A stretch of 60,862 nt of DNA. It comes from an uncultured virus (IMG/VR IMGVR_UViG_3300010352_002076) (taxonomy: Duplodnaviria; Heunggongvirae; Uroviricota; Caudoviricetes). A model generated the notes under the pieces. It was not told the origin of the DNA. It did no database searches and worked only from the letters and a program-made list of their open reading frames with translations. Shown one piece after another: positions 1-60,862 of this stretch (its first letter is position 1; each line of letters starts with the position of its first letter). The DNA is taken from IMG/VR virus record IMGVR_UViG_3300010352_002076; one strand, given 5' to 3'. The translations under genes were made by a program, and so were the position numbers.

Positions 1-945
1 GGCGTTGCGGAACGGGTTCCGCCAGATCGCCGCCCTGTCCTTGACGTGCTTCTGCTTGATACCCCTGGTGTTGGGGCCCATGGTCACCGGGTAGACTCGG
101 TACTTGAGCTGGCAGACGTTGCCGCTCTGCACGGCTTCCTGGTACGGGACATGGTGCAACACGGGCCCGAAGAGAGCCTCGAGGAAGGCATCGGCGCCGT
201 CGCTGCGGCCGTCCGGAGTCGCCGTGAAGGCGAAGAACCGGGCCCGCCGGAACTGTACAAACATCTCCAAGAAGTTCGGGGTCAGCACGGCGTGGGCTTC
301 GTCACAGAGCACCAGGTTGGCCTCGCGGTTGCAGTACCCCAGGCTGTGCGTGATGGCGACCTGGATCCGCTTCGTGGATCGCTTCCCGTCGCCGACGAAG
401 CCGACCTGCGTCGGCATCGCCTTGGCGAGATCAGTGAAGATCTCGCCAGCAACGTCGTTCGATGGCACCGTGATAACAATCCTGGCGTCAGGGTAGGCCC
501 TGATGAACTGACGGATCAGGAACGTCTTGCCGTAGCCCGTGGGGCACGTCACGACCCCGATCCGCGAAGTCAGCAGCTTGAGCAGCACGGTGCTCTGGGA
601 GCCGCGCCACTGGATGCCCTGGTAGATCGAGACATCCGGCTTCTCCGGGAGCCCCGTGGCGACGAGGTCCGCGACCTCGACCTCGTGACCCTGAGCCACG
701 AGTTCACCATGGATCCGGGGACCGAAACCAGAGAACGTCACGAAGACGGGCTCCTTGGTCTCGGGGTGCACATCGATCCACCAGCACGTATGGGTCTCCT
801 GTGCGTAGCTGGATTGCCATCCGTTCTTCTCTGTGGCCGGGACCTGCACGGTGCGCTGGACTTCGCAGGTCTCCTTGAACTGGTCGCCGAGCTGAGCCGG
901 CGCCAGGGAGATCATCCGTCCCAGGTAGGTCAGCTTGGCTTTCAT
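1..945 (-). CDS. Superfamily 2 DNA helicase (UvsW/ResIII-like), runs off window start
   Basis: Not in ORF track because it has no stop inside the window. Hand translation from ATG at 945 (RBS AAGGAGG): MKAKLTYLG... Walker A CPTGYGKT, motif Ia VITVPSND, motif II LCDEAH, motif III FTATP. Confidence 0.85.
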   Translation of the reverse strand, partial: MKAKLTYLGRMISLAPAQLGDQFKETCEVQRTVQVPATEKNGWQSSYAQETHTCWWIDVHPETKEPVFVTFSGFGPRIHGELVAQGHEVEVADLVATGLPEKPDVSIYQGIQWRGSQSTVLLKLLTSRIGVVTCPTGYGKTFLIRQFIRAYPDARIVITVPSNDVAGEIFTDLAKAMPTQVGFVGDGKRSTKRIQVAITHSLGYCNREANLVLCDEAHAVLTPNFLEMFVQFRRARFFAFTATPDGRSDGADAFLEALFGPVLHHVPYQEAVQSGNVCQLKYRVYPVTMGPNTRGIKQKHVKDRAAIWRNPFRNA

Positions 946-1197
946 TCATCCCTCCTTCGGTGGGGGCCAGGGCAGGTCGAACCGGACCCAGCACTCATCG
1001 CGCCGGGCCCCGATGTCCGCCATCGTGAAACCCTCGAAGCCATAGCGGGTATAGTCGCTGTGACCGCCGTCTTGGCCGTCCCAGTATTCCAGGCGGCCCT
1101 TGAGATACTCCCTGACTTCTTCCAGGGAAGCGAAGGACTTCGTGGACCCGGGGTCGTCGCAACCCCAGGTGTGAACCTTGAACGGTTTCTCAGACAC
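946..1197 (-). CDS. hypothetical protein (83 aa)
   Basis: ORF with genome-typical codons; stop abuts helicase ATG. Confidence 0.65.
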   Translation of the reverse strand: MSEKPFKVHTWGCDDPGSTKSFASLEEVREYLKGRLEYWDGQDGGHSDYTRYGFEGFTMADIGARRDECWVRFDLPWPPPKEG

Positions 1198-1231
1198 TAT
1201 GCTACCCTCTCTTCGGGGATAGCCCCGAAAG

Positions 1232-1882
1232 TTATGAAGTGTTTACAGGCCGCAAAAGCTCAGGTGGACGCTCACCTTTATAGTACCGGGTGTAGACCGT
1301 CCTGTCCTTGAGCCCATGACGCCTAGCCAACTCAGCTAGCGCCACTTTCTCACCGTTTACCAGTAGGAACACGCAGTGCCGTGAGTTGTTGTTCTGCGTG
1401 AGTGCTGTCGCCCAACGACAGTTATCAGGGGTATATCCGCCATCATTGTCTCTGCGATCCAGCGACATGCCTGGCGGACACTTTCCCATGTCAGCTAAGA
1501 AGGCCTCAAACGAGTTCCACCGCTCACATGAAGTTATACCGCGGTCACAGTAATGTTCTGGGTTGCTGCTGCGCCCGCTCACCCGGCTCCGCATCGCTTG
1601 CCAGATTCTATATTCACGCGCATAAATAGATGGATGCTTGCGACTGGTGACCCCGTGTTTCCGCGGACCAACCCGGTTGACGTACTGAGCCGAGAAGCAG
1701 GAGAAACACCGATTACGCTTCCCCGTGTTCAGATGGGTCTGCTTGATCTCAATCGTCTTTCCGCAGTCGCACGTACACAGCACATAGGTGCCGGACTTCC
1801 CCGGTAGAAAATGGGGAAGTCCGGTAACCGTGAAGGAACCAAACCGGGTTCCAACTGGAATACTGAGCGGCTTTTGTGCCAT
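1232..1882 (-). CDS. HNH homing endonuclease-like protein
   Basis: CTCDCG N-terminal motif; YRIWQAMRSR...RGITSCERWNSFEAFLADMG...SLDRRDNDGGYTPDNCRWAT is typical of phage HNH endonucleases; composition more AT-rich than its neighbours. Confidence 0.8.
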   Translation of the reverse strand: MAQKPLSIPVGTRFGSFTVTGLPHFLPGKSGTYVLCTCDCGKTIEIKQTHLNTGKRNRCFSCFSAQYVNRVGPRKHGVTSRKHPSIYAREYRIWQAMRSRVSGRSSNPEHYCDRGITSCERWNSFEAFLADMGKCPPGMSLDRRDNDGGYTPDNCRWATALTQNNNSRHCVFLLVNGEKVALAELARRHGLKDRTVYTRYYKGERPPELLRPVNTS

Positions 1883-2035
1883 CTAGCGCGCCCTCTTAGA
1901 CGCCGGTTGGCTCTCGCCATGCTTCTCGTCAATGATGCGCCGCACGATCTCTGACAGTTTGATACCCTTCGCAGCGGCGTCAGCCTTGAGCCGGTTGTGC
2001 ATCGTTTCAGGAAGGTATAGCTGCGTGCGGATCAT
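1883..2035 (-). CDS. ribbon-helix-helix (CopG/Arc-like) DNA-binding protein, 50 aa
   Basis: Below ORF-track cutoff: MIRTQLYLPETMHNRLKADAAAKGIKLSEIVRRIIDEK...; TAG abuts the HNH ATG. Confidence 0.7.
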   Translation of the reverse strand: MIRTQLYLPETMHNRLKADAAAKGIKLSEIVRRIIDEKHGESQPASKRAR

Positions 2036-2052
2036 ACATCACTCGTACATCG

Positions 2053-4458
2053 TCACGTCGCCACATCAAGCGTCGAAGTGCCGATCTGAATCGTGTGATC
2101 GAAGAAAGTCGTGAGCTTGTCTTCGTGGGTGACCACGAGGACCTGACGGCCAGTGTGGGCCGACATCTTCTTCAGCTCCAGCAGGACCATCTGCAGGTTC
2201 TGGATGTTGGCGTCGTCGAGATAGTTCGAGGGCTCATCCAAGACGAGCAGCCCGACCTGCCGGGCAAAGGTGTCCGACATCCCCATGCGGAAGCTCACTG
2301 ACGCAATGATCTTCTCGGCGCCACTGAGGCGCAGGGCGTCCATCTCGGCCGCGCTGTTCTTGGACGCCCGGAACTCGAGGTCGTCGCTGAGCCAGACCCG
2401 GAACGGGGCCTGGAACTTCTCGAGGTAGTAGTCGAGCTGGCCGTTCAGGATCTTGCCGTACTCCTGCATGATGAGACGCGGGAGCTGCCCGACGTGGAGG
2501 ACATCACGAGACTCCCGGACCAGCTTGACCCACGCGGCGTGCTTGGCCTCCGTGGCGACCTGACGCTGGAGCCGTTCGCACTCCTGGTGCCGGGTGTCCC
2601 GGGTTGCTGTGGTCATGGCAACGTCAGACCGCAGCTTGGTCTCGGCGCTGCGCAGTGCGAGCAGCACCGGGATCGACGCCTGGGCCGCAGCGACTTCCTG
2701 ATCCGACGGGGCGTCCAGCGTGGTCCCCAGCGCAGCCTTGGCCTCCTTGGCAGCCTGGACCGCGGCGGTCTGGTTCTGCGCCGAGTTCGCCGCGATGGCG
2801 GCGCGCTGCCGCAACGCGTTGGTGTCAGCGACGGCGTTCTCGATCGCCGTGATCCGGGTCCCGAGATCGGCGAGCTCAGCCGCGCTTGGTGCCTGAACTG
2901 GTGCCCCCATAGCGGCCTCATAGGCCTGGAGCTGGCTCGCGAGCTGCTTCCGACGCGTCAGCAGGTTCCAACCTGCTGCAGCCGCGGTCCGGGCAGCCAC
3001 CAGGGCGCCCTGGGTAACCAGGAGCTGCTGGTTCAGGAACGCGGTGCAGCTGTCCCGGAACCCGCGGAGCTGCTCGTTCAGCGTGTCTCGACGCCTGGCC
3101 AGGGTGTCAAGCGCGGCGGCCTCGGCGGCGCACTCCGCGACCTCCATGGCGGTGCCCCGGGCGCAGACCTCGTCGTACTCTGCCTTGCGGCGCTGGGCCT
3201 CCTGGGGCCCGCCGGCGACGTCCTGGCCGCACGTCGGACACTTCCCCGTGGCGAAGTGGTCGAGGTGCTGTTTCAGATTCCGAGCGTGGTCTCGCAGCGC
3301 CACGAGCTCCGGGGACCACTGGACTCCCTTGCCACGCCGGACCTGGATCTCAACCGTGACGGCCTGGAAGGCTGCGTTGGCCTCGGCCTCTGCGGGGACC
3401 TGGGGGCGCACCACGGCGCCGGTGAGCATGCCCTGGATGCGCTGGACCGCGTTGTTGGCCTCGGTCTCAGCGGCGACGAGAGCGGCGACGTCGGGATCCG
3501 TGATGACCTGGAGCCCATCGAGCTCGGTCTGCAGCGTGGTCCGACTCGCCGCCACCACCGCATAACGATCAAAGTTCGCCTTGAGGTGTGTCAGTTCGGC
3601 GTACTTCTGTCGCATCCCGGGGAGCAGGATGTCGTCACCGCCAAGTGCGGTCTCCGCGGCTGCCAGCGCCGCAGCTGCCTTGTCGCGCTCCGCGTTGAGC
3701 CTGGTCTCCGCCGCCAGCGCTGCCGCCAAGGTGGCGTCGGCCTGGCGCAGTGCCGCGTTGTGTTGCTGGGCCCGGTCCCGGCGCTGCAGCACGGCTTCAT
3801 GCGGGGCCTGGGCCGCGATCCTGGCCTGGACATCCTGGAGCTCCTGCTCGATCCTGGCGAGATCGGCGACGGAGCTCCGGTACCGGGTCACGGCGTCGTT
3901 CAGGGCATCCTGGAGCCCCGGGGTGATCTGGAACGCCGTGGCTTCGTCGCTCAGGATCCGAAAGGCATCCGCGGCCGCGGCGAGCCCGAAGGCCTGCTGG
4001 AACTCCTTGAGACGCTCCGTGTTCTTCTGGAACAGGATGCCGTCAATCTTGCCCTGCGGCACGAATACGGCGTCGAGCAGGGTCGCCGGCGTGGTCCCGA
4101 GGAGCTCGTTGATCCGGGCCTGGACCTCACCGATTTTCCGGAGGTCGTGCTTGGTTCCATCGGGCTCGGTCCACCTCATGTGGCAGCCGCCGTTGTGGAT
4201 GTTCCGCTTGATCTCGTAGCTGAGGTCGCCGATGCGAACCTTGCCCTGGACGAAGCCGGCCTTGGTGCCCCACTTCAGGTTGTCCTCGCGACCCCCGGGG
4301 TTGATGGACTCCCCGGTGAACAGGAGGCGGATGGCATCGAGGAAGTTGGACTTCCCGTTGCCGTTGGCCCCGATGATCCCGTTGACGCCGGGACGCAAGG
4401 GAACCCTGAGGCTGGCGTGTTGGCACCAGTTCTCGAGATACATCTCTTCAATGAACAT
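2053..4458 (-). CDS. sbcC: SbcC/Rad50-like SMC-family ATPase (gp46-like recombination exonuclease subunit)
   Basis: Walker A GANGNGKS, Q-loop FVPQG, coiled coil with Zn-hook CPTCG, signature LSGAE, Walker B LLVLDEP, H-loop VVTH. Confidence 0.92.
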   Translation of the reverse strand: MFIEEMYLENWCQHASLRVPLRPGVNGIIGANGNGKSNFLDAIRLLFTGESINPGGREDNLKWGTKAGFVQGKVRIGDLSYEIKRNIHNGGCHMRWTEPDGTKHDLRKIGEVQARINELLGTTPATLLDAVFVPQGKIDGILFQKNTERLKEFQQAFGLAAAADAFRILSDEATAFQITPGLQDALNDAVTRYRSSVADLARIEQELQDVQARIAAQAPHEAVLQRRDRAQQHNAALRQADATLAAALAAETRLNAERDKAAAALAAAETALGGDDILLPGMRQKYAELTHLKANFDRYAVVAASRTTLQTELDGLQVITDPDVAALVAAETEANNAVQRIQGMLTGAVVRPQVPAEAEANAAFQAVTVEIQVRRGKGVQWSPELVALRDHARNLKQHLDHFATGKCPTCGQDVAGGPQEAQRRKAEYDEVCARGTAMEVAECAAEAAALDTLARRRDTLNEQLRGFRDSCTAFLNQQLLVTQGALVAARTAAAAGWNLLTRRKQLASQLQAYEAAMGAPVQAPSAAELADLGTRITAIENAVADTNALRQRAAIAANSAQNQTAAVQAAKEAKAALGTTLDAPSDQEVAAAQASIPVLLALRSAETKLRSDVAMTTATRDTRHQECERLQRQVATEAKHAAWVKLVRESRDVLHVGQLPRLIMQEYGKILNGQLDYYLEKFQAPFRVWLSDDLEFRASKNSAAEMDALRLSGAEKIIASVSFRMGMSDTFARQVGLLVLDEPSNYLDDANIQNLQMVLLELKKMSAHTGRQVLVVTHEDKLTTFFDHTIQIGTSTLDVAT

Positions 4459-4482
4459 GAAGCTCTCCTATGGGAGACAGAG

Positions 4483-4677
4483 TTATAGGGCTCGTTCGTG
4501 ACCGCAGCTCTGGCAGACCTCAGTGGGCGGCCCGCAGAGATGCTTCTTGGGAATGAACCAGTGCTGGCACGTTGCAGACTTCTCGCAGGGGCGAGCGTTC
4601 TCGCCACACCGGTCGTAGTCCTTACAGGTCGCGCAGGCGTCTTTGCCGGCGCCGCTCACCATTCCACCTCTTTGCAC
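4483..4677 (-). CDS. small Cys-rich hypothetical protein
   Basis: Three CxxC pairs plus further Cys in 64 aa; fits operon packing. Confidence 0.45.
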   Translation of the reverse strand: MQRGGMVSGAGKDACATCKDYDRCGENARPCEKSATCQHWFIPKKHLCGPPTEVCQSCGHERAL

Positions 4678-4904
4678 AGCGCCTTGAAGCCGTCTTCCGG
4701 GGCGACGCCGGTAATCTCCTCGACGCCCTCCTTGACCTCCTGGATCTGCTCAGCGGTCAGCGGGATCCGGTCACCGGGTCCCTTGGAGACGACCCAGCCA
4801 TCGGCCCCGTCGGACACCACGGCAACGTTGGTATCCGGGAGGAAGTCGTTGACGAAGATGGTGATCCGGTTGCTGGTTGGGCTGCGCCACTTCTTGAGTC
4901 GCAT
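4656..4904 (-). CDS. hypothetical protein (82 aa)
   Basis: Start re-picked at MRLKKW with GGAGG upstream. Confidence 0.6.
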   Translation of the reverse strand: MRLKKWRSPTSNRITIFVNDFLPDTNVAVVSDGADGWVVSKGPGDRIPLTAEQIQEVKEGVEEITGVAPEDGFKALCKEVEW

Positions 4905-4905
4905 C

Positions 4906-5433
4906 TCAGTCCTCCTTGGCCCGGTGGTCGTGCCGGGCCTCATGCAGTTCGATGGTGTCCGTGGGGTCCTCCCGGTTGATATCGGACCACACAATGACAC
5001 GGGGTTCCCCCTTGACCTGCTCGACGAGAACGCACTCGGCGTCATCCTCGGTGCAGACCCCGTGATCCTGGAAGGAGACGAAGATGCCGTGGCAGTTCAC
5101 GGACACCTTGGCCTTCACCGGCGGGCCCTCTTGGTGCTGGCACACCAGGGTGATCTCCTCAGGGCACAGGAAGCCGTGGCGGGGCTCCCGGGGGCCCGCG
5201 AGCTCGTAGAGCCGCTGGCGCATCGCACGGGCATTCTCGATGATCCGCCGGAGCAGGAAGTCGGCGCCGTCCAAGCTGGCCTTGTCGAGCTTGAACTTGC
5301 CCTTCTCCACGAGCTCGTTGTTGATGTGGTCCCGGAGGGCATCCGCGACGCATTGCATCTCGGTATGACCGGACCTGTCGAAACTCTCAAGGAGCTCGTT
5401 CAGAATCGCCAGCGGTTTCTTCTTCGTTGCCAT
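4906..5433 (-). CDS. hypothetical protein (175 aa)
   Basis: Start re-picked at MATKKK with AGGAG upstream. Confidence 0.65.
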   Translation of the reverse strand: MATKKKPLAILNELLESFDRSGHTEMQCVADALRDHINNELVEKGKFKLDKASLDGADFLLRRIIENARAMRQRLYELAGPREPRHGFLCPEEITLVCQHQEGPPVKAKVSVNCHGIFVSFQDHGVCTEDDAECVLVEQVKGEPRVIVWSDINREDPTDTIELHEARHDHRAKED

Positions 5434-5434
5434 G

Positions 5435-5620
5435 TCAGGTCTCCTCGTCTTCTTGGGTGTCATAGACGTCGAGGTGGTTCTCCCACTCCTCGGGGTCCGC
5501 TTTGATCTCGGCCACCTTGGCCTCGAGGATCTTGATGATGTCCTCACCCTTGATGAAGGCGAGGTCGTCCGACTTCGCCTTCACGGCGATGTTCAGGGAC
5601 ATCAGGTGGGTGAAGCTCAC
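5435..5620 (-). CDS. hypothetical protein (61 aa)
   Basis: GTGA start/stop overlap with upstream gene. Confidence 0.55.
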   Translation of the reverse strand: MSFTHLMSLNIAVKAKSDDLAFIKGEDIIKILEAKVAEIKADPEEWENHLDVYDTQEDEET

Positions 5621-5829
5621 AGCTTCCGCTCCTTCACCTTGGCGTCGAGAAGCGCCGCGGTCAGGGGGTAGCACTCATTGGCCTCGTCGCTGATGTCCTT
5701 GGCCGTGGCGGCGAGATCCTCGAGGACCTCTTTGCGGTCCTGCTCGGAACCGCCGATGTCGTTGAGTTCAGCGTCAAGGCGCAGGATCAGCGCCTTGAGC
5801 TCTTTGGGGGACGTGCGGGAAGCGCTCAT
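5617..5829 (-). CDS. hypothetical protein (70 aa)
   Basis: ATGA overlap with upstream gene. Confidence 0.6.
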   Translation of the reverse strand: MSASRTSPKELKALILRLDAELNDIGGSEQDRKEVLEDLAATAKDISDEANECYPLTAALLDAKVKERKL

Positions 5830-6062
5830 TCACACTCCTTGATGTCGATGGTTTCGTTGTGTCGCTTCTTCCAGACCTCGACGGCCTGATCGCGATTCAT
5901 GCCGGTGACATCCGTCCTGACCCGCGCCCACTGCACGAGCTCGTCAGGGTTGTCACCACGGAAGTCGCTGAGGACATCCATGTACATCTCACGATTCACC
6001 GGCACCAGGAGGTCGACCGTGACGATCTTATACTTGGTGCCCTTATGTGGGTAGCCGCTCAC
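5826..6062 (-). CDS. hypothetical protein (78 aa)
   Basis: GTGA overlap with upstream gene. Confidence 0.55.
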   Translation of the reverse strand: MSGYPHKGTKYKIVTVDLLVPVNREMYMDVLSDFRGDNPDELVQWARVRTDVTGMNRDQAVEVWKKRHNETIDIKECE

Positions 6063-6403
6063 GACTTCCGGTACTCCACGGTGCTGACCGCCTTGACGAC
6101 CTTCTTGTTGGCATCCCGGGCTACCAGGAAGCCGCGCTTGGTCATGGAGCTGATGTCCGCTGCGGTCCAGTTCGGATCGACGATCAGGAGATGGAGCATC
6201 GCTTTCGTGGCGAGCTGGTTGCCCTGGACGGCCCGTCCCATGAGCCAAACGACGATCTCATCGTCGGTCATGTCCTTGCACTTCCCGGGGTGCTCATCGT
6301 TCTTCTCGATCTCGTAGCGCCCGGAACAGTCGAAGATGTCCCAGCCCTCGGCGCAGGCCTGGCGGCTGTCCTCGAGGGTCCAGGTGATCGTGACCGGTTT
6401 CAC
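6059..6403 (-). CDS. hypothetical protein (114 aa)
   Basis: GTGA overlap; globular-looking WTLEDSRQACAEGWDIFD segment. Confidence 0.6.
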   Translation of the reverse strand: MKPVTITWTLEDSRQACAEGWDIFDCSGRYEIEKNDEHPGKCKDMTDDEIVVWLMGRAVQGNQLATKAMLHLLIVDPNWTAADISSMTKRGFLVARDANKKVVKAVSTVEYRKS

Positions 6404-6861
6404 TTCAGGCCCCCGGGACGGCGCTGCCGCTTCGGCTTCGTGATCCCGGCGATCTCCTGGGCGCGTGCCTTGGTGATCTCGTCGCTGAACTGTTTGCACC
6501 TCGAGCAGCGCCCCGGGGGTGACCCCTCGCCGCGAGTCACGAAGAGGTAGCTCTCGATGCCCTGCAGGGTGTCCATGTCGTCGATGTGGCCACAGGCCCT
6601 GCACTCGTAGTGCTCCGTGTCAGCGATCTCTTGGACGAGGTACTCCGGGTTCGCGGGGCTCACCGTGAACTCCACGGCGCCCACGTACCACTTCCCGTCG
6701 GTCCCCTTGAAGAGCGGGGTACCACAGATCTCGTGGCTGTAGGCATGGTCCAGCTTGGCTCCGGCCTCGGCCAGGAGCTGTTTGGTGTCACCGATATCCT
6801 CGGTGTCGAACTCGCCTTCGTTCACGAAGAAGGCAATCTTGATGGGTTCAGGCTTTGGCAT
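6400..6861 (-). CDS. hypothetical Zn-ribbon protein (153 aa)
   Basis: CRAC...CSRC pairs. Confidence 0.65.
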   Translation of the reverse strand: MPKPEPIKIAFFVNEGEFDTEDIGDTKQLLAEAGAKLDHAYSHEICGTPLFKGTDGKWYVGAVEFTVSPANPEYLVQEIADTEHYECRACGHIDDMDTLQGIESYLFVTRGEGSPPGRCSRCKQFSDEITKARAQEIAGITKPKRQRRPGGLK

Positions 6862-6872
6862 ATCGTTCTTTC

Positions 6873-7331
6873 ATGAAAGCAATCTTCTGGATCGGGAAGT
6901 GTGGCCTCGTCGGGACCCTGATCAGGGCCTTCAAGCGCCGCGGTGTCAGCCACGCCGAGATCATGTTCAGCGACGGCGTCTGCGGGACCTCGCAACCCAA
7001 CGGCGGCGTCGTCCTGCGTCACATCGACTTCAACAGGGCGGACTGGGTCGTCCTGGATCTGCCGTGCACCCCGGAACAGGAAGCCGCGGTTCGAGCATTC
7101 TTCGTGGAGGAACTCGGCTGCCCCTATGACTGGAGCGGAATCCTGTTCGCCCAGATCCTGGGCTGGAACTGGCAGTCCAAGAAGAAGTATTTCTGCTCCG
7201 AGGTCTGTGTCGCCGCGCTGCAGAAGGCCTACTCGGCCCTGGCCGGACTGAAGCCGTGGCGCGTGGATCCGGCCAAGGAACTCATAGAGCTGGAAGAACG
7301 GGTGATGCCGCCGGCGCCCCCGGTGCTTTGA
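6873..7331 (+). CDS. permuted papain-like NlpC/P60 enzyme (YaeF/YiiX, C92-like)
   Basis: His-before-Cys order: SHAEI ... GCPYDWSG ... KYFCSEV; start re-picked at MKAIFW. Confidence 0.75.
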   Translation: MKAIFWIGKCGLVGTLIRAFKRRGVSHAEIMFSDGVCGTSQPNGGVVLRHIDFNRADWVVLDLPCTPEQEAAVRAFFVEELGCPYDWSGILFAQILGWNWQSKKKYFCSEVCVAALQKAYSALAGLKPWRVDPAKELIELEERVMPPAPPVL

Positions 7332-7557
7332 CCGCGGGGAGCATGGCGTCCAAGATGGCCTTGGCATCGGGGTGCGCCCCGAACACGGCCTGCAACGAGG
7401 CCCAGTGCAGCATCGCAGCGGACCGGCAGCCCGGGTAGCCCTGGTGGGCCAGGGCAATGGTGCGCTTCACCTTGGCGACGTGATGATTGAACAGCGGCAT
7501 CGCGAGATCGAGCATGGTGCGCTCGGACTCCTCGATGATCTCAGCTTCGGTTGCCAT
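7282..7557 (-). CDS. hypothetical protein (91 aa)
   Basis: AGGAG RBS upstream; 3' end overlaps the + strand peptidase gene. Confidence 0.55.
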   Translation of the reverse strand: MATEAEIIEESERTMLDLAMPLFNHHVAKVKRTIALAHQGYPGCRSAAMLHWASLQAVFGAHPDAKAILDAMLPAVKAPGAPAASPVLPAL

Positions 7558-7567
7558 GGGATCTCTC

Positions 7568-7834
7568 CTAGAGGCTCTGGGGCCCGGGCTTCACGGCCCG
7601 GAACATGATCCCGGTGCGCTGGCGGCGCTCCTGCACTGCCTCGGTGAACTCCCGCGTCGTGCGGGGGTCCACCTTGTCGCGGTACATGGCGCGACGGCCG
7701 CCAGGCGGATAGAAGCCCGTGGGCCCCGTGGCCTGGGTGACGCGGTACTCCTTGTGGTTCTTGTGGTAGACCCTGGTGCCATCCGGCTCGACCCGGATCA
7801 GCTTTGCCGTGCTGAGGCGATGGTTGAAACCCAT
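7568..7834 (-). CDS. hypothetical basic protein (88 aa)
   Basis: Start abuts upstream TAA. Confidence 0.55.
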   Translation of the reverse strand: MGFNHRLSTAKLIRVEPDGTRVYHKNHKEYRVTQATGPTGFYPPGGRRAMYRDKVDPRTTREFTEAVQERRQRTGIMFRAVKPGPQSL

Positions 7835-8134
7835 TTAGTTTCGTTCCAGCCCGCCCAGTTTTGCGTGCTCCTTCAACATAAGCTCGCGGAGGTTGGCTTC
7901 AGCCAGCGTCTGTGACACCAGCCCCATGCTCATGCCAGCTGGGCGCATAGCTCCACCCTGTTTCACTAACACCCCGACAGCCCAGGCCGCTACGTTAGTG
8001 TCAAAGATCACGGCACCGACAACCTGATTATCCTCAGTGGCAAACCACGACTTTTCCTGCAGAAAAGGAAACGTGCGCGGGGGCTTGGCGCAGGCAGTAA
8101 GGAACTGCTGCTTGGTGATGGGTACGACGTTCAT
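7835..8134 (-). CDS. hypothetical protein (99 aa)
   Basis: Start re-picked at MNVVP with AGGAGG upstream; AT-richer codons. Confidence 0.6.
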   Translation of the reverse strand: MNVVPITKQQFLTACAKPPRTFPFLQEKSWFATEDNQVVGAVIFDTNVAAWAVGVLVKQGGAMRPAGMSMGLVSQTLAEANLRELMLKEHAKLGGLERN

Positions 8135-8136
8135 GA

Positions 8137-8901
8137 TTAGTCCTCCTGCTTCCAGATCACGTCGGTGGGTTCCCACCACGCGAACCGGTCATTGGGGTCA
8201 TGCTGGATCCTGCAGTTCTTGATCTCGAGGATCTCGAGGTCGTCGGGGTCCTCGGTCTGGAAGGTGCGGTCGAGGTTCTGGGCGAGGCAGATCGCCTTGG
8301 CGATGTCGAGGACCCGGTACGGCGAGTTCACCTCGCAGACCTCGCCGTTGAGGCTGAACTTGAAGTGGTAGGCCTGCGGCCAGGCGTGCTGCTCTTCCAG
8401 ACAGAGCTTGTACTGACTGCTGAGCTGGTTGCGGTTCCGGTCCTGGAACAAGTTCATGGGGTCCAGCCGGATCATGTTCTCGACGTAGGCGTGGGCCAGG
8501 ATCCGGAACCCGGCATCGCAGGCGTCATCGGCGTCGAAGCAGTGGTGGGGGTCGTTGCTGCGGGTCACCCCGGTGACGTACTGGGGCTTCTCGTCAGCGG
8601 GGGCCCCGACTTTGTAGAGCGTGGCGACGTAGCCGCTGCGGCCGCTGCCGCAGCTCTCGCACCGGATGATGAACCCGAACTCGGCCAGGGCGAATAGGAA
8701 CGGCACCAAGTCGCAGCCCTGGAGATCGCCGGTGTAGGGGAACTCGTGCTCGAGGTGGGCCACGATGGAGCTGAACTGCTCCGCGGGCTCGTCGTCCTTG
8801 CGGCGCTCCTCCAGGAGGCGCTGCAGGGCGTTGATCAGCTCTTCGATGTCGTCGGGCTCCAGGGTCTGAGCCGATTCGACGAGGTGGTCATAGGCGCTCA
8901 T
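8137..8901 (-). CDS. hypothetical protein (254 aa)
   Basis: Long ORF, GGAG RBS, typical codon bias. Confidence 0.7.
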   Translation of the reverse strand: MSAYDHLVESAQTLEPDDIEELINALQRLLEERRKDDEPAEQFSSIVAHLEHEFPYTGDLQGCDLVPFLFALAEFGFIIRCESCGSGRSGYVATLYKVGAPADEKPQYVTGVTRSNDPHHCFDADDACDAGFRILAHAYVENMIRLDPMNLFQDRNRNQLSSQYKLCLEEQHAWPQAYHFKFSLNGEVCEVNSPYRVLDIAKAICLAQNLDRTFQTEDPDDLEILEIKNCRIQHDPNDRFAWWEPTDVIWKQED

Positions 8902-8918
8902 GGATTCTCCAGGTTAGG

Positions 8919-8955
8919 GGTGCAAAGGTGCAATGGGTGCAACCGGAGTTGCACC
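8919..8955. repeat. three direct GGTGCAA heptamers plus one inverted copy (operator-like)
   Basis: GGTGCAA at 8919, 8927 and 8936; TTGCACC at 8949; intergenic. Confidence 0.6.
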
Positions 8956-9455
8956 TACCCTTCGAGGTCTTCCCAGGCCGCCGCGGCCGCGGCGTCGGCC
9001 TCGGTGAAGGGACCCTCGTCGGTGTCGTCGTTGGGCCGGTTGTAGTACCAGCCCGCCTTCTGCTGCCCGGGCTCCTCGGCGAGCCAGGTCACGGCGTAGC
9101 CGTTCGGCACGGCCTGGCGGTGCCCCGGGGCATCGACGTACCAGACGTCCTGGCCGTCCTCCTGGCGGCACACCGCGCAGACATGCCCCGGCATCACGTT
9201 CACCGAGACGATCTGCCAGCCGTTGTACTTCGCGTAGATGTGCTCGACGATGGTCCGGACATCGTCGTCGGCGACGAGGTGCTCGAACTCCTTCTTCACG
9301 GGGTCCATGAAGACGCAGATCCACTTCTTCATCTTGGAACCGCGGACCGGGGTGAACGAGGCCATGGCCCCGGTGACGTGGTCCCGGACCACGGTGGTGC
9401 CGGGGTGGCTGTACCCCCGCTCCAGGTTGGCGACGAGCTCAGATTCTTCGCTCAT
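8955..9455 (-). CDS. hypothetical protein (166 aa)
   Basis: Start re-picked at MSEESE with GGAG upstream. Confidence 0.65.
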   Translation of the reverse strand: MSEESELVANLERGYSHPGTTVVRDHVTGAMASFTPVRGSKMKKWICVFMDPVKKEFEHLVADDDVRTIVEHIYAKYNGWQIVSVNVMPGHVCAVCRQEDGQDVWYVDAPGHRQAVPNGYAVTWLAEEPGQQKAGWYYNRPNDDTDEGPFTEADAAAAAAWEDLEG

Positions 9456-9658
9456 AGTTTCTCCGGGGCGTTGGTACTGATCCACCGGTGCAGCAGGTAG
9501 TGGTGGCGGAAGCAGGCGTGGCCGACGCCGAGCCAGAAGCCCAGGAGACAGAACCAGTGGGCCCCGATCCAGTGCCGGCTCTCGTTGAGCGCAGACAGGA
9601 CGATGACGAGGAAGAGCCCCAGGAGGCAGAGCCCGCTGAGCCAGCTGTAGCGCCTCAC
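9452..9658 (-). CDS. small membrane protein (two hydrophobic segments)
   Basis: LSGLCLLGLFLVIVLSAL and WFCLLGFWLGVG. Confidence 0.5.
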   Translation of the reverse strand: MRRYSWLSGLCLLGLFLVIVLSALNESRHWIGAHWFCLLGFWLGVGHACFRHHYLLHRWISTNAPEKL

Positions 9659-9924
9659 CGCATCCCCTTCTTCTTGCCGAAGGGCCGGCCGAACTCCTGC
9701 TCCATGGCGATGCGCTCCACGGGGCTCAGCTTCGCCCAGGCCTCCTTGGCAACCTTGTCGAGATCGAAGACCTCGGCCTTGATGTCGTTCCAGGGCTTGT
9801 TCGGGTCCTTCTCGGCGGCCTCACGGGTCAGGAAGGCAGCGGTGACGTTGCCGCCCGGGGAACGGTCCATGCCGTCGATGCCACCGCCCTTGGAGATCGC
9901 GAGGTAAACGATGGTGTCAGCCAT
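9655..9924 (-). CDS. hypothetical protein (89 aa)
   Basis: Operon packing, codon bias. Confidence 0.6.
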   Translation of the reverse strand: MADTIVYLAISKGGGIDGMDRSPGGNVTAAFLTREAAEKDPNKPWNDIKAEVFDLDKVAKEAWAKLSPVERIAMEQEFGRPFGKKKGMR

Positions 9925-9926
9925 GA

Positions 9927-10292
9927 TCAGTTCACCTTGGTCAGGAGATAGGTCACTTCCCCGAAGCGGGCGTAGACCTTGATCTCGGGATGGCGCTTCA
10001 GGACGAACTGGAGGCCCTTGTCGACTTCCACGGCGCAGGTCTGGCCGTTCTTCAGCGGGAGCAGCGCGGAGCAGTGGCTGTCGCCGAGGAAGACCCCGTT
10101 GGCTTTCATGCGCTCGATGTCGAGAATCAAGATGTCGTGGTCGCAGTGGTCCGGGCCAGCGGGCTCCGCGTAGCGGCCGTCGGCGCTGTGGTCACAGCGC
10201 AGGAGTTCGCCGGCGCTGTTCTCGTAGAAGTAGCCGTCGCTGGCGCTGCGCCACACCAGCTTCACGGGTTTGCCGTTGGCAGTAGCAGTCAT
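9927..10292 (-). CDS. hypothetical protein (121 aa)
   Basis: AAGGAG RBS, operon packing. Confidence 0.65.
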   Translation of the reverse strand: MTATANGKPVKLVWRSASDGYFYENSAGELLRCDHSADGRYAEPAGPDHCDHDILILDIERMKANGVFLGDSHCSALLPLKNGQTCAVEVDKGLQFVLKRHPEIKVYARFGEVTYLLTKVN

Positions 10293-10293
10293 G

Positions 10294-10461
10294 TCAGTTC
10301 TCCTTGTGCTCGAGCAAGACGCGGCCGAGGCGTTTGTGCCCGGCCTTGAGGTAGTGGCGCTTCCACCAGGCCTTGACGTCGGCCAGGGTCATGGTGCGCT
10401 TCAGTTCTTCGGACGCCTCTTTAGCGGCGGCGTCCATTTCAGCGGCGTTCTCAGCGGCCAT
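10294..10461 (-). CDS. hypothetical protein (55 aa)
   Basis: Below ORF-track cutoff: MAAENAAEMDAAAKEASEELK...AWWKRHYLKAGHKRLGRVLL; GGAGG RBS; fills the gap between neighbours. Confidence 0.6.
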   Translation of the reverse strand: MAAENAAEMDAAAKEASEELKRTMTLADVKAWWKRHYLKAGHKRLGRVLLEHKEN

Positions 10462-10768
10462 TGGTGGCCTCCTCTTTCTTGGGGGTGTGTTCAGCGTTGT
10501 GAGCGTCGACCTTCTTCCGGAGCTCGATGGCTTCCGTGATGATGGTCAGCGCGGGTGGGGTCCGATCCCAATACTTATCGAAGGAGGTCCATTCCGGGAT
10601 CTCCGTGGTGCAGTGGATCCCCACTGGGGTCCCGCAGCTCGACATCTGGATCCGGACCCCGTTGGAAAGTTCGATTTCATCGTCGGTGGTATCGGGCTCC
10701 TCGGACACCGCGAACTTCGCCGTGAGCCCGTAGAGCACCGCGACGCGGCGGATCGTGGAGAGTTTCAT
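10451..10768 (-). CDS. hypothetical protein (105 aa)
   Basis: ATGA overlap. Confidence 0.6.
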   Translation of the reverse strand: MKLSTIRRVAVLYGLTAKFAVSEEPDTTDDEIELSNGVRIQMSSCGTPVGIHCTTEIPEWTSFDKYWDRTPPALTIITEAIELRKKVDAHNAEHTPKKEEATNGR

Positions 10769-11004
10769 GCTACCTTCTGCAGCGTCTTCTTGATCTTGTG
10801 ACGCCGGGTCTGCTCGGCCTTCTGGCGATCTCTCGCCATGAGGCGGATCAGGTGCTTCGCGACGACGCGGAGCTCGTTCCGGGTGAGCAGGTAGCGCCCG
10901 GGCCGCAGGACACCCTTCTCGGATGTCATCACGGTGTCCGGAAGATCCTCCAGGGCATGAGCGACGAGGCGATCCAGAATCTTGAGTTCGTCGAGCCTGG
11001 TCAC
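10765..11004 (-). CDS. hypothetical protein (79 aa)
   Basis: GTGA overlap. Confidence 0.55.
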   Translation of the reverse strand: MTRLDELKILDRLVAHALEDLPDTVMTSEKGVLRPGRYLLTRNELRVVAKHLIRLMARDRQKAEQTRRHKIKKTLQKVA

Positions 11005-11357
11005 GCCGGCTTCCACTTCGTCTTCTCGTTGTTCAGGAACTCGACGATGAAGATGTCCTCGCCGAAATCCTTGTCCTCGGTATGCCACCGGAGCCCATTG
11101 TTATCCCAGCCCGCCCTGACGTAGACCTTGTCGAGCTTCTGGAGCCCCTCGTTGTCCTGGTAGTCGGGGTGCGTCCCGATGAGGTTCTTCAGGTCGAGGT
11201 GGACGGCGCGGAGCTTCTCGACCAGCGGCGCCGTGTGGGCCTCGTCGGTGCCCTCGAAGATGTTGATGGTGCAGAGGAGCTCGAAAAGGAGCTCCGGCAC
11301 CGGATAGAGCGGCTTGCGCGCTCTCGGCTTCTTGGGTTCACGCTTCTTGAGGGGCAT
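11001..11357 (-). CDS. hypothetical protein (118 aa)
   Basis: Start re-picked at MPLKKR. Confidence 0.6.
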   Translation of the reverse strand: MPLKKREPKKPRARKPLYPVPELLFELLCTINIFEGTDEAHTAPLVEKLRAVHLDLKNLIGTHPDYQDNEGLQKLDKVYVRAGWDNNGLRWHTEDKDFGEDIFIVEFLNNEKTKWKPA

Positions 11358-12255
11358 CTTCCATCTCCTTATAGGCCGCGGTGGCGGCCTGTTCGATTTC
11401 ATCGCGGAGCTGGACCACGGCAGAGTTCCGGGCCCAGACGTCTTTCACTTTCTCGAGGCTCTCGGTGCCAAGGGCCAACGTGACGGCGTCGCCGTCGTTG
11501 ATGAAGAAGTAGATCCGGCTCAGGCCGCCATCGTTGAGGTACAACGGATCCGAGGTCCGATTCACGAGCTCCTCGAAGCTCTTCGGGTAGCGCCAGTTCA
11601 CGCCGTAGCGCTGCCCCCGGGTCTTCCCGGTCAGGAGCATGTCGAGGCGGTACATGGCGTGCGGAAGGCACAGGTTCCCGACGAAGTCCGGTGGCGGCAG
11701 CTCGACGTACTTGGCACGGATCGCGTTCTGGCGGTTCAGGCTGTCCGCCATGCCCCAGGAGATGTTGGCGGCTGCCTTCATCTTATCCTGGAGTGAGAAC
11801 CCGTTCGTGGCCCAGGAGAGCTGGCCCGGCACTGAACACAGCGACTGGAACTTCTCAATGATATCTCGGAGGGCATGCTTCGCCTTGACCTCACCGTTGC
11901 GCCCCTTGCCGTAGGCGGCCTCGAACTCGGCGCTGCCGACCTCGAAGGTCACGAACCCGGAGATGGTGCGGTCAGCGCCGGGCTTCTCGAAGAAGGCGTA
12001 GGGCGAGATGTCGACCTCGCGGGTCCCCTTGAGCCGGCAGCACTCCGGCATCCAAAAGATCTTTTCGCCGCTCAGCATCTGAACCAGGACATCGGTGCAG
12101 TAGTGCTCGTCCTCGGGCTCCACTTGGCCCCGGAGCTTGGGATCCTCTTGAATGAGATCCTCGTCGTAGGGCCGCAGGGACAGCGGCAGTGGCCCACCCC
12201 GGAACTCGAAGCTGACCGTCAGGGCGCAATCGCTGATCTGGATGTCATCGACCAT
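11338..12255 (-). CDS. hypothetical protein (305 aa)
   Basis: Start re-picked at MVDDIQ with GAGGAG upstream. Confidence 0.7.
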   Translation of the reverse strand: MVDDIQISDCALTVSFEFRGGPLPLSLRPYDEDLIQEDPKLRGQVEPEDEHYCTDVLVQMLSGEKIFWMPECCRLKGTREVDISPYAFFEKPGADRTISGFVTFEVGSAEFEAAYGKGRNGEVKAKHALRDIIEKFQSLCSVPGQLSWATNGFSLQDKMKAAANISWGMADSLNRQNAIRAKYVELPPPDFVGNLCLPHAMYRLDMLLTGKTRGQRYGVNWRYPKSFEELVNRTSDPLYLNDGGLSRIYFFINDGDAVTLALGTESLEKVKDVWARNSAVVQLRDEIEQAATAAYKEMEDAPQEA

Positions 12256-12493
12256 CGAGACGTCTCCTCTTCGGGGCCCCTGGTGGCGGGGTCCACTTCG
12301 GTGACTCCTTGCAGACCACATCCGGAACCGGGGCATTACAGATCACGAAGTTGGTGCACCCCGTGGTGTACCTGGCGGGGACATGGGCCCCGCAGGTCGT
12401 GCAGATGTCGTAGGGGCCCGACGTGGACCCCGGTGGTCGCATCGTCGAGGGGTGCGTGCAGGGCGGCCGTGCCACTTCAGTGGCCCCGGTCAC
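12245..12493 (-). CDS. possible small Cys-containing protein
   Basis: GTGA overlap; CTTC motif. Confidence 0.4.
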   Translation of the reverse strand: MTGATEVARPPCTHPSTMRPPGSTSGPYDICTTCGAHVPARYTTGCTNFVICNAPVPDVVCKESPKWTPPPGAPKRRRLDGR

Positions 12494-12768
12494 GTCGCCC
12501 CAGCGGCGACCAAGCGCTCCTGGGCCCCCTTGAGGAGCCGAGTCAGACGCTCGACCTCACAGGCTGGACACCGGGTCTGTTTGTCGCGGTGGTCCGGGCA
12601 GAGCCCGTTGTGCTTGTCGCGGATCTCCAACTGCTTCCGCAGCGCTGTAACGGTGCGGATCTGGGCCCGACACTCCTCCAGGAGAACGTGGGCCTGGGCC
12701 TGGGTGCAGGTCCCGTCGTAAACCGCGTTGATCGCGGCGCTAAGTTCTGGACTGATCTCGTCGCTCAT
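12490..12768 (-). CDS. hypothetical protein (92 aa)
   Basis: Start at MSDEIS with AAGGAGG upstream; CPDH...CPAC motif. Confidence 0.6.
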   Translation of the reverse strand: MSDEISPELSAAINAVYDGTCTQAQAHVLLEECRAQIRTVTALRKQLEIRDKHNGLCPDHRDKQTRCPACEVERLTRLLKGAQERLVAAGAT

Positions 12769-13406
12769 GTGAATGTGACCTCCTTGGCGGGGGCACCGCC
12801 GTGACCGTTCTTGCAGACCGGACCGCTGTCGGTGTGGAACTGGGGTTCGCCGCAGTCCTGACACAACAGGGGCCGGATGTCCTTCTCGTAGCAGTCCGTG
12901 CGGCTGCCGTCGTCGAGCTCGAGCCTGATGAGCGGCGTCGCCTCGATGCAGACCTCGGAGATCTGTATGACGCGGCCGTGGTGCACGGTGTCGCCGTCGT
13001 CCTTCCAGGCTACGCGCTGCTTCACCTCGAGAGGCGCGGGCTCCCGATAGGGTTCCCCGAGCCGGTTGTTGTAGAGCGCGTTGGGAACTCCCGTAGCGGG
13101 GGTCCACTGCGCCAACATCTTGTCGATGATGGCGCCCATGCTCGGGTTCTTGATGCGATACGCGAGGCTGTCGACGGTGCCTTGCACGGCGCCACGCAGC
13201 AAACCCTGAAGCGACTTCGCGATGGTGTCCAGGTGCTCCGGGGTGAGCCCGTCGACGCGGCCGAGCTCAGTGGTCACCGCCCTGGAACCATTCTTCACGG
13301 GCAGCTCCATGATGCGAACCACGACGCGGCAGCGCTCCGGCGGCGCCGGGTGATCCAGGGGCTCCGCGAAAACCTGGATGTTGAAGCCGAAGTCGTGGTT
13401 CACCAC
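12765..13406 (-). CDS. hypothetical protein (213 aa) with C-terminal Zn-binding motif
   Basis: CQDC...CKNGH. Confidence 0.65.
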   Translation of the reverse strand: MVNHDFGFNIQVFAEPLDHPAPPERCRVVVRIMELPVKNGSRAVTTELGRVDGLTPEHLDTIAKSLQGLLRGAVQGTVDSLAYRIKNPSMGAIIDKMLAQWTPATGVPNALYNNRLGEPYREPAPLEVKQRVAWKDDGDTVHHGRVIQISEVCIEATPLIRLELDDGSRTDCYEKDIRPLLCQDCGEPQFHTDSGPVCKNGHGGAPAKEVTFT

Positions 13407-13741
13407 TCGAACACCGGGAGCCCCGTGACGGTCTCGCCGTCGCGATCGAGCTGGAGCCAGTTGCAGCCGGCCTCGCCGGCCAGCTTGATCAAGGCGAGGA
13501 GGTGCTTCGAGAACCCGACCTCGAGGAAGTTCTTCTCGAACTCCTCGATCTCCTCGGGCTCCCTGGCCTCGCCGTGGTGCCAGGCCGAGATCAGGTAGCC
13601 GAAGCGGTACTCCAGGATCGCGACGGGGAAGTCCTCGTCGTCGCCGACGTGGTCGTGGAGGAGCCCGTTGTCGGACTCCGGGATATGTACGGTGCCGATG
13701 TCGAGCACCTTCTGGATGTGTTTGCTGAGATCAGGTGGCAT
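13400..13741 (-). CDS. DUF5983-like conserved mobile-element protein
   Basis: Pattern LDIGTVHI...YRFGY...A.EAGCNWLQLDRDG...GLPVFEW recalled from the DUF5983 family. Confidence 0.55.
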   Translation of the reverse strand: MPPDLSKHIQKVLDIGTVHIPESDNGLLHDHVGDDEDFPVAILEYRFGYLISAWHHGEAREPEEIEEFEKNFLEVGFSKHLLALIKLAGEAGCNWLQLDRDGETVTGLPVFEW

Positions 13742-14015
13742 GGCATTCCTTAGGGGTTGAGACGTCGGTGCGCCAGTCCTTCACGGTGCTCCAGGGAAGA
13801 TCGCCGCACGCCTCCAGGACCAAGGCGCGGCGCAGCTCCGGAGGCACCGCGGCCCCGAGCTGCTCCAGGTTGTCGATCTCGAAGCAGTCATCGGACCAGC
13901 TCATTTTCTGCTTGGCCGACCAGGACTGGCAGAAGAAGGCCCCGGGGACCTTGTCGAAACCCACGATGAAGTAGGCCCCGGGCTTCGTGGCGTGGGCAAT
14001 GGTGTGTCGGCTCAT
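13731..14015 (-). CDS. hypothetical protein (94 aa)
   Basis: ATGA overlap, start MSRHTI. Confidence 0.55.
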   Translation of the reverse strand: MSRHTIAHATKPGAYFIVGFDKVPGAFFCQSWSAKQKMSWSDDCFEIDNLEQLGAAVPPELRRALVLEACGDLPWSTVKDWRTDVSTPKECHAT

Positions 14016-14311
14016 GCGTCGCCAACCTCGACCTTGAGGACCATGATCTGTTTGCCGTGGTGGAACGTGAGCCCGTCGGCTTGCCATTGCACCGCGGACC
14101 GATCGAGATGATCCCATGCCGTCTGCTCCGTCTTGAACCCGGTGCACCGGGAGCCCCGGCGCAGCAGGGTTCCCGGGGAGGGCTGTCCCTCGAACCCGTA
14201 GCCCAGGGGCTCCCAGATCGGTTGCCCCCGGGTCGTCCCGACCTGAAGCATCACAACGAAGCGGTCCCCGGGCTTCGTGAACTCCGGGGGATGGATGAGT
14301 ACGTGCTTCAC
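14012..14311 (-). CDS. hypothetical protein (99 aa)
   Basis: GTGA overlap. Confidence 0.55.
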   Translation of the reverse strand: MKHVLIHPPEFTKPGDRFVVMLQVGTTRGQPIWEPLGYGFEGQPSPGTLLRRGSRCTGFKTEQTAWDHLDRSAVQWQADGLTFHHGKQIMVLKVEVGDA

Positions 14312-14832
14312 TGTGAGTCCCTCGCCTTGACGTACTCCCATTCCTGAATGGTGTCGACTTGGTGCGGCGCCAAGAGGTGGCGGACCAGGGCCGCGGGGAG
14401 CTCGAGGTAGAAGACGCCGGCGCGCATGACGCACGTCGCCGAGGAGCAGAACCCGTTGAGCATACCACCGAAGAACGGCGGCAGCCCGAGCTCATGGGCC
14501 AGGGACTCCCCGGTTTCCCAGCGGATCGCGTCGAGCCTGGCCTTGAACACCTTGCCAGCCACGGTCCTGGTGTTCGGCTTGATGTAGCCCGGGAACTGCT
14601 TCCCGGCGGGACGCCAGCCCGCGGCGGCCGCGGTCACGCCGTAGGCGCGGTAGAGCCCCTCGACCTGGGCCCCGCGGAGCAGGTAGCGTTCCGGCACGGC
14701 GCCGACCTCCTTGGCGAGCTCGTTGACGGCTGCCTTCGCGGCGTCGTACCGGATCTGCCACTTCATGCAGGCCTCGAACTTGGGGCCCGCGTAGATCTTG
14801 ACCCAGGCTAAGAGGATTTCGGATTGATCCAT
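14308..14832 (-). CDS. hypothetical protein (174 aa)
   Basis: Start MDQSEI with GGAG upstream. Confidence 0.65.
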   Translation of the reverse strand: MDQSEILLAWVKIYAGPKFEACMKWQIRYDAAKAAVNELAKEVGAVPERYLLRGAQVEGLYRAYGVTAAAAGWRPAGKQFPGYIKPNTRTVAGKVFKARLDAIRWETGESLAHELGLPPFFGGMLNGFCSSATCVMRAGVFYLELPAALVRHLLAPHQVDTIQEWEYVKARDSQ

Positions 14833-15050
14833 GGAGACACTCCCTTGGCGTGAATGTAGAACTGGGTGCGCCACTCCGACGGGAGCTGGTGCTTCTCGAG
14901 GAGGTCGTAGACCCCCTGGAACCAGTCACGGGTGGACTGGACGATCCGGGTGATTTCGTCCCGGAGGTATTGCCCCTCGATGCGTGGGGCGGAGCGCAGG
15001 GGCCCCAGGCTGTTCGAGTGCCGGAGCCCCTTGGCACTGAGCGCCTTCAC
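14808..15050 (-). CDS. hypothetical protein (~80 aa)
   Basis: GTGA overlap. Confidence 0.5.
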   Translation of the reverse strand: MKALSAKGLRHSNSLGPLRSAPRIEGQYLRDEITRIVQSTRDWFQGVYDLLEKHQLPSEWRTQFYIHAKGVSPWINPKSS

Positions 15051-15394
15051 CACTGAACCTCGATGACGCGCCGACACCCGGGCCTGGGATCATCGGCCTC
15101 GTTGTGGTAGACCTCGGTCCACTCCCCTTCCTGGAAGATGTGCAGGTCGAGCTCATCGCCGTCGATCAGGCTCTGGTCGGCGTACTGGCCGACCTCGTCC
15201 CAGTGCGGCGTCGCATAGGCGCCGTCGGGGTTCCGATAGGCCTCCTGGAGCCGGAACGACTTCGGCGGGTTCGCCTTCAGGAACGCGCAGATCGCGGTGT
15301 CGACCTCTTTGAGTTCGATCCTGGCGTCGCGCCAGGCCAGGAGAGCGAGCTTCCGCCGCACCTTGAGCTGGAGAACTTGGTCCGCGATGCTCAT
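15047..15394 (-). CDS. hypothetical protein (115 aa)
   Basis: ATGA overlap. Confidence 0.6.
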   Translation of the reverse strand: MSIADQVLQLKVRRKLALLAWRDARIELKEVDTAICAFLKANPPKSFRLQEAYRNPDGAYATPHWDEVGQYADQSLIDGDELDLHIFQEGEWTEVYHNEADDPRPGCRRVIEVQW

Positions 15395-15555
15395 GAGATC
15401 CTCTCGCCGTTCTTCACGGTCCAGCCGCGCTCCGCGGCGGCGATGCGGGCGTTGTCGTAGTCGCCGTGCTTGTAGCGATTGAACTCCTTCTTCAGGATGT
15501 TCTCGAGCTGGGTGTCAGTGGCCTGACGGCAGAACTGAATGAAGCTCTCGTCCAT
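15391..15555 (-). CDS. hypothetical protein (54 aa)
   Basis: Start MDESFI with AAGGAAGG upstream. Confidence 0.55.
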   Translation of the reverse strand: MDESFIQFCRQATDTQLENILKKEFNRYKHGDYDNARIAAAERGWTVKNGERIS

Positions 15556-15557
15556 GG

Positions 15558-15854
15558 TTAACCTTCCTTGATCTGCTTGAGTTGCGGCCATATCGAGTTG
15601 AGCGTGGTTGCCGTTGCCAACACCAGCTCTGTTGCAGGGGCGGTCCGTGGGTTCTCCAACAGACGAATCACCCTGAAGTACCTTCCTACCATTCCATGGC
15701 TAGAGAGGTTGGCCCACCCGTGCTCCTGCCGGAGTCGCTCAACGATGCGCGCCGTCAAGCTACCCCGGTATCCTGCTAGCCTGATTTTATCTCTGACGTG
15801 TTTTACAAACCGGATCTGATCAGCCAAGGTTACACGACAAGCCGGTGCGCCCAT
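15558..15854 (-). CDS. hypothetical basic protein (98 aa), atypical codons
   Basis: Start MGAPAC; AT-richer segment. Confidence 0.45.
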   Translation of the reverse strand: MGAPACRVTLADQIRFVKHVRDKIRLAGYRGSLTARIVERLRQEHGWANLSSHGMVGRYFRVIRLLENPRTAPATELVLATATTLNSIWPQLKQIKEG

Positions 15855-15938
15855 GTCAGGGCTCCGGTGGAGTTTCTTTGTCGACCTTCTTGGCGGCAGC
15901 GTCGGCATGGATCGCGTTGATCGTGGAAAGAGTGGCAC

Positions 15939-16331
15939 TCATTGCGTGATTCCTTCGCGGACATAGGCCCGCTCGATGACCCCGTAGAGGTGATCCAGGG
16001 CGTTCCTGAGATCACCGTGGTCCCCGTGGACCGCCGTGAAGAAGTCGGCCCCCGTGGGTGCCGGCTTGATGCCGACCAGCACGAAAGTCATCCCGCTGAG
16101 CACGAGGTGCAGCGCTTTCTGCTGCTGCGGCGTCAGCTCGATGCGCTGACCGTCGGCCGTGGTGACGACCTCGTTCTTCGTGGGGTCCATGGACCCCGGG
16201 GCCGGTTCCACCGGTGGGACATAGCCACCGGGCAGGGCGCCGTGGCGCGCCAACATGGCGTCATGGGGTTCACTGGGTCCAGGGGCCGCGGCGCGGACAC
16301 CGGGGAACTGAATGATCTTGTCTTTGCTCAT
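15939..16331 (-). CDS. hypothetical protein (130 aa)
   Basis: GGAG RBS, TGATG overlap. Confidence 0.65.
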   Translation of the reverse strand: MSKDKIIQFPGVRAAAPGPSEPHDAMLARHGALPGGYVPPVEPAPGSMDPTKNEVVTTADGQRIELTPQQQKALHLVLSGMTFVLVGIKPAPTGADFFTAVHGDHGDLRNALDHLYGVIERAYVREGITQ

Positions 16332-16594
16332 CAGCGATCTCCGTGTTCTTCTGAGTCATCATAGGTGGAACAGTCCTCGACGAGGCGGCCGCATTCGCAG
16401 CGCTCACGGATGACCTCGGGAGCGGGGCTGACCTCCTCGGCGTATCCGACGTGGGTTTCCTGAAAGACTGCCCCGGGGACCGGGAGGCTCTCAGCCGCGG
16501 CCTTGGCCTTCTTCGTGGCCTCGAGATTGTTGTCGGCGACCACGGTGACGTAGCCCTCGACGACGATGCGGTACTTGGACCGAAATGTCTTCAT
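16331..16594 (-). CDS. hypothetical protein (87 aa)
   Basis: ATGA overlap, start MKTFRS. Confidence 0.55.
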   Translation of the reverse strand: MKTFRSKYRIVVEGYVTVVADNNLEATKKAKAAAESLPVPGAVFQETHVGYAEEVSPAPEVIRERCECGRLVEDCSTYDDSEEHGDR

Positions 16595-17268
16595 GTCTTC
16601 TTCGGCTTCTTGCGAGAGAGCTCGTCGGCGGGGCACACGACTTCGCCGCCGCCGGCTTTGCGCAGCGTGTAGGCCCCGTCGTATTTCACGACGGTGCCGT
16701 AGTCGCTGCAGGCCCCAACGTCGGGGTCGGTCCACCAGACCCGGGTCCCGACGGCGAACTCGGGAAGATCGAAGAACTCGAGAGCGGTGCCGTGCTCCGC
16801 GCAGGCCAGCTTGGCCTGGCGGAGGTTCAGCATCTTGCTGCTGGTCTCGATGAAGTGGCCGCTGCAGTCACCCTGCTCGCACGCCATCTGGATGTCAGCA
16901 AGCCCCATCCTCTCGACCTCGGTGTCACCGGGCTCCACGAGGACCTCGTAGACGAACCGGACCCGCTTCAGGACCGGGGCCGGCTTCGGCTTCTTGGGCG
17001 GCACCGGGACCGCCGGGGAGCTGACGCGCTCCCCGAGGGCGTGCACCGAGATCGCGAGCTGCTCCGCGATCTCGATCAGGATGCGCTCCGCGGTGTAGCC
17101 CCTCTCCTTGAGGACCTCGACCTGGCGCTCCGCGCCAGCGTTGTTGATCGCCGAGGCCCGCTTGTCGGTGCCGACGTGCTGGTAGATCAGCTCGTCGAAG
17201 GCGTCCTGGAGGACGCTGTCGTCAGGTGCCCGCTCAATACACGCCTTCAGGATCTCGTCGTAGGTCAT
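16591..17268 (-). CDS. hypothetical protein (225 aa)
   Basis: ATGA overlap, GGAG RBS. Confidence 0.7.
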   Translation of the reverse strand: MTYDEILKACIERAPDDSVLQDAFDELIYQHVGTDKRASAINNAGAERQVEVLKERGYTAERILIEIAEQLAISVHALGERVSSPAVPVPPKKPKPAPVLKRVRFVYEVLVEPGDTEVERMGLADIQMACEQGDCSGHFIETSSKMLNLRQAKLACAEHGTALEFFDLPEFAVGTRVWWTDPDVGACSDYGTVVKYDGAYTLRKAGGGEVVCPADELSRKKPKKT

Positions 17269-17540
17269 TTCTGCTCCGGAGAATACGTGGCCATGATGCG
17301 GAACTCGTAGTCCTCGGGGTTCTTCAGCGCGGTGCCGAACTCACCCTGGAGGTTGACACCGGCGGTGGCCGCGAGCCCGGGAAACGTGGCGAACATCTTC
17401 GCGAGCTCCCGGGCCAGCGCGGCCCTGGACAGCTCGAGAAGATCCCGGGCCAATCGGCGGCGACGCTCGATCTCCCGGACCAGGGCGTCGTCGGAGAACC
17501 CGGCCAGGCTCTCGTCGGAGTAGTTCTCTTTGTCGGTCAC
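17265..17540 (-). CDS. hypothetical protein (91 aa)
   Basis: GTGA overlap. Confidence 0.55.
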   Translation of the reverse strand: MTDKENYSDESLAGFSDDALVREIERRRRLARDLLELSRAALARELAKMFATFPGLAATAGVNLQGEFGTALKNPEDYEFRIMATYSPEQK

Positions 17541-17791
17541 GACTTCTTCACTTTGATGTCGGGGTACTTCCGGGACCGCGGCTTCGGGCGCCCATAGAGC
17601 GACAGCATGTTGCTGGCGACCATATCCAGGAAGTCCGGGGCGCTGTCCCACTCCTTGCCGGGGTCGAAGCAGTTCCGGTCGGAGTCGAAATAGAGGACGT
17701 CGTAGATGCGGTGGAGCACGGGCTCCACGGTGGCCTTGAAGGTGCGGAGCTTCTGGAGTTCGTTGAACTCCTTCACGGTGATCTCAGGCAC
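17537..17791 (-). CDS. hypothetical protein (84 aa)
   Basis: Operon packing, codon bias. Confidence 0.6.
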   Translation of the reverse strand: MPEITVKEFNELQKLRTFKATVEPVLHRIYDVLYFDSDRNCFDPGKEWDSAPDFLDMVASNMLSLYGRPKPRSRKYPDIKVKKS

Positions 17792-17795
17792 GAGA

Positions 17796-18554
17796 TCAGA
17801 CCGCCTTGAGAACCGCGGTGGCGTCGGCGCGGGTCACGATCCGCTTCGTCGGGACCCCCTTGGCGTCAACCTTGACGACCTCGGCGACCGGGGCGACCTT
17901 CTTGCAGCGGGTCGCGAGCTTGTTGTAGCGGAGCTCGTTGGCGCGGACCTTCAAGGCGACCGAGGTCTGCAGCGCAGTGCAGTACCGGCGCGCCGCGAGG
18001 CCGTCGTGGGCGAGCTGGATCGACGCGGGATCCCTGGGATCCACATTGTAGCCGTGCGCCTTCCAGAACGCCACGATCTGGGCGTCCTCGAAGTCGCGGT
18101 CGCGGCCCTGCATGGTGCCGCCGGCGCCGGTGATCATGGACGGCGAGGCCACGGAGAACAGGTCGACGAGATCCTGCGGGCTCAACGTGGCGAGGCGGTG
18201 CGACTTGTTGAAGCGGTGCTGGATGATCTCGTAGGTCAGGGCGGCGCTGCGCTTCGTGGAATCCAGGGCGTAGTCCGGGTCAGTCAACAGGACGCCCTTG
18301 GCGAGTTCACGTGCCCCGTGGGAGCTCATCCGCTTATAGGTCCGGGTGAGATCCTTGGCCGGGGTCAGCTTCTTCGAGACCAGACGGCCGTCGTAGGTGA
18401 CGTACTGGTTGTTGCCGAGGTGGGTGCCGTAGACGCCCTTGAAGACGACGTGGCCGGGACGATTCGCCGCGGCGTAGAGGTGCGGGAACGCTGCCTTCAC
18501 GGCGAGGTTCCACTTCACGAGGATGTTGTTGCTGTTGTTCTTGTGCTTGGCCAT
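17796..18554 (-). CDS. hypothetical basic protein (252 aa)
   Basis: Long ORF, strong codon bias, Lys/Arg-rich. Confidence 0.75.
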   Translation of the reverse strand: MAKHKNNSNNILVKWNLAVKAAFPHLYAAANRPGHVVFKGVYGTHLGNNQYVTYDGRLVSKKLTPAKDLTRTYKRMSSHGARELAKGVLLTDPDYALDSTKRSAALTYEIIQHRFNKSHRLATLSPQDLVDLFSVASPSMITGAGGTMQGRDRDFEDAQIVAFWKAHGYNVDPRDPASIQLAHDGLAARRYCTALQTSVALKVRANELRYNKLATRCKKVAPVAEVVKVDAKGVPTKRIVTRADATAVLKAV

Positions 18555-18586
18555 GGGGTACTGCTTTCGACGACGAGATGAGTGAT

Positions 18587-18621
18587 GAAACGAAGAAGCC
18601 CCTGGAGATCACTCCAGAGGC
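18587..18621 (-). terminator. intrinsic terminator-like hairpin
   Basis: Minus strand GCCTCTGGAG-TGAT-CTCCAGGGGC followed by TTCTTCGTTTC. Confidence 0.65.
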
Positions 18622-18650
18622 GCAGAGGTAGCTGGGCTACCGGTCCGGGA

Positions 18651-19328
18651 TCAGATCGCCAAGGGGGCGAGATCGCGCAGAAGAACGAGAGCAGCGTTCA
18701 GGTTGGACGCCACCGGGGCCGAAGCCTGGTCTTCCAGGGCTTTGGAAATCAGATAATCGATCCGATCGAAATAGGAGGCGCGGGCATGCCGTGCCACGAT
18801 GTCGTTCAGTGCGGGGTCCTGCTCGTCAGCTAGGGGCTCAGGCAACGGGGCGAGAACGGGGGAGGGCAGCGCAGTGACCCGCTGCGTCGGTTTGACACCA
18901 TTACCAATCACAACCACTTGATCACGGTCCCCGGGGCTCAGCCGCATAATATCACAGACAACGCACTGCAGCGCGACTTCATTGGAAAGCTCACACATCG
19001 AGTACACCGCAACATACCTGAACTGACCGTGAAACCGCGAACCAACAGGTAGCGTCGCCTGGACGTCGACCCGGGAGACCACGGTGGACATCAACCCGCC
19101 CGTATCCAACACACCCAGACAGCCAGACCGTTGTCCGCCTAACACTCTGGGCATGTCACTGAGCTGCTCCATGGAATAATACCCCAGAGAGTAACGTGTG
19201 GCGTATCCGTTCTCAGTCAAAAATCGGCGCATCCTACGGACGAACTCACTGCCCCTTTTGAGATAATCAGCTGGCAGTTTCTGGCCGGTCACGGCGAGCT
19301 GTTCCCTGGTAAGCAACGAAGTGGTCAT
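18651..19328 (-). CDS. hypothetical protein (225 aa), atypical composition
   Basis: AAGGA RBS; visibly AT-richer codons. Confidence 0.6.
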   Translation of the reverse strand: MTTSLLTREQLAVTGQKLPADYLKRGSEFVRRMRRFLTENGYATRYSLGYYSMEQLSDMPRVLGGQRSGCLGVLDTGGLMSTVVSRVDVQATLPVGSRFHGQFRYVAVYSMCELSNEVALQCVVCDIMRLSPGDRDQVVVIGNGVKPTQRVTALPSPVLAPLPEPLADEQDPALNDIVARHARASYFDRIDYLISKALEDQASAPVASNLNAALVLLRDLAPLAI

Positions 19329-19360
19329 GTTCGATTCCTTGATTGGTTGATTGATGGAAC

Positions 19361-19398
19361 GAAACGAAGAAGCCCTCGCCGGGGTTCCGGCGAGGGCT
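19361..19398 (-). terminator. intrinsic terminator-like hairpin
   Basis: Minus strand AGCCCTCGCCGG-AACC-CCGGCGAGGGCT followed by TCTTCGTTTCGTT. Confidence 0.75.
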
Positions 19399-19434
19399 AT
19401 GTCAACTCAGATCACTTCACAAAATCCTGTGACG

Positions 19435-19623
19435 TCAGGTGTCGTGAACCGCGGCGCGGTTCCCGCAGCCCCGGCAGTACAGATCGATGGAGCCCCAGGT
19501 CCCTGTCGCCTCGGAGCCATGCTTCACATTGTCCTGGACCTGGATGTCGGCCCCGCCGCATTTCTCGCAAACGATCCGGAAGCCGGGCACGGGCTGCGCC
19601 GGGGGATCCACGGGATCCGTCAC
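19435..19623 (-). CDS. small Zn-ribbon protein (62 aa)
   Basis: CEKC...CRGC; GTGA overlap with the nuclease stop. Confidence 0.6.
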   Translation of the reverse strand: MTDPVDPPAQPVPGFRIVCEKCGGADIQVQDNVKHGSEATGTWGSIDLYCRGCGNRAAVHDT

Positions 19624-20786
19624 GCCTGGGCCTTGTCGTAGTCCGCGAAGAACTGGGCCCTGACGACGTCGAGCCTGCCCCGGATCTCGGCCGGCTTCCC
19701 GGGCCGGATGAGATCCAGAACCACGGAGGCGACCTGCTGCGACTTCGCGAGACCGCTCTTCTCGAGCAGAGCCGGGATCCCCGGAATCCCGGCGACCGCC
19801 GCGGCGAGGTCGACCCTTGATGTCCCCGTGGTCCGGACCACGACGGGGTAGGGCATGATGATGACCTCGATGCCGAGGTCGGCGACGGCCTCCCGGAGCA
19901 GTTCCGGGGCACTGGGGACGTCATCGGTGTAGGTGAGGTGGATCACCGGGGTCAGGAGGCTCGCTGGGGCCGTTTCCTGTGCGTTTCCCGAAGCCAGGTG
20001 CTTGACCCACCCTCGGACGCCTTCACGGGTCTTCTCCAGGGTCGCCGCGGTCAGGGATGCCGCGGCGATGGCTCGGGAGCGGATCGGGACCCGGGTGATG
20101 TCTCGGGGGGTCCCTGAGGTGCTGTTGATCCGGAGTACGGACTTCCCGTGCTTGGCCTCCGTGATCGACCTGGTGTGCCCGGCGCCGGTGTAGCAGGCGT
20201 ACTGGAAACCGACGTCCTGGCTGGAGCGAACCGGGGCGCCCCAGGGCTCATGGATGTCGCCGAGAACAACGAGGGGGATCCCAGCGGGGACCCACTCGAG
20301 GTCACAGTTCCAGGTCCCGTCGATATCCAGGTACTGCCGCACGGCCTGATGCAGGAACAGGATCTCAGGGAGCTCCTTGCGGGTTCCGAGTTCGGCGAGC
20401 TTCCGGGCAATGGTGTCCCGGGGTGCGTAGTCCAGCGCGGCGCAACGGATCCCGGCGATGGAGAACGGGGCTCCGTTCCCGACGTAGGTGACGCAGCTCG
20501 TCACGGCATCGGTCCAGCTGACGATCCGTTTGTCGTGGTTGCCCTGGATGGCCCAGAGCCGGTTCCCGGCGGCGGTGACATCCTCGGCCCATTCCCGGAA
20601 CATCCGGGTCAACGTGGGCCCGGGTTCGGAGCTGTCGAAGACGTCGCCACAGAGCACGAGATCATCGTCTCCGGACAGGAGACCCTTGAGCTCGGACAGC
20701 ATGAAAGCGGAATCCCCGGAGATGGCTCGGAAGAGATCCCAGATCGTTGCGGAGATGTGAAGGTCTCCAAGAGCATATAGAGTCAT
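19620..20786 (-). CDS. sbcD: SbcD/Mre11-like metallophosphoesterase nuclease (gp47-like)
   Basis: GDLH, CGDVFD, GNHD, FLHQ and GDIH motifs; GAGGAG RBS. Confidence 0.88.
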   Translation of the reverse strand: MTLYALGDLHISATIWDLFRAISGDSAFMLSELKGLLSGDDDLVLCGDVFDSSEPGPTLTRMFREWAEDVTAAGNRLWAIQGNHDKRIVSWTDAVTSCVTYVGNGAPFSIAGIRCAALDYAPRDTIARKLAELGTRKELPEILFLHQAVRQYLDIDGTWNCDLEWVPAGIPLVVLGDIHEPWGAPVRSSQDVGFQYACYTGAGHTRSITEAKHGKSVLRINSTSGTPRDITRVPIRSRAIAAASLTAATLEKTREGVRGWVKHLASGNAQETAPASLLTPVIHLTYTDDVPSAPELLREAVADLGIEVIIMPYPVVVRTTGTSRVDLAAAVAGIPGIPALLEKSGLAKSQQVASVVLDLIRPGKPAEIRGRLDVVRAQFFADYDKAQA

Positions 20787-20820
20787 GTGAACTCCTCGGT
20801 GTTAGGTGTCTGAACTGATA

Positions 20821-20976
20821 TCCCTGAAACGGGGTCCCTAAGGGAATATTCTCCCACCACGAAAAACTGTTTAACGAGTAAACATCTTCTTCTCCTGATA
20901 GAGAATACCCTAAGGACCCCCATTTCAGGGAGTGTATCGTTTGGACCCATGTTTCTAGGTACCCATTTCAGGGAGT
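20821..20976. repeat. imperfect ~31-33 bp inverted repeat around an AT-rich spacer plus a 15-bp direct repeat
   Basis: TCCCTGAAACGGGGTCCCTAAGGGAATATTCTC (20821-53) versus GAGAATACCCTAAGGACCCCCATTTCAGGGA (20901-31); CCCATTTCAGGGAGT at 20919 and 20962. Confidence 0.8.
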
Positions 20977-22083
20977 CCGGTCCATGGCATCCCGGAACGC
21001 TTTGACCTGTTTCAGGAAGGTCTGGTGGGCTACGCGGGCATCGCCGTAGACCTCGGCAAGGATCTCAGGGTCCAGTGCGGGCTGTTCCAGGACCGAGGGC
21101 TCCTGCGGGAGCCCGGCGTACCGGAGCAGGTTGGAACCGTAGAACCGTTGTGTCTGGGTCCATCTGATCTCTTCCCCTTCGGCCCTGATGGCGTCACCGT
21201 CGGTGTAGCCTGGAGAGCTGCCATCCTCCGAGGAAGCCATCACCGGTGCCGGGGTATGGCGCCGGAAGTGATCCCATGCGTTCTGGATTCGATCAGGACC
21301 CGTAAAGGTCTGTTCCCAGGCTGTGACGACACCGCCGGCTACCGTGGCCAAGTTGCGGGTGACGCCGTGCTCCAGGATCTCCTGTTCAGAGCGCCCGTCG
21401 GATCTCCGCTGGACCGGAGCAGCTGCGACGAAGATCCCAACGAATCTGTACATGGGCTCCGGGGCCCCTGGGACCGGGAACAGAGCCCAGTACAGGGGGT
21501 GCCAGCATCGATCCCGTTCAGCGACACTGCGGAGCTGCGGAGCGCAGACCAGGGAGCGCCTGGCCTGCTCCGTCAGGACGTCTCGACAATCATTGCTCAG
21601 GGAGCAGTCCACGGTGACGACCCCGAACACGGGGGCCATCGCTGACGTCAGAGCCACGTAGGCACGCTCAATCTTGGTCATCCAGCAACCCGGGCACCAG
21701 ATCGCCATGCAGGCCGCTGTCTTGGCGCGCTCCATATCCAGGTTCCAGTACCACCGGTTCCGACAGACCCGGTACCGCTCGGGGTGCTGGGATTCCGCCT
21801 GCACGATCTGGACCCTGGCGTTGTAGCGGCCCTGCTCGGTCTTGATGAACTGGAAGGGGTGCGCGGATTCATCGCTGATGTCGCCGTTTCCATGGACCGC
21901 TGCGGGGTCCTCGAGCTCGGCGAGCCGCGTGGCGTAGTCGGTGCGGCCTGTACGTCCGAAATAGATCTCAGCAGCTAACCCGAGGGGGTCACTTGCTGGT
22001 GTTGTCAGGAGTGGGGAGCCGTGCGGGGCACGGCGGTTGTCCGGCTTGGAGCCGGACCCTATCCGTGCTGGCGGCACTAACAT
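20968..22083 (-). CDS. hypothetical Zn-finger protein, possibly degenerate HUH Rep-like (371 aa)
   Basis: C-x17-C-x4-CPGC cluster followed by hydrophobic strand FGVVTVD; start MLVPPA with GGAG upstream. Confidence 0.5.
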   Translation of the reverse strand: MLVPPARIGSGSKPDNRRAPHGSPLLTTPASDPLGLAAEIYFGRTGRTDYATRLAELEDPAAVHGNGDISDESAHPFQFIKTEQGRYNARVQIVQAESQHPERYRVCRNRWYWNLDMERAKTAACMAIWCPGCWMTKIERAYVALTSAMAPVFGVVTVDCSLSNDCRDVLTEQARRSLVCAPQLRSVAERDRCWHPLYWALFPVPGAPEPMYRFVGIFVAAAPVQRRSDGRSEQEILEHGVTRNLATVAGGVVTAWEQTFTGPDRIQNAWDHFRRHTPAPVMASSEDGSSPGYTDGDAIRAEGEEIRWTQTQRFYGSNLLRYAGLPQEPSVLEQPALDPEILAEVYGDARVAHQTFLKQVKAFRDAMDRTP

Positions 22084-22219
22084 CGGGGATCTCCGTGCGG
22101 AGCCGAGGCAGCCAGGGCTGCAGACGCCGGAGCACGACACGGGGCGAGGATGACCTCATGCCCGTATCGTACCCCGGCGCTGCACCTCAGCAATCACCTC
22201 CGGCTTTCCGGGGACGTGC

Positions 22220-22357
22220 TCAGGACACTCCGCTGCGCCGGCGGACAACGCCGACACCGATGCCGATTGCTGCAAGTAGCAGGAGCATCGGGAGGTACTG
22301 AGCGATTAACAGGATCACGGCGCTTGCCGTGAGTATGGTCGCAGCGTTGCGGTCCAT
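22220..22357 (-). CDS. small membrane protein (45 aa)
   Basis: Below ORF cutoff: MDRNAATILTASAVILLIAQYLPMLLLLAAIGIGVGVVRRRSGVS; AGGAGG RBS. Confidence 0.6.
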   Translation of the reverse strand: MDRNAATILTASAVILLIAQYLPMLLLLAAIGIGVGVVRRRSGVS

Positions 22358-22465
22358 GGGGAGCCCCTCCTGGGGCGGTAGGAGATCGCGGGGCCCCGGG
22401 ATTGGGACCCGTGACGACCTCCCGGAACATTCTCCGCTAGGAGACAGTTCCGATCAGCTCAGTTC

Positions 22466-22822
22466 CTATCCGTTTCCAGCCGGGGCCAGCGTCGCTATGG
22501 CGACCTGGTTGGCTCCGTTTCCTGTGATCGTGATCGTTGCCCCGGTCGTGGGCCCCGGGGCTTGGGACCACTCCCCAAACCTGGCCGTGTTGGGGTCGTT
22601 GGGGTGCACCGTGGCCGTGATGGTGCCTGTCACGGTGCGCGTCGTTGCGGCGACGAACATCTGGTCCGGCCGATCCGAGAAGGTCCAGTAGCCAGCCCGG
22701 GGATTGATCACGAAGGTGACCGACGAGCTCTGGGTCCCCGAGGTGGTGGTCGTGGCAGGGACCTTGAAGCCCTCGTTGCAGCCTAGCAGGACGAACAGAA
22801 TAACAAAAAGCGTGAACTTCAT
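22466..22822 (-). CDS. putative lipoprotein (118 aa)
   Basis: MKFTLFVILFVLLG-C lipobox, Thr-rich linker; AAGGA RBS. Confidence 0.65.
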   Translation of the reverse strand: MKFTLFVILFVLLGCNEGFKVPATTTTSGTQSSSVTFVINPRAGYWTFSDRPDQMFVAATTRTVTGTITATVHPNDPNTARFGEWSQAPGPTTGATITITGNGANQVAIATLAPAGNG

Positions 22823-22875
22823 GGGGATTCCTTTGCGGTTGTGGTGTTTCAGACCTGGTTTACCATGGGTCAACT

Positions 22876-24798
22876 GTGAAGACCTTTGGAACTACTACGG
22901 TCACGGCCCCGAAGAAGTTCGAGGTCAGTTCCGCGGACTACGGGACCGACCTGGGCCCCGGGGTCCCGGCGCAGCGGGCCAGCCAGGACCGCGTCGATGT
23001 CGTCAGGGCTGTGAACAACTTCAGGACGGTGCTTGAGGAGCGACCTGAGGTCGGCTTCGCTTCGATCCTGCCGCTGATCTTCAGACTCAAGGGGAAGCCG
23101 TTCGACATCGTCGATGGACACTTCTTGTTCGAGCATGAGTTCGTGGTGCACAATATGCCGCGTCGGCAGATCGACAAGGCGGGTCGTCAGGTCGCGAAGA
23201 GCACGAACAAGGCGGCCGGCGGCATCATCCGGGCCGCGGCACGACCCTACTACAACCTGCTCACGGTGACGCCGCTCTTCGAGCAGATCCGCAAGTTCAG
23301 TAACAACTACGTGAAGCCGTTCCTGCGGGAATCCGCGGTGCGGTCCTACCTCTTGGCGCAGGGTAGTGACCAGCAGGTCCTGCAGCGCACCCTGAGCAAC
23401 GGCTCCACACTGTTCTACAACTACGCCTCGAACAGCGCTGACCGTATCCGTGGTACCCCGGCTGACGAGGTCGACTTCGACGAGCTCCAGGACTTCGAGC
23501 TCGACGTGCTCCCGGTCATTCAGAGCTGCCTCGACGCGTCGCCCTACAAGATCGAGCGATACAGCGGTACCCCGAAGACGTTCGACAATCCGCTGCAGGT
23601 CTACTGGGATTACAGCTCCAAAGGGGTCTGGCATATCCCGTGCCAGGAGACCGGCTGCAAGCACGAGAACCGGTGCACCGTCGCCGACGAAGGCGACCTG
23701 CTCAAGATGATTGGTGATGGGCGCCGGCGGAAGGACGGCCGCCTGAACACCTTGCTGTGCGCGAAGTGCGGGAACCCGGTCAACGCCAGGCTGGGCTATT
23801 TCATCCACGCCTTCCCGAATCGGAGGCTCACCTTCGCGGGCTTCCATAAGCCCCAGATCTTGTTCCCGATGCACTACGAAAGTGCGTTGGCGTGGGACAA
23901 GATCATGGATGTCGCCAGGAACAAACCGAAGTACCTGTTCTACAATGAGGTCCTCGGGGAGAGCATCGACGTTGGTCAGAAGCTGATCACGATCGGCGAC
24001 CTCAAGGCCGCTGGCATCGGCAAGTATCAATCCCCGAGCACCTTTGACCGTTCCAACTACATCGCAACCGCGGTCGGCACGGACTGGGGCGGCAAGGGCA
24101 AGGAGAAGGTGTCTGACACCGAGGAGTTCATCTCGAACACCTCATTGGCCCTGGGCGGCATCAGGGGCGATGGGGTCGTCGAGATCACCTGGGGCTACCA
24201 GACTCAGTATTCCGCGGACCACTTCCGGGAGGCCGGGATCTGCAAGGAGGCCGCCGGCATCAGCGGTGCCGACATCATTGCGCATGACTACGGCGGCGCC
24301 GGTGACGTCCGCGAAAGCATCCTGATCAAGGCGGGTTGGCCAGCGGGCCGGATCCTGCCGTTCACCTACGTCGCCATGGGTCTCAACAAGAACATCGTGA
24401 CGTTCACGAAGGGACCAGCTGACGCCCGGGCCTCGTACAGTCTGGACAAGGCCCGATCGCTTCTGCTGCTCTGCGAACTCATCAAGGCGAAGAAGGTGAT
24501 CTTCCCGGAATACACGGGTCGCATGGCGACCCTGATGAACGACTTCCTGGCGATCTACCAGGAGAAGCGCGACAACCCACGCGGTGGTTCCTCGGTCCTG
24601 ATCAACCGAATCCACAAACAGCACGACGACTTCGTGCACGCCGTGAACTTCGTCGTCATGGGGCTGTTCCATCGAACCGGTAAGTGGCCCAACATGGGCG
24701 CGATCTGGGAAGAGATCATGGCGCTGAGGGTTGTCGGTTCCGATGGGACCGAGGAGAGCGACAAGCCGGGGCTCTGGCTGCCCGCGGATGTCCGCTAG
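22876..24798 (+). CDS. terL: terminase large subunit (GpA-like)
   Basis: KAGRQVAKST Walker A variant, RIRG...DFDELQD Walker B, SGTPKT motif, Cys cluster, nuclease motifs VGTDWG and DDFVHA. Confidence 0.88.
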   Translation: MKTFGTTTVTAPKKFEVSSADYGTDLGPGVPAQRASQDRVDVVRAVNNFRTVLEERPEVGFASILPLIFRLKGKPFDIVDGHFLFEHEFVVHNMPRRQIDKAGRQVAKSTNKAAGGIIRAAARPYYNLLTVTPLFEQIRKFSNNYVKPFLRESAVRSYLLAQGSDQQVLQRTLSNGSTLFYNYASNSADRIRGTPADEVDFDELQDFELDVLPVIQSCLDASPYKIERYSGTPKTFDNPLQVYWDYSSKGVWHIPCQETGCKHENRCTVADEGDLLKMIGDGRRRKDGRLNTLLCAKCGNPVNARLGYFIHAFPNRRLTFAGFHKPQILFPMHYESALAWDKIMDVARNKPKYLFYNEVLGESIDVGQKLITIGDLKAAGIGKYQSPSTFDRSNYIATAVGTDWGGKGKEKVSDTEEFISNTSLALGGIRGDGVVEITWGYQTQYSADHFREAGICKEAAGISGADIIAHDYGGAGDVRESILIKAGWPAGRILPFTYVAMGLNKNIVTFTKGPADARASYSLDKARSLLLLCELIKAKKVIFPEYTGRMATLMNDFLAIYQEKRDNPRGGSSVLINRIHKQHDDFVHAVNFVVMGLFHRTGKWPNMGAIWEEIMALRVVGSDGTEESDKPGLWLPADVR

Positions 24799-25139
24799 GA
24801 CTTCGAGACCCAGTTCCGCTCCACGAGCATGGCGCCCTGGAACACGATCCCCTTGATGGAACAGTACCGGCCCTGCCCGACGCGATACACCCCCGGCTTC
24901 AGGAGTGCTCGATAGTCGGTGTGGTCGTACCGGATCATGGCGTGCCCCGTTGGGGCGTAGACCCGGACGCGAACGGGCCCGTTGGGGGTCACGAAGAAAT
25001 CCAGGCCAGCTGACGTCACCGTGACCGTGGCCGGGTTCCCGATGAGATCCCAGGCGAGTCGATTCAGGGAGACCACGCTGGTCCGAATCGTACCCATGGG
25101 CTCCATGGGCTCCGCACGGTACCGCTTCGCCTTCAGCAT
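24795..25139 (-). CDS. hypothetical protein (114 aa)
   Basis: Shares CTAG stop overlap with terL. Confidence 0.6.
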   Translation of the reverse strand: MLKAKRYRAEPMEPMGTIRTSVVSLNRLAWDLIGNPATVTVTSAGLDFFVTPNGPVRVRVYAPTGHAMIRYDHTDYRALLKPGVYRVGQGRYCSIKGIVFQGAMLVERNWVSKS

Positions 25140-25579
25140 GAACGCAAGAGGCGTCCCGCTAGAGCGCCCTGGCAGCGCTGTGCGAACGCCGTGAGCTCGG
25201 CCTGGACGTCGGCGCCGCCACCGTGCGCAGCGTCGCCGAAATAGAGCCAGCGGATCTCGTAGCCGGTCTCGAACCAGCGCATGAAGCGCCAGTCGGAGCC
25301 GTCTGAACCGCGGAGCGGGTCACCGGCGGAGATCATGATCTCCAAGGAATCCGTGGCGACATCGACCCGGGGCCGGTGGCCCTTGGGCTTCCGGGCGTAG
25401 TGGTACCACTGAATCGCCGCGGCAAGCGGGAGAACGTCATCACGGCTCGAGGCATCGAACGCGGGATCCATGACCACCTTGATCTCGGAGGTCGCCGGCA
25501 TGAACGCCACGGAGCCCCAGCCCGGTGCCATGCCCCAGGTCGCCGCAAGCGAACCGCCCAAAACAATCAGATCCGTCAT
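25133..25579 (-). CDS. RNase H-like fold protein, catalytic residues apparently degenerate
   Basis: IVLGGS...GWGSV, LAAAIQW, VDVATDS and IRWLY follow RNase HI motif order. Confidence 0.45.
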   Translation of the reverse strand: MTDLIVLGGSLAATWGMAPGWGSVAFMPATSEIKVVMDPAFDASSRDDVLPLAAAIQWYHYARKPKGHRPRVDVATDSLEIMISAGDPLRGSDGSDWRFMRWFETGYEIRWLYFGDAAHGGGADVQAELTAFAQRCQGALAGRLLRSC

Positions 25580-25632
25580 GCCCGGCACAGTAGTTCCCCT
25601 TGACTGCCAGTAAAGTACGGAGAAGCACTGAC

Positions 25633-25697
25633 AGCTAAAAGAACCCACTGCCCCATCTCCCAACGGCCCAGGTGTGGGCCGTTGGGAGATGGGGCAG
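25633..25697 (-). terminator. perfect 23-bp hairpin with downstream T-tract
   Basis: CTGCCCCATCTCCCAACGGCCCA (25648-70), 4-nt loop, exact complement (25675-97); minus strand continues TGGGTTCTTTTAG. Confidence 0.65.
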
Positions 25698-25904
25698 GGT
25701 GATCCATGCTCAGACGCCCTTGGAGGCGCTGGGCGCCCCCGAGGGGGCTCTGGCCGGCCGGGGGGCCCCAGTATCCAAGGCGGTCTCCCAAAGGAAACCG
25801 TTCTTAGATGGATGTAGTCGACGCCATACCAACCCGTCTGCTTTCATCGCTGGTGTCAGGGCCGGGGGATTGCTCCCCCGGGCCCATTGCCGATCGGCCA
25901 CGTC

Positions 25905-26891
25905 TCAGGCCGTCACGGATTCGGCCACGACGCAGCGCTTCGCCGCGGCCACCAGCGCGGCGACACGGTCGACTTCGCCGCTGAGGTCGACGCGGACCCC
26001 GGCCTTCGACAGCGCGGTGCGGAGACGCCCCTCGCCGCCGACACCGGTGGCGAGGTTGATGGCGACGTTGATCGCCGTCAGCTGCTCCTCGGTGACCATG
26101 AAGACTTCCGGCTTCGCCGCGGCCTCCAGCTTCGCCAGGAGCTCGTCCTTGCGCAACTTGCTGACCCCGACGATCCCGAGCGCCTTGGCCTGCGCCTTGA
26201 GCTCGGTCACGGTCATGGCGTCCGCCGTCTCGACCAGCGCCTCCACGGCTTCCTTGGTCTTGGCAGCTTCGGCTTCGGCCGCGGCCTTGGCGGCTTCGGC
26301 GTCATCCAGCGCCTGGCACAGCGCCGGCATCGCGGGCCGCAGATCGACACGACCGGCACCGATCATGTGCTCGCGGGTGTACCAGCTCAGCCGGTACGCG
26401 ACCCCCGCCGTCATGTCCCCGGGGAACTGGAGGACCACCATCTTCTTGGCGGTCTCCTTGTCGACGACGGTCTCGTCCCTCCAGTTGGCGAGGAACAGGT
26501 TCGCGGACTTCGCGTGCCGGGCGGCCCCGGTCGCGGCGAGTCGGAACTCTTCGGCGCTCTCCGGGCTGCGGAGCCGCTGCGCCACGACGCAACCGTCCGG
26601 CAGCCTGACCTCGTTGCCGAGGTACACCGCCGGCTTCTCGCCGCTGCGGCCGTAGACCGCGAACAGGCTCAGGGTGCCGCCGGGCACGACGTGCTGGGCA
26701 CGCCGCTGGAAGCTGAGGGCGAGGCCGCGGCAGCTGGCGACCAAGGAGCCGACGTCGATCGGCTTGCGCGGGTCCAGGTTGATCTCGACCTCGAGCCGGG
26801 CCTTGATCAAGGCAGCGGCGTCGGCCTTGAAGCGGGCGACGTCGCCCTGGTTGGGGGAGCTGGCGAACAGGGTGATGGACTTCTGCGACAT
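25905..26891 (-). CDS. Rho termination factor N-terminal (Rho_N) domain-containing protein (328 aa)
   Basis: MTVTELKAQAKALGIVGVSKLRKDELLAKL matches the Rho_N pattern; start re-picked at MSQKSI with AAGGA upstream. Confidence 0.7.
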   Translation of the reverse strand: MSQKSITLFASSPNQGDVARFKADAAALIKARLEVEINLDPRKPIDVGSLVASCRGLALSFQRRAQHVVPGGTLSLFAVYGRSGEKPAVYLGNEVRLPDGCVVAQRLRSPESAEEFRLAATGAARHAKSANLFLANWRDETVVDKETAKKMVVLQFPGDMTAGVAYRLSWYTREHMIGAGRVDLRPAMPALCQALDDAEAAKAAAEAEAAKTKEAVEALVETADAMTVTELKAQAKALGIVGVSKLRKDELLAKLEAAAKPEVFMVTEEQLTAINVAINLATGVGGEGRLRTALSKAGVRVDLSGEVDRVAALVAAAKRCVVAESVTA

Positions 26892-27017
26892 GGGATTGTC
26901 CTTCCGGAGGTCTACTCCGAAATGGGTGATGGACGGGCCCCAATAGCGAGTGCTACCGGGCTGGTGCCCCTTGCGGGACATGATGAGCCCCGGGCGCCTG
27001 TTAGGGCACCCGGGGCT
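26892..27017 (-). promoter_or_regulatory. structured four-hairpin leader, copy B
   Basis: Hairpin loops CTAACA, GCAA and TAGAC shared with copy A; outer stems covary. Confidence 0.7.
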
Positions 27018-27046
27018 ACTGAACAACATCTCACAACGGATGAGCT

Positions 27047-27244
27047 TCATCTACCGCCGAGCCTGGCGCCGCCAATGACGACGTGGCTCAGTTCATATCG
27101 CGCCCAGTGGGAGCGCACCTCAGACCGCGGACGCCGAACGTACGGGATCGGCAAGAGCTGATCTCCCGACGCAGCCTTCCACGACACTGATGTTTGCCAG
27201 ATCTCGAGCGTCCAGCGCCCGAGGCAGCAGAGTTGAACCAGCAT
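27047..27244 (-). CDS. possible small protein (65 aa)
   Basis: TGATG overlap and GGAGG upstream; weak codon bias. Confidence 0.35.
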   Translation of the reverse strand: MLVQLCCLGRWTLEIWQTSVSWKAASGDQLLPIPYVRRPRSEVRSHWARYELSHVVIGGARLGGR

Positions 27245-27747
27245 CAGACCTCTTCCATCTCCGGCACGCTGACGAGGTCCTCGAGACCGCTGAGGTTCTC
27301 GAGGTGGTCCGCGGCGCTGTGGTCCGTGAAGACATCACCCACTTTGACCTCGCGGTCAAGATGGGGCTTCAGCGCAGCCTGAACCGCCAAGAAGCGGCTC
27401 CAGCTGCGCCCGGCCTGGGCGCCGTCATCGATCTTCTCCAGGAGCTTCTCCTGGATGGCCTCTGCGGCCGCGTTGAAGCCCAGGGCGAGCCGGCGGGCGC
27501 GATACAGGGCGCCGAGCCGGGCAGCTTCGGCCTCGAGGTTGCGGGCACGGATCTCAGGGGCCATTGCGGGATCCGGGGTCTGGCCGCAGGCGCGCTCACC
27601 GTTCGCCATGCGGGCGAACGCAGCTTCGCGGCACTGCGCCACGGTGGCGTCTTTGGGCAGACCGAAGATGACGACGCAGTCGTCGAGCTCGCTGGTCGCG
27701 GCAGCCAGGGTAAGGGTGGAAAGGGCGAGGGAGTGAACGAGGGTCAT
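27244..27747 (-). CDS. hypothetical helical protein (167 aa)
   Basis: AAGGA RBS, strong codon bias. Confidence 0.7.
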   Translation of the reverse strand: MTLVHSLALSTLTLAAATSELDDCVVIFGLPKDATVAQCREAAFARMANGERACGQTPDPAMAPEIRARNLEAEAARLGALYRARRLALGFNAAAEAIQEKLLEKIDDGAQAGRSWSRFLAVQAALKPHLDREVKVGDVFTDHSAADHLENLSGLEDLVSVPEMEEV

Positions 27748-27869
27748 GGGGATTCCTTGTCAGGTCTACTGACGGGATGTGGCTTCGCAGCGGAGATGCT
27801 GCGACAACCGGGTTTAGGTGCCCCTTGCGGGACATAACGCACCGCGGCGCCTGTTAGGGCGCCGCGGTG
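27748..27869 (-). promoter_or_regulatory. structured four-hairpin leader, copy A
   Basis: Same layout as copy B; 19-nt identical core GGTGCCCCTTGCGGGACAT (+ strand) at 27817 and 26963. Confidence 0.7.
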
Positions 27870-27872
27870 TTT

Positions 27873-28373
27873 TCAGAGCTCAAACGATAGTCGAAGCCAG
27901 GCCCCCAGCGAGGAGGTCATGGGATAGTCGGGATGCCCCGGTGGATGAGCGTTTGCCCGGTAGTCGCGCTGCGGGGCGTAGAACCCCTCGAGCGTGACGG
28001 GGCCCCAGCCGACACCGGCATGTGGCAACCAGGCCAGGCTGTCCACTGCGCTGCCGTGGAGGTAGCCGAACGCTAGGGTCCCTTCGACGTGGAACCCATC
28101 GAGGTCGCCAAGGACCACCTTGGGGCCGCCGGCGAAGACAGCGCTGGGTTCCCCGAAGGAATCCCGATACGCCGCCGTGACCACCTTGGCACCGACATGG
28201 CACCAGGTCCCACGTAGCACCCGGGTCAGCCCGACACCGAGTCCCGGGTTCCACTGCTCATAGGCAGAGGCATGCCCGGGATGATACGATGTCCCGAACA
28301 GGTAGACATCGACGGTGTCGACGTCCTCGACGCCCCCGAGAAGGGCGGCAACAAACAGCAGAAACAGAACCAT
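27873..28373 (-). CDS. PagP-like outer-membrane beta-barrel protein
   Basis: Signal peptide; YLFGTSYH...YEQWNPGLGVG...AYRDSFGE resembles the PagP WH / NE-PWG-G / FKDS motifs; alternating beta strands; AAGGAGG RBS. Confidence 0.55.
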   Translation of the reverse strand: MVLFLLFVAALLGGVEDVDTVDVYLFGTSYHPGHASAYEQWNPGLGVGLTRVLRGTWCHVGAKVVTAAYRDSFGEPSAVFAGGPKVVLGDLDGFHVEGTLAFGYLHGSAVDSLAWLPHAGVGWGPVTLEGFYAPQRDYRANAHPPGHPDYPMTSSLGAWLRLSFEL

Positions 28374-28430
28374 TGATAGCCTCCTTTCAGGGCATGGAGA
28401 CCCCCTGGCGGGGGTCCCGGGTTATGGGGT

Positions 28431-28492
28431 TGGGGGCACCTCCAGGGGTCGAACCTGGCCCTGTGCTTATTCACAGGTCTCCGAGGGGTGCC
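28431..28492 (-). ncRNA. D-armless tRNA-like element ending in CCA
   Basis: GGCACCC-CTCGGAGA-CCTGTG/AATAAG/CACAGG-G-CCAGG/TTCGACC/CCTGG-AGGTGCC-C-CCA. Confidence 0.6.
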
Positions 28493-28499
28493 ATAGCTA

Positions 28500-28574
28500 C
28501 GGGAATCCTGAACCGAAGTTCAGGATTCCCGAGGATGAGATTTGTATGCAGCGTGAGCTACATATTCCTCTCAT
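28500..28574 (-). ncRNA. two hairpins upstream of the tRNA-like element (one with a cUUCGg loop)
   Basis: Perfect 14-bp stem 28500-28531 with TTCG loop on the minus strand; ATGAGA-GGAA-TATGTAGC/TCAC/GCTGCATA-CAAA-TCTCAT at 28535-74. Confidence 0.55.
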
Positions 28575-28606
28575 TATAATATACGCTATTTTACCCATAT
28601 ATTCAC
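28573..28606. promoter_or_regulatory. AT-rich patch with -10-like hexamers
   Basis: Palindromic ATTATAAT at 28573-80 (TATAAT on both strands); TAAAAT on minus at 28588-93; no TTGACA partner. Confidence 0.45.
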
Positions 28607-28716
28607 CTGTTTTGGGACCCCCTCCCAGGGGGTCCAGCGTGCTGAAACTCCCCCTAGGGGGTTTCCAGGGCGCCTCTTCAACTTCAGAGTTGAATACCCC
28701 CCTCCCCGGGGCCCCC

Positions 28717-31194
28717 CTAGGCCTGGTTCCCGGCGTAGTGCGAGGCGGCCGCGTTCCAGACCGCTTCCGGGATGCCCCATTCGCCGCCCCGATTCAGGGT
28801 CAGGAACCGGGCCGCTACGAGCTGCCTGGCCAGGACCTCGAGGTCAGCCTTGGGGGTCAGGGGGTGTGCCAGCGCGGCCCGGACCTCGGCGACCTGCAGG
28901 ATCACGAGGTCGTCCCGCTTTGCGGGGTGCAGGGTGCCCCGCTCCTGTGCCCACTGCAGCGTGAGCAGCAGGGTGAATCCAGCGTTGCCGGCGTGATTCA
29001 CGGACTTTCCCAGTTCCCGGGCCGCGACGTCGAAGACATCCCCGGCGATGCCCCGGGGCACCAGGGCGGCCCGGAGTCGGCGAGCGATGTCACCGTAGAT
29101 GTTCTCGGCGTCGAGGCGGATCTCCTGAGGTCCCGGGGCCCAGAGCAGGTCCCGCAGCATCAGGAACACGAACCGGATCGTGGGGCCCCAGGAGAAGTCC
29201 ACGGCGTCCAGGCAGAGCCAGTTCTTGTGGAGCCGAAGGATCCGGTGGCTCCCGGGGTCCGCGGACATCAGGACGTGCATCGGGACCCCGGAGAGGAACG
29301 CCTCGGCGAGGCCGTCGTCGGTCCAGATCACCGGGGTCGGCACCGGGCTCAGGGCGTCGCGCTCCAGGCGGTCGGGCCGGGGATCCCGGACCACGGGGAC
29401 CCGAAGCGCCGACGCTACGGTCTCCACGACGTGTGGCGCGGCGCGCACGGCGAGCCCGTACCCCGGGAGCCCGGCCTGGGTCCGGAGCAGGTTCCCCATC
29501 AGAGCCAGCAGGATCTGGCAGGCCTGGGGATCCTGGATGACGCCCCACTCCTCGGGGCACAGCGGGGCCGGTCGCGGCAGCATGGGTCCGCCCATGGTGG
29601 CCTGCTCGGTTCCCGTGATCCCATCGGCTCGAACCACGAAGTACGGCATCACCAAGGCGCGGCCGCTATCGCTCCAGCCGTAGCTGGCGCCCTGGACGAT
29701 GCGGCGGGGCTCCTGAAACCCTGACGCAATCCTAAGAAGTCGGGAGCGCCACGCCGAGTTCACCATGGGGACCCCGGCACCTGGTCGGGACATCACGGTG
29801 TCCTCGAGCCAGTTCCAGGTGTTCCGACGGATCTCGTCGTAGCTGCACTCGAAGGGCACGGACTGCCGGCGGAACCGGGTGTAGCCACGCGCCGTGGTGG
29901 CGCTCCCCGAGATCAAGATCTCGGTGATCTGGAACGTAGCATCCGTGACCAGGGTGTCCCCGCAGAACCAGCCCTCGTCACGCTCCGTGACCACCTTGCC
30001 GTCGACATCCACGGTCTTGATGTGGGTACCCCGCTCGAAGATCCGACTCAGCAGCGTGGCATCCTCACCGTTCAGGGCCTGGAAGCACCGGCTCTGCCCA
30101 ACCGGAGACAGCGAAAACTCCGCAAAGATCCGCTTGGCTTCACCGGGCTTCCGGGACAGCAGGAACCTGGCGTAGGCCTCGTGGGATCCCCGGGCTCGAT
30201 TCTTCAGGTTAATCAGGGTGGTCCGAGACGCGGCGCCAACGATGCTCCGGGGGGCCAGCGTCTGCGTCGGCGTGAACCCGAGGTCGTCATAGTTCGCGAA
30301 GTAGATGATGCGCGCCGAGGGGACCTCAGTGGCACGGAAGAACCACTCCGGGCTCAGCGTGGCGGTGAAGAAGATCGGAGCGGATTCCCCGATGCAGCCC
30401 AGGTCGACGTGACGTCGATGAGCCGGCGCAACGAACGGCGTTTCGAGGTCGCCGTCGAAGAGCTGCCGGACGTTGTAGCGCAGCGCGACCAGGGCGGAGT
30501 CCGCGACGACGACCTCCGGGGTACCCACGGGGACCCCGTGGGCGAAGCCAACGCCGTTGTCTGCAGAGCTCACCACCGGCAGGAACATCTCGATCGGGGT
30601 GACGCCTTGATCCGTGGGCTCGTGCTGCCGGATCAAGTGGAACCCCGTGATCCTCCAACCCACATAGGTCGGGATCGCCAGCGCCATGCTGTGCCCCCAC
30701 CACGCCTTGGCCTCCTTGGCCTCCTTGGGTAGATCGAAGTCGAACTCCTCGAAGCGTTTCGGGTGCAGGGCGCCGACGTAGCGGGATGCTTTCTTCGCGG
30801 TCTCCATGCCGTACCAGGCCAGGTTGTTCACGAGGAGGGCACGGGGCACCGTGGTCTGGGATGCCATGGTCTCCTGAGCCCCGGCCCAGATCAGCTGGAG
30901 CGTAGCCTGCTCCTGGGCGTCCGAGGTGTAAAAGGTCTCCTCGAGATCCGAGCTGAACTCGACGAGCCCGTGGAACTTGAGCTCAGTGATAGCCTCCGCC
31001 AGCGCGATCCGCTTGGCCGAGGCGTACAAGTGGATAATGTCCCCGACGAAGGCACACTTCCGGCATGCGATGGACGACGAGCCACGAATGGACAGCGCAG
31101 ACTCGGTGCCGCACACCGGGCAGCGCTGTTCCGTCGCGGCCTCATAGCCTCGCAGGTCCACCCGCTGCAAGATTTCCTTCAGGGAGCTTCTCAT
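28717..31194 (-). CDS. large primase-like protein (N-terminal Zn finger; catalytic motifs not evident)
   Basis: CPVC...CRKC followed by FVGDIIHLY...AEAITEL, like a DnaG Zn-binding domain; start 31194 or 31209. Confidence 0.55.
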   Translation of the reverse strand: MRSSLKEILQRVDLRGYEAATEQRCPVCGTESALSIRGSSSIACRKCAFVGDIIHLYASAKRIALAEAITELKFHGLVEFSSDLEETFYTSDAQEQATLQLIWAGAQETMASQTTVPRALLVNNLAWYGMETAKKASRYVGALHPKRFEEFDFDLPKEAKEAKAWWGHSMALAIPTYVGWRITGFHLIRQHEPTDQGVTPIEMFLPVVSSADNGVGFAHGVPVGTPEVVVADSALVALRYNVRQLFDGDLETPFVAPAHRRHVDLGCIGESAPIFFTATLSPEWFFRATEVPSARIIYFANYDDLGFTPTQTLAPRSIVGAASRTTLINLKNRARGSHEAYARFLLSRKPGEAKRIFAEFSLSPVGQSRCFQALNGEDATLLSRIFERGTHIKTVDVDGKVVTERDEGWFCGDTLVTDATFQITEILISGSATTARGYTRFRRQSVPFECSYDEIRRNTWNWLEDTVMSRPGAGVPMVNSAWRSRLLRIASGFQEPRRIVQGASYGWSDSGRALVMPYFVVRADGITGTEQATMGGPMLPRPAPLCPEEWGVIQDPQACQILLALMGNLLRTQAGLPGYGLAVRAAPHVVETVASALRVPVVRDPRPDRLERDALSPVPTPVIWTDDGLAEAFLSGVPMHVLMSADPGSHRILRLHKNWLCLDAVDFSWGPTIRFVFLMLRDLLWAPGPQEIRLDAENIYGDIARRLRAALVPRGIAGDVFDVAARELGKSVNHAGNAGFTLLLTLQWAQERGTLHPAKRDDLVILQVAEVRAALAHPLTPKADLEVLARQLVAARFLTLNRGGEWGIPEAVWNAAASHYAGNQA

Positions 31195-32866
31195 GAACGG
31201 TTCGGTCACCTTGGTTCAGCTTCACGAGCTCATCGGCATCGCCGAGAAGCCACCCTACGTGAAGGCGGCTTCCGAACAAGTCCAGCGGAGCGCCCCGGAA
31301 CCCCGGCACTGCGCCGACGGGCTCGGGTGCCAGTACCCCTGTGACTCCAAGGAGCAGACCTGGCTCAGCGCCGTGAAGCTGGCCGCCGCCGGCGGCGACG
31401 CCGAGATCCAGGCCGGGATCGAGAAGTTCGCCCGGTTCTGGGGCATCACCGCGGACGTTCAGACCGCTCAGAAGAAGATCGCAGCCGAGCTCGCGGTCCC
31501 GGCCCTCGAGGACCGCGACTTCGCCTTGGTGCAGGAGCACCGCGGCGAGAAGATCCGGAAGTTCGCCGCCTTCGACAGCAACAGCACCGTGAAGGCTGCG
31601 TCCGCGTTCTACAAGAACCGGCACCGCTACCCCATGGCATGGCGCAAGCAGGCCGCCGTCGAGCTGATCCGCCGCAGCGAGGCCCACCTGGCCCAGCTGC
31701 CGCCCGTCGTCAACGACTACCTCCACAAGGCCGCCGGCTTCGGGTTCCCCAGCGTAGCGGCCATCGAGGATGCCATTCTGGCGCGCACGGATCGCTGCCA
31801 GGGCCACCTGAGGGGGGCAGGGGTCAAGCTCGCCGAGGCGCTGGGCGCCATCGCGGCCCACCCCGATCTCCGCTACAACAACGACCTCGTCAGGGATGCC
31901 CTCGAGGTCATGGACCACTTCGACCAGAGCACCAAGCTGGCCGCTCACTACGGCGACGATGTCTCGCTCCCTGAGGAGATCCTGGATCTGACGCAGCCCA
32001 TGCTGCAGAAAGCCGCGGGCTACGTCGCGGGGCAGTGCAAGCTGCAGAACGGCATCAACGTCAACGTCCACGATCTCACCAAGGAGGCCCTGGCTGCAGT
32101 CAGCGACGAGCTCGCCGAGATGCCGCTGGCCAAGCTCGCCGCGGTGCTCCCGACGCTGCCGGCCCCGGATGCCAACGTGCTCTGCCGTGCCTCCGGGATC
32201 TCGACGAAGCAGGCTGCCGCCGGCGCCGACCTCCTCGATGTGATCCGGAAGCGCGCCGGGGCCGCGATGCCGCCCCCGCCGGCGCCGCCGGCGGCCGCAG
32301 CGGCGCCGCAGGACCCCGGCCTGCCCCCGATGCCGCCCGGCCAGGATCCCGCGGCAGCCGCGGCCCCGCAGCCCGGCCCCGGTGCCGTTCCTGGCGCCCC
32401 GGCCCCGGGCCAGCCGCCGCCGGCCCCTGGAGCCCCCGGCGCCGCCCCGGCGGCGCCGCCGCTCGAGAAGGTCCCCGGCCAGGCCCCGGCGCCCGGCGCC
32501 GCCCCGGCCGGTCAGAGCGCCCTGGCGGCGGGTGCCCCGCCGAGCCCGCAGGCTGTGCCCGGCGAAGTCGCTGGCGGACCGCTGGACGCCGGCGGCAACG
32601 CTCCGGAACCCGGCGCCATCTTCGACGCCCCGCTCTTCGATCCGGGCTCCGTGGAGCCCCCGAAGAGCCTGGACCCCACCAAGGACCCCGCGATGCAGGC
32701 GGCGGCCCCCGGTTCCGACGCCACGGCCTCCCTGGCCGACGCCGGCGGCGGCGCTGGGGATGTCCTCGGCGGCGCAGGCCCCGGTGCCGGTGCCCTGGCC
32801 CAGGAACAGCCGCCCCGCCAGGGCGTCACCAAGGACCAGGTCTCCGGACTGCCCCGAGGCGTCTAA
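31193..32866 (+). CDS. hypothetical protein (557 aa) with Pro/Ala/Gly-rich C-terminal tail
   Basis: AGGGAG RBS, strong codon bias. Confidence 0.8.
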   Translation: MNGSVTLVQLHELIGIAEKPPYVKAASEQVQRSAPEPRHCADGLGCQYPCDSKEQTWLSAVKLAAAGGDAEIQAGIEKFARFWGITADVQTAQKKIAAELAVPALEDRDFALVQEHRGEKIRKFAAFDSNSTVKAASAFYKNRHRYPMAWRKQAAVELIRRSEAHLAQLPPVVNDYLHKAAGFGFPSVAAIEDAILARTDRCQGHLRGAGVKLAEALGAIAAHPDLRYNNDLVRDALEVMDHFDQSTKLAAHYGDDVSLPEEILDLTQPMLQKAAGYVAGQCKLQNGINVNVHDLTKEALAAVSDELAEMPLAKLAAVLPTLPAPDANVLCRASGISTKQAAAGADLLDVIRKRAGAAMPPPPAPPAAAAAPQDPGLPPMPPGQDPAAAAAPQPGPGAVPGAPAPGQPPPAPGAPGAAPAAPPLEKVPGQAPAPGAAPAGQSALAAGAPPSPQAVPGEVAGGPLDAGGNAPEPGAIFDAPLFDPGSVEPPKSLDPTKDPAMQAAAPGSDATASLADAGGGAGDVLGGAGPGAGALAQEQPPRQGVTKDQVSGLPRGV

Positions 32867-32869
32867 GGG

Positions 32870-33535
32870 ATGAGCTTTGCCGGGCACGATTGGCGTCGCG
32901 TCGCTGCAACGTTCCTCTCCGGCGAGACCCCCACCTTCGGGACCGTTCTCGTCGCCATCGTTCTCAAGGCCTACGGCGCCGTCGCGTTGAACTGGGACCC
33001 CCTGACGCTGCGGGTCCAGATCGGCGAGGACTTCGGCACCGAGATCGCCCGGGCCCCCTACGGCAAGATGATGGCGCTGATCAACGTGATGACCACGGAC
33101 ACCGTGTACCGGTCGGTCCCCGTGTTCGACACCACGGTGCACAGCCTCGCCGGGGAGCCCAGCGCCGGCATGGAAGAGCTCCCGGATGTCGATGATGTCG
33201 CCTGGGCCGTCGCCGAGATCACCATGGCCGACCCGGATGCCCCCAGGGTGCCCGGCAGCAAGGTTCCGTGGTCCATCGACATCGCGGGCTACGTCGGCCT
33301 CGCCCTGGACCACGAAGGCATCCAGGGTGAGCCCAAGGTGCTGTTCTGGGCGCGGCGGCGCGGTTCCGGGGCTCCGACGGCCTCGGACCACACCAACGAC
33401 GCCGACTTCTACAACGCCGCCATGGGCACCGCCGCTGCCAAGGCCGCCGAGGTCGACGGGGTCATCGACCAGCGCATCGCTGTACTCGTGGATCACCTCA
33501 GCCAGCTCGGCATCGAGCCCGCGAAGGTCGCTTAG
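32870..33535 (+). CDS. hypothetical protein (221 aa)
   Basis: Follows previous gene by 3 nt; strong codon bias. Confidence 0.75.
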   Translation: MSFAGHDWRRVAATFLSGETPTFGTVLVAIVLKAYGAVALNWDPLTLRVQIGEDFGTEIARAPYGKMMALINVMTTDTVYRSVPVFDTTVHSLAGEPSAGMEELPDVDDVAWAVAEITMADPDAPRVPGSKVPWSIDIAGYVGLALDHEGIQGEPKVLFWARRRGSGAPTASDHTNDADFYNAAMGTAAAKAAEVDGVIDQRIAVLVDHLSQLGIEPAKVA

Positions 33536-33831
33536 ATCCGTACCGTTCCGGTCTGCAGTGGCAGCACTAGGGTCTGTGTCACCAGCGCCAGCTTGAGGTC
33601 AGCGACCTCGTTGGCGTAGGCGGCGCCGCTGAGCAGGGACTGCAGCACGACTTCCTGCTTCGTATCCGACATCAGCACTGGCTTCGGCTTCAGGCACGTC
33701 GAGCACTGCTCCTGGCCGTTCAGCGGCACCTTGGTGCCGCTGCGCACGGGATCCAGGAACCCGAACTGCTTGAACCGCGTCGAGGATGCCAGCGCGGTCA
33801 GAGCTTCCTTGTTGAGTAGGACCTCGCTCAC
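33532..33831 (-). CDS. hypothetical protein (99 aa, CxxC)
   Basis: GTGA overlap; last gene of tail operon. Confidence 0.55.
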   Translation of the reverse strand: MSEVLLNKEALTALASSTRFKQFGFLDPVRSGTKVPLNGQEQCSTCLKPKPVLMSDTKQEVVLQSLLSGAAYANEVADLKLALVTQTLVLPLQTGTVRI

Positions 33832-34220
33832 GAGCTGATCTCGACGGTCCGCACCGGGCTGAGCTGGTTGTTGATCCGGGCCATCTCGGCGCACAGGATC
33901 TCGAGCTCAGCCAGGATCTCGTCCCGGATCTCGTAGGCCACGCTCCGGGATGCGAAGTCCAGCTTGGCGACATTGCTGCGGAAGAAGGAGAGCTCCGTGG
34001 TCGGCACGGTGCCGTAGTCCGCGAGATCAGCCGGCGAGCAGACCCCGGTGAAGAGGATCTCGGAGGCGGAGATCTTCTGGTACCGGAACATCGCGGCATC
34101 CTGGAAGCCTGAGGCGACCCTGGTCGTGAGCTCGATGCGCCAGCCCTGGTCTCGGCCCGGGGTGCCCACGTTGGTCTCCTGGATGTCGGTGTGCAGCGCG
34201 TAGGTAATGGGGTCAGCCAT
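33828..34220 (-). CDS. hypothetical virion-associated protein (130 aa)
   Basis: Operon position. Confidence 0.65.
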   Translation of the reverse strand: MADPITYALHTDIQETNVGTPGRDQGWRIELTTRVASGFQDAAMFRYQKISASEILFTGVCSPADLADYGTVPTTELSFFRSNVAKLDFASRSVAYEIRDEILAELEILCAEMARINNQLSPVRTVEISS

Positions 34221-34500
34221 GGGACATGCTCTGTTTCGCGGTGATCATCAAGGAGGGGAACACGGAGCGGAGCACTGGTTCAGCGTCGAGCTTACCCTGG
34301 AGTTCCTCGGCGAGAACGGCTAAGGTTCGGAGGACGCGGCCGCGCTCGCAGCTGGAGCACTCCGTGGGCCCCTCGAGCTTGGCCGCGGCCTCGGCGGCGC
34401 GGGCCCGGATGTCCGCGAGCTCCGGGGCGAGCCCGTCGAGCAATGGGGATTCCAGGGCAACGAGGACCTCAAGCGGGTTCGGGGCAGTCGCAGTGGTCAT
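34213..34500 (-). CDS. hypothetical protein (95 aa, CSSC)
   Basis: ATGA overlap. Confidence 0.6.
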   Translation of the reverse strand: MTTATAPNPLEVLVALESPLLDGLAPELADIRARAAEAAAKLEGPTECSSCERGRVLRTLAVLAEELQGKLDAEPVLRSVFPSLMITAKQSMSHG

Positions 34501-35384
34501 GTCTTATATGCCTTCCACTGGTTCGGGGACCCCGGAGTCACGAGAACCAGGGCGACGCGGTCTCCGCAGAGCACTGGGGACTGGCTGCCGTTCTTGACGT
34601 GCTGCAGGGAGCCTGGGGCGCCGGATCCGGAGCCGATCGGGGAGCCCGCGGCGACGAGGAGCCCGTCAACATCGACGAGCACGGGAATGTTCTCGTCGTA
34701 GTCGAAGGAGCAGCTGGAGCACGCCAACGAGGTGAGCCAGTTCTGCGCCATATCCTTGATGACGAAGTTGTAGCCGCCGATGGTGTTGCGACCCGTTGGA
34801 CCCGTAGGTCCGATTCCCGTGGGCCCCGTGGCGCCGCGGGGACCCGTGGGCCCGACACCGCCGCCACCACCGAAGAGGACGCCACCGAGCACGAACCCAA
34901 CGCCGCAGCCCGTGCCGGTCTGGGTGACGTCGATGGAGCCGATGACCGTGGCGCCGCCGTCCCGAATCGGGCCCCCGGAGATCGAGGGGATAATGCACGG
35001 CAGCTTGAGGAGGTCGGTCCACTTGATCTGGCAGGCGTCATCGGCGGGCTGCGTGACCTCGCGAGTCCAGGAGGCGTCGCCAGCGGTGCCCGGGATCATC
35101 TGGACCGTCGGCGACGGGGCCACCACGGTGGGGCAGTGCACCCCGATCGAGGGCGGCACCGGGAACAGGTTCCTGATGCGCAAGAAGGCGAACCGGAGCG
35201 TTCCCAGGGGCTCCGTGGGCAGCGCGAAGACCCTGACCCGGATCAGGCCAGGGAACGGCCAGCACGCCTTGGCCTCGACCATCCCGGGGTCCACGCAGCC
35301 CCCGGCCGGGGCATGGGACACCACGGGGTACCCAGGCCCGGAGAGGTCCGGCAGCGGCGTGTTGTACAGGTCAGGCAGTGGCAC
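34497..35384 (-). CDS. tail fibre-related protein with short collagen-like repeat
   Basis: GPTGPRGATGPTGIGPTGPTG; position at end of baseplate genes. Confidence 0.55.
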   Translation of the reverse strand: MPLPDLYNTPLPDLSGPGYPVVSHAPAGGCVDPGMVEAKACWPFPGLIRVRVFALPTEPLGTLRFAFLRIRNLFPVPPSIGVHCPTVVAPSPTVQMIPGTAGDASWTREVTQPADDACQIKWTDLLKLPCIIPSISGGPIRDGGATVIGSIDVTQTGTGCGVGFVLGGVLFGGGGGVGPTGPRGATGPTGIGPTGPTGRNTIGGYNFVIKDMAQNWLTSLACSSCSFDYDENIPVLVDVDGLLVAAGSPIGSGSGAPGSLQHVKNGSQSPVLCGDRVALVLVTPGSPNQWKAYKT

Positions 35385-36408
35385 GGTTCAGCTTCTCGGG
35401 GTGCACGACAAAATACAGGGTGTGATCACCTGGAGAAGGCAGGACGTCAATCGCGGCGCCCCTGACGAACTCGAGGTTCTCACCCTGGACCCCGTTGATG
35501 GACTTCAGGGCCAGCAGGGAGGGCACCCCGGGTGGGCATCCCGGTACGGCCCCGCACCACGGCCCCAGCCCGGCGCCGAGGACATAGTTGACGCGGAGGA
35601 CACCGTCCCTGATGGATCCTGTGAGCTTGATGTTGTAGCCCGCGGCGACGTCGGCACCGATCGCGGCGGCGCCGGCCGGCACGGCGTCGTAGCCGGGGTA
35701 CGCTGGGAGCGCGTCTGCGACCACGATCTCGCGGGTCGTCACCGTAGTTGTGGCGCCGGTTCGATATGTCGTAACGTTCTGCGTCGGGTCCGGGATCGGT
35801 ACCGGAACCACGGTGGTCCCCTCGGGGTCCGGGGATACGTGGTCCTGTGGGACCGGGGCCGGCGGGACCACGGCGATCTCGACGCACCGCGCCACGGTGT
35901 CAGCGGTCCTGCCCTGGAAGGAGAACGACGACGAGGCACCCAGGGACTCCTGCTCCACGGTATCGCCGCGGCACGGGGCGTTGGCGAGCCGGAACGAGAC
36001 CGTGTTGTTGGCCTCGAGGTAGCGCAGCACCGTGGGTTCCACGAGCTCGCTGTAGGTCCCACTGGGAACCGCGGCATCGCCGAGGACGACCCAGCCGTAG
36101 CCCTGGCCCGGGGCCGCGACGCCAGCGACGTTGTAGAAGTCGAGGCGGACGCGCTCATAGAGCGCCGGGCTCACCGGGATCGTGCCGCGAAACGAGGCCC
36201 CAGCCATGGGCCCCGTGAGCACGTCGAAACGGACCGAGGTGCCACCCAGGGACACCAGGGCCACGGCACCGGGGTCGCTGAGCGCCTCCGACGCCGAGGT
36301 GATCCGCAGGGCGAGATCCACGAAGATCCGGGGATCCAAGACAGTCCCGGGCTGAAACGGGAAGGCCCGGATCAGGTTGTCGCCGTAGAACTGGTTCTGA
36401 GAAATCAT
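35371..36408 (-). CDS. baseplate/tail-fibre paralog 5
   Basis: FYGDNLIRAFPF...PRIFVDL...LKSINGV. Confidence 0.6.
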   Translation of the reverse strand: MISQNQFYGDNLIRAFPFQPGTVLDPRIFVDLALRITSASEALSDPGAVALVSLGGTSVRFDVLTGPMAGASFRGTIPVSPALYERVRLDFYNVAGVAAPGQGYGWVVLGDAAVPSGTYSELVEPTVLRYLEANNTVSFRLANAPCRGDTVEQESLGASSSFSFQGRTADTVARCVEIAVVPPAPVPQDHVSPDPEGTTVVPVPIPDPTQNVTTYRTGATTTVTTREIVVADALPAYPGYDAVPAGAAAIGADVAAGYNIKLTGSIRDGVLRVNYVLGAGLGPWCGAVPGCPPGVPSLLALKSINGVQGENLEFVRGAAIDVLPSPGDHTLYFVVHPEKLNRATA

Positions 36409-37106
36409 CCCGTGACCTCGACGCGGATCTTGCCGTTGCCCAGCGGAATGAAGTTCAGCCGGAACTGCGCCGAGCTGCCAGCTGGGACCACGTTGATGTT
36501 GCCGTTGGCGTCAGGCAGGACCCCGTTGACAGCCACGTAGGTCCGGCGCGGGCCCGTGCGGCCGGCGTAGGGATCTCCATAGGCGTGTACCGCGAACCCA
36601 TCGACGGTCGCAGCGAGCTGGATCCCGTCGGCGCCGACGAGCCAGACCTCTCCGGTCAGGACTTCGCCACCGGGGACCACGATGCCGCGACGCCAGGCCG
36701 GATCGGAGAACACGAGAACGTGCGGGACCACGGCGGTCCGGAACACGTAGGTGCCCGTGGTCCAGTTCAGGACGCCGCGCATCGCGTTGACGTCGAAGGC
36801 GAGGAAGCCCGCGTTGACGCCGTCGGCGCTGACCCCGACCTGCGTGGTATCTGCCGGCGTCACCGTCGCGGTTCCCAGCACGGTTCCGGTGACATCTGTG
36901 AAGGAGAACGTCGCGGAGACACCCTGAACCACGGTGACGGTGTAGAGCAGAACGGCCTCGGTGCCGGCGCTCACGAACAGGGCGAGATCGGTGATGACGT
37001 CGGGCCCGAGCTCGGTGCCGTCCTCAGCCCGAATCGGGCCAGCTACGGCGAAGGGGTACGAAAGGCCGCGCAGGGAGTCCTGCCAGGTCTGACCGGAGAT
37101 CTTCAT
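36405..37106 (-). CDS. baseplate/tail-fibre paralog 4
   Basis: WQDSLRGLSYPF...PDVITDL...VNGVLPDANGNINV. Confidence 0.6.
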   Translation of the reverse strand: MKISGQTWQDSLRGLSYPFAVAGPIRAEDGTELGPDVITDLALFVSAGTEAVLLYTVTVVQGVSATFSFTDVTGTVLGTATVTPADTTQVGVSADGVNAGFLAFDVNAMRGVLNWTTGTYVFRTAVVPHVLVFSDPAWRRGIVVPGGEVLTGEVWLVGADGIQLAATVDGFAVHAYGDPYAGRTGPRRTYVAVNGVLPDANGNINVVPAGSSAQFRLNFIPLGNGKIRVEVTG

Positions 37107-37834
37107 GCGCAGGGCTCTCCGTGGTCCAGAACCGTGATGGCGTGGTTCGTAGCATCAGGCACCACGTCGACATCGGCCTCGGTGGGGAGCTCCTTGATGA
37201 CCACCATGGCGAGATCCAGTGGTGGCGGGATTCCGTTGATGCTGCGAACCGCGGGAGCCGGGAGGTCGGCCTCAGCGGACTTGAACGCGGCGCCAACGGG
37301 CTCCCCGCGGACGGCCTCTACGAGGCGGAACACGGCGGCTCGACGCGTGCCGACGCCCTGGATCACGACATTCTCGGCCGTGATGGAGACGTCGCTGCCG
37401 GCCTCCAGGGTGACACGTCCGAAGAGCTCGCGACCCTGGACCGTGAGCGTCGGGGTCAGCGGCGCCGAGTCGAAGAGGACAGCCGCGGAGTCCACGACCC
37501 CGTAGGTCCCGGTGACGTTGAGGCGCCGGCGCCGGATCCCGGATCCGAACACGACGAAGCCGGAGACCCCCGTGGCGATGGGTTCCAGCTGAACCGAGGA
37601 CTGCACGAGATCTTCAGAGTTCGTCACGGTGGCGTAGCAGGCCGGGGTCCCGTCGAGGCTGAACACCACGGAGACCACGAGGTCTGTAACCGCGATCGAG
37701 GTCAGTGTGAGGCGTGTACCCACCGCAGACGGCGCGTACACCATGACATCCACGAGGATGTCATGTGGCACGAGCCCGTCGTCGTCGCCGACCAAGGGGT
37801 ACGATTTCCGTTCGTTGTCGTCGAACCAGGTCAT
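37103..37834 (-). CDS. baseplate/tail-fibre paralog 3
   Basis: Start re-picked MTWFDDNERKSYPL...PHDILVDV...VRSINGIPP. Confidence 0.6.
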   Translation of the reverse strand: MTWFDDNERKSYPLVGDDDGLVPHDILVDVMVYAPSAVGTRLTLTSIAVTDLVVSVVFSLDGTPACYATVTNSEDLVQSSVQLEPIATGVSGFVVFGSGIRRRRLNVTGTYGVVDSAAVLFDSAPLTPTLTVQGRELFGRVTLEAGSDVSITAENVVIQGVGTRRAAVFRLVEAVRGEPVGAAFKSAEADLPAPAVRSINGIPPPLDLAMVVIKELPTEADVDVVPDATNHAITVLDHGEPCA

Positions 37835-39117
37835 GGCGGCACCGATGACAGCGGAGCCCCGAAGAGCTCGATCGTGGGGGTCAGCAGCTTCGTGATGCTG
37901 GCAGGGGCCGGCAACGGTGCAGGTCCGCCGGTGAACGTCACCGTGGCGGCCAGACGCCACGACGACGAGACCGGGGCGCCGACTGCCACTGACATGCGCT
38001 GGAGCTCCGTGTTGAACCCGACGCTGTCTTGCGGATCCAGGTCGAACGTCACGTTGCCGGGGAACCCGGCAAAGGATGCGAACGGGGCTCCGCCGCTCAG
38101 CGTCTTCGTAACCAGCAGGGAGTGCGGCGACATCGTGAGCTGGGACTGGACCGCGGGGTCCAGGATGGTCATGGTCAGGCTGACGCTGATGGTGTGCAGG
38201 GTGTTGTTGACGACGGCGACGTAGACCTGGTTGAAGTAGGGCCGGTTGAAGACACGGCCCACGAAGTCGATGAAGCCGCTGGGCACCGAGATGTCCGCAC
38301 CGCTCTGCACTGCGGCGGTCTTGGCGTTGGCGGCGGCCACGGCGTTCTGGTACCGGTTGAACTGGTCGACGTGAATCGCCCCGAGCTGGTGGTAGTAGCT
38401 GGCCTGTGCCGTCAGCTTGGTTTGCAGGGCATCGATATCCTCGCAGTGCACGCAGGGATCACAGAAGTTCATGAGGTGCAGGAGCCCCGGGGTCCCCGGG
38501 ACCGGCACGAGTCGGTAGCAGCCGGCAGCATCGATGTGCAGGGATCCCGAGCTGTCCGCAGAGGCGCCACCCAGGGCGAAGAGGCGTGCCGCGGCGGGGC
38601 CGCCGCCGCAGTCGACGCGGTCCGCGGGATCCTGGAACGCCAAGGTGACGGCGCCGTCGGTCTCCTGCGTCGCGACGCAGTAGTCCGGGAGCTCCAGAAC
38701 GACGTCACCCTGGAGCCCCTGCAGCGTGTTCAGGCCGGATGAGGTCTCATAGCACGCCGACGCCACCAAGGTGGCAGGCGCCGGCAGGGCTCCGATGCTG
38801 CCGATGCGTTCCGTGGCCAGCATGAACCGCGCCGTGGCCCCCGTGGTGCCGTCTGTCATGGAGACGAACTCGAACGCGCCGATCGTGACCACGGTGCATC
38901 CCGTGGTGTCCAAGAAGACGCCGTTGGCTCCTGAGATCCGGAGCCGGAAGTTGGCGGCCATGGCCGGGTACTGCGGGTCGAAGAGCTCGACGACGTATGG
39001 GCCCGGTTGGTCGCTGACCACGGCTGCGTCGCCGACGGCGGCGGTCAAGGACAGCTCGGTGCCATCCTCGAACGGGTACGCCAGCTCCAGATTGTTTTCG
39101 AGGAAGGGAGTCATCAC
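37831..39117 (-). CDS. baseplate/tail-fibre paralog 2
   Basis: FLENNLELAYPF...LGGASADSSGSLHI...CDPCVHC plus coiled coil. Confidence 0.6.
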   Translation of the reverse strand: MMTPFLENNLELAYPFEDGTELSLTAAVGDAAVVSDQPGPYVVELFDPQYPAMAANFRLRISGANGVFLDTTGCTVVTIGAFEFVSMTDGTTGATARFMLATERIGSIGALPAPATLVASACYETSSGLNTLQGLQGDVVLELPDYCVATQETDGAVTLAFQDPADRVDCGGGPAAARLFALGGASADSSGSLHIDAAGCYRLVPVPGTPGLLHLMNFCDPCVHCEDIDALQTKLTAQASYYHQLGAIHVDQFNRYQNAVAAANAKTAAVQSGADISVPSGFIDFVGRVFNRPYFNQVYVAVVNNTLHTISVSLTMTILDPAVQSQLTMSPHSLLVTKTLSGGAPFASFAGFPGNVTFDLDPQDSVGFNTELQRMSVAVGAPVSSSWRLAATVTFTGGPAPLPAPASITKLLTPTIELFGAPLSSVPP

Positions 39118-40004
39118 TGAACCAGCCAGGACTCCACGCTGCGCGTCGAGCTCTCGAGCTGGGCAGCCTTGTTGGCGAGATCAGCGAGGAAGCGATCCAG
39201 GGCCTGAACGTTCTCAGCGATGGCGGCCATCTCGACGTCGCCGCAGCAGGGTTCCGCGCAGCGATCCGTCAGGACGAGGCCACCATTTCCAGCTGTGATC
39301 TCAGGGCACCCGATCGGGGTGATCGTGATGGCGCCGGAGCCGTCAGGGACGACCCCGTTGATGCTGCGGATCGCGGGGCGGCTCTGGCCACCGGGATCCG
39401 CGGCGCCACAGGGGTCCCCGATGATGACCCCGGAGTCCATGCCCACCGTGATGGTCTGTCCCAGGACCGTCAGCGCGGCGTTGTTGCCGGCGGCGATGAC
39501 CGCGGCGCCGACCAGGGCGACTTCACCGCCGAAGCTGTCCCGGATCGTCAGCGAGGTCACTCCGGTCTGCGCCGGCGTGATCAAGGTGGGCAGGATGCGC
39601 GTCGCGGCGAGGTCGAAGGTGAAGTCGGCGAGGCCGGCCGCCATGAGCGCTGCGGCGTAGCTGAAGACGATGACCCCGGTGATGGAGAGGTGGCCTGGCA
39701 GCCCAACGATGCGGTAGGGCTGGAACTCCTCGAAGCCGGCGCTGGGCACCACGGCAGTGGCGACATCTCCGGTCCCGTCCACGGCAACGGTCACGAGGAC
39801 GCCGGAGCCGAAGGCCTGGAGACGTCGGATATAGAACTTCGTGGGATCGTAGCTCAGCGCAGCCGAGATCCGGAGATCCACGATGAGGTTGTTCGGGAGC
39901 TCATAGGCCCCGGCGGTGTCGAGACGGGTGACCCCGTCCATGAGCGGGTAGACCCGCTCAGAGTTCTGGTCGTACCAGTTCGGATTGATCAGCGTAGCGG
40001 GCAC
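39114..40004 (-). CDS. baseplate/tail-fibre paralog 1
   Basis: WYDQNSERVYPL...PNNLIVDL...IRSINGVVPDGSGAITI...CAEPCC plus coiled coil. Confidence 0.6.
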   Translation of the reverse strand: MPATLINPNWYDQNSERVYPLMDGVTRLDTAGAYELPNNLIVDLRISAALSYDPTKFYIRRLQAFGSGVLVTVAVDGTGDVATAVVPSAGFEEFQPYRIVGLPGHLSITGVIVFSYAAALMAAGLADFTFDLAATRILPTLITPAQTGVTSLTIRDSFGGEVALVGAAVIAAGNNAALTVLGQTITVGMDSGVIIGDPCGAADPGGQSRPAIRSINGVVPDGSGAITITPIGCPEITAGNGGLVLTDRCAEPCCGDVEMAAIAENVQALDRFLADLANKAAQLESSTRSVESWLVQ

Positions 40005-40024
40005 GACATCTCCTCAGGAGGGAA

Positions 40025-41845
40025 TCACGGCGCGAGGAGCTTGTACTCCAGCCGCGGAATCGAGATGGTCCCAGCGAAGCTGTCCGTGGTCCCGAGACGG
40101 GTCACCCGGATCAGCACGATGCTGCCAGCCGGCACCGTCGGAAGCACGAAGGGGTACCCCACAGCATCCGGGTTGGTCCTGGAGTAGCGGCCCGCGACGA
40201 GGGAGTTGATACCTGTCGTCGCTGCGGTGACCTGGGCCAGCGAGGTCCAGGATGTCGGCAGCAGGGCCGGCGCCGCGGGGGTCGCCGGCGGGACCACCTT
40301 GTAGTCGATCTGGATCGCGTTGCTGGTCGGCAGGGCTCCGTTGCTGCTGCTGTAGATCCACAGCGCCAGCGACATCTTCGAGACCGACAGCGCCGAGGGG
40401 CTCACGTCCACGGTGAACACGGGGGCAGCGACGCGACCCGGGAGCAGGCTGACAGCCTGGACGCCCTCGATGCTGTCGACCCGGGCGTTGGCGAGGTCGG
40501 CGACAGCAGCGATGCCCTGGCTCAGGGCGCTGTCCGTGAGGGTCAGCGTGACGACGCCATGGAGCCCGTCGGCGCTGGTGCCAGCAGTGGCCTGGGCACT
40601 GAGGCCGCCGGCGACCTTGATACGACTCACCACGGGGCCGCGGCTGAACACGGGACCAGTGATCTGCTTCACCGCGAAGGCACCCTCGTCGGCGACGGGA
40701 TCCACGGTGAGGGCGTCGATGATGAGCTGGAGGTCGCCGTCGGTGGCCTCGAGGCCGCCGGCCCGGACGAAGCGGCCCAGGAGGGCGCTCTGCTCCGAGA
40801 AGATCAGGCTGCGGACCAGGCCGCCGTCGGTGCCCATCAGGATTCGGCTGAACCAGAAGTCGATGCCGGGCTCCTGGGATGGTGCCGCCTGCATGCTGTC
40901 GGACCACGGCGCCGAGGTCTGGGCGCCGTTGATGTTCTCGGTCCACCAGATCCCGTACTCGTTGACGATGACCCGGCTGTCGGGCTGCACGAGGCCACCC
41001 TGAACGAAGACGTGGCTGTCCACGGGGACCGGCGGGAACATGGCACGCAGCGAGGCATCGCTGCTGTGGTTCAGGTTGTACCAGAACCCATTGGCGGCGT
41101 CGCCGGCGGTCCAGCCCGTGGGCCAGGTATCCGAGGCCTGGCCGTCCGCGGGGAGCCAGCCCCGGGCCGCCGGGTTCGGGATGTCGATGATCCACTTTCC
41201 GGTGCCGCCATCCTTGTGGACCTGGGCCACGTTGGTGGGATCCGTGACGGCAGGGAGCGGGGAGATCGCGAACTTGTGGTGGGTGTGGGCGCCGTAGTCC
41301 GGCGGCACGGCACGGATATAGAACACGCCGGAGCCGCTGAGCTGGCCGATGTAGACGCCGAGGCTGCCGGGGTTCCGGGACAGCTTGCCGCTCTGGGTGC
41401 TGGAGAGGTAGTAGTGCCCGGCCACGGCGGCACCGGTCCCGGTCTCCATGAGCCCGTTCCAGTCCGCCAGTGTGACCAGCTCGACGAAGCGACCGAAGGT
41501 GCCGATGTTGCCACGGGTCGCCGCGGTCTTCTCGATGACGATGCCGACGGCGAAGGCGGTGGGCAGCGCGGTGACGCTGGCATCCTGGCTCGTTGCCGAA
41601 GCCAGCGCGGGGCGATACGTGTTCGTCGCGGTGTCCAGGTAGACCGGGGTGCCGACCACGGTGGCGGCATCCAGATTGGCGTCCGGAACGATGACGAGCT
41701 GCTGGGCCCGCAGGGCGTCCGTGATCTCCTTGAGATACTGGGTGCGCTGGGCGAGGTCGTCGACGGGCTTCCGGGTCGCGGCGGCGTTGACGGGGTCCCC
41801 GTCAACGATCAGACGGACCAGTGCGGCCCAGGGCGTGGTGGCCAT
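40025..41845 (-). CDS. tail fibre / baseplate attachment protein (606 aa)
   Basis: N-terminal DGDPV...PVDDLAQRTQYLKE motif typical of myovirus fibre N-termini. Confidence 0.6.
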   Translation of the reverse strand: MATTPWAALVRLIVDGDPVNAAATRKPVDDLAQRTQYLKEITDALRAQQLVIVPDANLDAATVVGTPVYLDTATNTYRPALASATSQDASVTALPTAFAVGIVIEKTAATRGNIGTFGRFVELVTLADWNGLMETGTGAAVAGHYYLSSTQSGKLSRNPGSLGVYIGQLSGSGVFYIRAVPPDYGAHTHHKFAISPLPAVTDPTNVAQVHKDGGTGKWIIDIPNPAARGWLPADGQASDTWPTGWTAGDAANGFWYNLNHSSDASLRAMFPPVPVDSHVFVQGGLVQPDSRVIVNEYGIWWTENINGAQTSAPWSDSMQAAPSQEPGIDFWFSRILMGTDGGLVRSLIFSEQSALLGRFVRAGGLEATDGDLQLIIDALTVDPVADEGAFAVKQITGPVFSRGPVVSRIKVAGGLSAQATAGTSADGLHGVVTLTLTDSALSQGIAAVADLANARVDSIEGVQAVSLLPGRVAAPVFTVDVSPSALSVSKMSLALWIYSSSNGALPTSNAIQIDYKVVPPATPAAPALLPTSWTSLAQVTAATTGINSLVAGRYSRTNPDAVGYPFVLPTVPAGSIVLIRVTRLGTTDSFAGTISIPRLEYKLLAP

Positions 41846-42405
41846 TAGACGATCTCCGTGGACCAGGCTGAGGCGACCTGGGCTGAGCTACCCACGGGCA
41901 GGATGGGGCTCACGGCGGCGCGGGCATAGACCAGGGGGCCGCTGGCTGGCAGGGCGACCAGGGAGACCCCGATGATCTTGGAGCTGGAGCCGAAGGGCAC
42001 CGAGGCGCCATGGAGGAGCCCGTCGGTCCCGGAGGTCAGGGCGTGGTAGGTGCCCTTGTTGGCGGCGTAGTTGGCCCCGCTGGACGTCAGAACGGGGCTC
42101 GCGACGAGGAGGCCCAGCTTGATGTCGCGCTGCGCCGGGATCGTGGCTTCGGCCTGGACCGAGGCCGCAGTGTCGGCCCGGGCCGGGGTGATCGGGGCCG
42201 GGGACCCCGCGTTGCTGTACTCGAACCAGATCGCGGAGAGCCGGTAGTCCGCGAGGCCGGCCAGGGCCCCCGCGATGACGTCGGCGCCCTGATAGGTCAC
42301 GAGGTTACGAAGCTCCAGGACCTCGCCGGGGCGGTCCGGGAACCACAGCTTGAGGCGCCCGATGATGGAGTTGGCGTCGAGGCGGGAGGTGATCATGCGT
42401 TCCAT
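41845..42405 (-). CDS. baseplate/tail-collar protein (186 aa)
   Basis: NLVTYQG...LAG N-terminal pattern; position after wedge genes. Confidence 0.5.
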   Translation of the reverse strand: MERMITSRLDANSIIGRLKLWFPDRPGEVLELRNLVTYQGADVIAGALAGLADYRLSAIWFEYSNAGSPAPITPARADTAASVQAEATIPAQRDIKLGLLVASPVLTSSGANYAANKGTYHALTSGTDGLLHGASVPFGSSSKIIGVSLVALPASGPLVYARAAVSPILPVGSSAQVASAWSTEIV

Positions 42406-43886
42406 ACCATGGGCGGGTAGTCGGTCACGGCGGTCGCGGTGTCCAGGGTGTCCAGGAGCCCCAGGGCTGGGCAGATCGACACGGTGTCTGTGGTTCCGGC
42501 GGCGTCAAAGGTATCCGAGGTGTCGCCCAGGGCAATCTGGGTCAGCACGAGGACCCCGGCTGGGATCAGGGTGCGGATCCGGTCCAGGAAGCCGGTTTCG
42601 GTGGCCAGGAAGTCCCGCGGCTTCAGGAGGATGATGACGAGGCGCCCATTGAAGAAGTTGTTCACGAAGAACTCGGCCGGGTTCACGGGGTCCCCGGCCT
42701 TGGCCCCGGTGGCCTCACCGACCGTGGTGCCCTGGAGCCCTCGGGCGTGCACCGCGGCCCAGAACGCCTCGACGTCAGCCGGGGTCCCGATGAGCTCGAA
42801 CCGGAACTCGGGCCGGCCCGACACGGGGTCCTGGATCACGGTCCAGGTCGAGGGGGCATTGGGGGCCGTGACCACGGCGGTGCCGTCGATGAGTCCCCGG
42901 TTCAGGACGAGCCCGGCGAGACCCGTCAGGACATCCGGGAGCCCGTCGCTGACGTCGATGAGCTCCACGGTGTCGAAGATGCGCTGACCTGCGGTGAGGA
43001 CATCCCCGACGCTGACCACGGCCGAGGCCGTTGCCGCGGCGCGGTACACCGACTTCGAGGTCACCACGGCGAGGCCGTCGACATCGACCTCGATGCGCTC
43101 CACGGTCTCGTCGCCGACGACATAGGCGAGGCCGGCCGAGGCCAGGAGTCCGCGCCACAGGACATCCATGCTGGGGCCCTGGATCAGGGCGCGCCAGATC
43201 GCTTCCACGGTGGCGCGGTATGCCGGGGACGATGTCCCAGCGAGCTTGATGATGGAGCCGAAGCGGAGGAAGATGTCGTTCTGGTCGAAGCCGACGTTGC
43301 GGAGCCAGAGCACGATCTCACGGTCCTGCTTCGTGGTCCCATCGGCGGCCACGTAGGTCACCGGAGCCCCGCTGTTGTCGTAGAGCAGCCTGGCAGGCAC
43401 GGTGTCGAAGGGGTTCTCGTCGAAGCGGAGCACGGACTTCGTGGCGTCGAAGGAGCTGTTGGAGACGTCGAAGAGCGTGGATGTCACCCAGGGATTGTCG
43501 ACGACGAGCCCGATGCTCTTGATGGTTCCAGGGATGATCCAGCCATAGCTGTTCCGCTCGATCTGACCGTAGACGGTGCCGTCACCGAAGACGCGGCCGG
43601 AACCGTACACCACCAGGTTGGGCTCCTGGACCAGCCCGGACTCCCGGAGCTGAATCGCCCACCACTGCTGGGTCCTCAGGGGCTCCACGGTCAGCACGGA
43701 GGCCGTGCGGTCCATGGCATCGGCGTGAGTCAGGGCGTCAGCGTGGATCTCGTGGTGCGCGAACTCGTGGACCCGGAGGACATCACGATCTTCGACATAG
43801 TTCTTCCAGAACGTGCCGAGGAGATCGAAGAGAGCCCAGGGCTTCGTCGTCATCAGGGCCTGGATCTCCTGGGAATCAGGAAACAA
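42393..43886 (-). CDS. baseplate wedge subunit (497 aa)
   Basis: Directly downstream of the baseplate J-like gene; C-terminal LIPAG motif. Confidence 0.55.
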   Translation of the reverse strand: MFPDSQEIQALMTTKPWALFDLLGTFWKNYVEDRDVLRVHEFAHHEIHADALTHADAMDRTASVLTVEPLRTQQWWAIQLRESGLVQEPNLVVYGSGRVFGDGTVYGQIERNSYGWIIPGTIKSIGLVVDNPWVTSTLFDVSNSSFDATKSVLRFDENPFDTVPARLLYDNSGAPVTYVAADGTTKQDREIVLWLRNVGFDQNDIFLRFGSIIKLAGTSSPAYRATVEAIWRALIQGPSMDVLWRGLLASAGLAYVVGDETVERIEVDVDGLAVVTSKSVYRAAATASAVVSVGDVLTAGQRIFDTVELIDVSDGLPDVLTGLAGLVLNRGLIDGTAVVTAPNAPSTWTVIQDPVSGRPEFRFELIGTPADVEAFWAAVHARGLQGTTVGEATGAKAGDPVNPAEFFVNNFFNGRLVIILLKPRDFLATETGFLDRIRTLIPAGVLVLTQIALGDTSDTFDAAGTTDTVSICPALGLLDTLDTATAVTDYPPMVWNA

Positions 43887-45480
43887 AGGTCACCTCGATG
43901 TTGCCCGTGGGGGCCGTGAAGAACGTGTTCTCCGGCGAGCAGGCATTGTCGACGTCGACGGGGAGATCGACGCCCTGCGACGGGATCAGGAGCAGCTCGG
44001 CACCGGTGGGTGCCAGCACGGAGCCCGAAAGCAGGATATCCACGACGTCGCCCTGAAACGAGATCGTCTGCAGCGCCGAGATCACGACGTAGAGGCTGAG
44101 CCTGGTGGTCCCGAAGGGGAGCGCGTTGATGGCCCCAGCGATGGCGGTCTGGACGTCGAGCACCGCGGGGACCGTGGTTCCCTTCTTGGGGCGCAGCGTG
44201 ATCGCAACCTCGACCATGCAGGGCACCCCCGCCTTGACGAGGTAGTCCGTGCCGGCCGGCCGGTTCGTGCCGTAGCAGTAGTTCCCGACGGTGGCGACCT
44301 CAGGCATGTAGAGGACGTCGACCTCATAGGCCTGGGAGTCACCAGAGGCGATCACAGTGGACGCCGGGGTCGAGGTGTCCGTGAACACGACGCGGAGATC
44401 GGCGATGCCGCCGTAGATGTAGTCCGAGGCCGTCCTGGTCTTCGGGGTGAAGACGAGGTCGGTCCGGATCATGGGGGTCACGGATCCCGGGGCGTCGCCC
44501 TGGACGCCCTGGATCCCAGCCGGCCGGATCGCGAGGATCCGATAGATCCCGGCGGCGTCGTCGTTGGCGATCGTGAACGCCATGTCGCGGACCGCGCTGA
44601 AGGCCGTGGCGGTGACCGGCAGCGTCTTCTGCTGCGGGAACGCGGATGTCTTCACGTAGATGTCTTCGGTCCCGGGGATCGAGATCCCGAAGACGTTGCC
44701 ACGGTTCCGGGTCATCAGGGCGGACCCGATGCCGAGGACCGCGGTCTGGATCCCGGGCAGCAGGACGCTCAGCGCGGCCTGGATGTGCTCCGGGCCAGCC
44801 AGCGTGGTCGCCGTGATCCCGGACTGCGCCCGGGCCAGGAGCTCAGCGGAGGTCTCCTGGTCGGCGCCGCCGACGAAGTCCGTGGCCACCGTGGCAGCGG
44901 TCATGCCGTCCATGGGGGACTGGATCGTCAGCGAGGTACCAGCCGAGAGCAGCCCGGCGGTGCCCGCGGCGTCAGCGGTGACGCTCAGCGTGAACTCGTA
45001 GGTGCCGTCGGCGCGGAGCACGAGCTTCTTGGTGGTGCTGGTCTCCGTGATCCCGGACCCCGTCGGGTAGACCCGGACCGCATCCGTGGTTGAGAAGGTG
45101 TTCCCGTTGGCGACGAACGGGAACCCGGCAGGGATCAGGTACCCTGTGTTCAGTGCGGTCACGACGCGAACCGGGCCCGAGGCGGCTGAGGCCAGGCGGC
45201 GCGTCAGGAAGTAGTTCGAGATCAGGGAGTCGACGTGGGCGTCGTCCACGGTGGAGAGGTTGGCCGCGATGGCGGCCAGACTGAACGACAGGTTCAAGGC
45301 GTTGTAGCGGGCAGTGTGCTGAGCCGCCATCTGGGCCTCGTTCTCGACGACGAGTCCGACCACTGCGGAGCCGTCGCTGAGATCCAGCGTGGGGTCCCGG
45401 GCAGCCAGGGTCGCCACGACGACATCCTTGTTGTTTTGGAACTCGTCGGCGGAAATCGGGTCAGTGAGGGCAGCGGTCAT
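43876..45480 (-). CDS. baseplate J-like wedge protein
   Basis: LDLSDGS..., LTRRLASAASG, IPAG, GGADQETSAELLAR motifs. Confidence 0.85.
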   Translation of the reverse strand: MTAALTDPISADEFQNNKDVVVATLAARDPTLDLSDGSAVVGLVVENEAQMAAQHTARYNALNLSFSLAAIAANLSTVDDAHVDSLISNYFLTRRLASAASGPVRVVTALNTGYLIPAGFPFVANGNTFSTTDAVRVYPTGSGITETSTTKKLVLRADGTYEFTLSVTADAAGTAGLLSAGTSLTIQSPMDGMTAATVATDFVGGADQETSAELLARAQSGITATTLAGPEHIQAALSVLLPGIQTAVLGIGSALMTRNRGNVFGISIPGTEDIYVKTSAFPQQKTLPVTATAFSAVRDMAFTIANDDAAGIYRILAIRPAGIQGVQGDAPGSVTPMIRTDLVFTPKTRTASDYIYGGIADLRVVFTDTSTPASTVIASGDSQAYEVDVLYMPEVATVGNYCYGTNRPAGTDYLVKAGVPCMVEVAITLRPKKGTTVPAVLDVQTAIAGAINALPFGTTRLSLYVVISALQTISFQGDVVDILLSGSVLAPTGAELLLIPSQGVDLPVDVDNACSPENTFFTAPTGNIEVTFVS

Positions 45481-45875
45481 TGGGGTCCCACGGGAAGCTG
45501 GAGGTCAACGGAGCCATCGACGGTCCGTAGGGTTACGGAGAGCCGGATCGAGGCGCCGACCCGGGCGAAGTCAGTGAGATCGGCGCGCAGGAGCTGCTCC
45601 GACGACGGTAGCGTGGACTGGTCCCCGAGCTGGCGGACAACCTCCGCAGCCGCCAGTGCGAAGCGCTGCAGGATCTGAGCGTTGGTCCTGATCAGCCCAG
45701 TCACCATATCCGCGTTGAAGTCGGTGCCGCGGTCACGGGTCACATCGTAATCCGACAGGAACAGGGAGGCGAACTTGGTCACGAGCTTCGCGGTGCCCTC
45801 CAGGGTAGCCGTTGAGGCATACCGAACCGTGGTTGCGGGCTTCTGGCCCTGGAAGATGGCGAGGTCACGACTCAT
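45477..45875 (-). CDS. gp25/W-like baseplate (sheath initiator) protein
   Basis: G..KL...F...FL...RGTDF pattern, size, position before J. Confidence 0.6.
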   Translation of the reverse strand: MSRDLAIFQGQKPATTVRYASTATLEGTAKLVTKFASLFLSDYDVTRDRGTDFNADMVTGLIRTNAQILQRFALAAAEVVRQLGDQSTLPSSEQLLRADLTDFARVGASIRLSVTLRTVDGSVDLQLPVGPQ

Positions 45876-46300
45876 GTCTTCTGGGGGCCTATGGGGAGAT
45901 CGTCGGACAGGAGGAGGTCGTCGAGGTGGTCGCTCCGACGCGACGCATCTTCCACTGTGGTGCGGAGCTGGGCAAGGGCGGCGCCGCGAGAGCTACGAAG
46001 CACCGCTGAGGTCCGGCGCGCAGCCTCCAGCACGGCGTCCTGGAGCTCCAGGCCGGTAAGGTAGGTCGATAACGTCACGGTGTCCTCGGCGTCACCGATC
46101 ACTGCCTCGTAGGCGGCGTGGATGCCGGCAGTGGGCGGGTACCCCGGGGTCGCCTGTTCCTGACCCGCCAGGGGGTCCCTGGCGGCGTTGGAGAAGTCAC
46201 CGGTCTGGAGCCCCACGTTGAGCCCGTTGAGCTCGGAGTCGCGGACCTGGCGCCACGCCGTGGTCTCCGCAGTGGTCTGGCGCTGCTTCGCTTCAACCAT
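45872..46300 (-). CDS. hypothetical protein (142 aa)
   Basis: Operon packing. Confidence 0.6.
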   Translation of the reverse strand: MVEAKQRQTTAETTAWRQVRDSELNGLNVGLQTGDFSNAARDPLAGQEQATPGYPPTAGIHAAYEAVIGDAEDTVTLSTYLTGLELQDAVLEAARRTSAVLRSSRGAALAQLRTTVEDASRRSDHLDDLLLSDDLPIGPQKT

Positions 46301-47153
46301 TGTATTCGTCCAGCTTGGCCTGGATCCGGGAGACGCGCTGGCTGATCGCGGCGGGGCTCAGGCGGAGCCGCTTCGCGATGTCGACGTTGCTGAGCACAGG
46401 GGCGCCGCGGTACCCGGTGCGGTACTGCATCACGACCCGGTCGACCTCAGGGAGATCGTGGTACACGGCATCGATCCAGTCATCGTAGCCAGTGCGTTCC
46501 GCGGCGGTGACATCCCTGTCGGTCTCGGAGTCATCATCGTTGCCGAAGCCCTCGGTGTACTGGCTCTCGGAGACCCGGCTCCGGATCCCCTTGCGGATCT
46601 TGGTGACGCGGCGCACCGGGAGCCCCGTGAGCTCCGAGATCTCCTCGTCCGTGGGCTCCCGGCCGATGTCGTCCGCGGCCTGGCTGATCGCAGCCATGAT
46701 CTTCCCACTGTCCCGCCGGGTCCGTTCCGGCTGCGGCATCGGGTCCGAGATCTGAGGGGCCTCGCGCTGGAGCCGCTGGAGCTGGCGGTACACATGGGTG
46801 TTGAGATCAGCGCCCTGGTCCGGCTTGAAGGAACGAATGGCCCCAGCGGCGATGATCCTGGCGCGGCTCCTGACGACCTCAGTGGCGTTCGGAGCGTAGG
46901 CCCGGAGTGCCTTCTCGATCGTCGGGTTCAGGTGGTCCACTACGCCGCGGAGCCCCTGCGGCGTCGGCTTGCGCCGGTAGTCCGCGAAGGGATCAGGCGA
47001 GGTTGCTGGATCCGTTGTTGACGGGGAAGTCCCCCACTCCCGTGACAGCTCGGCTGTTGGGGTCCACGGGCGTGGTGTCAGGGGCTTCGTCGAGGCGGGC
47101 TCCGAGGTAAGTCGTGGCCCATATTGGGTGGAGATCCGAGGTACCCCCTGCAT
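46293..47153 (-). CDS. sigma-70 family RNA polymerase sigma factor (probable late sigma); start uncertain
   Basis: Region 2 AIRSFKPDQGADLNTHV, region 3 IGREPTDEEISELTG, region 4 LSNVDIAKRLRLSPAAISQR. Confidence 0.8.
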   Translation of the reverse strand: MQGVPRISTQYGPRLTSEPASTKPLTPRPWTPTAELSREWGTSPSTTDPATSPDPFADYRRKPTPQGLRGVVDHLNPTIEKALRAYAPNATEVVRSRARIIAAGAIRSFKPDQGADLNTHVYRQLQRLQREAPQISDPMPQPERTRRDSGKIMAAISQAADDIGREPTDEEISELTGLPVRRVTKIRKGIRSRVSESQYTEGFGNDDDSETDRDVTAAERTGYDDWIDAVYHDLPEVDRVVMQYRTGYRGAPVLSNVDIAKRLRLSPAAISQRVSRIQAKLDEYNG

Positions 47154-48825
47154 ACGATCCAAGAGGTCCGGGGTCGACGTCCTGGGCCTGCTGCTGATCC
47201 GATCGGGCATACATGATCTCCAGGACGGTTACGGCCCGTTTTGATGCGGCGTCGAGAACAATGCTAACGCCCTCTACGGACCCATAAATAGCCGCGGCGT
47301 CGATGAGCCCGGTGCCAGCCACGTCCGGGTAGACCATTCGTACCGGGGTGCATACCCCGATATCCAGCCGTAGTGGGCATTCCACGGTCAAGCTGTGCCC
47401 CATGTAGGCCTGCTTCAGCGTGAGCTCCCTGGCGTAGGGGTCCCCGAACTTCCGGAGCTCGTCGACATAGAAGCGGTTCCGGGCCGCTTCTACGCGTGCT
47501 GCCGTGTTCGTTTTGCCGGTCTGGCCCGAGAGCCAGGTCGGCGCCGGGAGCGCCATCAGCATGCCCAGGGCGTTCCCGTTGGGATCAAGCGGGTTCGTTG
47601 GGATCGGGGTCCCGGGACGGCTGTAGGCCCCGTAAACCGCGAACGTGGCCGCGGACTGCCCATCGCTACGGGCCGACGCGAACAGGGTTCCGCGGAGGTT
47701 GTCGACGAACGCCAGACCTGCCAGGGTGGCCGTGGAGTGCGATGTCCACTGCGTCGAGTACACAGTGTCAGGCCAGATCGTGGCCTTGATGGCAGACCGT
47801 GGCACGAACGGGGTGTACGGGACCACGGCGTAGCCGAGACCGTTCTCGATCAGCGCGAAGTGGAAGTCCTCAGCGAGCGCCTTGATGCGCTGCAGGATGC
47901 TCTGCTGGGCCAGATCGTAGTGCAGCTCGGCATTGAAATATGCCGTGACGACCTGACCCATCGCGGTCGTGCTGAAGATGCCGCCAGGGAGCCCGCCACC
48001 GATCTGGTTCAGCATCGCCGCGTTGACCGTGGATCGCTTTCCCTGGAGCTTGAACTCCTGGATGAAGGCTCCCAGCGCGTTCGTGTTGGCGACGCCGATG
48101 AGGGACTCCTCGATGTTGATGATGCGGAGGTAGCAGTCCTTGATCGACTTCCAGAAGTCGACGCCGGGGTCCCCTTTGATTCCGATGGGGAAGTTGTTGT
48201 TCAGCAGGTTGGCGAGGCCACCACCGAGGTAACCTGACGGAAGTCCGGAATACTGCAGGGAGCCCGTGGCGAGATAAATCAGTTTAGAGACAATGATGAC
48301 GCGCAAGTTGAATCGACCGTGGCTCAAGTTGCTGGGACCACCGTCGTCGACGACCCCATCGAACAGGACATGGGTGCCCTTCTTGAGCAGGAGGCTTCGA
48401 CCCTCGCGGCCATCAGCCGCGCCAGTTTCAGAGCCGACGTCACGGTCGACCTCAACGAGAACCCGTGCAGGGGTGCCTCGGATGAACTTGAAGTTCGCTG
48501 GGATCGCTTTGCGCCCAGCAATGTCCCGTGTGTTCGTGCCGACGGCCAGCTCACAGATCGCTCTGCCCTCGTGCTTGGACTGCGTCACGGCAACCTGGAC
48601 TGCAGCATACTCGACGCTGCCGATCTCGACCCAGGCGCGGAACGCGAACGACACCGATGGGAGATCACCCTGGCGGGTCGACGACAACAGGCTGGCAAGA
48701 CGGTCTCCGCTGGGAGACGATGCAGGCTTGGTGTACGACGTCGCGTTGGCGCCCTCAGTCGTGGAACCGTCGGCGCGGGTTGCGAAGTTACCAACCCCGA
48801 ATCCTCCTCCTTGCGCCGTAGCCAT
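46993..48825 (-). CDS. baseplate hub-like protein (610 aa)
   Basis: Position after TMP; VLFDGVVD and ECPLRLDI...YGSVEGVSI tube-fold-like strands. Confidence 0.55.
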   Translation of the reverse strand: MATAQGGGFGVGNFATRADGSTTEGANATSYTKPASSPSGDRLASLLSSTRQGDLPSVSFAFRAWVEIGSVEYAAVQVAVTQSKHEGRAICELAVGTNTRDIAGRKAIPANFKFIRGTPARVLVEVDRDVGSETGAADGREGRSLLLKKGTHVLFDGVVDDGGPSNLSHGRFNLRVIIVSKLIYLATGSLQYSGLPSGYLGGGLANLLNNNFPIGIKGDPGVDFWKSIKDCYLRIINIEESLIGVANTNALGAFIQEFKLQGKRSTVNAAMLNQIGGGLPGGIFSTTAMGQVVTAYFNAELHYDLAQQSILQRIKALAEDFHFALIENGLGYAVVPYTPFVPRSAIKATIWPDTVYSTQWTSHSTATLAGLAFVDNLRGTLFASARSDGQSAATFAVYGAYSRPGTPIPTNPLDPNGNALGMLMALPAPTWLSGQTGKTNTAARVEAARNRFYVDELRKFGDPYARELTLKQAYMGHSLTVECPLRLDIGVCTPVRMVYPDVAGTGLIDAAAIYGSVEGVSIVLDAASKRAVTVLEIMYARSDQQQAQDVDPGPLGSYAGGTSDLHPIWATTYLGARLDEAPDTTPVDPNSRAVTGVGDFPVNNGSSNLA

Positions 48826-49541
48826 TAGACTGCCCCACCAAGGCCAGCCACCACAGCGGCGAGACGATCAAGCTGCAGCGGGCATGTCCGGAATGCCGCA
48901 GCGAGTCGCGGGGACAGGAACGCAGCTGGCGACAGCGTGTCAACACGTCGCGCCGCGGTCTGAACCCAGGGCTCCGCTTTCTGGCGGTACGTGATCTCCC
49001 AGTATTGGCCGACCACAGGGGTCCCGTAGAGCGTCACGGCGCCGTCCAGGGACGGGAACGTGATCAGACCAGAGACACCGCCGGCGTAGGTGAACGAAGC
49101 CACCCCGGTGCCACCGCGGTCGTCCTGCACGGACATGGTGCCATTGCCGGCTGAGGCCGTGAGGACTCGCAGGAACCAGCGGCCCACCGTGGGCGTCTTC
49201 GGCAGCGCCGTGAACACGGCCTCCACGGCGAACGGGGACTGCACCGCGAAGCCCTGCAGCATGAACAGGCTGCGCAGCGCGGCACGGGTGTACGTGACCC
49301 GGGGATCTCTGTACGTGATGGCGTCCTGGAACGGGGACTCCGCGACGAGATCCGCGAGCTGGGCACAGCGCAGGAAGGTCTCAAGGCGCGATAGCCCGGT
49401 GCCGATCAGGGCGCCGCGGAGCACGGCTTCTTCACCTGCGATGACTCGCGGCGTGAACACGGGCCACATCACTACTGGAATCGACGAGGAGTCCGGCGAC
49501 ACGGGATCGTTGTCGAGGTAGGCCAGGAAGTCGTTGATCAT
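48825..49541 (-). CDS. hypothetical tail/baseplate protein (238 aa)
   Basis: Operon packing. Confidence 0.6.
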   Translation of the reverse strand: MINDFLAYLDNDPVSPDSSSIPVVMWPVFTPRVIAGEEAVLRGALIGTGLSRLETFLRCAQLADLVAESPFQDAITYRDPRVTYTRAALRSLFMLQGFAVQSPFAVEAVFTALPKTPTVGRWFLRVLTASAGNGTMSVQDDRGGTGVASFTYAGGVSGLITFPSLDGAVTLYGTPVVGQYWEITYRQKAEPWVQTAARRVDTLSPAAFLSPRLAAAFRTCPLQLDRLAAVVAGLGGAV

Positions 49542-50005
49542 TGGACGTTCCAGGCCACAAGGCTGAGCTGGCTCCGCACCATACCGCCCTCGGCGGCCTG
49601 AGCGTCGAGATCGGAACCGAGCACGTAGCCCTTGAACACGCTGGCTCCGATGGCCAACGTGACTGGCTGTGTCTTGGCCCGTTGCAGCTTATTGGCCTTG
49701 TACCACTGAAGGAGTCGCTGGACGCCGTCGCTAGTTCCGGATCCCGAGGTACACAACATGCCGTGCACCAAGGTGACCGTCATCTGGCCGGCCTCGTCGC
49801 CGAACGGCACCACGAAGAGGCTTTCGTCAAGCGTGACCTGAAGCTGCGCCGCGACACGCTGGCCGACGCGGACGCCGGTAACGATTCCAGTGCTGTCGAG
49901 ATCTCCGTTTTGATCTTTGACGATGAGACGGAAGGTCTGGGCGTCGTCCGCAGCGAGCACCTTGACGATACGGCCTGGCACTGACGAAAAGATGAGATCA
50001 GACAT
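49538..50005 (-). CDS. tube-fold baseplate protein (tail tube initiator-like)
   Basis: Q..TLD...V.PFGD..G.M.V pattern; immediately after TMP. Confidence 0.5.
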   Translation of the reverse strand: MSDLIFSSVPGRIVKVLAADDAQTFRLIVKDQNGDLDSTGIVTGVRVGQRVAAQLQVTLDESLFVVPFGDEAGQMTVTLVHGMLCTSGSGTSDGVQRLLQWYKANKLQRAKTQPVTLAIGASVFKGYVLGSDLDAQAAEGGMVRSQLSLVAWNVQ

Positions 50006-50008
50006 GGC

Positions 50009-52555
50009 CTAGCGACCTCTTGGTGCCGACGTCGGTGTCGTGGTTTTCACGCCCTTTTGATCACCCTGGGCTTGCTCTACAGCGACACCCGCATTCGGGA
50101 CCTGGTTGAAGATCTTCACTACGACCTCACTGGCGCGGTCAGCGAACGCCTTACCCTTCGAGGTGTCCTTGTCTGCTGGAGGCGTGTCTGCTGTCGGGAG
50201 CGCGCCGCCACCAACCATCTTGACCAGTGTTTCAAGCACCCCGGTCAGCTTGGTCAGCGCGTTCGTGTTGAGCCCCCGTGCCTCGGCATCCTTGCGATCC
50301 GCGTCACTCATCGTGATGTTGGGATCGATGTTGAAGCCGTACTGACGCATCGAGCCGGCCGCTTCAGTGAGTTCCTTGCGGGCCTCGGTGCGCGCCGCTG
50401 AACCTTCGTCCTGCCCTTCGGTCCCGGCGAACGCAGCGCGGGCCCTGGCGTACCGACGCATGTCGGTCGCGAAAGACTCCCGATCTCTGGGATCCTTGAG
50501 CGCCTCATTCAGCGCAGCCACCGCGGTGGCTTGGTCTTCAGGGGCGAAGAGCCCAGCGTCGACACCCAGCTTACCCCAGTCCTCGCCATAGCTCATGACA
50601 TCGAACTTGGAGTCCAGGAGTCGGGCACCGAGCATGGCGCTGCCGCCGCGAACCACGTTCAGCTTGCCCAGCTTGCTCAGGGACTGCTGGACCTCGGCGA
50701 ATCGCTTCAGATCCGCTGCCTGGTTTGCCGCGTTGTCCTCGGCGCTGTAGCCTTGCGCGATGCCGCGAAGGTTGCCGCCCTGCATCGTCTTAGCGAGTGA
50801 GAGCGCCTTGAGTTCTCGCAGCGACATATTCATGGTCTGCTGGACGCGGTCGTTGAGGGTGGCTTCTTCAATCGCGGTCATGCCCTCACCGGCACGATTC
50901 GTGAGCATCGCGCTGACGAGGCGACGACTCTCCTTGTCTGACATCAGCTTCTCAAACCCGGCGTCCAGTTCTGCACCGGTTACGGTTCTCCCAGAGGTCA
51001 GCTGAACCGTACCGATGCGCAACTCCTTGCGCTGGTTATCGAGCATTGCCCGGTTCATCAGCGCGTAGACGGCGCCAGGGCTGGAGCCGTCCTGTAGAGC
51101 ACGCATCCCCGCGGCCATCATGGCCGGGTCCTGCTGAAGCAGACGAGCGTTACTGGCGTCCACGGCGCCCATGTTTTCGATCTCGCGCTGCACCCCGGCA
51201 GGGTCCGAGGCCAGCCGGGCAGCGAAAGCGGGGCCGTCCAGAAGGGTGCGGTAGGCGAGGCGGGCTGCGAACTGGGACCCCGCAGCCTCGGCGTGGCGCT
51301 GCGTCAGCTCTCCAGTGAACATCCCGGAGAACTCTTTGTTACCACCGGCCAGGCGGAACGTGCGGTCCATGCTCTGCCCAGCCGCCAGGGCCGTGGCATG
51401 GTACATCGTGGTGCCGCCGTAGTTCTGCTGCAGCGCCGAGGCGTTCTTGATCAGAGCTTCCGTCGACATCGCTGCGGCCCGGGCCAGCGCTTGGAGCTGG
51501 ATTACGGTCTCGTCCAGCTTGGAGACATCCTTATCGCTTCGGAGCTGGATGTGCTCGCTGTCCATGAACGCCAGGAGCTGCGGCAGCTGGGCGTTTTGCA
51601 GGAGTCCCTGCTGGATCCGACGCGCCCCTCTGGCTGCAAAGCTGCCGCCGCTGACAGCGGCTTCGTTGCGGATATAGGCGTCAGTGGCGGCGTCAGCCTC
51701 GGCGTCGTCGATGTCGCTGATCTTCTTACGGCGTACGTCCGCGAGCTGCGCCTTGACCTTCATTCGCGTCGACGCCGCGTTCCGGGGGTCCCGGAGCTCG
51801 CGCATCAGCTCAGTGTCCACACTGCCCTGCTGCTGAGCGAAGAGCGTCGCCATGGACATTTCGTCGTTAGTGAACCCGGCAGTGAACGCCTGGTTCCGGA
51901 GCCTGAACGCCTTCTCGTTGCCGAAGTCAGCCACGGCGTCGAAGGACCGCCCCGCAGCGTTGGCCCTGGAGTGCCCCATGAGGCTGGCCTGCATCATCAT
52001 GGCGTGCTCTGGGCTCAGGATCCCCAGGGTGCGCTGGAACTGCGAGGCGTTCATGAGCGAAGCTGACCCATTCGCAGTGATCAGATTCTCATCGAGCATG
52101 TTGGCGAACTTGCCAATGAGCCCGCCGCTCATCTGGTCGAACATCGGCAGGGCCTGGATGATGCCGTAGCCGGCGTCGCCGGGCTTCATGCCCAGGGCGC
52201 TGCCATAGACATCCGAGATCCCGCCCATCCCCATGCGGGCCGCTGTCATCTGGAACGTACGGAACCGGGCCGCGGCTCCGAGATCGGTCCCTGGCGGCAT
52301 CATGAGCCGCTGCATCAGGGGACCCATGGTCGGATGAGACGCGAACATGGTCTGGGCCATCATGGCCACCATGGATCCGGTTTCGCCGAACTGAGACCCC
52401 AGTGCCATCATGGGGTTGTTCGCGGCGACGCCGGACGCGTCGAAGCCAGCGAACTGCGACTGGAACATCTGGGCCCGGTGGGCCTGACCGTAGGCGGCCG
52501 TGCCCTGCATAGCCAGAGCGGCGGCATCCAGGGAGCCCATGGAGAACTCACCCAT
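50009..52555 (-). CDS. tape measure protein
   Basis: Long Ala/Gly/Met-rich helical ORF after the chaperones; start re-picked at MGEFSM, overlapping upstream stop. Confidence 0.7.
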   Translation of the reverse strand: MGEFSMGSLDAAALAMQGTAAYGQAHRAQMFQSQFAGFDASGVAANNPMMALGSQFGETGSMVAMMAQTMFASHPTMGPLMQRLMMPPGTDLGAAARFRTFQMTAARMGMGGISDVYGSALGMKPGDAGYGIIQALPMFDQMSGGLIGKFANMLDENLITANGSASLMNASQFQRTLGILSPEHAMMMQASLMGHSRANAAGRSFDAVADFGNEKAFRLRNQAFTAGFTNDEMSMATLFAQQQGSVDTELMRELRDPRNAASTRMKVKAQLADVRRKKISDIDDAEADAATDAYIRNEAAVSGGSFAARGARRIQQGLLQNAQLPQLLAFMDSEHIQLRSDKDVSKLDETVIQLQALARAAAMSTEALIKNASALQQNYGGTTMYHATALAAGQSMDRTFRLAGGNKEFSGMFTGELTQRHAEAAGSQFAARLAYRTLLDGPAFAARLASDPAGVQREIENMGAVDASNARLLQQDPAMMAAGMRALQDGSSPGAVYALMNRAMLDNQRKELRIGTVQLTSGRTVTGAELDAGFEKLMSDKESRRLVSAMLTNRAGEGMTAIEEATLNDRVQQTMNMSLRELKALSLAKTMQGGNLRGIAQGYSAEDNAANQAADLKRFAEVQQSLSKLGKLNVVRGGSAMLGARLLDSKFDVMSYGEDWGKLGVDAGLFAPEDQATAVAALNEALKDPRDRESFATDMRRYARARAAFAGTEGQDEGSAARTEARKELTEAAGSMRQYGFNIDPNITMSDADRKDAEARGLNTNALTKLTGVLETLVKMVGGGALPTADTPPADKDTSKGKAFADRASEVVVKIFNQVPNAGVAVEQAQGDQKGVKTTTPTSAPRGR

Positions 52556-52925
52556 GACGGAGGGCACCGTCGAGGAGATCAGGGCGGAACGTGGCGTACC
52601 AGTCCAAGAGGTCGTCCATGGGGTCCCCGCCATTCTGCCGAGTGTTCTGGCGCATCCAAGGCATCAACGCGGCCCGGAACCGGTTGATCCCGTCGAACGC
52701 GAACTGCTGACGGATCTCCAGGGATTGTCCGCTGTCGGCGAGCCCCATGGCTGCGATGCAGCGCTCCGCGTCGAGCCGCACGAGCTGGATGGTCTCGCGC
52801 TCCTCGAAGATGCTGATCTGCAGGTTGAGGCGAAGCCAGTCCTGCTCGGTACCAGCCCAGCCCTTAGGATTGAAGAAGCCGGCCCCGACAGCGCGTGCGA
52901 TCAGGCGACAGAGTCGGCTTCCCAA
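52548..52925 (-). CDS. tail assembly chaperone, C-terminal (-1 frameshift) segment
   Basis: No good independent start; lies in the -1 frame relative to the upstream chaperone. Confidence 0.6.
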   Translation of the reverse strand: MGSRLCRLIARAVGAGFFNPKGWAGTEQDWLRLNLQISIFEERETIQLVRLDAERCIAAMGLADSGQSLEIRQQFAFDGINRFRAALMPWMRQNTRQNGGDPMDDLLDWYATFRPDLLDGALRHG

Positions 52926-53728
52926 AAATCCGGGTTATTGGCCTCCATGACCATCTTAGCCACGGTGTTCTCGAACTTGCTGTGCGTGGAACGCAGCGCG
53001 ACGCGCAGGGGCTGCGCGAGCTCACGGTCCAGCTCGAGCCGGGCGGCGCGGAGCTTGGAGGCCCCAACACCGTGCTTCGAGTCTACCACCGCCGTGGTGT
53101 TCACGTCGAACACCCGCGGCGGGGACCCCGAGGATTCGATGGAGTGCAGGGAGGCCACGAACTGGTAGTCGAAGTACCGGTTCATCCGGAGGGACTGGCG
53201 GACCTGAACCTCGACGTTGACCAGGGACTCGAACTCGTCGTCCCGGTAGGCCTGCGCGGCACACATCGCGTCAACCTCGGCGGACCGGGCCATGAACGTG
53301 ACCAGGAGCTTGCCGCCGAACAGCCTGTAGGACTTCCGGAAGGGACTTCCGCCGAGCATCGACACCAGGAACGCAGCCTTGTCGACGTCGTCGACGGTGA
53401 TGTCGGCCCTGGACGCCGGGGCGTCGGTCAGCTTGACCTCACCTTGTTTCAGGAGGGTCTCGCCCGTCTTGGACTTCTCCTCGAAGCTGGATTCGCCAGC
53501 CAGGCTCTGGGCTGCGGCGAGGCGCTCCCGGGCCCTGGCGATGACCCCCGGCGGCGGCGCCGGGGCATCCACGGGCTTCGCGGTCGGCAGCACGGCGTCG
53601 CCGACTACGGCGCGAGGCGCCGCCTTGGCCTGGGGCACCGGAACGGATCCGCGGCTCAGGTCGGCGCCGCTGGCCTCCAGGGCGCTGAGCTCGTCTGGGG
53701 TCAGGTCAGAGACTTTGATTTCAGGCAT
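52901..53728 (-). CDS. tail assembly chaperone (275 aa)
   Basis: Upstream of TMP; ends NPDFW over GGATTTTT; start re-picked MPEIKV. Confidence 0.65.
   Translation of the reverse strand: MPEIKVSDLTPDELSALEASGADLSRGSVPVPQAKAAPRAVVGDAVLPTAKPVDAPAPPPGVIARARERLAAAQSLAGESSFEEKSKTGETLLKQGEVKLTDAPASRADITVDDVDKAAFLVSMLGGSPFRKSYRLFGGKLLVTFMARSAEVDAMCAAQAYRDDEFESLVNVEVQVRQSLRMNRYFDYQFVASLHSIESSGSPPRVFDVNTTAVVDSKHGVGASKLRAARLELDRELAQPLRVALRSTHSKFENTVAKMVMEANNPDFWEADSVA
52924..52931 (-). promoter_or_regulatory. putative -1 ribosomal slippery site GGATTTTT
   Basis: CCG GAT TTT TGG; a -1 slip enters ORF 52548-52925. Confidence 0.6.
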
Positions 53729-56033
53729 GCGGGCTCCGGACGAAGTCGGAAAGGGGTCCCGGCGCAGCTGCCGGGATCTGGTTTCCGGGATCATCACTGG
53801 GTTGACTCAGAGTAAAGGCCGAGGTCACCGGGTCGAAGAACACCTGGTCCGGCGCCTTGAAGTAGTGACCGTCGTTGACCCATGCAGAACGTCCCGGGAA
53901 CGGCATGGTATCCTCGGTGCTGTTCGGGGCCCGGACATACTTCTCGATCCATTTCGGTCCGGTGCCCCGGGCGGCGCGCTGCCACCTCGTTTCGGGGAGC
54001 CCGTAGGCGACGACCCCGTAGTCCGGGGTGTCCATGAAGCTGAAGCCGTAGGTCGCGACACGCTGCCACAGCAGCGGCACATTGGCATTCAGGGTGGATT
54101 CGAGCTGGGCCTGGGGCGCCTTCGCGGCGGTCGCGAACGGCTTGAGCTGCTTGTTGATCTCGGCGACCATGGCAGTGATCTGTTCCGCCAGGGTCTGCTT
54201 CGTCACGGGATCCGTGCCGGCCTGACCTACGGTGGTCCCCAGGATCCCGTTCTTGGCGTAGACGCTGTCTCCAGAAACGATGGTCCCGTTGACCTGCGCG
54301 GTCCCCGTGGCCACCAGGGGCCCATCGACGACGACGTTGCCGCTGAACCACAGGGACTGTGTCAGCCCGGACATGCTGACCTGAATCACAGGGGTCGTCG
54401 ATGCCGCGGAGAACACCGTGACGCCCTGGACAACACGCGCCGCGATGGCGTCGGTATCGATCTGGACGCCTTGAGCCTTCACGGTCAGGGTCCCCTTGGA
54501 ACTCAGGCCCAGGGCCTGCTCCGCGGCGATGTAGGCCCCGGTCGCCGACTTCAGCACGATGCCGCCGACGCGGCCCGAGGCCCCGACCCCGGCTGCGGAG
54601 TCCAGCGCCTTGGACCGGGACTCCACGAGGACACCCTCGGAGCCACCGTCGTTGCCGCCGAGGAGGGAGAGCTGGCGCTCCGCCTTGATGTCGACCCGGC
54701 CGGTGTTCGCGGCGAGCTGCAGGGTGTCCTGCGCCCGCATCACGACGTTCCGGCCTGCGAGGACCTGGGAGGTCCCACCGGACACCAGGATGATGTCCCC
54801 AGGGGCGCTCAGGACGATGTTGGGGCCGCTGAGCATGATCTGGGCCTGGCCGCTGTTCTCGACGAGCACGGAGCCGTCGGGTAGCAAGGCGAAAGTGCTG
54901 CGCCCCACGAAGAACTTCTTGGTCCTGCCCTCGTCGTCGAGCCGGATCTCCACGGTCCGGGGCAGCTGGCCCCACATCTCCGCGGACACCGGCGGCGCCG
55001 CGGGCTGCACTGCGACACGGTCCGTGGACCACTGCTGCGGGACCCCGTCGACACCGCTGCGTGCCCAGTACCGCGTGATGCCGTCGATGATATCCCAGGC
55101 GGCCTGGGCATGGGTGCACGCCACGAGATCGCCGGTGACCTCGATCGGTGCCCGCGGGGACCCCAGGGCGGCACTGACCTGCGTCCTGTAGGCACCTTGG
55201 TCCACGGGGACCACTTCCTGGGGCAGATCGATGTCGACGACGCGCTGCAGGACCAGGGAGCCAGCAGTGGTCACAGCCAGGGTGCCATCGCTGCCGAGGA
55301 TCTCCTGGAACAGCGCGGGCCGCGGGGTCCCCTTGAGCCCGGGGCCCCCGACGTAGCGCTGCGACGCGTTGTGGATTGGGCCCGCGATGCCGAGCCGGCG
55401 CGGTGCCGCGTTCTCGGCGTCGACGGCCTCCGCGGCGGTCCACCAATCCCTGGTGGTGTGCTCCAGGGAGCTCCAGACCCGGTGCCGGTGATCCTCGGTC
55501 GCCAAGGTCTCCTGGTCGAGCTCGAGGCCACGGAGCCTGGTGAGCTGGGTGTCCGTGAAGAACTCGACCCCGGACATCGGCCCGGCACCCATGGCCGCCC
55601 TGAACATCTCGACGTTGGTGTAGGCCCCGAAGGGGGACAGCTTGCTCCATTCCCCGGCGACGAGATCCATGAAGCCGTCGATGCGGTGCTCCGTGGCGTT
55701 GATCCACGTGTTCCCGTTCAGCGCCTTGCGGAGCAGCCCCTTGTCGTAGTAGCCCGAGACCGGTGGATCCACGATGAATCGCGGCGTGAAGTTGTCGATC
55801 TCCGGCGAGGTCTGCGGCCGCACCGTGGCGAGCACGACGCCGGGGTAGACACCTTCGCCGAGCCTGACAACGACTTGGGTGCCGGCGGCGAGGCCACCGC
55901 TCTCCCGGACCCCGAGGCCCACAGAGCTCTGCCCGTTGTAGACGAACCAGGCGTCGAAGCCGGACCCCTGGACCCGGCAGATCCCGGCGCCAGGGATTGA
56001 GGTCACGACACGACCCTGCATGAGATCAGCCAT
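53721..56033 (-). CDS. central spike protein (gp5/gpV/VgrG-like)
   Basis: N-terminal OB-like GRVV...GTQVVV; beta-helix-like DGSVLVEN...IVLSAPGDIIL..G repeats. Confidence 0.7.
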   Translation of the reverse strand: MADLMQGRVVTSIPGAGICRVQGSGFDAWFVYNGQSSVGLGVRESGGLAAGTQVVVRLGEGVYPGVVLATVRPQTSPEIDNFTPRFIVDPPVSGYYDKGLLRKALNGNTWINATEHRIDGFMDLVAGEWSKLSPFGAYTNVEMFRAAMGAGPMSGVEFFTDTQLTRLRGLELDQETLATEDHRHRVWSSLEHTTRDWWTAAEAVDAENAAPRRLGIAGPIHNASQRYVGGPGLKGTPRPALFQEILGSDGTLAVTTAGSLVLQRVVDIDLPQEVVPVDQGAYRTQVSAALGSPRAPIEVTGDLVACTHAQAAWDIIDGITRYWARSGVDGVPQQWSTDRVAVQPAAPPVSAEMWGQLPRTVEIRLDDEGRTKKFFVGRSTFALLPDGSVLVENSGQAQIMLSGPNIVLSAPGDIILVSGGTSQVLAGRNVVMRAQDTLQLAANTGRVDIKAERQLSLLGGNDGGSEGVLVESRSKALDSAAGVGASGRVGGIVLKSATGAYIAAEQALGLSSKGTLTVKAQGVQIDTDAIAARVVQGVTVFSAASTTPVIQVSMSGLTQSLWFSGNVVVDGPLVATGTAQVNGTIVSGDSVYAKNGILGTTVGQAGTDPVTKQTLAEQITAMVAEINKQLKPFATAAKAPQAQLESTLNANVPLLWQRVATYGFSFMDTPDYGVVAYGLPETRWQRAARGTGPKWIEKYVRAPNSTEDTMPFPGRSAWVNDGHYFKAPDQVFFDPVTSAFTLSQPSDDPGNQIPAAAPGPLSDFVRSPHA

Positions 56034-56061
56034 TGTGGGAAAACCATAACCTGGACCCAAC

Positions 56062-56100
56062 ATCAAACAACGACGCCGCCCCGGTTAGGGACGGCGTCGT
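56062..56100 (-). terminator. intrinsic terminator after tail tube gene
   Basis: ACGACGCCGTCCC-TAACC-GGGGCGGCGTCGT then TGTTTG. Confidence 0.7.
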
Positions 56101-56122
56101 GACCACGGGGCCCAGACCGGGA

Positions 56123-56629
56123 CTACTGGGCCGAGGTCGGGGAACCCTTGCTCATCGCAGCGAACATCATGCTGATCGAGGAGTTGATGATGAACTGGTT
56201 CGCGTCGGCACCGAAGGTGATGCCGTTGGCGATGACGCCCTGCAGGGTCAGGGAGAGGCCGCTCAGGGCCCCGGCGGTCTGGCCGTTGTTGACGATCTTG
56301 TTGCAGGCGTCGTTGGTGCTGCTCAGGGACACCGTGCGGGTCGCCACGGTGCAGAAGTCGGCGAGCTTGGTGGCGAGCTCGTCGATGAGCCCCTGGGGGC
56401 CCACGATGCGGGACATCTGGCCCTGACCCTCGGTCCTGCCCTCGATGTAGTACTGGGCCCGGGTGCCCAGCGCCCAGAACCGGGTGACCTGGCGCTGATA
56501 GCTCAGCTGGAGCTGCTGCACCAGGGCGCCCTCGAAGGCCAGGGTCCCGGCGTTCGCCACCGTCATCGAGAACTTGTTGCCGCGGAACGTGCCGCCCACC
56601 GATGCGTCGGTGCCGAAGATGTCAGCCAT
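56123..56629 (-). CDS. tail tube protein
   Basis: Follows sheath; LVQQLQLSYQRQVTRFWALG...YYIEGRTEG pattern; AAGGA RBS. Confidence 0.8.
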   Translation of the reverse strand: MADIFGTDASVGGTFRGNKFSMTVANAGTLAFEGALVQQLQLSYQRQVTRFWALGTRAQYYIEGRTEGQGQMSRIVGPQGLIDELATKLADFCTVATRTVSLSSTNDACNKIVNNGQTAGALSGLSLTLQGVIANGITFGADANQFIINSSISMMFAAMSKGSPTSAQ

Positions 56630-56669
56630 GGATGGAGTCCTTGATGCGAGAGGTTGAGGTGCGAAACGA

Positions 56670-59327
56670 TCAGACCACGAGGTCGAGCTCGCCGTTGTTC
56701 AGCGGGATCGGCAGGGAGCCGGTCACGCGGACCACGACGCGGTCCAGGAGCACGGCGTGGGGCCGGATGTACTCCAGGGTGCCATCGACGAGCTGGGGAC
56801 CGATCTGGACGACACCGCTGGGAGTGCCCAGGACGGTGAGGCCGTTGTTGATCGTGGCTTCGATCAGCTTCATGGCGCCCGCGACGACGTTGGCCCGGCC
56901 GATGTACGGCGCCAGGATGTCGAGGAGGTAGTAGCTGATGCTGTCCAGGTTCACCGTGGCGCTGTCCTCGGCCTTGCGGGTGTCGCTGAGATCCGTGGTG
57001 AGCTGCTTCCGGATGTAGACCACCCCGGTCGGGCTCTGGGTCACGATGTAGGCGCCGCTGTTCGCGAGGACGTCGAGCTGGTCCGCGAAGTCCACGGTGG
57101 CCTGGGACATATCATCCCAGTCCTGGACCTCGGCGTTGGTGAGGCCCTGCTGGGGCGCCGCGGCGCAGCGTTCCGCCGCCAGGCTGCAGGCCAGGAAGTA
57201 GCCCGGCACCTTGACGCCGCCGCGGCCCGGATCGGCCGGGAACGCGACGGTGACGCGGCGGTTCGCCAGGGCGCCCACGGCGGCTCCCCAGGTCGTGGCC
57301 TGCTCCGCAGTTGTGAGCGGGTGCCAGATCTCGTAGAGCGAGGCCGTGACGACCGGCAGCGGAACCGAGTTCAGCAGGACGACCTTCTGCTCCGAGACCA
57401 CGGTGTCGACGATGCCTTCCGAGTAGGTCAGGTTGCCGAAGCCGTCGTTGGTGTAGCCGTAGCGCAGGACGTCGCCGACCTTGGTACCCCAGGTGATGAA
57501 GCGAGCCGAGGCGTCGAACACGGTCTTGTAGGCCGAGCCGGCCAGGGGATCCGTGATCGTGGCGAGGTGCTGGACGCCCTGGACGCTCGCGGCGACCACA
57601 GCGGTCTCCGTGACGATGGGCTTCGCCAGCATCGTGGTGGCCCAGCGACCCTGCAGCGCGGTGCTGCGACGGTTCACTTCCGAGATCACTGCAGCCTGGA
57701 CGCCGGCGTCGTAGGTCAGCGGGACGATGCGGTAGAAGTCGGAGCGCTCCTTGAGCGTCGCGATGGCGCGCTGGTATCCGGCGAGGTCATCGCTGGCGAC
57801 CGGGAGCACCTTGACGACGAGCCCGCCAGCGTTGCTGATGGCGCGACGGACGCCGTAGGCCAGGCCGGCGTCGACATCGTCGGCACCGAGCAGGGCCTGG
57901 GCCCCGGCTTCGTCGCTGACATCCGCGACGACGTTGGCGATGGCGGTGTTCAGGGCGCGGGTCACCACTGTGGCTGCTGCGGTCTGCACCGCGAGGGCCA
58001 GGGCACCGGTCCTGGTGTTCGTCGAGGTGATCCCCGACTTCAGGGTGATCTGCGTCGCCGAGGTCTCCCAGTTCACCAGCGGGGCAGCGCCGACGCGGTT
58101 CCGGGGGACATCGATGTCGGAGACCAGGGCCAGTTCGACCTGGAAGCTGGTTGCCGCCGGGAAGTTCGTGGCATCGAGGCTGTCGGCGAGCACGAGATCG
58201 GTGTAGTCGTTGATCTTGGCGGCCGTGGCAGCCACGGTCCACTGATCCCCGTAGACCACGAGCTTGTTGCCGCCAGCGGAGGTCACGGTGCCCGTGATGC
58301 CCTTGGTGCCGAGCGGGAACGCCACGCTGATCGCGACGCGCCGCGGGATCCCGGCGTCGGAGGCATCGATGGCGACCGCGGTGAACTCGGGCTTGTCGGC
58401 GTCGGCCACGGCGGCGAGGTCGCCGCCCTTGGTCGCGGTGATGACGTAGGTCGTGTCGGCGACCCCGGCGTAGGTGCCGCCCGAGGTCAGCACCGCGGCG
58501 GTGTAGCCCTGGACCACGGTGACGGTGTAGACGTCGCCGGCGCGGAACCGGTTGTTGAGAGTGCCGCCGCTGAAGGTGATCGTGGCGCCGCGGCTGCCCA
58601 GGGGGAGCGTCGCGATGCTGAGGTCGATGTCGACCTGGGGGTCCGTGCCGGACGCCGAGGTGACGCGGCCCGTGGCCTGGGCGCCGCCGGCATCGCCGGT
58701 GAGCACGGTGAGGGTGTAGACCTCGGACATGACGCGCACGGCTTCACCGTGGTATGCGGTGCCTGAGGCGGCGGCCGAGGCGTCGCCGACATGGGTGCCG
58801 TTGACGACGGTCGCCGAGGCGACCTGGGTGCCGATGTTGCCGGCGGCCGCCGCGGCGGCGCCAGTGCTGGCCGCGGCCGGGGTGCCCGTGATGTCGACGA
58901 CTTCCGAGAGCTGGACCTGACCGCCGTTGGTGACGCGGACCCAGTCACCGATGACGACATCCACCGGGAGCAGACCGCTGCGGGGGTACCCGGGGTTGCT
59001 CTTCCAGTTCAGGGTCCCGTTCGACTTCCGGAGGTAGTTCGACTTCCCGGAGACGATCTGGATGCTGTTCGAGGTGGCCAGGTCAGCGTAGCGCTGTGCG
59101 GCGTCCTTGAAGGTGACCTCGGTGAACGCCTGATCCACGACGTCACCGGCGCCGCGATTCGGCCAGTTCACGGCGAGCTCAGCCGCAGCGTAGTTCGCCA
59201 GGGCGACATCGCGCTGGACCTTGTAGGCCGGCCCCACGATCAGGGCGCGGAGCGTCCGGGTCACGGCAGTGGCGGTGGCCTGGAAGATCTGATTGATCTC
59301 CCACTGGGGCAGGACTTGCTCGACCAT
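56670..59327 (-). CDS. tail sheath protein (885 aa)
   Basis: C-terminal QGLTN...YIRKQLTT...NLDSISY...PYIGRANV...PIPLNN sheath domain. Confidence 0.88.
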   Translation of the reverse strand: MVEQVLPQWEINQIFQATATAVTRTLRALIVGPAYKVQRDVALANYAAAELAVNWPNRGAGDVVDQAFTEVTFKDAAQRYADLATSNSIQIVSGKSNYLRKSNGTLNWKSNPGYPRSGLLPVDVVIGDWVRVTNGGQVQLSEVVDITGTPAAASTGAAAAAAGNIGTQVASATVVNGTHVGDASAAASGTAYHGEAVRVMSEVYTLTVLTGDAGGAQATGRVTSASGTDPQVDIDLSIATLPLGSRGATITFSGGTLNNRFRAGDVYTVTVVQGYTAAVLTSGGTYAGVADTTYVITATKGGDLAAVADADKPEFTAVAIDASDAGIPRRVAISVAFPLGTKGITGTVTSAGGNKLVVYGDQWTVAATAAKINDYTDLVLADSLDATNFPAATSFQVELALVSDIDVPRNRVGAAPLVNWETSATQITLKSGITSTNTRTGALALAVQTAAATVVTRALNTAIANVVADVSDEAGAQALLGADDVDAGLAYGVRRAISNAGGLVVKVLPVASDDLAGYQRAIATLKERSDFYRIVPLTYDAGVQAAVISEVNRRSTALQGRWATTMLAKPIVTETAVVAASVQGVQHLATITDPLAGSAYKTVFDASARFITWGTKVGDVLRYGYTNDGFGNLTYSEGIVDTVVSEQKVVLLNSVPLPVVTASLYEIWHPLTTAEQATTWGAAVGALANRRVTVAFPADPGRGGVKVPGYFLACSLAAERCAAAPQQGLTNAEVQDWDDMSQATVDFADQLDVLANSGAYIVTQSPTGVVYIRKQLTTDLSDTRKAEDSATVNLDSISYYLLDILAPYIGRANVVAGAMKLIEATINNGLTVLGTPSGVVQIGPQLVDGTLEYIRPHAVLLDRVVVRVTGSLPIPLNNGELDLVV

Positions 59328-59342
59328 CTGTGTCTTCCTCGA

Positions 59343-60113
59343 TCAGGTTGGGTGGATGCTAAGGGTCTTCAGGCGGGGTGCTAGTGGCTGCAGCGTCCAG
59401 GCGTATTCGTAGACCGCTGTGAGCTGGATCGGAACTGCGAGCTGGGTACCGGTCTCGGAGAGAGCGCCGACGGGGCCCATGCCTACGACCTGGAAGTCAT
59501 GGAACGGGAGTCGCTCCGTCATCATCGGCGACAGGTAGGACAGCGTGTCGAAGACCTCCGTTGCGAGGTCGTCTGCCTCACCAAGAACTTCGGTGATCGC
59601 GGTGATCGTGAACTGGACCTCGTGGAACCGGACGTAGCGCTGGAACCCGGTCAGCGCGGCGTCGGAGCCGCTGACCATGTTCTGGGTCTTGTCGTCCATT
59701 GAGACACGCTTGGATTGCAGGGCGCCACGGCTCACGACGAGTGCTGGGAGCTGCCCCGCGTTCTTCGCGTCGAAGTAGGCGTTTTGCACGATGCGGATCT
59801 TGGACTTCTGCGAGTTCTCGTTCCAGACGTACTGCTGCAGCTTGGGATCCATGATGAGTGCAGGATCAGCGAAATGGTTCTTCAGGATCCGGATCAGGAG
59901 CCCCGTGACGACACGGGGCGTCATGCCGACGCTGCACAGCGTGGAGGCCTCGTCGAGCCCGTGGCGCACCACGAAGACGCTGTCGCCGACCTCGAGCGTT
60001 GGCCGGCCATGCGGATTCTGGGGACCCGCGGCCGCGGCCTCCGGGAAGTTAACCTGCGGCTTGTCCTGCGTCGGCGGCAAGCAGGTCTCGTTGCCTTGAG
60101 TCGCGGAGCTCAT
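59343..60113 (-). CDS. tail terminator / neck protein
   Basis: Position upstream of sheath; LPALVVSRG motif. Confidence 0.6.
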   Translation of the reverse strand: MSSATQGNETCLPPTQDKPQVNFPEAAAAGPQNPHGRPTLEVGDSVFVVRHGLDEASTLCSVGMTPRVVTGLLIRILKNHFADPALIMDPKLQQYVWNENSQKSKIRIVQNAYFDAKNAGQLPALVVSRGALQSKRVSMDDKTQNMVSGSDAALTGFQRYVRFHEVQFTITAITEVLGEADDLATEVFDTLSYLSPMMTERLPFHDFQVVGMGPVGALSETGTQLAVPIQLTAVYEYAWTLQPLAPRLKTLSIHPT

Positions 60114-60307
60114 CGGAACTGGAACCTGGGTAGCACGGTGTGGATCGGCAGGGTGGAGGTCGAGATCTTCTCGGGTCCCGCGGCCTCCACAACACGGTCT
60201 CCGGCGCGGAGACCATCATGCGTCACGGGGACCAGGACCGGTGGCTCCGGCGAGACCGCTGGCCTCGGGGTCCCGGCGCGACGCAGTAGAATCGGGGCGT
60301 CAGCCAC
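60110..60307 (-). CDS. possible small protein (65 aa)
   Basis: GTG overlapping upstream stop; ATGA overlap downstream. Confidence 0.4.
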   Translation of the reverse strand: MADAPILLRRAGTPRPAVSPEPPVLVPVTHDGLRAGDRVVEAAGPEKISTSTLPIHTVLPRFQFR

Positions 60308-60862
60308 GAAGCGGAACCTGGTAAGCCGCGGAGGTCGCCGGGAGCTCGAGGAGCCGGAGCCCCAGAACGATGTCGACGCCGCGGTGCCTCGCGATCTTGT
60401 CGATGTCGCCCTGGATCTCGAACCTGGTCTCGGAGCCGGCCTGAACCCAGATGTCCTTGCCCTCGGGGGCTGGCCCGGCCAGGGCGCGCACCATCTCGAT
60501 GACAGCGGTCCTGGTGTCGCCCTGCTCCGAGAGCTTCGTGACGCGGCGTGTCGGCTGCTGGACGACCCAGTATTCCAGCGCGGCGTAGTAGCCACCGACA
60601 ACCCCGGTGCCGTAGCACACGGGGCAATGGGCGTCCGTGGGGACCCCCGTGTTCTGGTCCAGGCAGCGCGTGCAGCCCTCGCCGAACTGGCGCCGCTTCA
60701 GGAGCCAGCCCTTGGTGCCGCCGCCTCTGGCCTGGGCGTGGCCGTTGCGGACACCCTGGAGGAGCTGCTCCTTCCGGATGATCTCGCGGCACAGACGCCA
60801 GTCGTAGTGGTTCCAGGAGACGTCCCAGCTCACGGGGTGCGACCAGTACTCGACGCCGTCAC
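60300..60862 (-). CDS. head-closure/neck protein, 5' end beyond window
   Basis: Frame open to window edge; CTRC...CPVCYGTGVVGGYY motif seen in large-myovirus neck proteins. Confidence 0.6.
   Translation of the reverse strand, partial: DGVEYWSHPVSWDVSWNHYDWRLCREIIRKEQLLQGVRNGHAQARGGGTKGWLLKRRQFGEGCTRCLDQNTGVPTDAHCPVCYGTGVVGGYYAALEYWVVQQPTRRVTKLSEQGDTRTAVIEMVRALAGPAPEGKDIWVQAGSETRFEIQGDIDKIARHRGVDIVLGLRLLELPATSAAYQVPLRG

Follow-up and report, generated by a model that had tools for sequence, protein, structure and literature searches.

A duplicated four-hairpin element at two translation starts of an uncultured phage, a candidate regulatory RNA

Two genes on the minus strand of an uncultured phage are each preceded by a structured repeat of about 125 nt that runs up to the ribosome-binding site. 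The question raised by this locus is whether the repeats are copies of a regulatory RNA, and if so, how they might act on the genes that follow. We analyzed the whole stretch of 60,862 nucleotides, referred to here as the window. The phage has a high GC content, and nearly all genes of its lineage are orphans.

Position and architecture of the two copies

An earlier note, made from the sequence alone, had claimed two minus-strand elements of about 125 nt, each ending at a ribosome-binding site. Both copies, A and B, are located as claimed, and each contains four hairpins, H1 to H4. The features of the locus are as follows (SD, Shine-Dalgarno sequence).

27873..28373, minus strand: PagP-like gene, 166 aa (phrog_3600, E 6.6e-9); its stop abuts H1 of copy A
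27748..27872, minus strand: element copy A (H1–H4 and SD), located between the PagP-like stop codon and the start ATG of gene A (27747)
27840..27869, minus strand: A-H1, 12 bp, GC-rich, loop CTAACA, without a U-tract on the 3' side
27819..27834, minus strand: A-H2, TGTCCC-GCAA-GGGGCA, 6 bp, GNRA tetraloop
27781..27809, minus strand: A-H3, variable hairpin
27754..27777, minus strand: A-H4 with outer UCC/GGA pairing; hairpin 27773-27759, GTCAG-TAGAC-CTGAC
27758-27754, minus strand: SD of copy A, AAGGA
27244..27747, minus strand: gene A, 167 aa, all-helical orphan, downstream of copy A
26892..27020, minus strand: element copy B (H1–H4 and SD), upstream of the ATG of gene B (26891)
26986..27017, minus strand: B-H1, 13 bp, loop CTAACA
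26965..26980, minus strand: B-H2, same sequence as A-H2
26939..26960, minus strand: B-H3, CCCGGTAGC-ACTC-GCTATTGGG
26898..26934, minus strand: B-H4 with outer helix; hairpin 26922-26902, TTTCGGAG-TAGAC-CTCCGGAA
26903-26899, minus strand: SD of copy B, AAGGA
25905..26891, minus strand: gene B, 328 aa, downstream of copy B

The outer UCC/GGA pairing of A-H4 includes part of the SD, and the outer helix of B-H4 is formed by GTCC and GGAC, an anti-SD and the SD. H1 and H2 together build a double hairpin of about 52 nt. H1 of copy A begins 3 nt past the TGA stop codon of the upstream gene, and H1 of copy B follows a 65-codon open reading frame at a distance of 30 nt. The description of the elements as leaders is overstated, as they are, as far as can be seen, intercistronic within an apparent single operon composed of the PagP-like gene, gene A, and gene B.

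Copy A has a predicted folding energy of -62.5 kcal/mol (z -7.0) and copy B of -67.6 kcal/mol (z -4.87), and none of 200 shuffles was as good in either case. The window contains the 19-nt H2 block exactly twice, with 0.02 occurrences expected when up to 3 mismatches are allowed. The 15-nt H1 core also occurs exactly twice, and among hairpins in the window whose stem has 5 bp or more, only the two inside the elements have a CTAACA loop. With its filters off, the covariance model gives 132.7 bits to copy B and 110.7 bits to copy A, and the next-best match in the window reaches 19 bits. A model built from copy B and its counterpart in a related phage, described below, recognizes copy A with 57 bits.

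Gene B is composed of an orphan N-terminal domain and a Rho_N/SAP-like motif at residues 225-256. The products of genes A and B have no match among PDB sequences. Their structure models (pLDDT 78.5 and 77.7, respectively) retrieved nothing from the PDB at E <= 0.001 using Foldseek, and the best VIA-align scores stay below a meaningful level, with Z 7.2 for gene A (helical) and Z 6.1 for gene B (helical hairpin 200-262; Rho N-terminal domain Z 5.4). The two genes are not paralogues, as judged from a BLASTP E value of 4.5. No RNA-binding or regulatory protein was recognized in the window. A sigma-70-family-like protein is encoded at 46296-47228, and no other RNA polymerase family was found within the window, which is perhaps not the whole genome. 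A primase-like protein, read from a Zn-ribbon motif and without a family match, is encoded nearby (28717-31209).

Structure, position, and spacing are conserved with compensatory changes

A metagenome contig, L080, is a syntenic relative of the window and carries both copies, A' and B'. The proteins of the flanking genes are 57–64% identical between the two phages, and third codon positions are 46–63% identical. The elements share 83% (B and B') and 59% (A and A') of their nucleotides, and this conservation against diverged flanks suggests purifying selection, which we count as support. Nearby non-coding DNA differs from that of L080 by large indels, one of which spans 73 nt ahead of the PagP-like gene. 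Between gene A and B-H1 lie about 220 nt in the window versus about 33 nt in L080. H1 of A' directly follows a stop codon (0 nt), and H1 of B' lies about 33 nt behind one.

The covariation alignment comprises the four copies from the two phages. Standard base pairs fill 97.3% of its 147 pair cells, compared to 79.8% in shuffles, and 16 of the 38 pairs carry compensatory changes on both sides, counts that lean towards the model structure because the alignment was fitted to it. None of 500 shuffles matches the observed value on any covariation measure. When the 3' partners are slid by 1–3 columns, at most 47.9% of the cells are paired and no more than 3 pairs carry double changes. The both-sided changes are distributed among H1 (6 of 12 pairs), H3 (5 of 9), the inner part of H4 (4 of 7), and the anti-SD/SD helix (1 of 4). 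A plain MAFFT alignment of B and B', to which no structure was fitted, contains three double substitutions in H1 (G-C to A-T, G-C to T-A, and C-G to G-C) and one T-G to C-G change, with the inner pairs all intact. The selection on structure proposed in the earlier note is thus borne out by a relative at 57–64% protein identity that keeps both copies with compensatory pairs, and the search for further covarying homologues yielded this one additional phage with its two covarying copies.

The four-hairpin fold forms on the gene strand in all four copies, each folded alone, and reappears on the opposite strand in one of the four. Sense and antisense folding energies are alike, the sense energy being lower in three of the four copies by about 3 kcal/mol. 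The pair cells contain 14 G-U and 1 A-C combinations, a count biased by the prediction of the structure on the sense strand.

H2 differs from the other hairpins in its pattern of change. None of its pairs is changed on both sides, and the only two one-sided changes both proceed via G-U. Near-invariance without double changes fits a site that is read by sequence. The loops had been described as invariant, and for two of them this holds: the GCAA loop of H2 with its 6-bp stem is present in four of four copies, and the H4 loop G-UAGAC-C does not vary. The H1 loop is changed in one copy, B', to CCAACG, so that a 4-nt CAAC loop remains and AAC alone is fixed in all four. The supposedly conserved CCCGGT turned out to be the 5' arm of H3, which reads CACCGT and CCCTGG in L080.

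The distances within the element are constant. The linker between H1 and H2 is 5 nt long in all copies (CGTTA, CATCA, or ACTCC). The 3' arm of H2 is separated from GTAGACC by exactly 50 nt in four of four copies, a spacing kept by compensating +1/-1 indels. TAGACC is followed by the ATG at 15 nt in A and A' and at 17 nt in B and B', and gene callers pick the same start codons in the relatives.

The SD is paired with an upstream YCC in the minimum-energy fold of all four copies, and one of these pairs is compensatory. The predicted probability of the SD being unpaired is 0.107 in B, 0.48 in A, 0.086 in A', and 0.269 in B', values that straddle the median of 0.39 for 24 genes of the window, genes A and B among them. 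As modelled, the occlusion of the SD in the elements may not be exceptional for this GC-rich genome.

The elements are non-coding, which we count as further support. Copy A has an in-frame stop within H4, and B and B' are frame-shifted relative to each other across H3; on both grounds, the idea that the element encodes the N-terminus of gene B was rejected. A leader peptide starting at the ATG of H2 is ruled out by the different frames in A and B and by the change of this ATG to CTG in B'. A sigma-54 or sigma-70 promoter within the element was rejected by inspection and promoter scans. Nine sequencing runs labelled RNA-Seq are probably DNA, and the contigs of four of them on 25800-28500 are low-depth fragments that leave H1–H3 of both copies without coverage.

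Distribution and relation to known systems

The earlier note did not recognize the element as a known riboswitch or ribozyme, and the Rfam results agree. The whole window has no match in Rfam 15 at the gathering score. Under permissive filters, the best match on 26500-28300 is BcKCsr2, which reaches 24.5 bits against a gathering score of 40 and lies on the opposite strand; all others score at most 18 bits.

Searches of viral contigs gave no match to the exact H2 18-mer. The H1 15-mer occurs at 16 loci in these contigs, none of them with H2–H4 (L006 has only an H1-like hairpin), and a looser two-block pattern occurs at 31 loci, none convincing. The pattern of H2 followed by GTAGACC is present at at least 120 loci in genome contigs and at 22 in viral contigs. 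Of 142 matches examined by script, the 18 that had the right length or 4 bp or more in the H4 stem were viewed by eye, and none of these 18 cases among the matches listed has H1, a ribosome-binding site, and an ATG.

Searches guided by the proteins were similarly unproductive. Neither gene B alone nor an alignment of B and B', the latter run on genome and viral contigs, led to a usable locus, and a 10-row protein alignment found no usable locus in viral contigs and no match in 401 genomes of the class. Gene B has no match in 42 genomes of the family. Gene A led to L018 and L019, two marginal loci with 34% identity over 53 aa that the covariance model does not recognize. The covariance model R2 has two matches in 119 genomes of the order (24.4 bits, E about 0.005), which we take as chance. 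INPHARED phages have no match by blastn, and the nearest genome, G001, has no copy of the element. An origin as a host repeat was rejected, the single near-match in G001 being a non-hairpin. Keyword searches of the literature retrieved no description of the motif, a result that cannot show it to be unpublished. Protein searches point to about ten related phages.

Structured elements between the cistrons of one operon include the RNase III sites of phage T7, and in plastids, proteins bound at intercistronic sites set the ends of RNAs and keep the ribosome-binding site free. The element resembles both in its intercistronic structure, with a hairpin where the upstream message ends and structure around the next ribosome-binding site; however, it lacks a long double-stranded stem of about 20 bp, and neither an RNase nor a binding protein was identified. 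The single-stranded DNA promoters of the N4 type are short hairpins with a 3-nt loop, in phages that encode a virion RNA polymerase; the loops of the element are 4–6 nt long.

Antitermination signals of lambdoid phages offer a further comparison. The nut site is composed of boxA and the boxB hairpin, to which N binds through its arginine-rich motif, and has two copies per phage genome (PMC8632103). The element is similar to nut, as described there, in its two copies per genome and in its short GNRA-type hairpin with a stem fixed within the phage, and it would likewise act in cis as nascent RNA (PMC8632103). H2 has the form of a boxB hairpin in four of four copies (6-bp stem, GCAA loop), a resemblance of form only. 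In contrast to the linear boxA and one hairpin of nut in that description, the element has four hairpins. Only the 5-nt linker separates H1 from H2, and no block could be recognized as boxA, the linear motif 5' of boxB that NusB-NusE binds. Furthermore, no N-like protein was recognized, no sequence or Rfam relation was found, and the element is fused to the following gene at its SD and start codon.

The put RNA of phage HK022 is a double hairpin of about 65 nt that acts as a factor-independent antiterminator and is present in two copies per phage (PMC8632103). The element has a similar copy number, pairing-dependent hairpins, and in H1 and H2 a double hairpin of similar size (PMC8632103); however, it extends through H3 and H4 to the ribosome-binding site, and homology was not detected.

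The start-associated sequences (SAS) of Cluster K mycobacteriophages are 13-bp asymmetric repeats present in 11–19 copies at start codons of some non-structural genes (PMC3203893). Half of the copies are extended by one upstream pair of 17-bp inverted repeats, and SAS are conserved before the same gene families in related phages and suspected of a role in translation (PMC3203893). The element resembles SAS as a phage-specific repeat at the translation starts of a few non-structural genes, with an upstream inverted repeat, with conservation before corresponding genes of related phages, and with a suspected role in translation (PMC3203893). It differs from them in its 2 copies, its length of about 125 nt, its four hairpins, its sequences, and its host lineage.

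Candidate functions and meaning

The element is most likely an undescribed regulatory RNA, because a distant relative keeps both copies with compensating changes. We assign a probability of about 0.4 to both elements being copies of one structured sense-strand RNA module that controls the expression of the following gene. Its action at the RNA level, the binding of a factor to H2 or H4, and translation as the output are inferred. The module would sit within a polycistronic phage transcript of the PagP-like gene, gene A, and gene B. H1, for which any strong GC hairpin just past the upstream reading frame may suffice, would end, pause, or protect the upstream message. H2, with its GCAA tetraloop, is the likely binding site of a trans-acting factor, a phage or host protein, because its sequence is conserved beyond pairing. 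H3 would be a spacer hairpin, and H4 together with the upstream YCC anti-SD would partly occlude the SD. Whatever opens or stabilizes the 3' part of the element would then control how genes A and B are translated. A self-contained RNA device of a new class, which would sense a signal and gate the ribosome-binding site, or reprogram RNA polymerase in a put-like manner without a protein, strikes us as quite doubtful. The 5-nt linker and the 50-nt distance between H2 and the H4 loop would in that case reflect a compact tertiary fold, in which, for example, the GCAA tetraloop of H2 docks into another helix.

An unlikely reading is a processive antitermination signal like lambda nut or HK022 put, in which the nascent H1–H2 would modify RNA polymerase, alone or via a phage protein that reads H2. 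The polymerase would then pass through hairpins and terminator-like structures further down the operon, and strong hairpins that lie downstream are possible targets: B-H1, one of 8 bp with a GCAA loop at 25862-25881, and one of 23 bp at 25648-25697. The two copies per genome on one strand inside an early-looking operon, the boxB-like fixed stem of H2, and the double hairpin with its constant linker are consistent with such a signal, but no boxA-like linear motif could be named, and the invariant H4 loop, the fixed distance to the start codon, and the anti-SD pairing would be left unexplained. No promoter could be placed, and the sigma-70 scans returned 0 sites. Scans of 7 + 28 + 6 + 46 ORF translations against Pfam, PHROGs, and NCBIfam found no N-like or Q-like protein, which proves little, because N proteins are small and divergent. 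Rather improbable, in our view, is a passive processing or stability cassette without a dedicated regulator. H1, together with H2, would serve the upstream gene as a 3'-end hairpin or as a terminator lacking a U-tract, or else be a target of a double-strand RNase, and the processed downstream message would carry H3–H4 as its 5' structure. The closeness of H1 to a stop codon in the four copies and the freedom of its stem sequence to change provided that pairing holds would suit this role. So would the other conserved structures with which the operon starts, including a tRNA-like element at its head that is a candidate RNase P site, and the position of the locus in the densest cluster of strong perfect hairpins of the window (25.6-28.7 kb). 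However, a purely structural role does not account for the near-invariant H2, the invariant GCAA and UAGAC loops, and the exact 50-nt spacing. H1 is followed by GCGTTATG, CATCATG, or ACTCCTG instead of the U-tract of an intrinsic terminator, and a scan of the minus strand across 25700-28600 called no terminator-like site; H1 could still be a terminator that lacks a U-tract.

The exact linear spacing of 50 nt irrespective of H3 is explained more naturally by the geometry of duplex DNA than by RNA secondary structure. H2 might accordingly be an imperfect 16-bp palindrome for a dimeric regulator, placed at a fixed distance from a promoter-like GTAGACC that a phage sigma-like factor would read, or the element might be a single-stranded DNA hairpin promoter or priming signal. 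We consider a DNA-level site of either kind improbable, even though H2 is conserved by sequence instead of by covariation, the antisense strand folds about as well as the sense strand, and the phage encodes the sigma-70-family-like protein and the neighbouring primase-like protein. Recognition of duplex DNA leaves the compensatory changes in H1, H3, and H4 unexplained, and both changes in H2 pair only as G-U, which is a mismatch in a DNA palindrome. With TAGACC as the -10 box, transcription would begin within the SD or beyond it, although the SD itself is conserved. Moreover, inspection of the four copies revealed no conserved -35 partner, the sigma-70 scans found nothing, and both copies, each linked to a start codon, have the same orientation. 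A mobile or selfish repeat, small and of the REP or MITE type, that landed twice and has no function for the phage is suggested by the repeated, palindrome-rich unit of about 125 nt in intergenic DNA, and is highly improbable. A phage diverged to near saturation at synonymous sites has both insertion sites filled, with order and orientation unchanged, and only 2 copies exist in 60.9 kb. The nearest genome has none, the 119 genomes of the order gave just the 2 weak 24-bit matches, and no terminal repeats or target duplications were noticed.

The preferred reading remains a regulatory RNA at the translation starts of genes A and B. The motif is new and narrowly distributed, and its function is unproven. 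It combines features rarely found together: stems that covary freely, a single GNRA hairpin of invariant sequence, two or three loops that stay fixed, and a nucleotide-exact distance. With this combination, it offers probing, binding, and reporter experiments a well-defined target. As long as no function has been demonstrated, the element is of specialist rather than general interest, because it is documented by DNA from two phages, with about ten related by protein searches. If real, it would extend the structured cis-regulatory RNAs by a new motif, found in a phage lineage whose genes are nearly all orphans, and it would mark genes A and B as co-regulated. With the tRNA-like element at its head, the operon is packed with conserved RNA structure, which hints at heavy post-transcriptional control in this uncultured phage group.

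Two copies of a four-hairpin element in one operon

Two versions of a unit of about 125 nt, copy A and copy B, precede genes A and B on the minus strand. The order along this strand is a primase-like gene, an intergenic region, a PagP-like gene, copy A, gene A, a 65-codon ORF, copy B, gene B, and strong hairpins.

31209-28717, minus: gene (830 aa) judged by eye to be primase-like, with an N-terminal CxxC...CxxC zinc-ribbon motif
28373-27873, minus: PagP-like gene (phrog_3600, E 6.6e-9)
27872-27748, minus: copy A, the ~125-nt unit
27747, minus: ATG of gene A (167 aa)
27244-27047, minus: 65-codon ORF, overlapping the gene A stop (TGATG) and ending ~30 nt ahead of H1 of copy B
27020-26892, minus: copy B, a version of the copy A unit
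26891, minus: ATG of gene B (328 aa; Rho_N/SAP-like motif, E 2.2e-7)

Each copy folds alone into four consecutive hairpins, H1-H4, with energies of -62.5 kcal/mol (copy A, z -7.0) and -67.6 kcal/mol (copy B, z -4.87), matched by none of 200 shuffles in either case. H1 is a GC-rich stem of 12-13 bp with the loop CTAACA, and H2 has the sequence TGTCCC-GCAA-GGGGCA. H3 varies from copy to copy. H4 carries the loop TAGAC with a G-C closing pair, and is followed in both copies by an AAGGA Shine-Dalgarno sequence (SD) and the ATG, in agreement with the coordinates and ribosome-binding sites that the earlier note had assigned to the two elements. H1 of copy A starts 3 nt past the PagP-like stop codon, and the elements are thus intercistronic.

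The window has exactly two matches to the 19-nt H2 block (0.02 expected), and its hairpins with a CTAACA loop and a stem of at least 5 bp are confined to the two copies. A covariance-model search of the 60.9 kb with filters off, which the earlier note had proposed, singles out the same copies (132.7 and 110.7 bits; next best 19 bits). The earlier note had not recognised the element as a known riboswitch or ribozyme, and an Rfam search returned no family at threshold.

The proteins encoded by genes A and B were compared and are not paralogues, and their predicted structures gave no informative fold matches. The 830-aa primase-like protein matched nothing in Pfam, PHROGs or NCBIfam. The window comes from a highly novel phage or prophage with a high GC content (60-72%), in which nearly all genes other than the following are orphans:

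22876-24798: large terminase (phrog_675, E 3.3e-37)
window: baseplate J/wedge protein
window: SbcC-like and SbcD-like proteins
46296-47228, minus: sigma-70-family-like protein (Sigma70_r3, E 7.8e-7; TIGR02937, E 5.8e-7, below its cut-off; phrog_351, E 1.4e-9)

No tRNA genes were called in the window. In the nearest genome, which is metagenome-assembled, a contig longer than 106 kb ends in sequence that matches the right-hand 27 kb (33729-60862) at 100% identity. The match stops at 33729, and this genome lacks the region bearing copies A and B. The phage is either integrated in the organism of that genome or was binned with it.

The hairpin architecture is under selection

A two-block pattern found 42 loci in one metagenome scan, 39 of which were unrelated by a script check. 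Two others share a contig that is identical to the window. The remaining locus, L080, at the end of a 10.8-kb contig, comes from a true relative, in which the PagP-like gene, element A', gene A', element B' and gene B' keep the order seen in the window. Proteins A and A' are 57% identical, and B and B' 64%. With identity at third codon positions down to 46-63%, neutral sites are close to saturation. The stretch of the 65-codon ORF (~190 nt) is missing from L080, where ~33 nt separate gene A' from H1 of B'. The gene A and gene B protein families are small, with five and nine relatives, respectively, among 5.8 billion clusters. Other searches for element copies were empty or gave chance matches, in the genome_contigs scan among the matches listed. 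An 8-bp hairpin with the loop and inner stem of H1, GGGGCGCC-CTAACA-GGCGCCCC, lies at 399-420 (minus) of L006, a 42-kb IMG/VR viral contig unrelated to the window. It is placed 22 nt ahead of an SD and ATG, lacks H2-H4, and probably resembles H1 by chance.

All four copies fold independently into H1-H4, and with a model built from B and B' only, A' scores 82.9 bits and A 57 bits. In the four-row alignment of the two phages fitted to this model, 97.3% of 147 pair cells hold standard pairs, and 16 of 38 pairs changed on both sides with pairing kept. None of 500 column shuffles reaches the observed value on any of five measures, and slid structures give at most 47.9% pairing and three double-changed pairs.

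Double-changed pairs by helix in the model-fitted four-row alignment
H1: 6 of 12
H2: 0 of 6
H3: 5 of 9
anti-SD/SD helix: 1 of 4
inner H4: 4 of 7

Because the four-row alignment is model-fitted, we aligned B and B' with plain MAFFT as a further check. This alignment is gap-free in H1 and contains three double substitutions and one T-G to C-G change, with no inner pair broken. The elements are 83% (B/B') and 59% (A/A') identical, against 69% and 61% for adjacent coding DNA. The compensatory changes, which the earlier note had taken as a sign of selection on structure, recur in two further covarying copies. The hairpin architecture is under selection on the gene strand and tied to two start codons in one operon.

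H2 is conserved by sequence, without covariation, and has changed just twice, each time on one side and via G-U. The GCAA loop and G-TAGAC-C are fixed in all four copies. The H1 loop, also held to be invariant, is CTAACA in three copies and CCAACG in B', leaving a 4-nt loop. Exactly 50 nt separate the H2 3' arm (GGGGC) from GTAGACC in every copy, although H3 varies in position and length and B/B' carry +1 and -1 indels. H1 and H2 are 5 nt apart in every copy, and the distance between TAGACC and the ATG is 15 nt in A and A' and 17 nt in B and B'. Unlike this fixed spacing, flanking non-coding DNA differs between the phages by indels of 7 to about 190 nt.

In all four minimum-energy folds, a YCC stretch on the 5' side of H4 (anti-SD) pairs with the SD, backed by one compensatory change (GUCC/GGAC versus CUCC/GGAG). 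Computed SD accessibilities of 0.107, 0.48, 0.086 and 0.269 are nevertheless not exceptional, the median over 24 genes of the window, A and B included, being 0.39. The four-hairpin pattern forms in four of four sense folds and one of four antisense folds, with similar energies on both strands. G-U cells outnumber A-C cells 14 to 1, a count skewed by the way in which the structure was obtained.

Coding was considered and rejected. H4 of copy A contains a stop codon in the frame of gene A, and B and B' are frame-shifted across H3. The ATG found at the base of H2 is replaced by CTG in B', and its reading frame differs between genes A and B. Gene calls on relatives place the starts of genes A and B at the same positions.

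Structures at the putative operon ends

The intergenic region between the primase-like and PagP-like genes contains three elements, and two hairpins lie 3' of gene B.

about 28575-28620, minus: AT-rich island with TATAAT, in a genome of ~65% GC
28500-28531, minus (L080 about 2285-2315, minus): 13-14 bp hairpin with UUCG tetraloop (14 bp in the window)
28431-28492, minus (L080 2215-2276, minus): tRNA-like element at the operon head, directly downstream of the UUCG hairpin
25648-25697 and 25862-25881: the window's longest perfect hairpin (23 bp) and an 8-bp GCAA-loop hairpin

The AT-rich island may be the operon promoter; a sigma-70 consensus scan did not call it, and the two-phage comparison stops before it, where the L080 contig ends. 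In L080 the UUCG hairpin retains its loop and flanking GTAGCTATGGC, with the stem sequence rearranged. The tRNA-like element lacks a D arm. Its acceptor stem is 6 bp long, as is the arm that bears the loop AAUAAG; a T arm of 5 bp carries a UUCGANN loop, with CCCCCA on the 3' side. It is kept in both phages, with 5 of 26 pairs compensatory. ARAGORN did not call it, and its best Rfam match, tRNA-like mascRNA-menRNA, scores 24.7 bits, where the gathering score is 42.5. Possibly the element is a processing signal of the RNase P type. The hairpins 3' of gene B may mark the operon end.

Possible roles of the element

In form, three kinds of system come nearest to the four-hairpin element. One is intercistronic processing elements. 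Another is lambdoid nut sites and HK022 put RNA, with two copies per phage, small hairpins and a GNRA-type loop (PMC8632103). The third is the start-associated and extended start-associated sequences that Cluster K mycobacteriophages carry at the starts of some non-structural genes, repeats fixed at start codons with an upstream inverted repeat, whose function is reported as unknown (PMC3203893). As far as sequence and predicted fold show, the element has the full set of defining features of none of these systems, and we therefore file it, after a keyword check of the literature, as a new motif belonging to a general kind already known.

A processive antiterminator of the nut/put type is unlikely. 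We consider a passive terminator or processing cassette somewhat less probable again. An operator or promoter acting as DNA, or a signal in single-stranded DNA, ranks slightly lower still; the sequence-invariant H2 and the exact spacing favor a site of this kind, but the compensatory changes speak against it. That the element is a selfish repeat is very improbable. Scans for promoters and canonical terminators called none within the elements or close by, and family scans of the phage proteins (Pfam, PHROGs, NCBIfam) found no recognisable regulators.

We favor, with a probability of about 0.4, a cis-acting RNA module. H1 would close or protect the upstream message, H2 and perhaps also the H4 loop would be read by a trans-acting factor, and H4 with the anti-SD would set ribosome access. 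Together, these roles would co-regulate genes A and B.

What the first reader, a model, noticed from the sequence alone, without database searches (positions are those of the whole stretch)
28431..28580. D-armless, CCA-ended tRNA mimic with His-like marks at the 3' end of a structured RNA
Seen on the minus strand: -10-like hexamers, a bulged hairpin, a perfect 14-bp cUUCGg hairpin, and then a 62-nt unit. The unit has an acceptor stem (6 bp plus C-A), an 8-nt D-replacement loop, a 6-bp stem, a canonical T-arm (CCAGG-TTCGACC-CCTGG), discriminator C and encoded CCA. It contains CT-GTG-AA, a His anticodon-loop-like 7-mer, but the GTG is buried in the stem. Known: C73 and GUG are bacterial tRNA-His identity elements; tmRNA also lacks a D stem but has Ala identity, absent here. 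Inference: not a decoding tRNA. Candidates are a decoy for anticodon nucleases or tRNA-sensing defence, an RNase P/Z processing tag that matures the upstream sRNA and the PagP-like mRNA, or a synthetase-binding mimic.
Basis: partly seen in the sequence, partly recalled or inferred. Interest (0 to 1): 0.8.

Follow-up and report, generated by a model that had tools for sequence, protein, structure and literature searches.

The report
Phage-encoded armless tRNA look-alike RNA
A large phage carries a 62-base RNA element shaped like a tRNA without its D arm or a usable anticodon loop; it most likely marks where host tRNA-processing enzymes cut a structured transcript, but nothing shows it is expressed or conserved.

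Summary
- a 6-bp acceptor stem plus a C·A mismatch;
- an 8-nt D-replacement loop;
- a 6-bp stem with a 6-nt loop;
- a canonical T arm (GGTTCGACCCC);
- discriminator C and an encoded CCA.

All 17 pairs are Watson-Crick. Upstream lie the most AT-rich island of the window (with TATAAT), a bulged hairpin and a perfect 14-bp cUUCGg hairpin. A 9-bp hairpin and a strong ribosome-binding site follow. The 186-nt unit folds into exactly these four modules (z = -6.7).

ARAGORN calls no tRNA or tmRNA. Rfam gives nothing at gathering score; the only near-match is mascRNA/menRNA, a tRNA-like processing product.

The window belongs to a large phage (at least about 140 kb) that has its own multisubunit RNA polymerase and no tRNA genes. 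The upstream gene looks like a primase.

The 3' half matches no tRNA in 185,579 reference genomes, so it is not an attP remnant. Only one of three bacterial His identity marks is present.

No diverged relative could be fetched, so there is no covariation test, and expression is not shown.

Best reading (about 0.4): a tRNA-derived, non-decoding mimic that acts as an RNase P / 3'-end processing signal, like plant mitochondrial t-elements. Rivals are a decayed tRNA gene, a trans-acting decoy, and a replication origin.

The parts
28717..31209 (-). Upstream gene, 830 aa, probably a DNA primase (zinc ribbon plus Toprim/DUF927-like)
   Evidence: GC3-based ORF call. No Pfam, NCBIfam or PDB sequence hit. 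The protein Atlas is a lead only: the ten best named clusters all carry Zn_ribbon_DnaG, Toprim or DUF927, score 0.93. Relatives P0002-P0006 share 60-83% identity.
28615..28661 (-). G5/C5 palindromic hairpins after the upstream gene's stop codon; terminator-like but without a U tract
   Evidence: CCCCCTAGGGGG at 28650-28661 and GGACCCCCT/AGGGGGTCC at 28615-28635 (pair I12). 3 of the 4 CCCCC-N(0-8)-GGGGG sites of the window lie in this intergenic region.
28540..28618 (-). AT-rich island with TATATTATAAT (TATAAT at 28578-28573); promoter-like
   Evidence: Lowest 40-nt GC (0.25) among the 3 AT-rich islands of the window. TATATTAT occurs exactly twice in about 140 kb of this phage. The sigma-70 consensus scan found no full promoter. 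Multisubunit-RNAP jumbo phages use roughly 10-nt AT-rich early promoter motifs near -10 (passages of PMC7598289).
28535..28574 (-). Bulged hairpin 1: outer stem AUGAGA/UCUCAU, inner 8-bp stem with loop UCAC
   Evidence: Minimum-energy fold and centroid of the 186-nt unit; inverted repeat I7.
28500..28531 (-). Perfect 14-bp hairpin with a cUUCGg tetraloop
   Evidence: pair I4 (100% complementary, 4 nt between the arms).
28431..28492 (-). 62-nt tRNA-like unit: acceptor stem, D-replacement loop, 6-bp stem, T arm, C73, CCA
   Evidence: Rfam mascRNA-menRNA at 24.7 bits, below its gathering score of 42.5. Own covariance model R1 scores 98.7 bits on itself and 19.1 bits on the next best site.
28397..28418 (-). 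9-bp G/C hairpin (GGGACCCCC-GCCA-GGGGGUCUC) between CCA and the ribosome-binding site
   Evidence: It is one of only two GACCCCC...GGGGGTC sites in the window; the other lies upstream of the unit.
28380..28386 (-). Shine-Dalgarno sequence AAGGAGG of the downstream gene
   Evidence: Read; 6 nt separate it from the ATG at 28373-28371.
27873..28373 (-). Downstream gene, 166 aa, PagP-like
   Evidence: phrog_3600 (PagP lipid A acylation protein), E = 6.6e-9. No Pfam or NCBIfam hit.

Best explanation
The element is a tRNA-derived structural mimic that does not decode. It sits inside a compact, highly structured transcription unit of a large phage.

Proposed mechanism (every step is inferred):
1. Transcription starts at the AT-rich TATATTATAAT island and runs through two hairpins, the tRNA-like unit and a G/C hairpin into the PagP-like gene.
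2. Host tRNA-maturation enzymes recognise the acceptor/T-arm stack (7 + 5 = 12 layers), the canonical T loop and the encoded CCA.
3. RNase P cuts between U28493 and G28492.
4. An endonuclease or exonucleases trim just after the CCA at 28431.

This would give three products:
- a hairpin-rich 5' RNA;
- a stable 62-nt CCA-ended mini-tRNA;
- a PagP-like mRNA whose new 5' end is protected by the 9-bp hairpin.

In other words, it would work like a plant mitochondrial t-element or like mascRNA.
For: Shown:
- The tRNA-like fold is the minimum-energy and centroid structure, both alone and in the 186-nt unit. All 17 pairs are Watson-Crick.
- The T arm fits the tRNA psi-arm motif GGTTCRANYCC that was used to find t-elements (passages of PMC1920247).
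- The strict descriptor never appeared in 3000 simulated windows.
- The only Rfam family that approaches it is mascRNA/menRNA, with a full-length alignment of 24.7 bits, E = 0.0015 on 76 nt.
- The element lies in a 343-nt intergenic region, 57 nt upstream of a start codon with a strong ribosome-binding site, after the most AT-rich island of the window.
- The phage has its own multisubunit RNA polymerase (Rpb2_6, E = 6.4e-38). For such phages, AT-rich -10 motifs are the early promoters (passages of PMC7598289).
- The loop is UUCG on the minus strand only. That favours an RNA-level reading of the 14-bp palindrome on this strand.

Inferred or recalled:
- The D-replacement loop holds a GG that could contact the T loop, as G18-G19 do in tRNA.
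- The -1 base is U, which I recall (from no call) is the base bacterial RNase P prefers.
- In E. coli, RNase E cuts 1-3 nt after an encoded CCA (abstract of PMC2190699, in the listing).
Against: - There is no evidence of a transcript, of processing, or of conservation.
- The element is a singleton. There is no second copy in about 140 kb of the phage and no convincing match in 61 genomes around G001 (best 25.3 bits, E = 0.026).
- The energy of the 62-mer alone is not exceptional (z = -1.69).
- In the 346-nt context the minimum-energy fold does not form the acceptor stem.
- The discriminator is C, whereas the RNase P 3' motif is written RCCA (abstract of PMC12710915, in the listing).
- The sigma-70 scan found no promoter.
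- The descriptors for the chance test were written after seeing the element.
Confidence: 0.4

Rival explanations
1. It is a decayed remnant of a phage tRNA gene with no present function. A former tRNA lost its D arm and anticodon loop through small deletions.
For: - From the loop onward the element resembles a real phage tRNA. R1 aligns positions 16-51 to a tRNA-Ile(GAU) in L029 (CCUG---AUAAGCGaCAGGUCCAGGUUCGACCCCUGG, 21.4 bits). The T arm was identical by the design of that search.
- 13 of the 16 viral loci with this T arm plus N8-CCA are ordinary tRNAs: 8 Gln, 2 Asn, 2 Ile, 1 Arg.
- A D-arm-like GUAGCUCA lies about 70 nt upstream and GUAGCU lies right before G1. MAFFT aligned that GUAGCU with tRNA D arms.
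- The element is a singleton with no relatives.
Against: - A decaying gene should collect mismatches, yet all 17 pairs are Watson-Crick.
- The 6-bp middle stem is a new pairing, not the old anticodon stem.
- The unit sits between purpose-built-looking hairpins and after a promoter-like island.
- The phage has no other tRNA genes from which a cluster could have decayed.
Confidence: 0.2
2. It is a trans-acting tRNA mimic. The released CCA-ended mini-tRNA binds a protein that recognises the acceptor/T-arm half of tRNA. The partner could be a defence effector that attacks tRNA 3' ends or acceptor stems, a synthetase, EF-Tu or the CCA-adding enzyme. The mimic would act as a decoy or sponge.
For: - The acceptor/T-arm half is intact and CCA is encoded, while the decoding half is minimal.
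- Defence systems that act on the tRNA 3' end or acceptor stem exist. toxSAS FaRel2 pyrophosphorylates the CCA end and inspects the acceptor stem (abstract start of PMC11559606, listing). Cas12a3 cleaves tRNA tails (title and abstract start of PMC12851939, listing).
- Phages are known to counter tRNA-targeting defences with their own tRNAs (titles and abstract starts of PMC10264068, PMC11464382 and PMC11555353, listing).
- The phage carries no ordinary tRNA.
Against: - No partner was identified.
- The known phage countermeasures in those listings are full decoding tRNAs, not mimics.
- A stoichiometric decoy must be made in large amounts, and expression is unknown.
- The host is unknown.
Confidence: 0.15
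3. It is a DNA-level element: the phage replication origin next to the primase gene. The AT-rich island would be the unwinding element and the palindromes would be protein-binding sites or cruciforms. The tRNA shape would be incidental or a relic.
For: - The upstream gene is primase-like (lead only).
- This is the most AT-rich 80 bp of the window.
- It is flanked by four G5/C5 palindromes and a perfect 32-bp palindrome.
Against: - Cumulative GC skew does not turn here and the gene strand does not switch.
- The centre of the 32-bp palindrome is the non-palindromic UUCG, which is meaningful only as RNA on the minus strand.
- An origin does not explain a canonical T arm, a matching acceptor stem and CCA.
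Confidence: 0.1
4. It is an attP-type fragment: the 3' part of a host tRNA kept as an integration site.
For: An encoded T arm, 3' acceptor strand and CCA are what attP cores often hold (recalled general knowledge).
Against: - There were 0 exact matches of the 21-nt T-arm/acceptor stretch in one genome each of 185,579 species.
- 0 of 31 genomes around G001 match within 3 mismatches.
- No integrase family was found among the ORFs scanned: 8 + 41 window ORFs and 52 ORFs of G001:C1 with Pfam, and 34 window ORFs with PHROGs.
- The element has both acceptor strands.
- The phage has its own multisubunit RNA polymerase; from recall, such jumbo phages are usually lytic.
Confidence: 0.02

Closest known systems
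Plant mitochondrial t-elements
   Same: Both are non-canonical tRNA-like folds with a perfectly kept psi arm (GGTTCRANYCC). Both lie just upstream or downstream of mRNAs. The t-elements are thought to direct RNase P and RNase Z cuts that create mRNA ends, and some receive C/A additions (abstract and passages of PMC1920247).
   Different: t-elements belong to an organelle, not a phage. Their CCA is added rather than encoded. There is no sequence homology. Their processing has been mapped experimentally; here it has not.
mascRNA / menRNA (Rfam RF01684)
   Same: This is the only Rfam model that aligns end to end (24.7 bits). Both are small tRNA-like RNAs with a reduced D region, a short middle stem and a canonical T arm. 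mascRNA is cut from a longer transcript by tRNA enzymes (abstract starts of PMC8457004 and PMC9777231 in the listing).
   Different: The score is below the gathering threshold of 42.5. mascRNA is a vertebrate nuclear lncRNA product, so the likeness is one of shape and not of descent.
D-armless mitochondrial tRNAs of nematodes and arachnids
   Same: Both lack a D arm, have a short replacement loop and keep the T arm (abstract start of bioRxiv 10.64898/2026.06.12.731814, listing).
   Different: Those tRNAs keep a normal anticodon arm and decode. Here the loop has 6 nt without U33. ARAGORN's mitochondrial modes make no call.
tmRNA tRNA-like domain
   Same: Both have an acceptor stem plus T arm without a D stem, and a CCA end.
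   Different: tmRNA has G3·U70 alanine identity; here the pair is C3-G70. tmRNA carries a tag reading frame and pseudoknots between the two halves; here there is only an 18-nt hairpin. ARAGORN finds no tmRNA.
Phage-encoded tRNAs used against tRNA-targeting defences
   Same: Both are phage-borne and tRNA-shaped. The theme of countering tRNA attack is shared (listing).
   Different: Those are full, chargeable, decoding tRNAs. This element has no anticodon loop.

Membership tests
Canonical tRNA (ARAGORN; Rfam RF00005) | Cloverleaf with a D stem-loop | tested here: not met
   Only 8 unpaired nt lie between the acceptor stem and the middle stem.
Canonical tRNA (ARAGORN; Rfam RF00005) | 5-bp anticodon stem with a 7-nt loop and U33 | tested here: not met
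   The stem has 6 bp and the loop is AAUAAG (6 nt). Opening the closing pair gives an 8-nt loop, GAAUAAGC, still without U33.
Canonical tRNA (ARAGORN; Rfam RF00005) | Called by tRNA detectors | tested here: not met
   ARAGORN finds 0 genes in the window. In a script it finds 0 under 5 of 6 option sets; at -ps80 it makes two other low-grade calls, neither of them the unit. The Rfam tRNA model is not listed even at E <= 10.
Canonical tRNA (ARAGORN; Rfam RF00005) | T arm (5 bp, loop UUCRANN) and a 7-layer acceptor stem with NCCA | tested here: met
   CCAGG-UUCGACC-CCUGG; 6 Watson-Crick pairs plus C·A; C-CCA.
tmRNA | G3·U70 pair, and a tag reading frame with pseudoknots between the 5' and 3' halves | tested here: not met
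   C3-G70; 18-nt hairpin only. No tmRNA call and no Rfam tmRNA match.
Bacterial tRNA-His identity set | G-1, C73, and the anticodon G34-U35-G36 (PMC9976931) | tested here: not met
   C73 is present. The -1 base is U28493. GUG is paired inside the stem. That is 1 of 3. Charging itself cannot be tested here.
mascRNA-menRNA (RF01684) | Score at or above the Rfam gathering threshold (42.5 bits) | tested here: not met
   24.7 bits.
t-element-like processing signal (a functional class, not a homologous family) | tRNA-like fold with the psi-arm motif GGTTCRANYCC next to an mRNA end | tested here: met
   GGTTCGACCCC; the element ends 57 nt before the ATG of the PagP-like gene (criterion from PMC1920247).
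t-element-like processing signal (a functional class, not a homologous family) | RNA ends that coincide with the element's ends; cleavage by RNase P and a 3' endonuclease | not testable with these tools
   Only contigs of public runs could be laid, and contigs cannot show RNA ends.
Bacterial Y RNA (YrlA) | A Ro60-binding stem enclosing a tRNA-like domain, with a Ro60 (TROVE) gene nearby | tested here: not met
   No Rfam match. No TROVE hit among the 101 ORFs scanned with Pfam (8 + 41 window ORFs and 52 ORFs of G001:C1). The element ends in CCA and is not enclosed by a stem.
attP / tRNA gene fragment | Identity to the 3' part of a host tRNA, and an integrase | tested here: not met
   (no match). 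No integrase family. The true host is unknown, so the host test is incomplete.

The most novel reading that the evidence does not exclude
A lytic jumbo-type phage with no tRNA genes makes, from a strong early promoter, a minimal CCA-ended tRNA acceptor mimic. The mimic works in trans as a decoy for host factors or immune effectors that read the acceptor/T-arm half or the CCA tail of tRNA. It would be the first non-decoding tRNA mimic used as a phage counter-defence.
Probability: 0.12. Interest if true: 0.85.

Novelty: new variant of a known kind. Interest (0 to 1): 0.55.

Why it matters
tRNA-like processing signals are known from plant mitochondria (t-elements), mammalian lncRNAs (mascRNA) and, from recall, a herpesvirus. 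In four literature searches no listed title or abstract start described a phage or bacterial D-armless, CCA-encoding, non-decoding tRNA mimic; those listings are a small sample of the hits.

If the element is real, it would show that a phage which transcribes with its own polymerase borrows the host's tRNA-maturation enzymes to cut and stabilise its transcripts. Alternatively, it would show that such a phage fields a tRNA decoy.

It would also give a compact 62-nt natural substrate for studying what RNase P and CCA-end-binding factors need at minimum.

If it is only a relic, it is a neat example of how a tRNA gene decays.

Tried and rejected
Relatives for covariation
- The upstream protein has five diverged relatives (P0002-P0006, 60-83% identity), but their DNA could not be reached.
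- Viral-contig scans with the single protein, its alignment and the PagP-like protein found nothing.
- The genome-contig scan found nothing.
- The one metagenome scan returned only L013, which is identical to the window over all 381 bases compared.
- tblastn against 50,697 phage records found no match for the 830-aa protein.
- The terminase found only matches of about 22-24% identity there and one 5.5-kb viral contig at 48% (L014). L014 gave no R1 match.

Public sequencing runs
- 24 runs were listed and 4 were laid. All are contigs.
- No contig covered 28430-28532 in any of the four runs. The tool warns that a hole proves nothing.
- X3, a strain about 2% diverged, covers 28109-28375 and 28533-29092 only.
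- One 151-nt contig from an RNA library (X23, depth 2) spans 28279-28429, so it begins 2 nt after the CCA. Contigs cannot show RNA ends and DNA may be present in that library. I draw nothing from it.

Other copies and look-alikes
- The second-best R1 hit (961-1021, 19.1 bits) lies inside a coding frame that ends at the helicase start codon. Its GGUUCGA is codon-driven. Rejected.
- The blastn hits of the 62-mer in cultured phages had E = 2-5. The two that I fetched (L041, L042) are not homologous.
- Three of the 16 viral loci with the same T arm have no tRNA call (L028, L034, L039). Their folds do not share this architecture.

AT-rich motifs
- Those at 1605-1631 lie inside a lower-GC ORF, not in a second non-coding unit.

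Tools that did not answer
- Structure prediction was not accepting jobs.

Full report
**What is there**

On the minus strand, the 343-nt gap between an 830-aa gene (28717-31209) and a 166-aa PagP-like gene (27873-28373) holds, in order:
- G5/C5 palindromic hairpins (28650-28661 and 28615-28635);
- an AT-rich island (28540-28618) with TATATTATAAT;
- a bulged hairpin (28574-28535);
- a perfect 14-bp hairpin with a UUCG loop closed by C-G (28531-28500);
- a 7-nt linker, UAGCUAU;
- a 62-nt tRNA-shaped unit (28492-28431);
- 12 C-rich nucleotides;
- a 9-bp G/C hairpin (28418-28397);
- AAGGAGG (28386-28380) and the ATG (28373).

The 62-mer consists of:
- acceptor stem GGCACC/GGUGCC plus a C·A mismatch;
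- an unpaired CUCGGAGA;
- stem CCUGUG/CACAGG with loop AAUAAG, then one G;
- T arm CCAGG-UUCGACC-CCUGG;
- discriminator C and CCA.

All 17 pairs are Watson-Crick.

**Is it more than chance?**

- The 62-mer's minimum-energy fold and centroid are the described junction, but the energy alone is modest (z = -1.69; 12 of 200 shuffles fold as well).
- The 186-nt unit folds into exactly four modules, with the same structure as minimum and centroid (z = -6.74; 0 of 200 shuffles).
- In a 346-nt context, long-range G/C pairings compete with the acceptor stem. The centroid keeps only the middle and T hairpins.
- A relaxed tRNA-3'-module descriptor hit once in the window plus 80 kb of the same phage, against 11 hits in 400 simulated windows.
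- The strict all-Watson-Crick version hit once, against 0 in 3000 simulated windows.
- Both descriptors were written after seeing the element, so these figures are indicative only.

I conclude that the shape is tRNA-derived or tRNA-mimicking and not random.

**What it is not**

- *Not a called tRNA or tmRNA.* ARAGORN calls nothing in the window or in 99 kb of the adjoining phage contig. Its mitochondrial and pseudogene modes also call nothing on the region. Only at an 80% threshold does it give two unrelated low-grade calls.
- *Not a member of any Rfam family.* Rfam gives nothing at gathering score. At E <= 10 neither tRNA nor tmRNA is listed. The best match is mascRNA-menRNA, aligned end to end at 24.7 bits, well below its threshold of 42.5.
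- *Not tRNA-His-like in any useful sense.* Bacterial His identity needs G-1, C73 and GUG (PMC9976931, table and passages). Only C73 is met.
- *Not tmRNA.* C3-G70 rules out alanine identity, and there is no tag region.
- *Not an attP remnant.* The 21-nt T-arm/acceptor stretch has no exact match in one genome each of 185,579 species. The 24-mer has none within 3 mismatches in 31 genomes around G001 and none in IMG/VR.

**Context**

- The window is phage DNA: large terminase (phrog_675, E = 3.3e-37), baseplate J (E = 9e-18) and an SbcC-like protein.
- Window 33729-60862 is 100% identical to one end of contig C1 (106,193 nt) of the held genome G001, and the contig stops there. The phage is therefore at least about 140 kb.
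- C1 encodes beta/beta'-like multisubunit RNA polymerase pieces (Rpb2_6, E = 6.4e-38; Rpb1 domains; one piece carries a LAGLIDADG insert).
- Such jumbo phages use AT-rich motifs of about 10 nt near -10 as early promoters (PMC7598289, passages).
- The island here is the most AT-rich of the window.
- Its TATATTAT occurs only twice in about 140 kb. The other copy lies just upstream of an endonuclease VII/HTH gene.
- The sigma-70 scan found no full promoter.
- The upstream protein has no Pfam, NCBIfam or PDB sequence match. The protein Atlas places it among zinc-ribbon-DnaG/Toprim/DUF927 proteins, which is a lead and not a test.
- No tRNA, integrase, Ro60, reverse transcriptase or CCA-adding enzyme family appeared among the ORFs scanned.

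**Origin**

- Sixteen IMG/VR loci share the exact T arm followed by N8-CCA. Thirteen are ordinary tRNAs: 8 Gln, 2 Asn, 2 Ile and 1 Arg. Three have no call and fold differently.
- My single-sequence covariance model R1 aligns positions 16-51 of the element to a phage tRNA-Ile(GAU), from its anticodon loop through the T arm.
- A D-arm-like GUAGCUCA lies about 70 nt upstream, and GUAGCU lies directly before G1.

This points to descent from a tRNA gene. It does not say whether the present form is kept by selection. The perfect pairing, and a middle stem that is not the old anticodon stem, lean towards selection.

**Mechanism**

The most likely reading is a cis-acting processing signal. The element offers what RNase P reads:
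- a 12-layer acceptor/T stack;
- a canonical T loop, with a GG in the replacement loop available for the elbow contact (inference);
- U at -1 (recalled as the preferred base);
- G1-C72;
- a 3' CCA, although it is preceded by C rather than a purine.

Cleavage at its two ends would separate a hairpin-rich 5' RNA, a stable mini-tRNA, and a PagP-like mRNA that starts with a protective hairpin and a strong ribosome-binding site. Plant mitochondrial t-elements do this (PMC1920247, abstract and passages). So does mascRNA (abstract starts in the listing). I give this reading about 0.4.

The rivals are:
- a functionless relic of a tRNA gene (0.2);
- a trans-acting decoy for acceptor-end-binding proteins (0.15), which is compatible with processing;
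- a replication origin beside the primase gene (0.1);
- an attP fragment (0.02);
- the remainder goes to chance and to readings not thought of.

**Limits**

- No diverged copy of the element could be examined.
- The only relative fetched (L013) is identical to the window.
- Laid contigs of four public runs leave 28430-28532 uncovered, which proves nothing.
- Expression, RNA ends, charging and any partner are untested.
- The host is unknown. G001 may only have binned the phage contig.

**Verdict**

This is a real, well-formed, tRNA-derived mimic in a plausible RNA unit of a novel jumbo-type phage. It is an orphan and its function is unproven. It is best filed as a new variant of the known class of tRNA-like processing elements. 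Interest is moderate to good and depends on the covariation and RNA-end tests listed under the next steps.

Noticed in passing
L010:14065-18216 and L011:46-2736 (G001 contig C1, same phage, outside the window): The phage encodes beta/beta'-like multisubunit RNA polymerase pieces. One piece carries a LAGLIDADG endonuclease insert, and a neighbouring ORF has a weak intein-splicing hit.
   Followed up: partly
window 28717-31209 (-): The 830-aa protein has a CxxC...CxxC zinc-ribbon start. The protein Atlas places it among DnaG-zinc-ribbon/Toprim/DUF927 primase-like proteins, but it has no Pfam, NCBIfam or PDB sequence match.
   Followed up: partly
window 1198-1890 (-): A lower-GC reading frame lies between the 83-aa ORF and the SbcC-like gene. 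By eye it looks like a homing-endonuclease-type insert. My GC3 filter had missed it, and it holds the AT-rich motifs at 1605-1631. It was not scanned against any family library.
   Followed up: no
L011:14635-14709 (G001:C1): This is the second exact TATATTAT site. It is flanked by a direct repeat, TTGAGTATTG, just upstream of an endonuclease VII/HTH gene on the opposite strand. It may be a shared promoter motif.
   Followed up: partly
window 28574-28497 (-): A 25-codon frame (ATG within TATAATG, ending at the TAG just before the tRNA-like unit) runs through both leader hairpins. I saw no Shine-Dalgarno sequence, so it is probably not translated.
   Followed up: no
window 28402-28418 and 28432-28448: The 3' acceptor/T-stem strand is 76% complementary to the downstream hairpin region (pair I6). 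An alternative pairing that undoes the tRNA shape is therefore possible.
   Followed up: no
window 20845-20909: A second AT-rich island lies in the gap between two minus-strand genes. It shares no obvious motif with the one at 28.5 kb.
   Followed up: no
L042:332-401 (Mycobacterium phage Nanosmite, MW578836.1): An unannotated tRNA-like stretch ending in CCA lies between the annotated tRNA-Trp and tRNA-Asn genes. ARAGORN does not call it.
   Followed up: no
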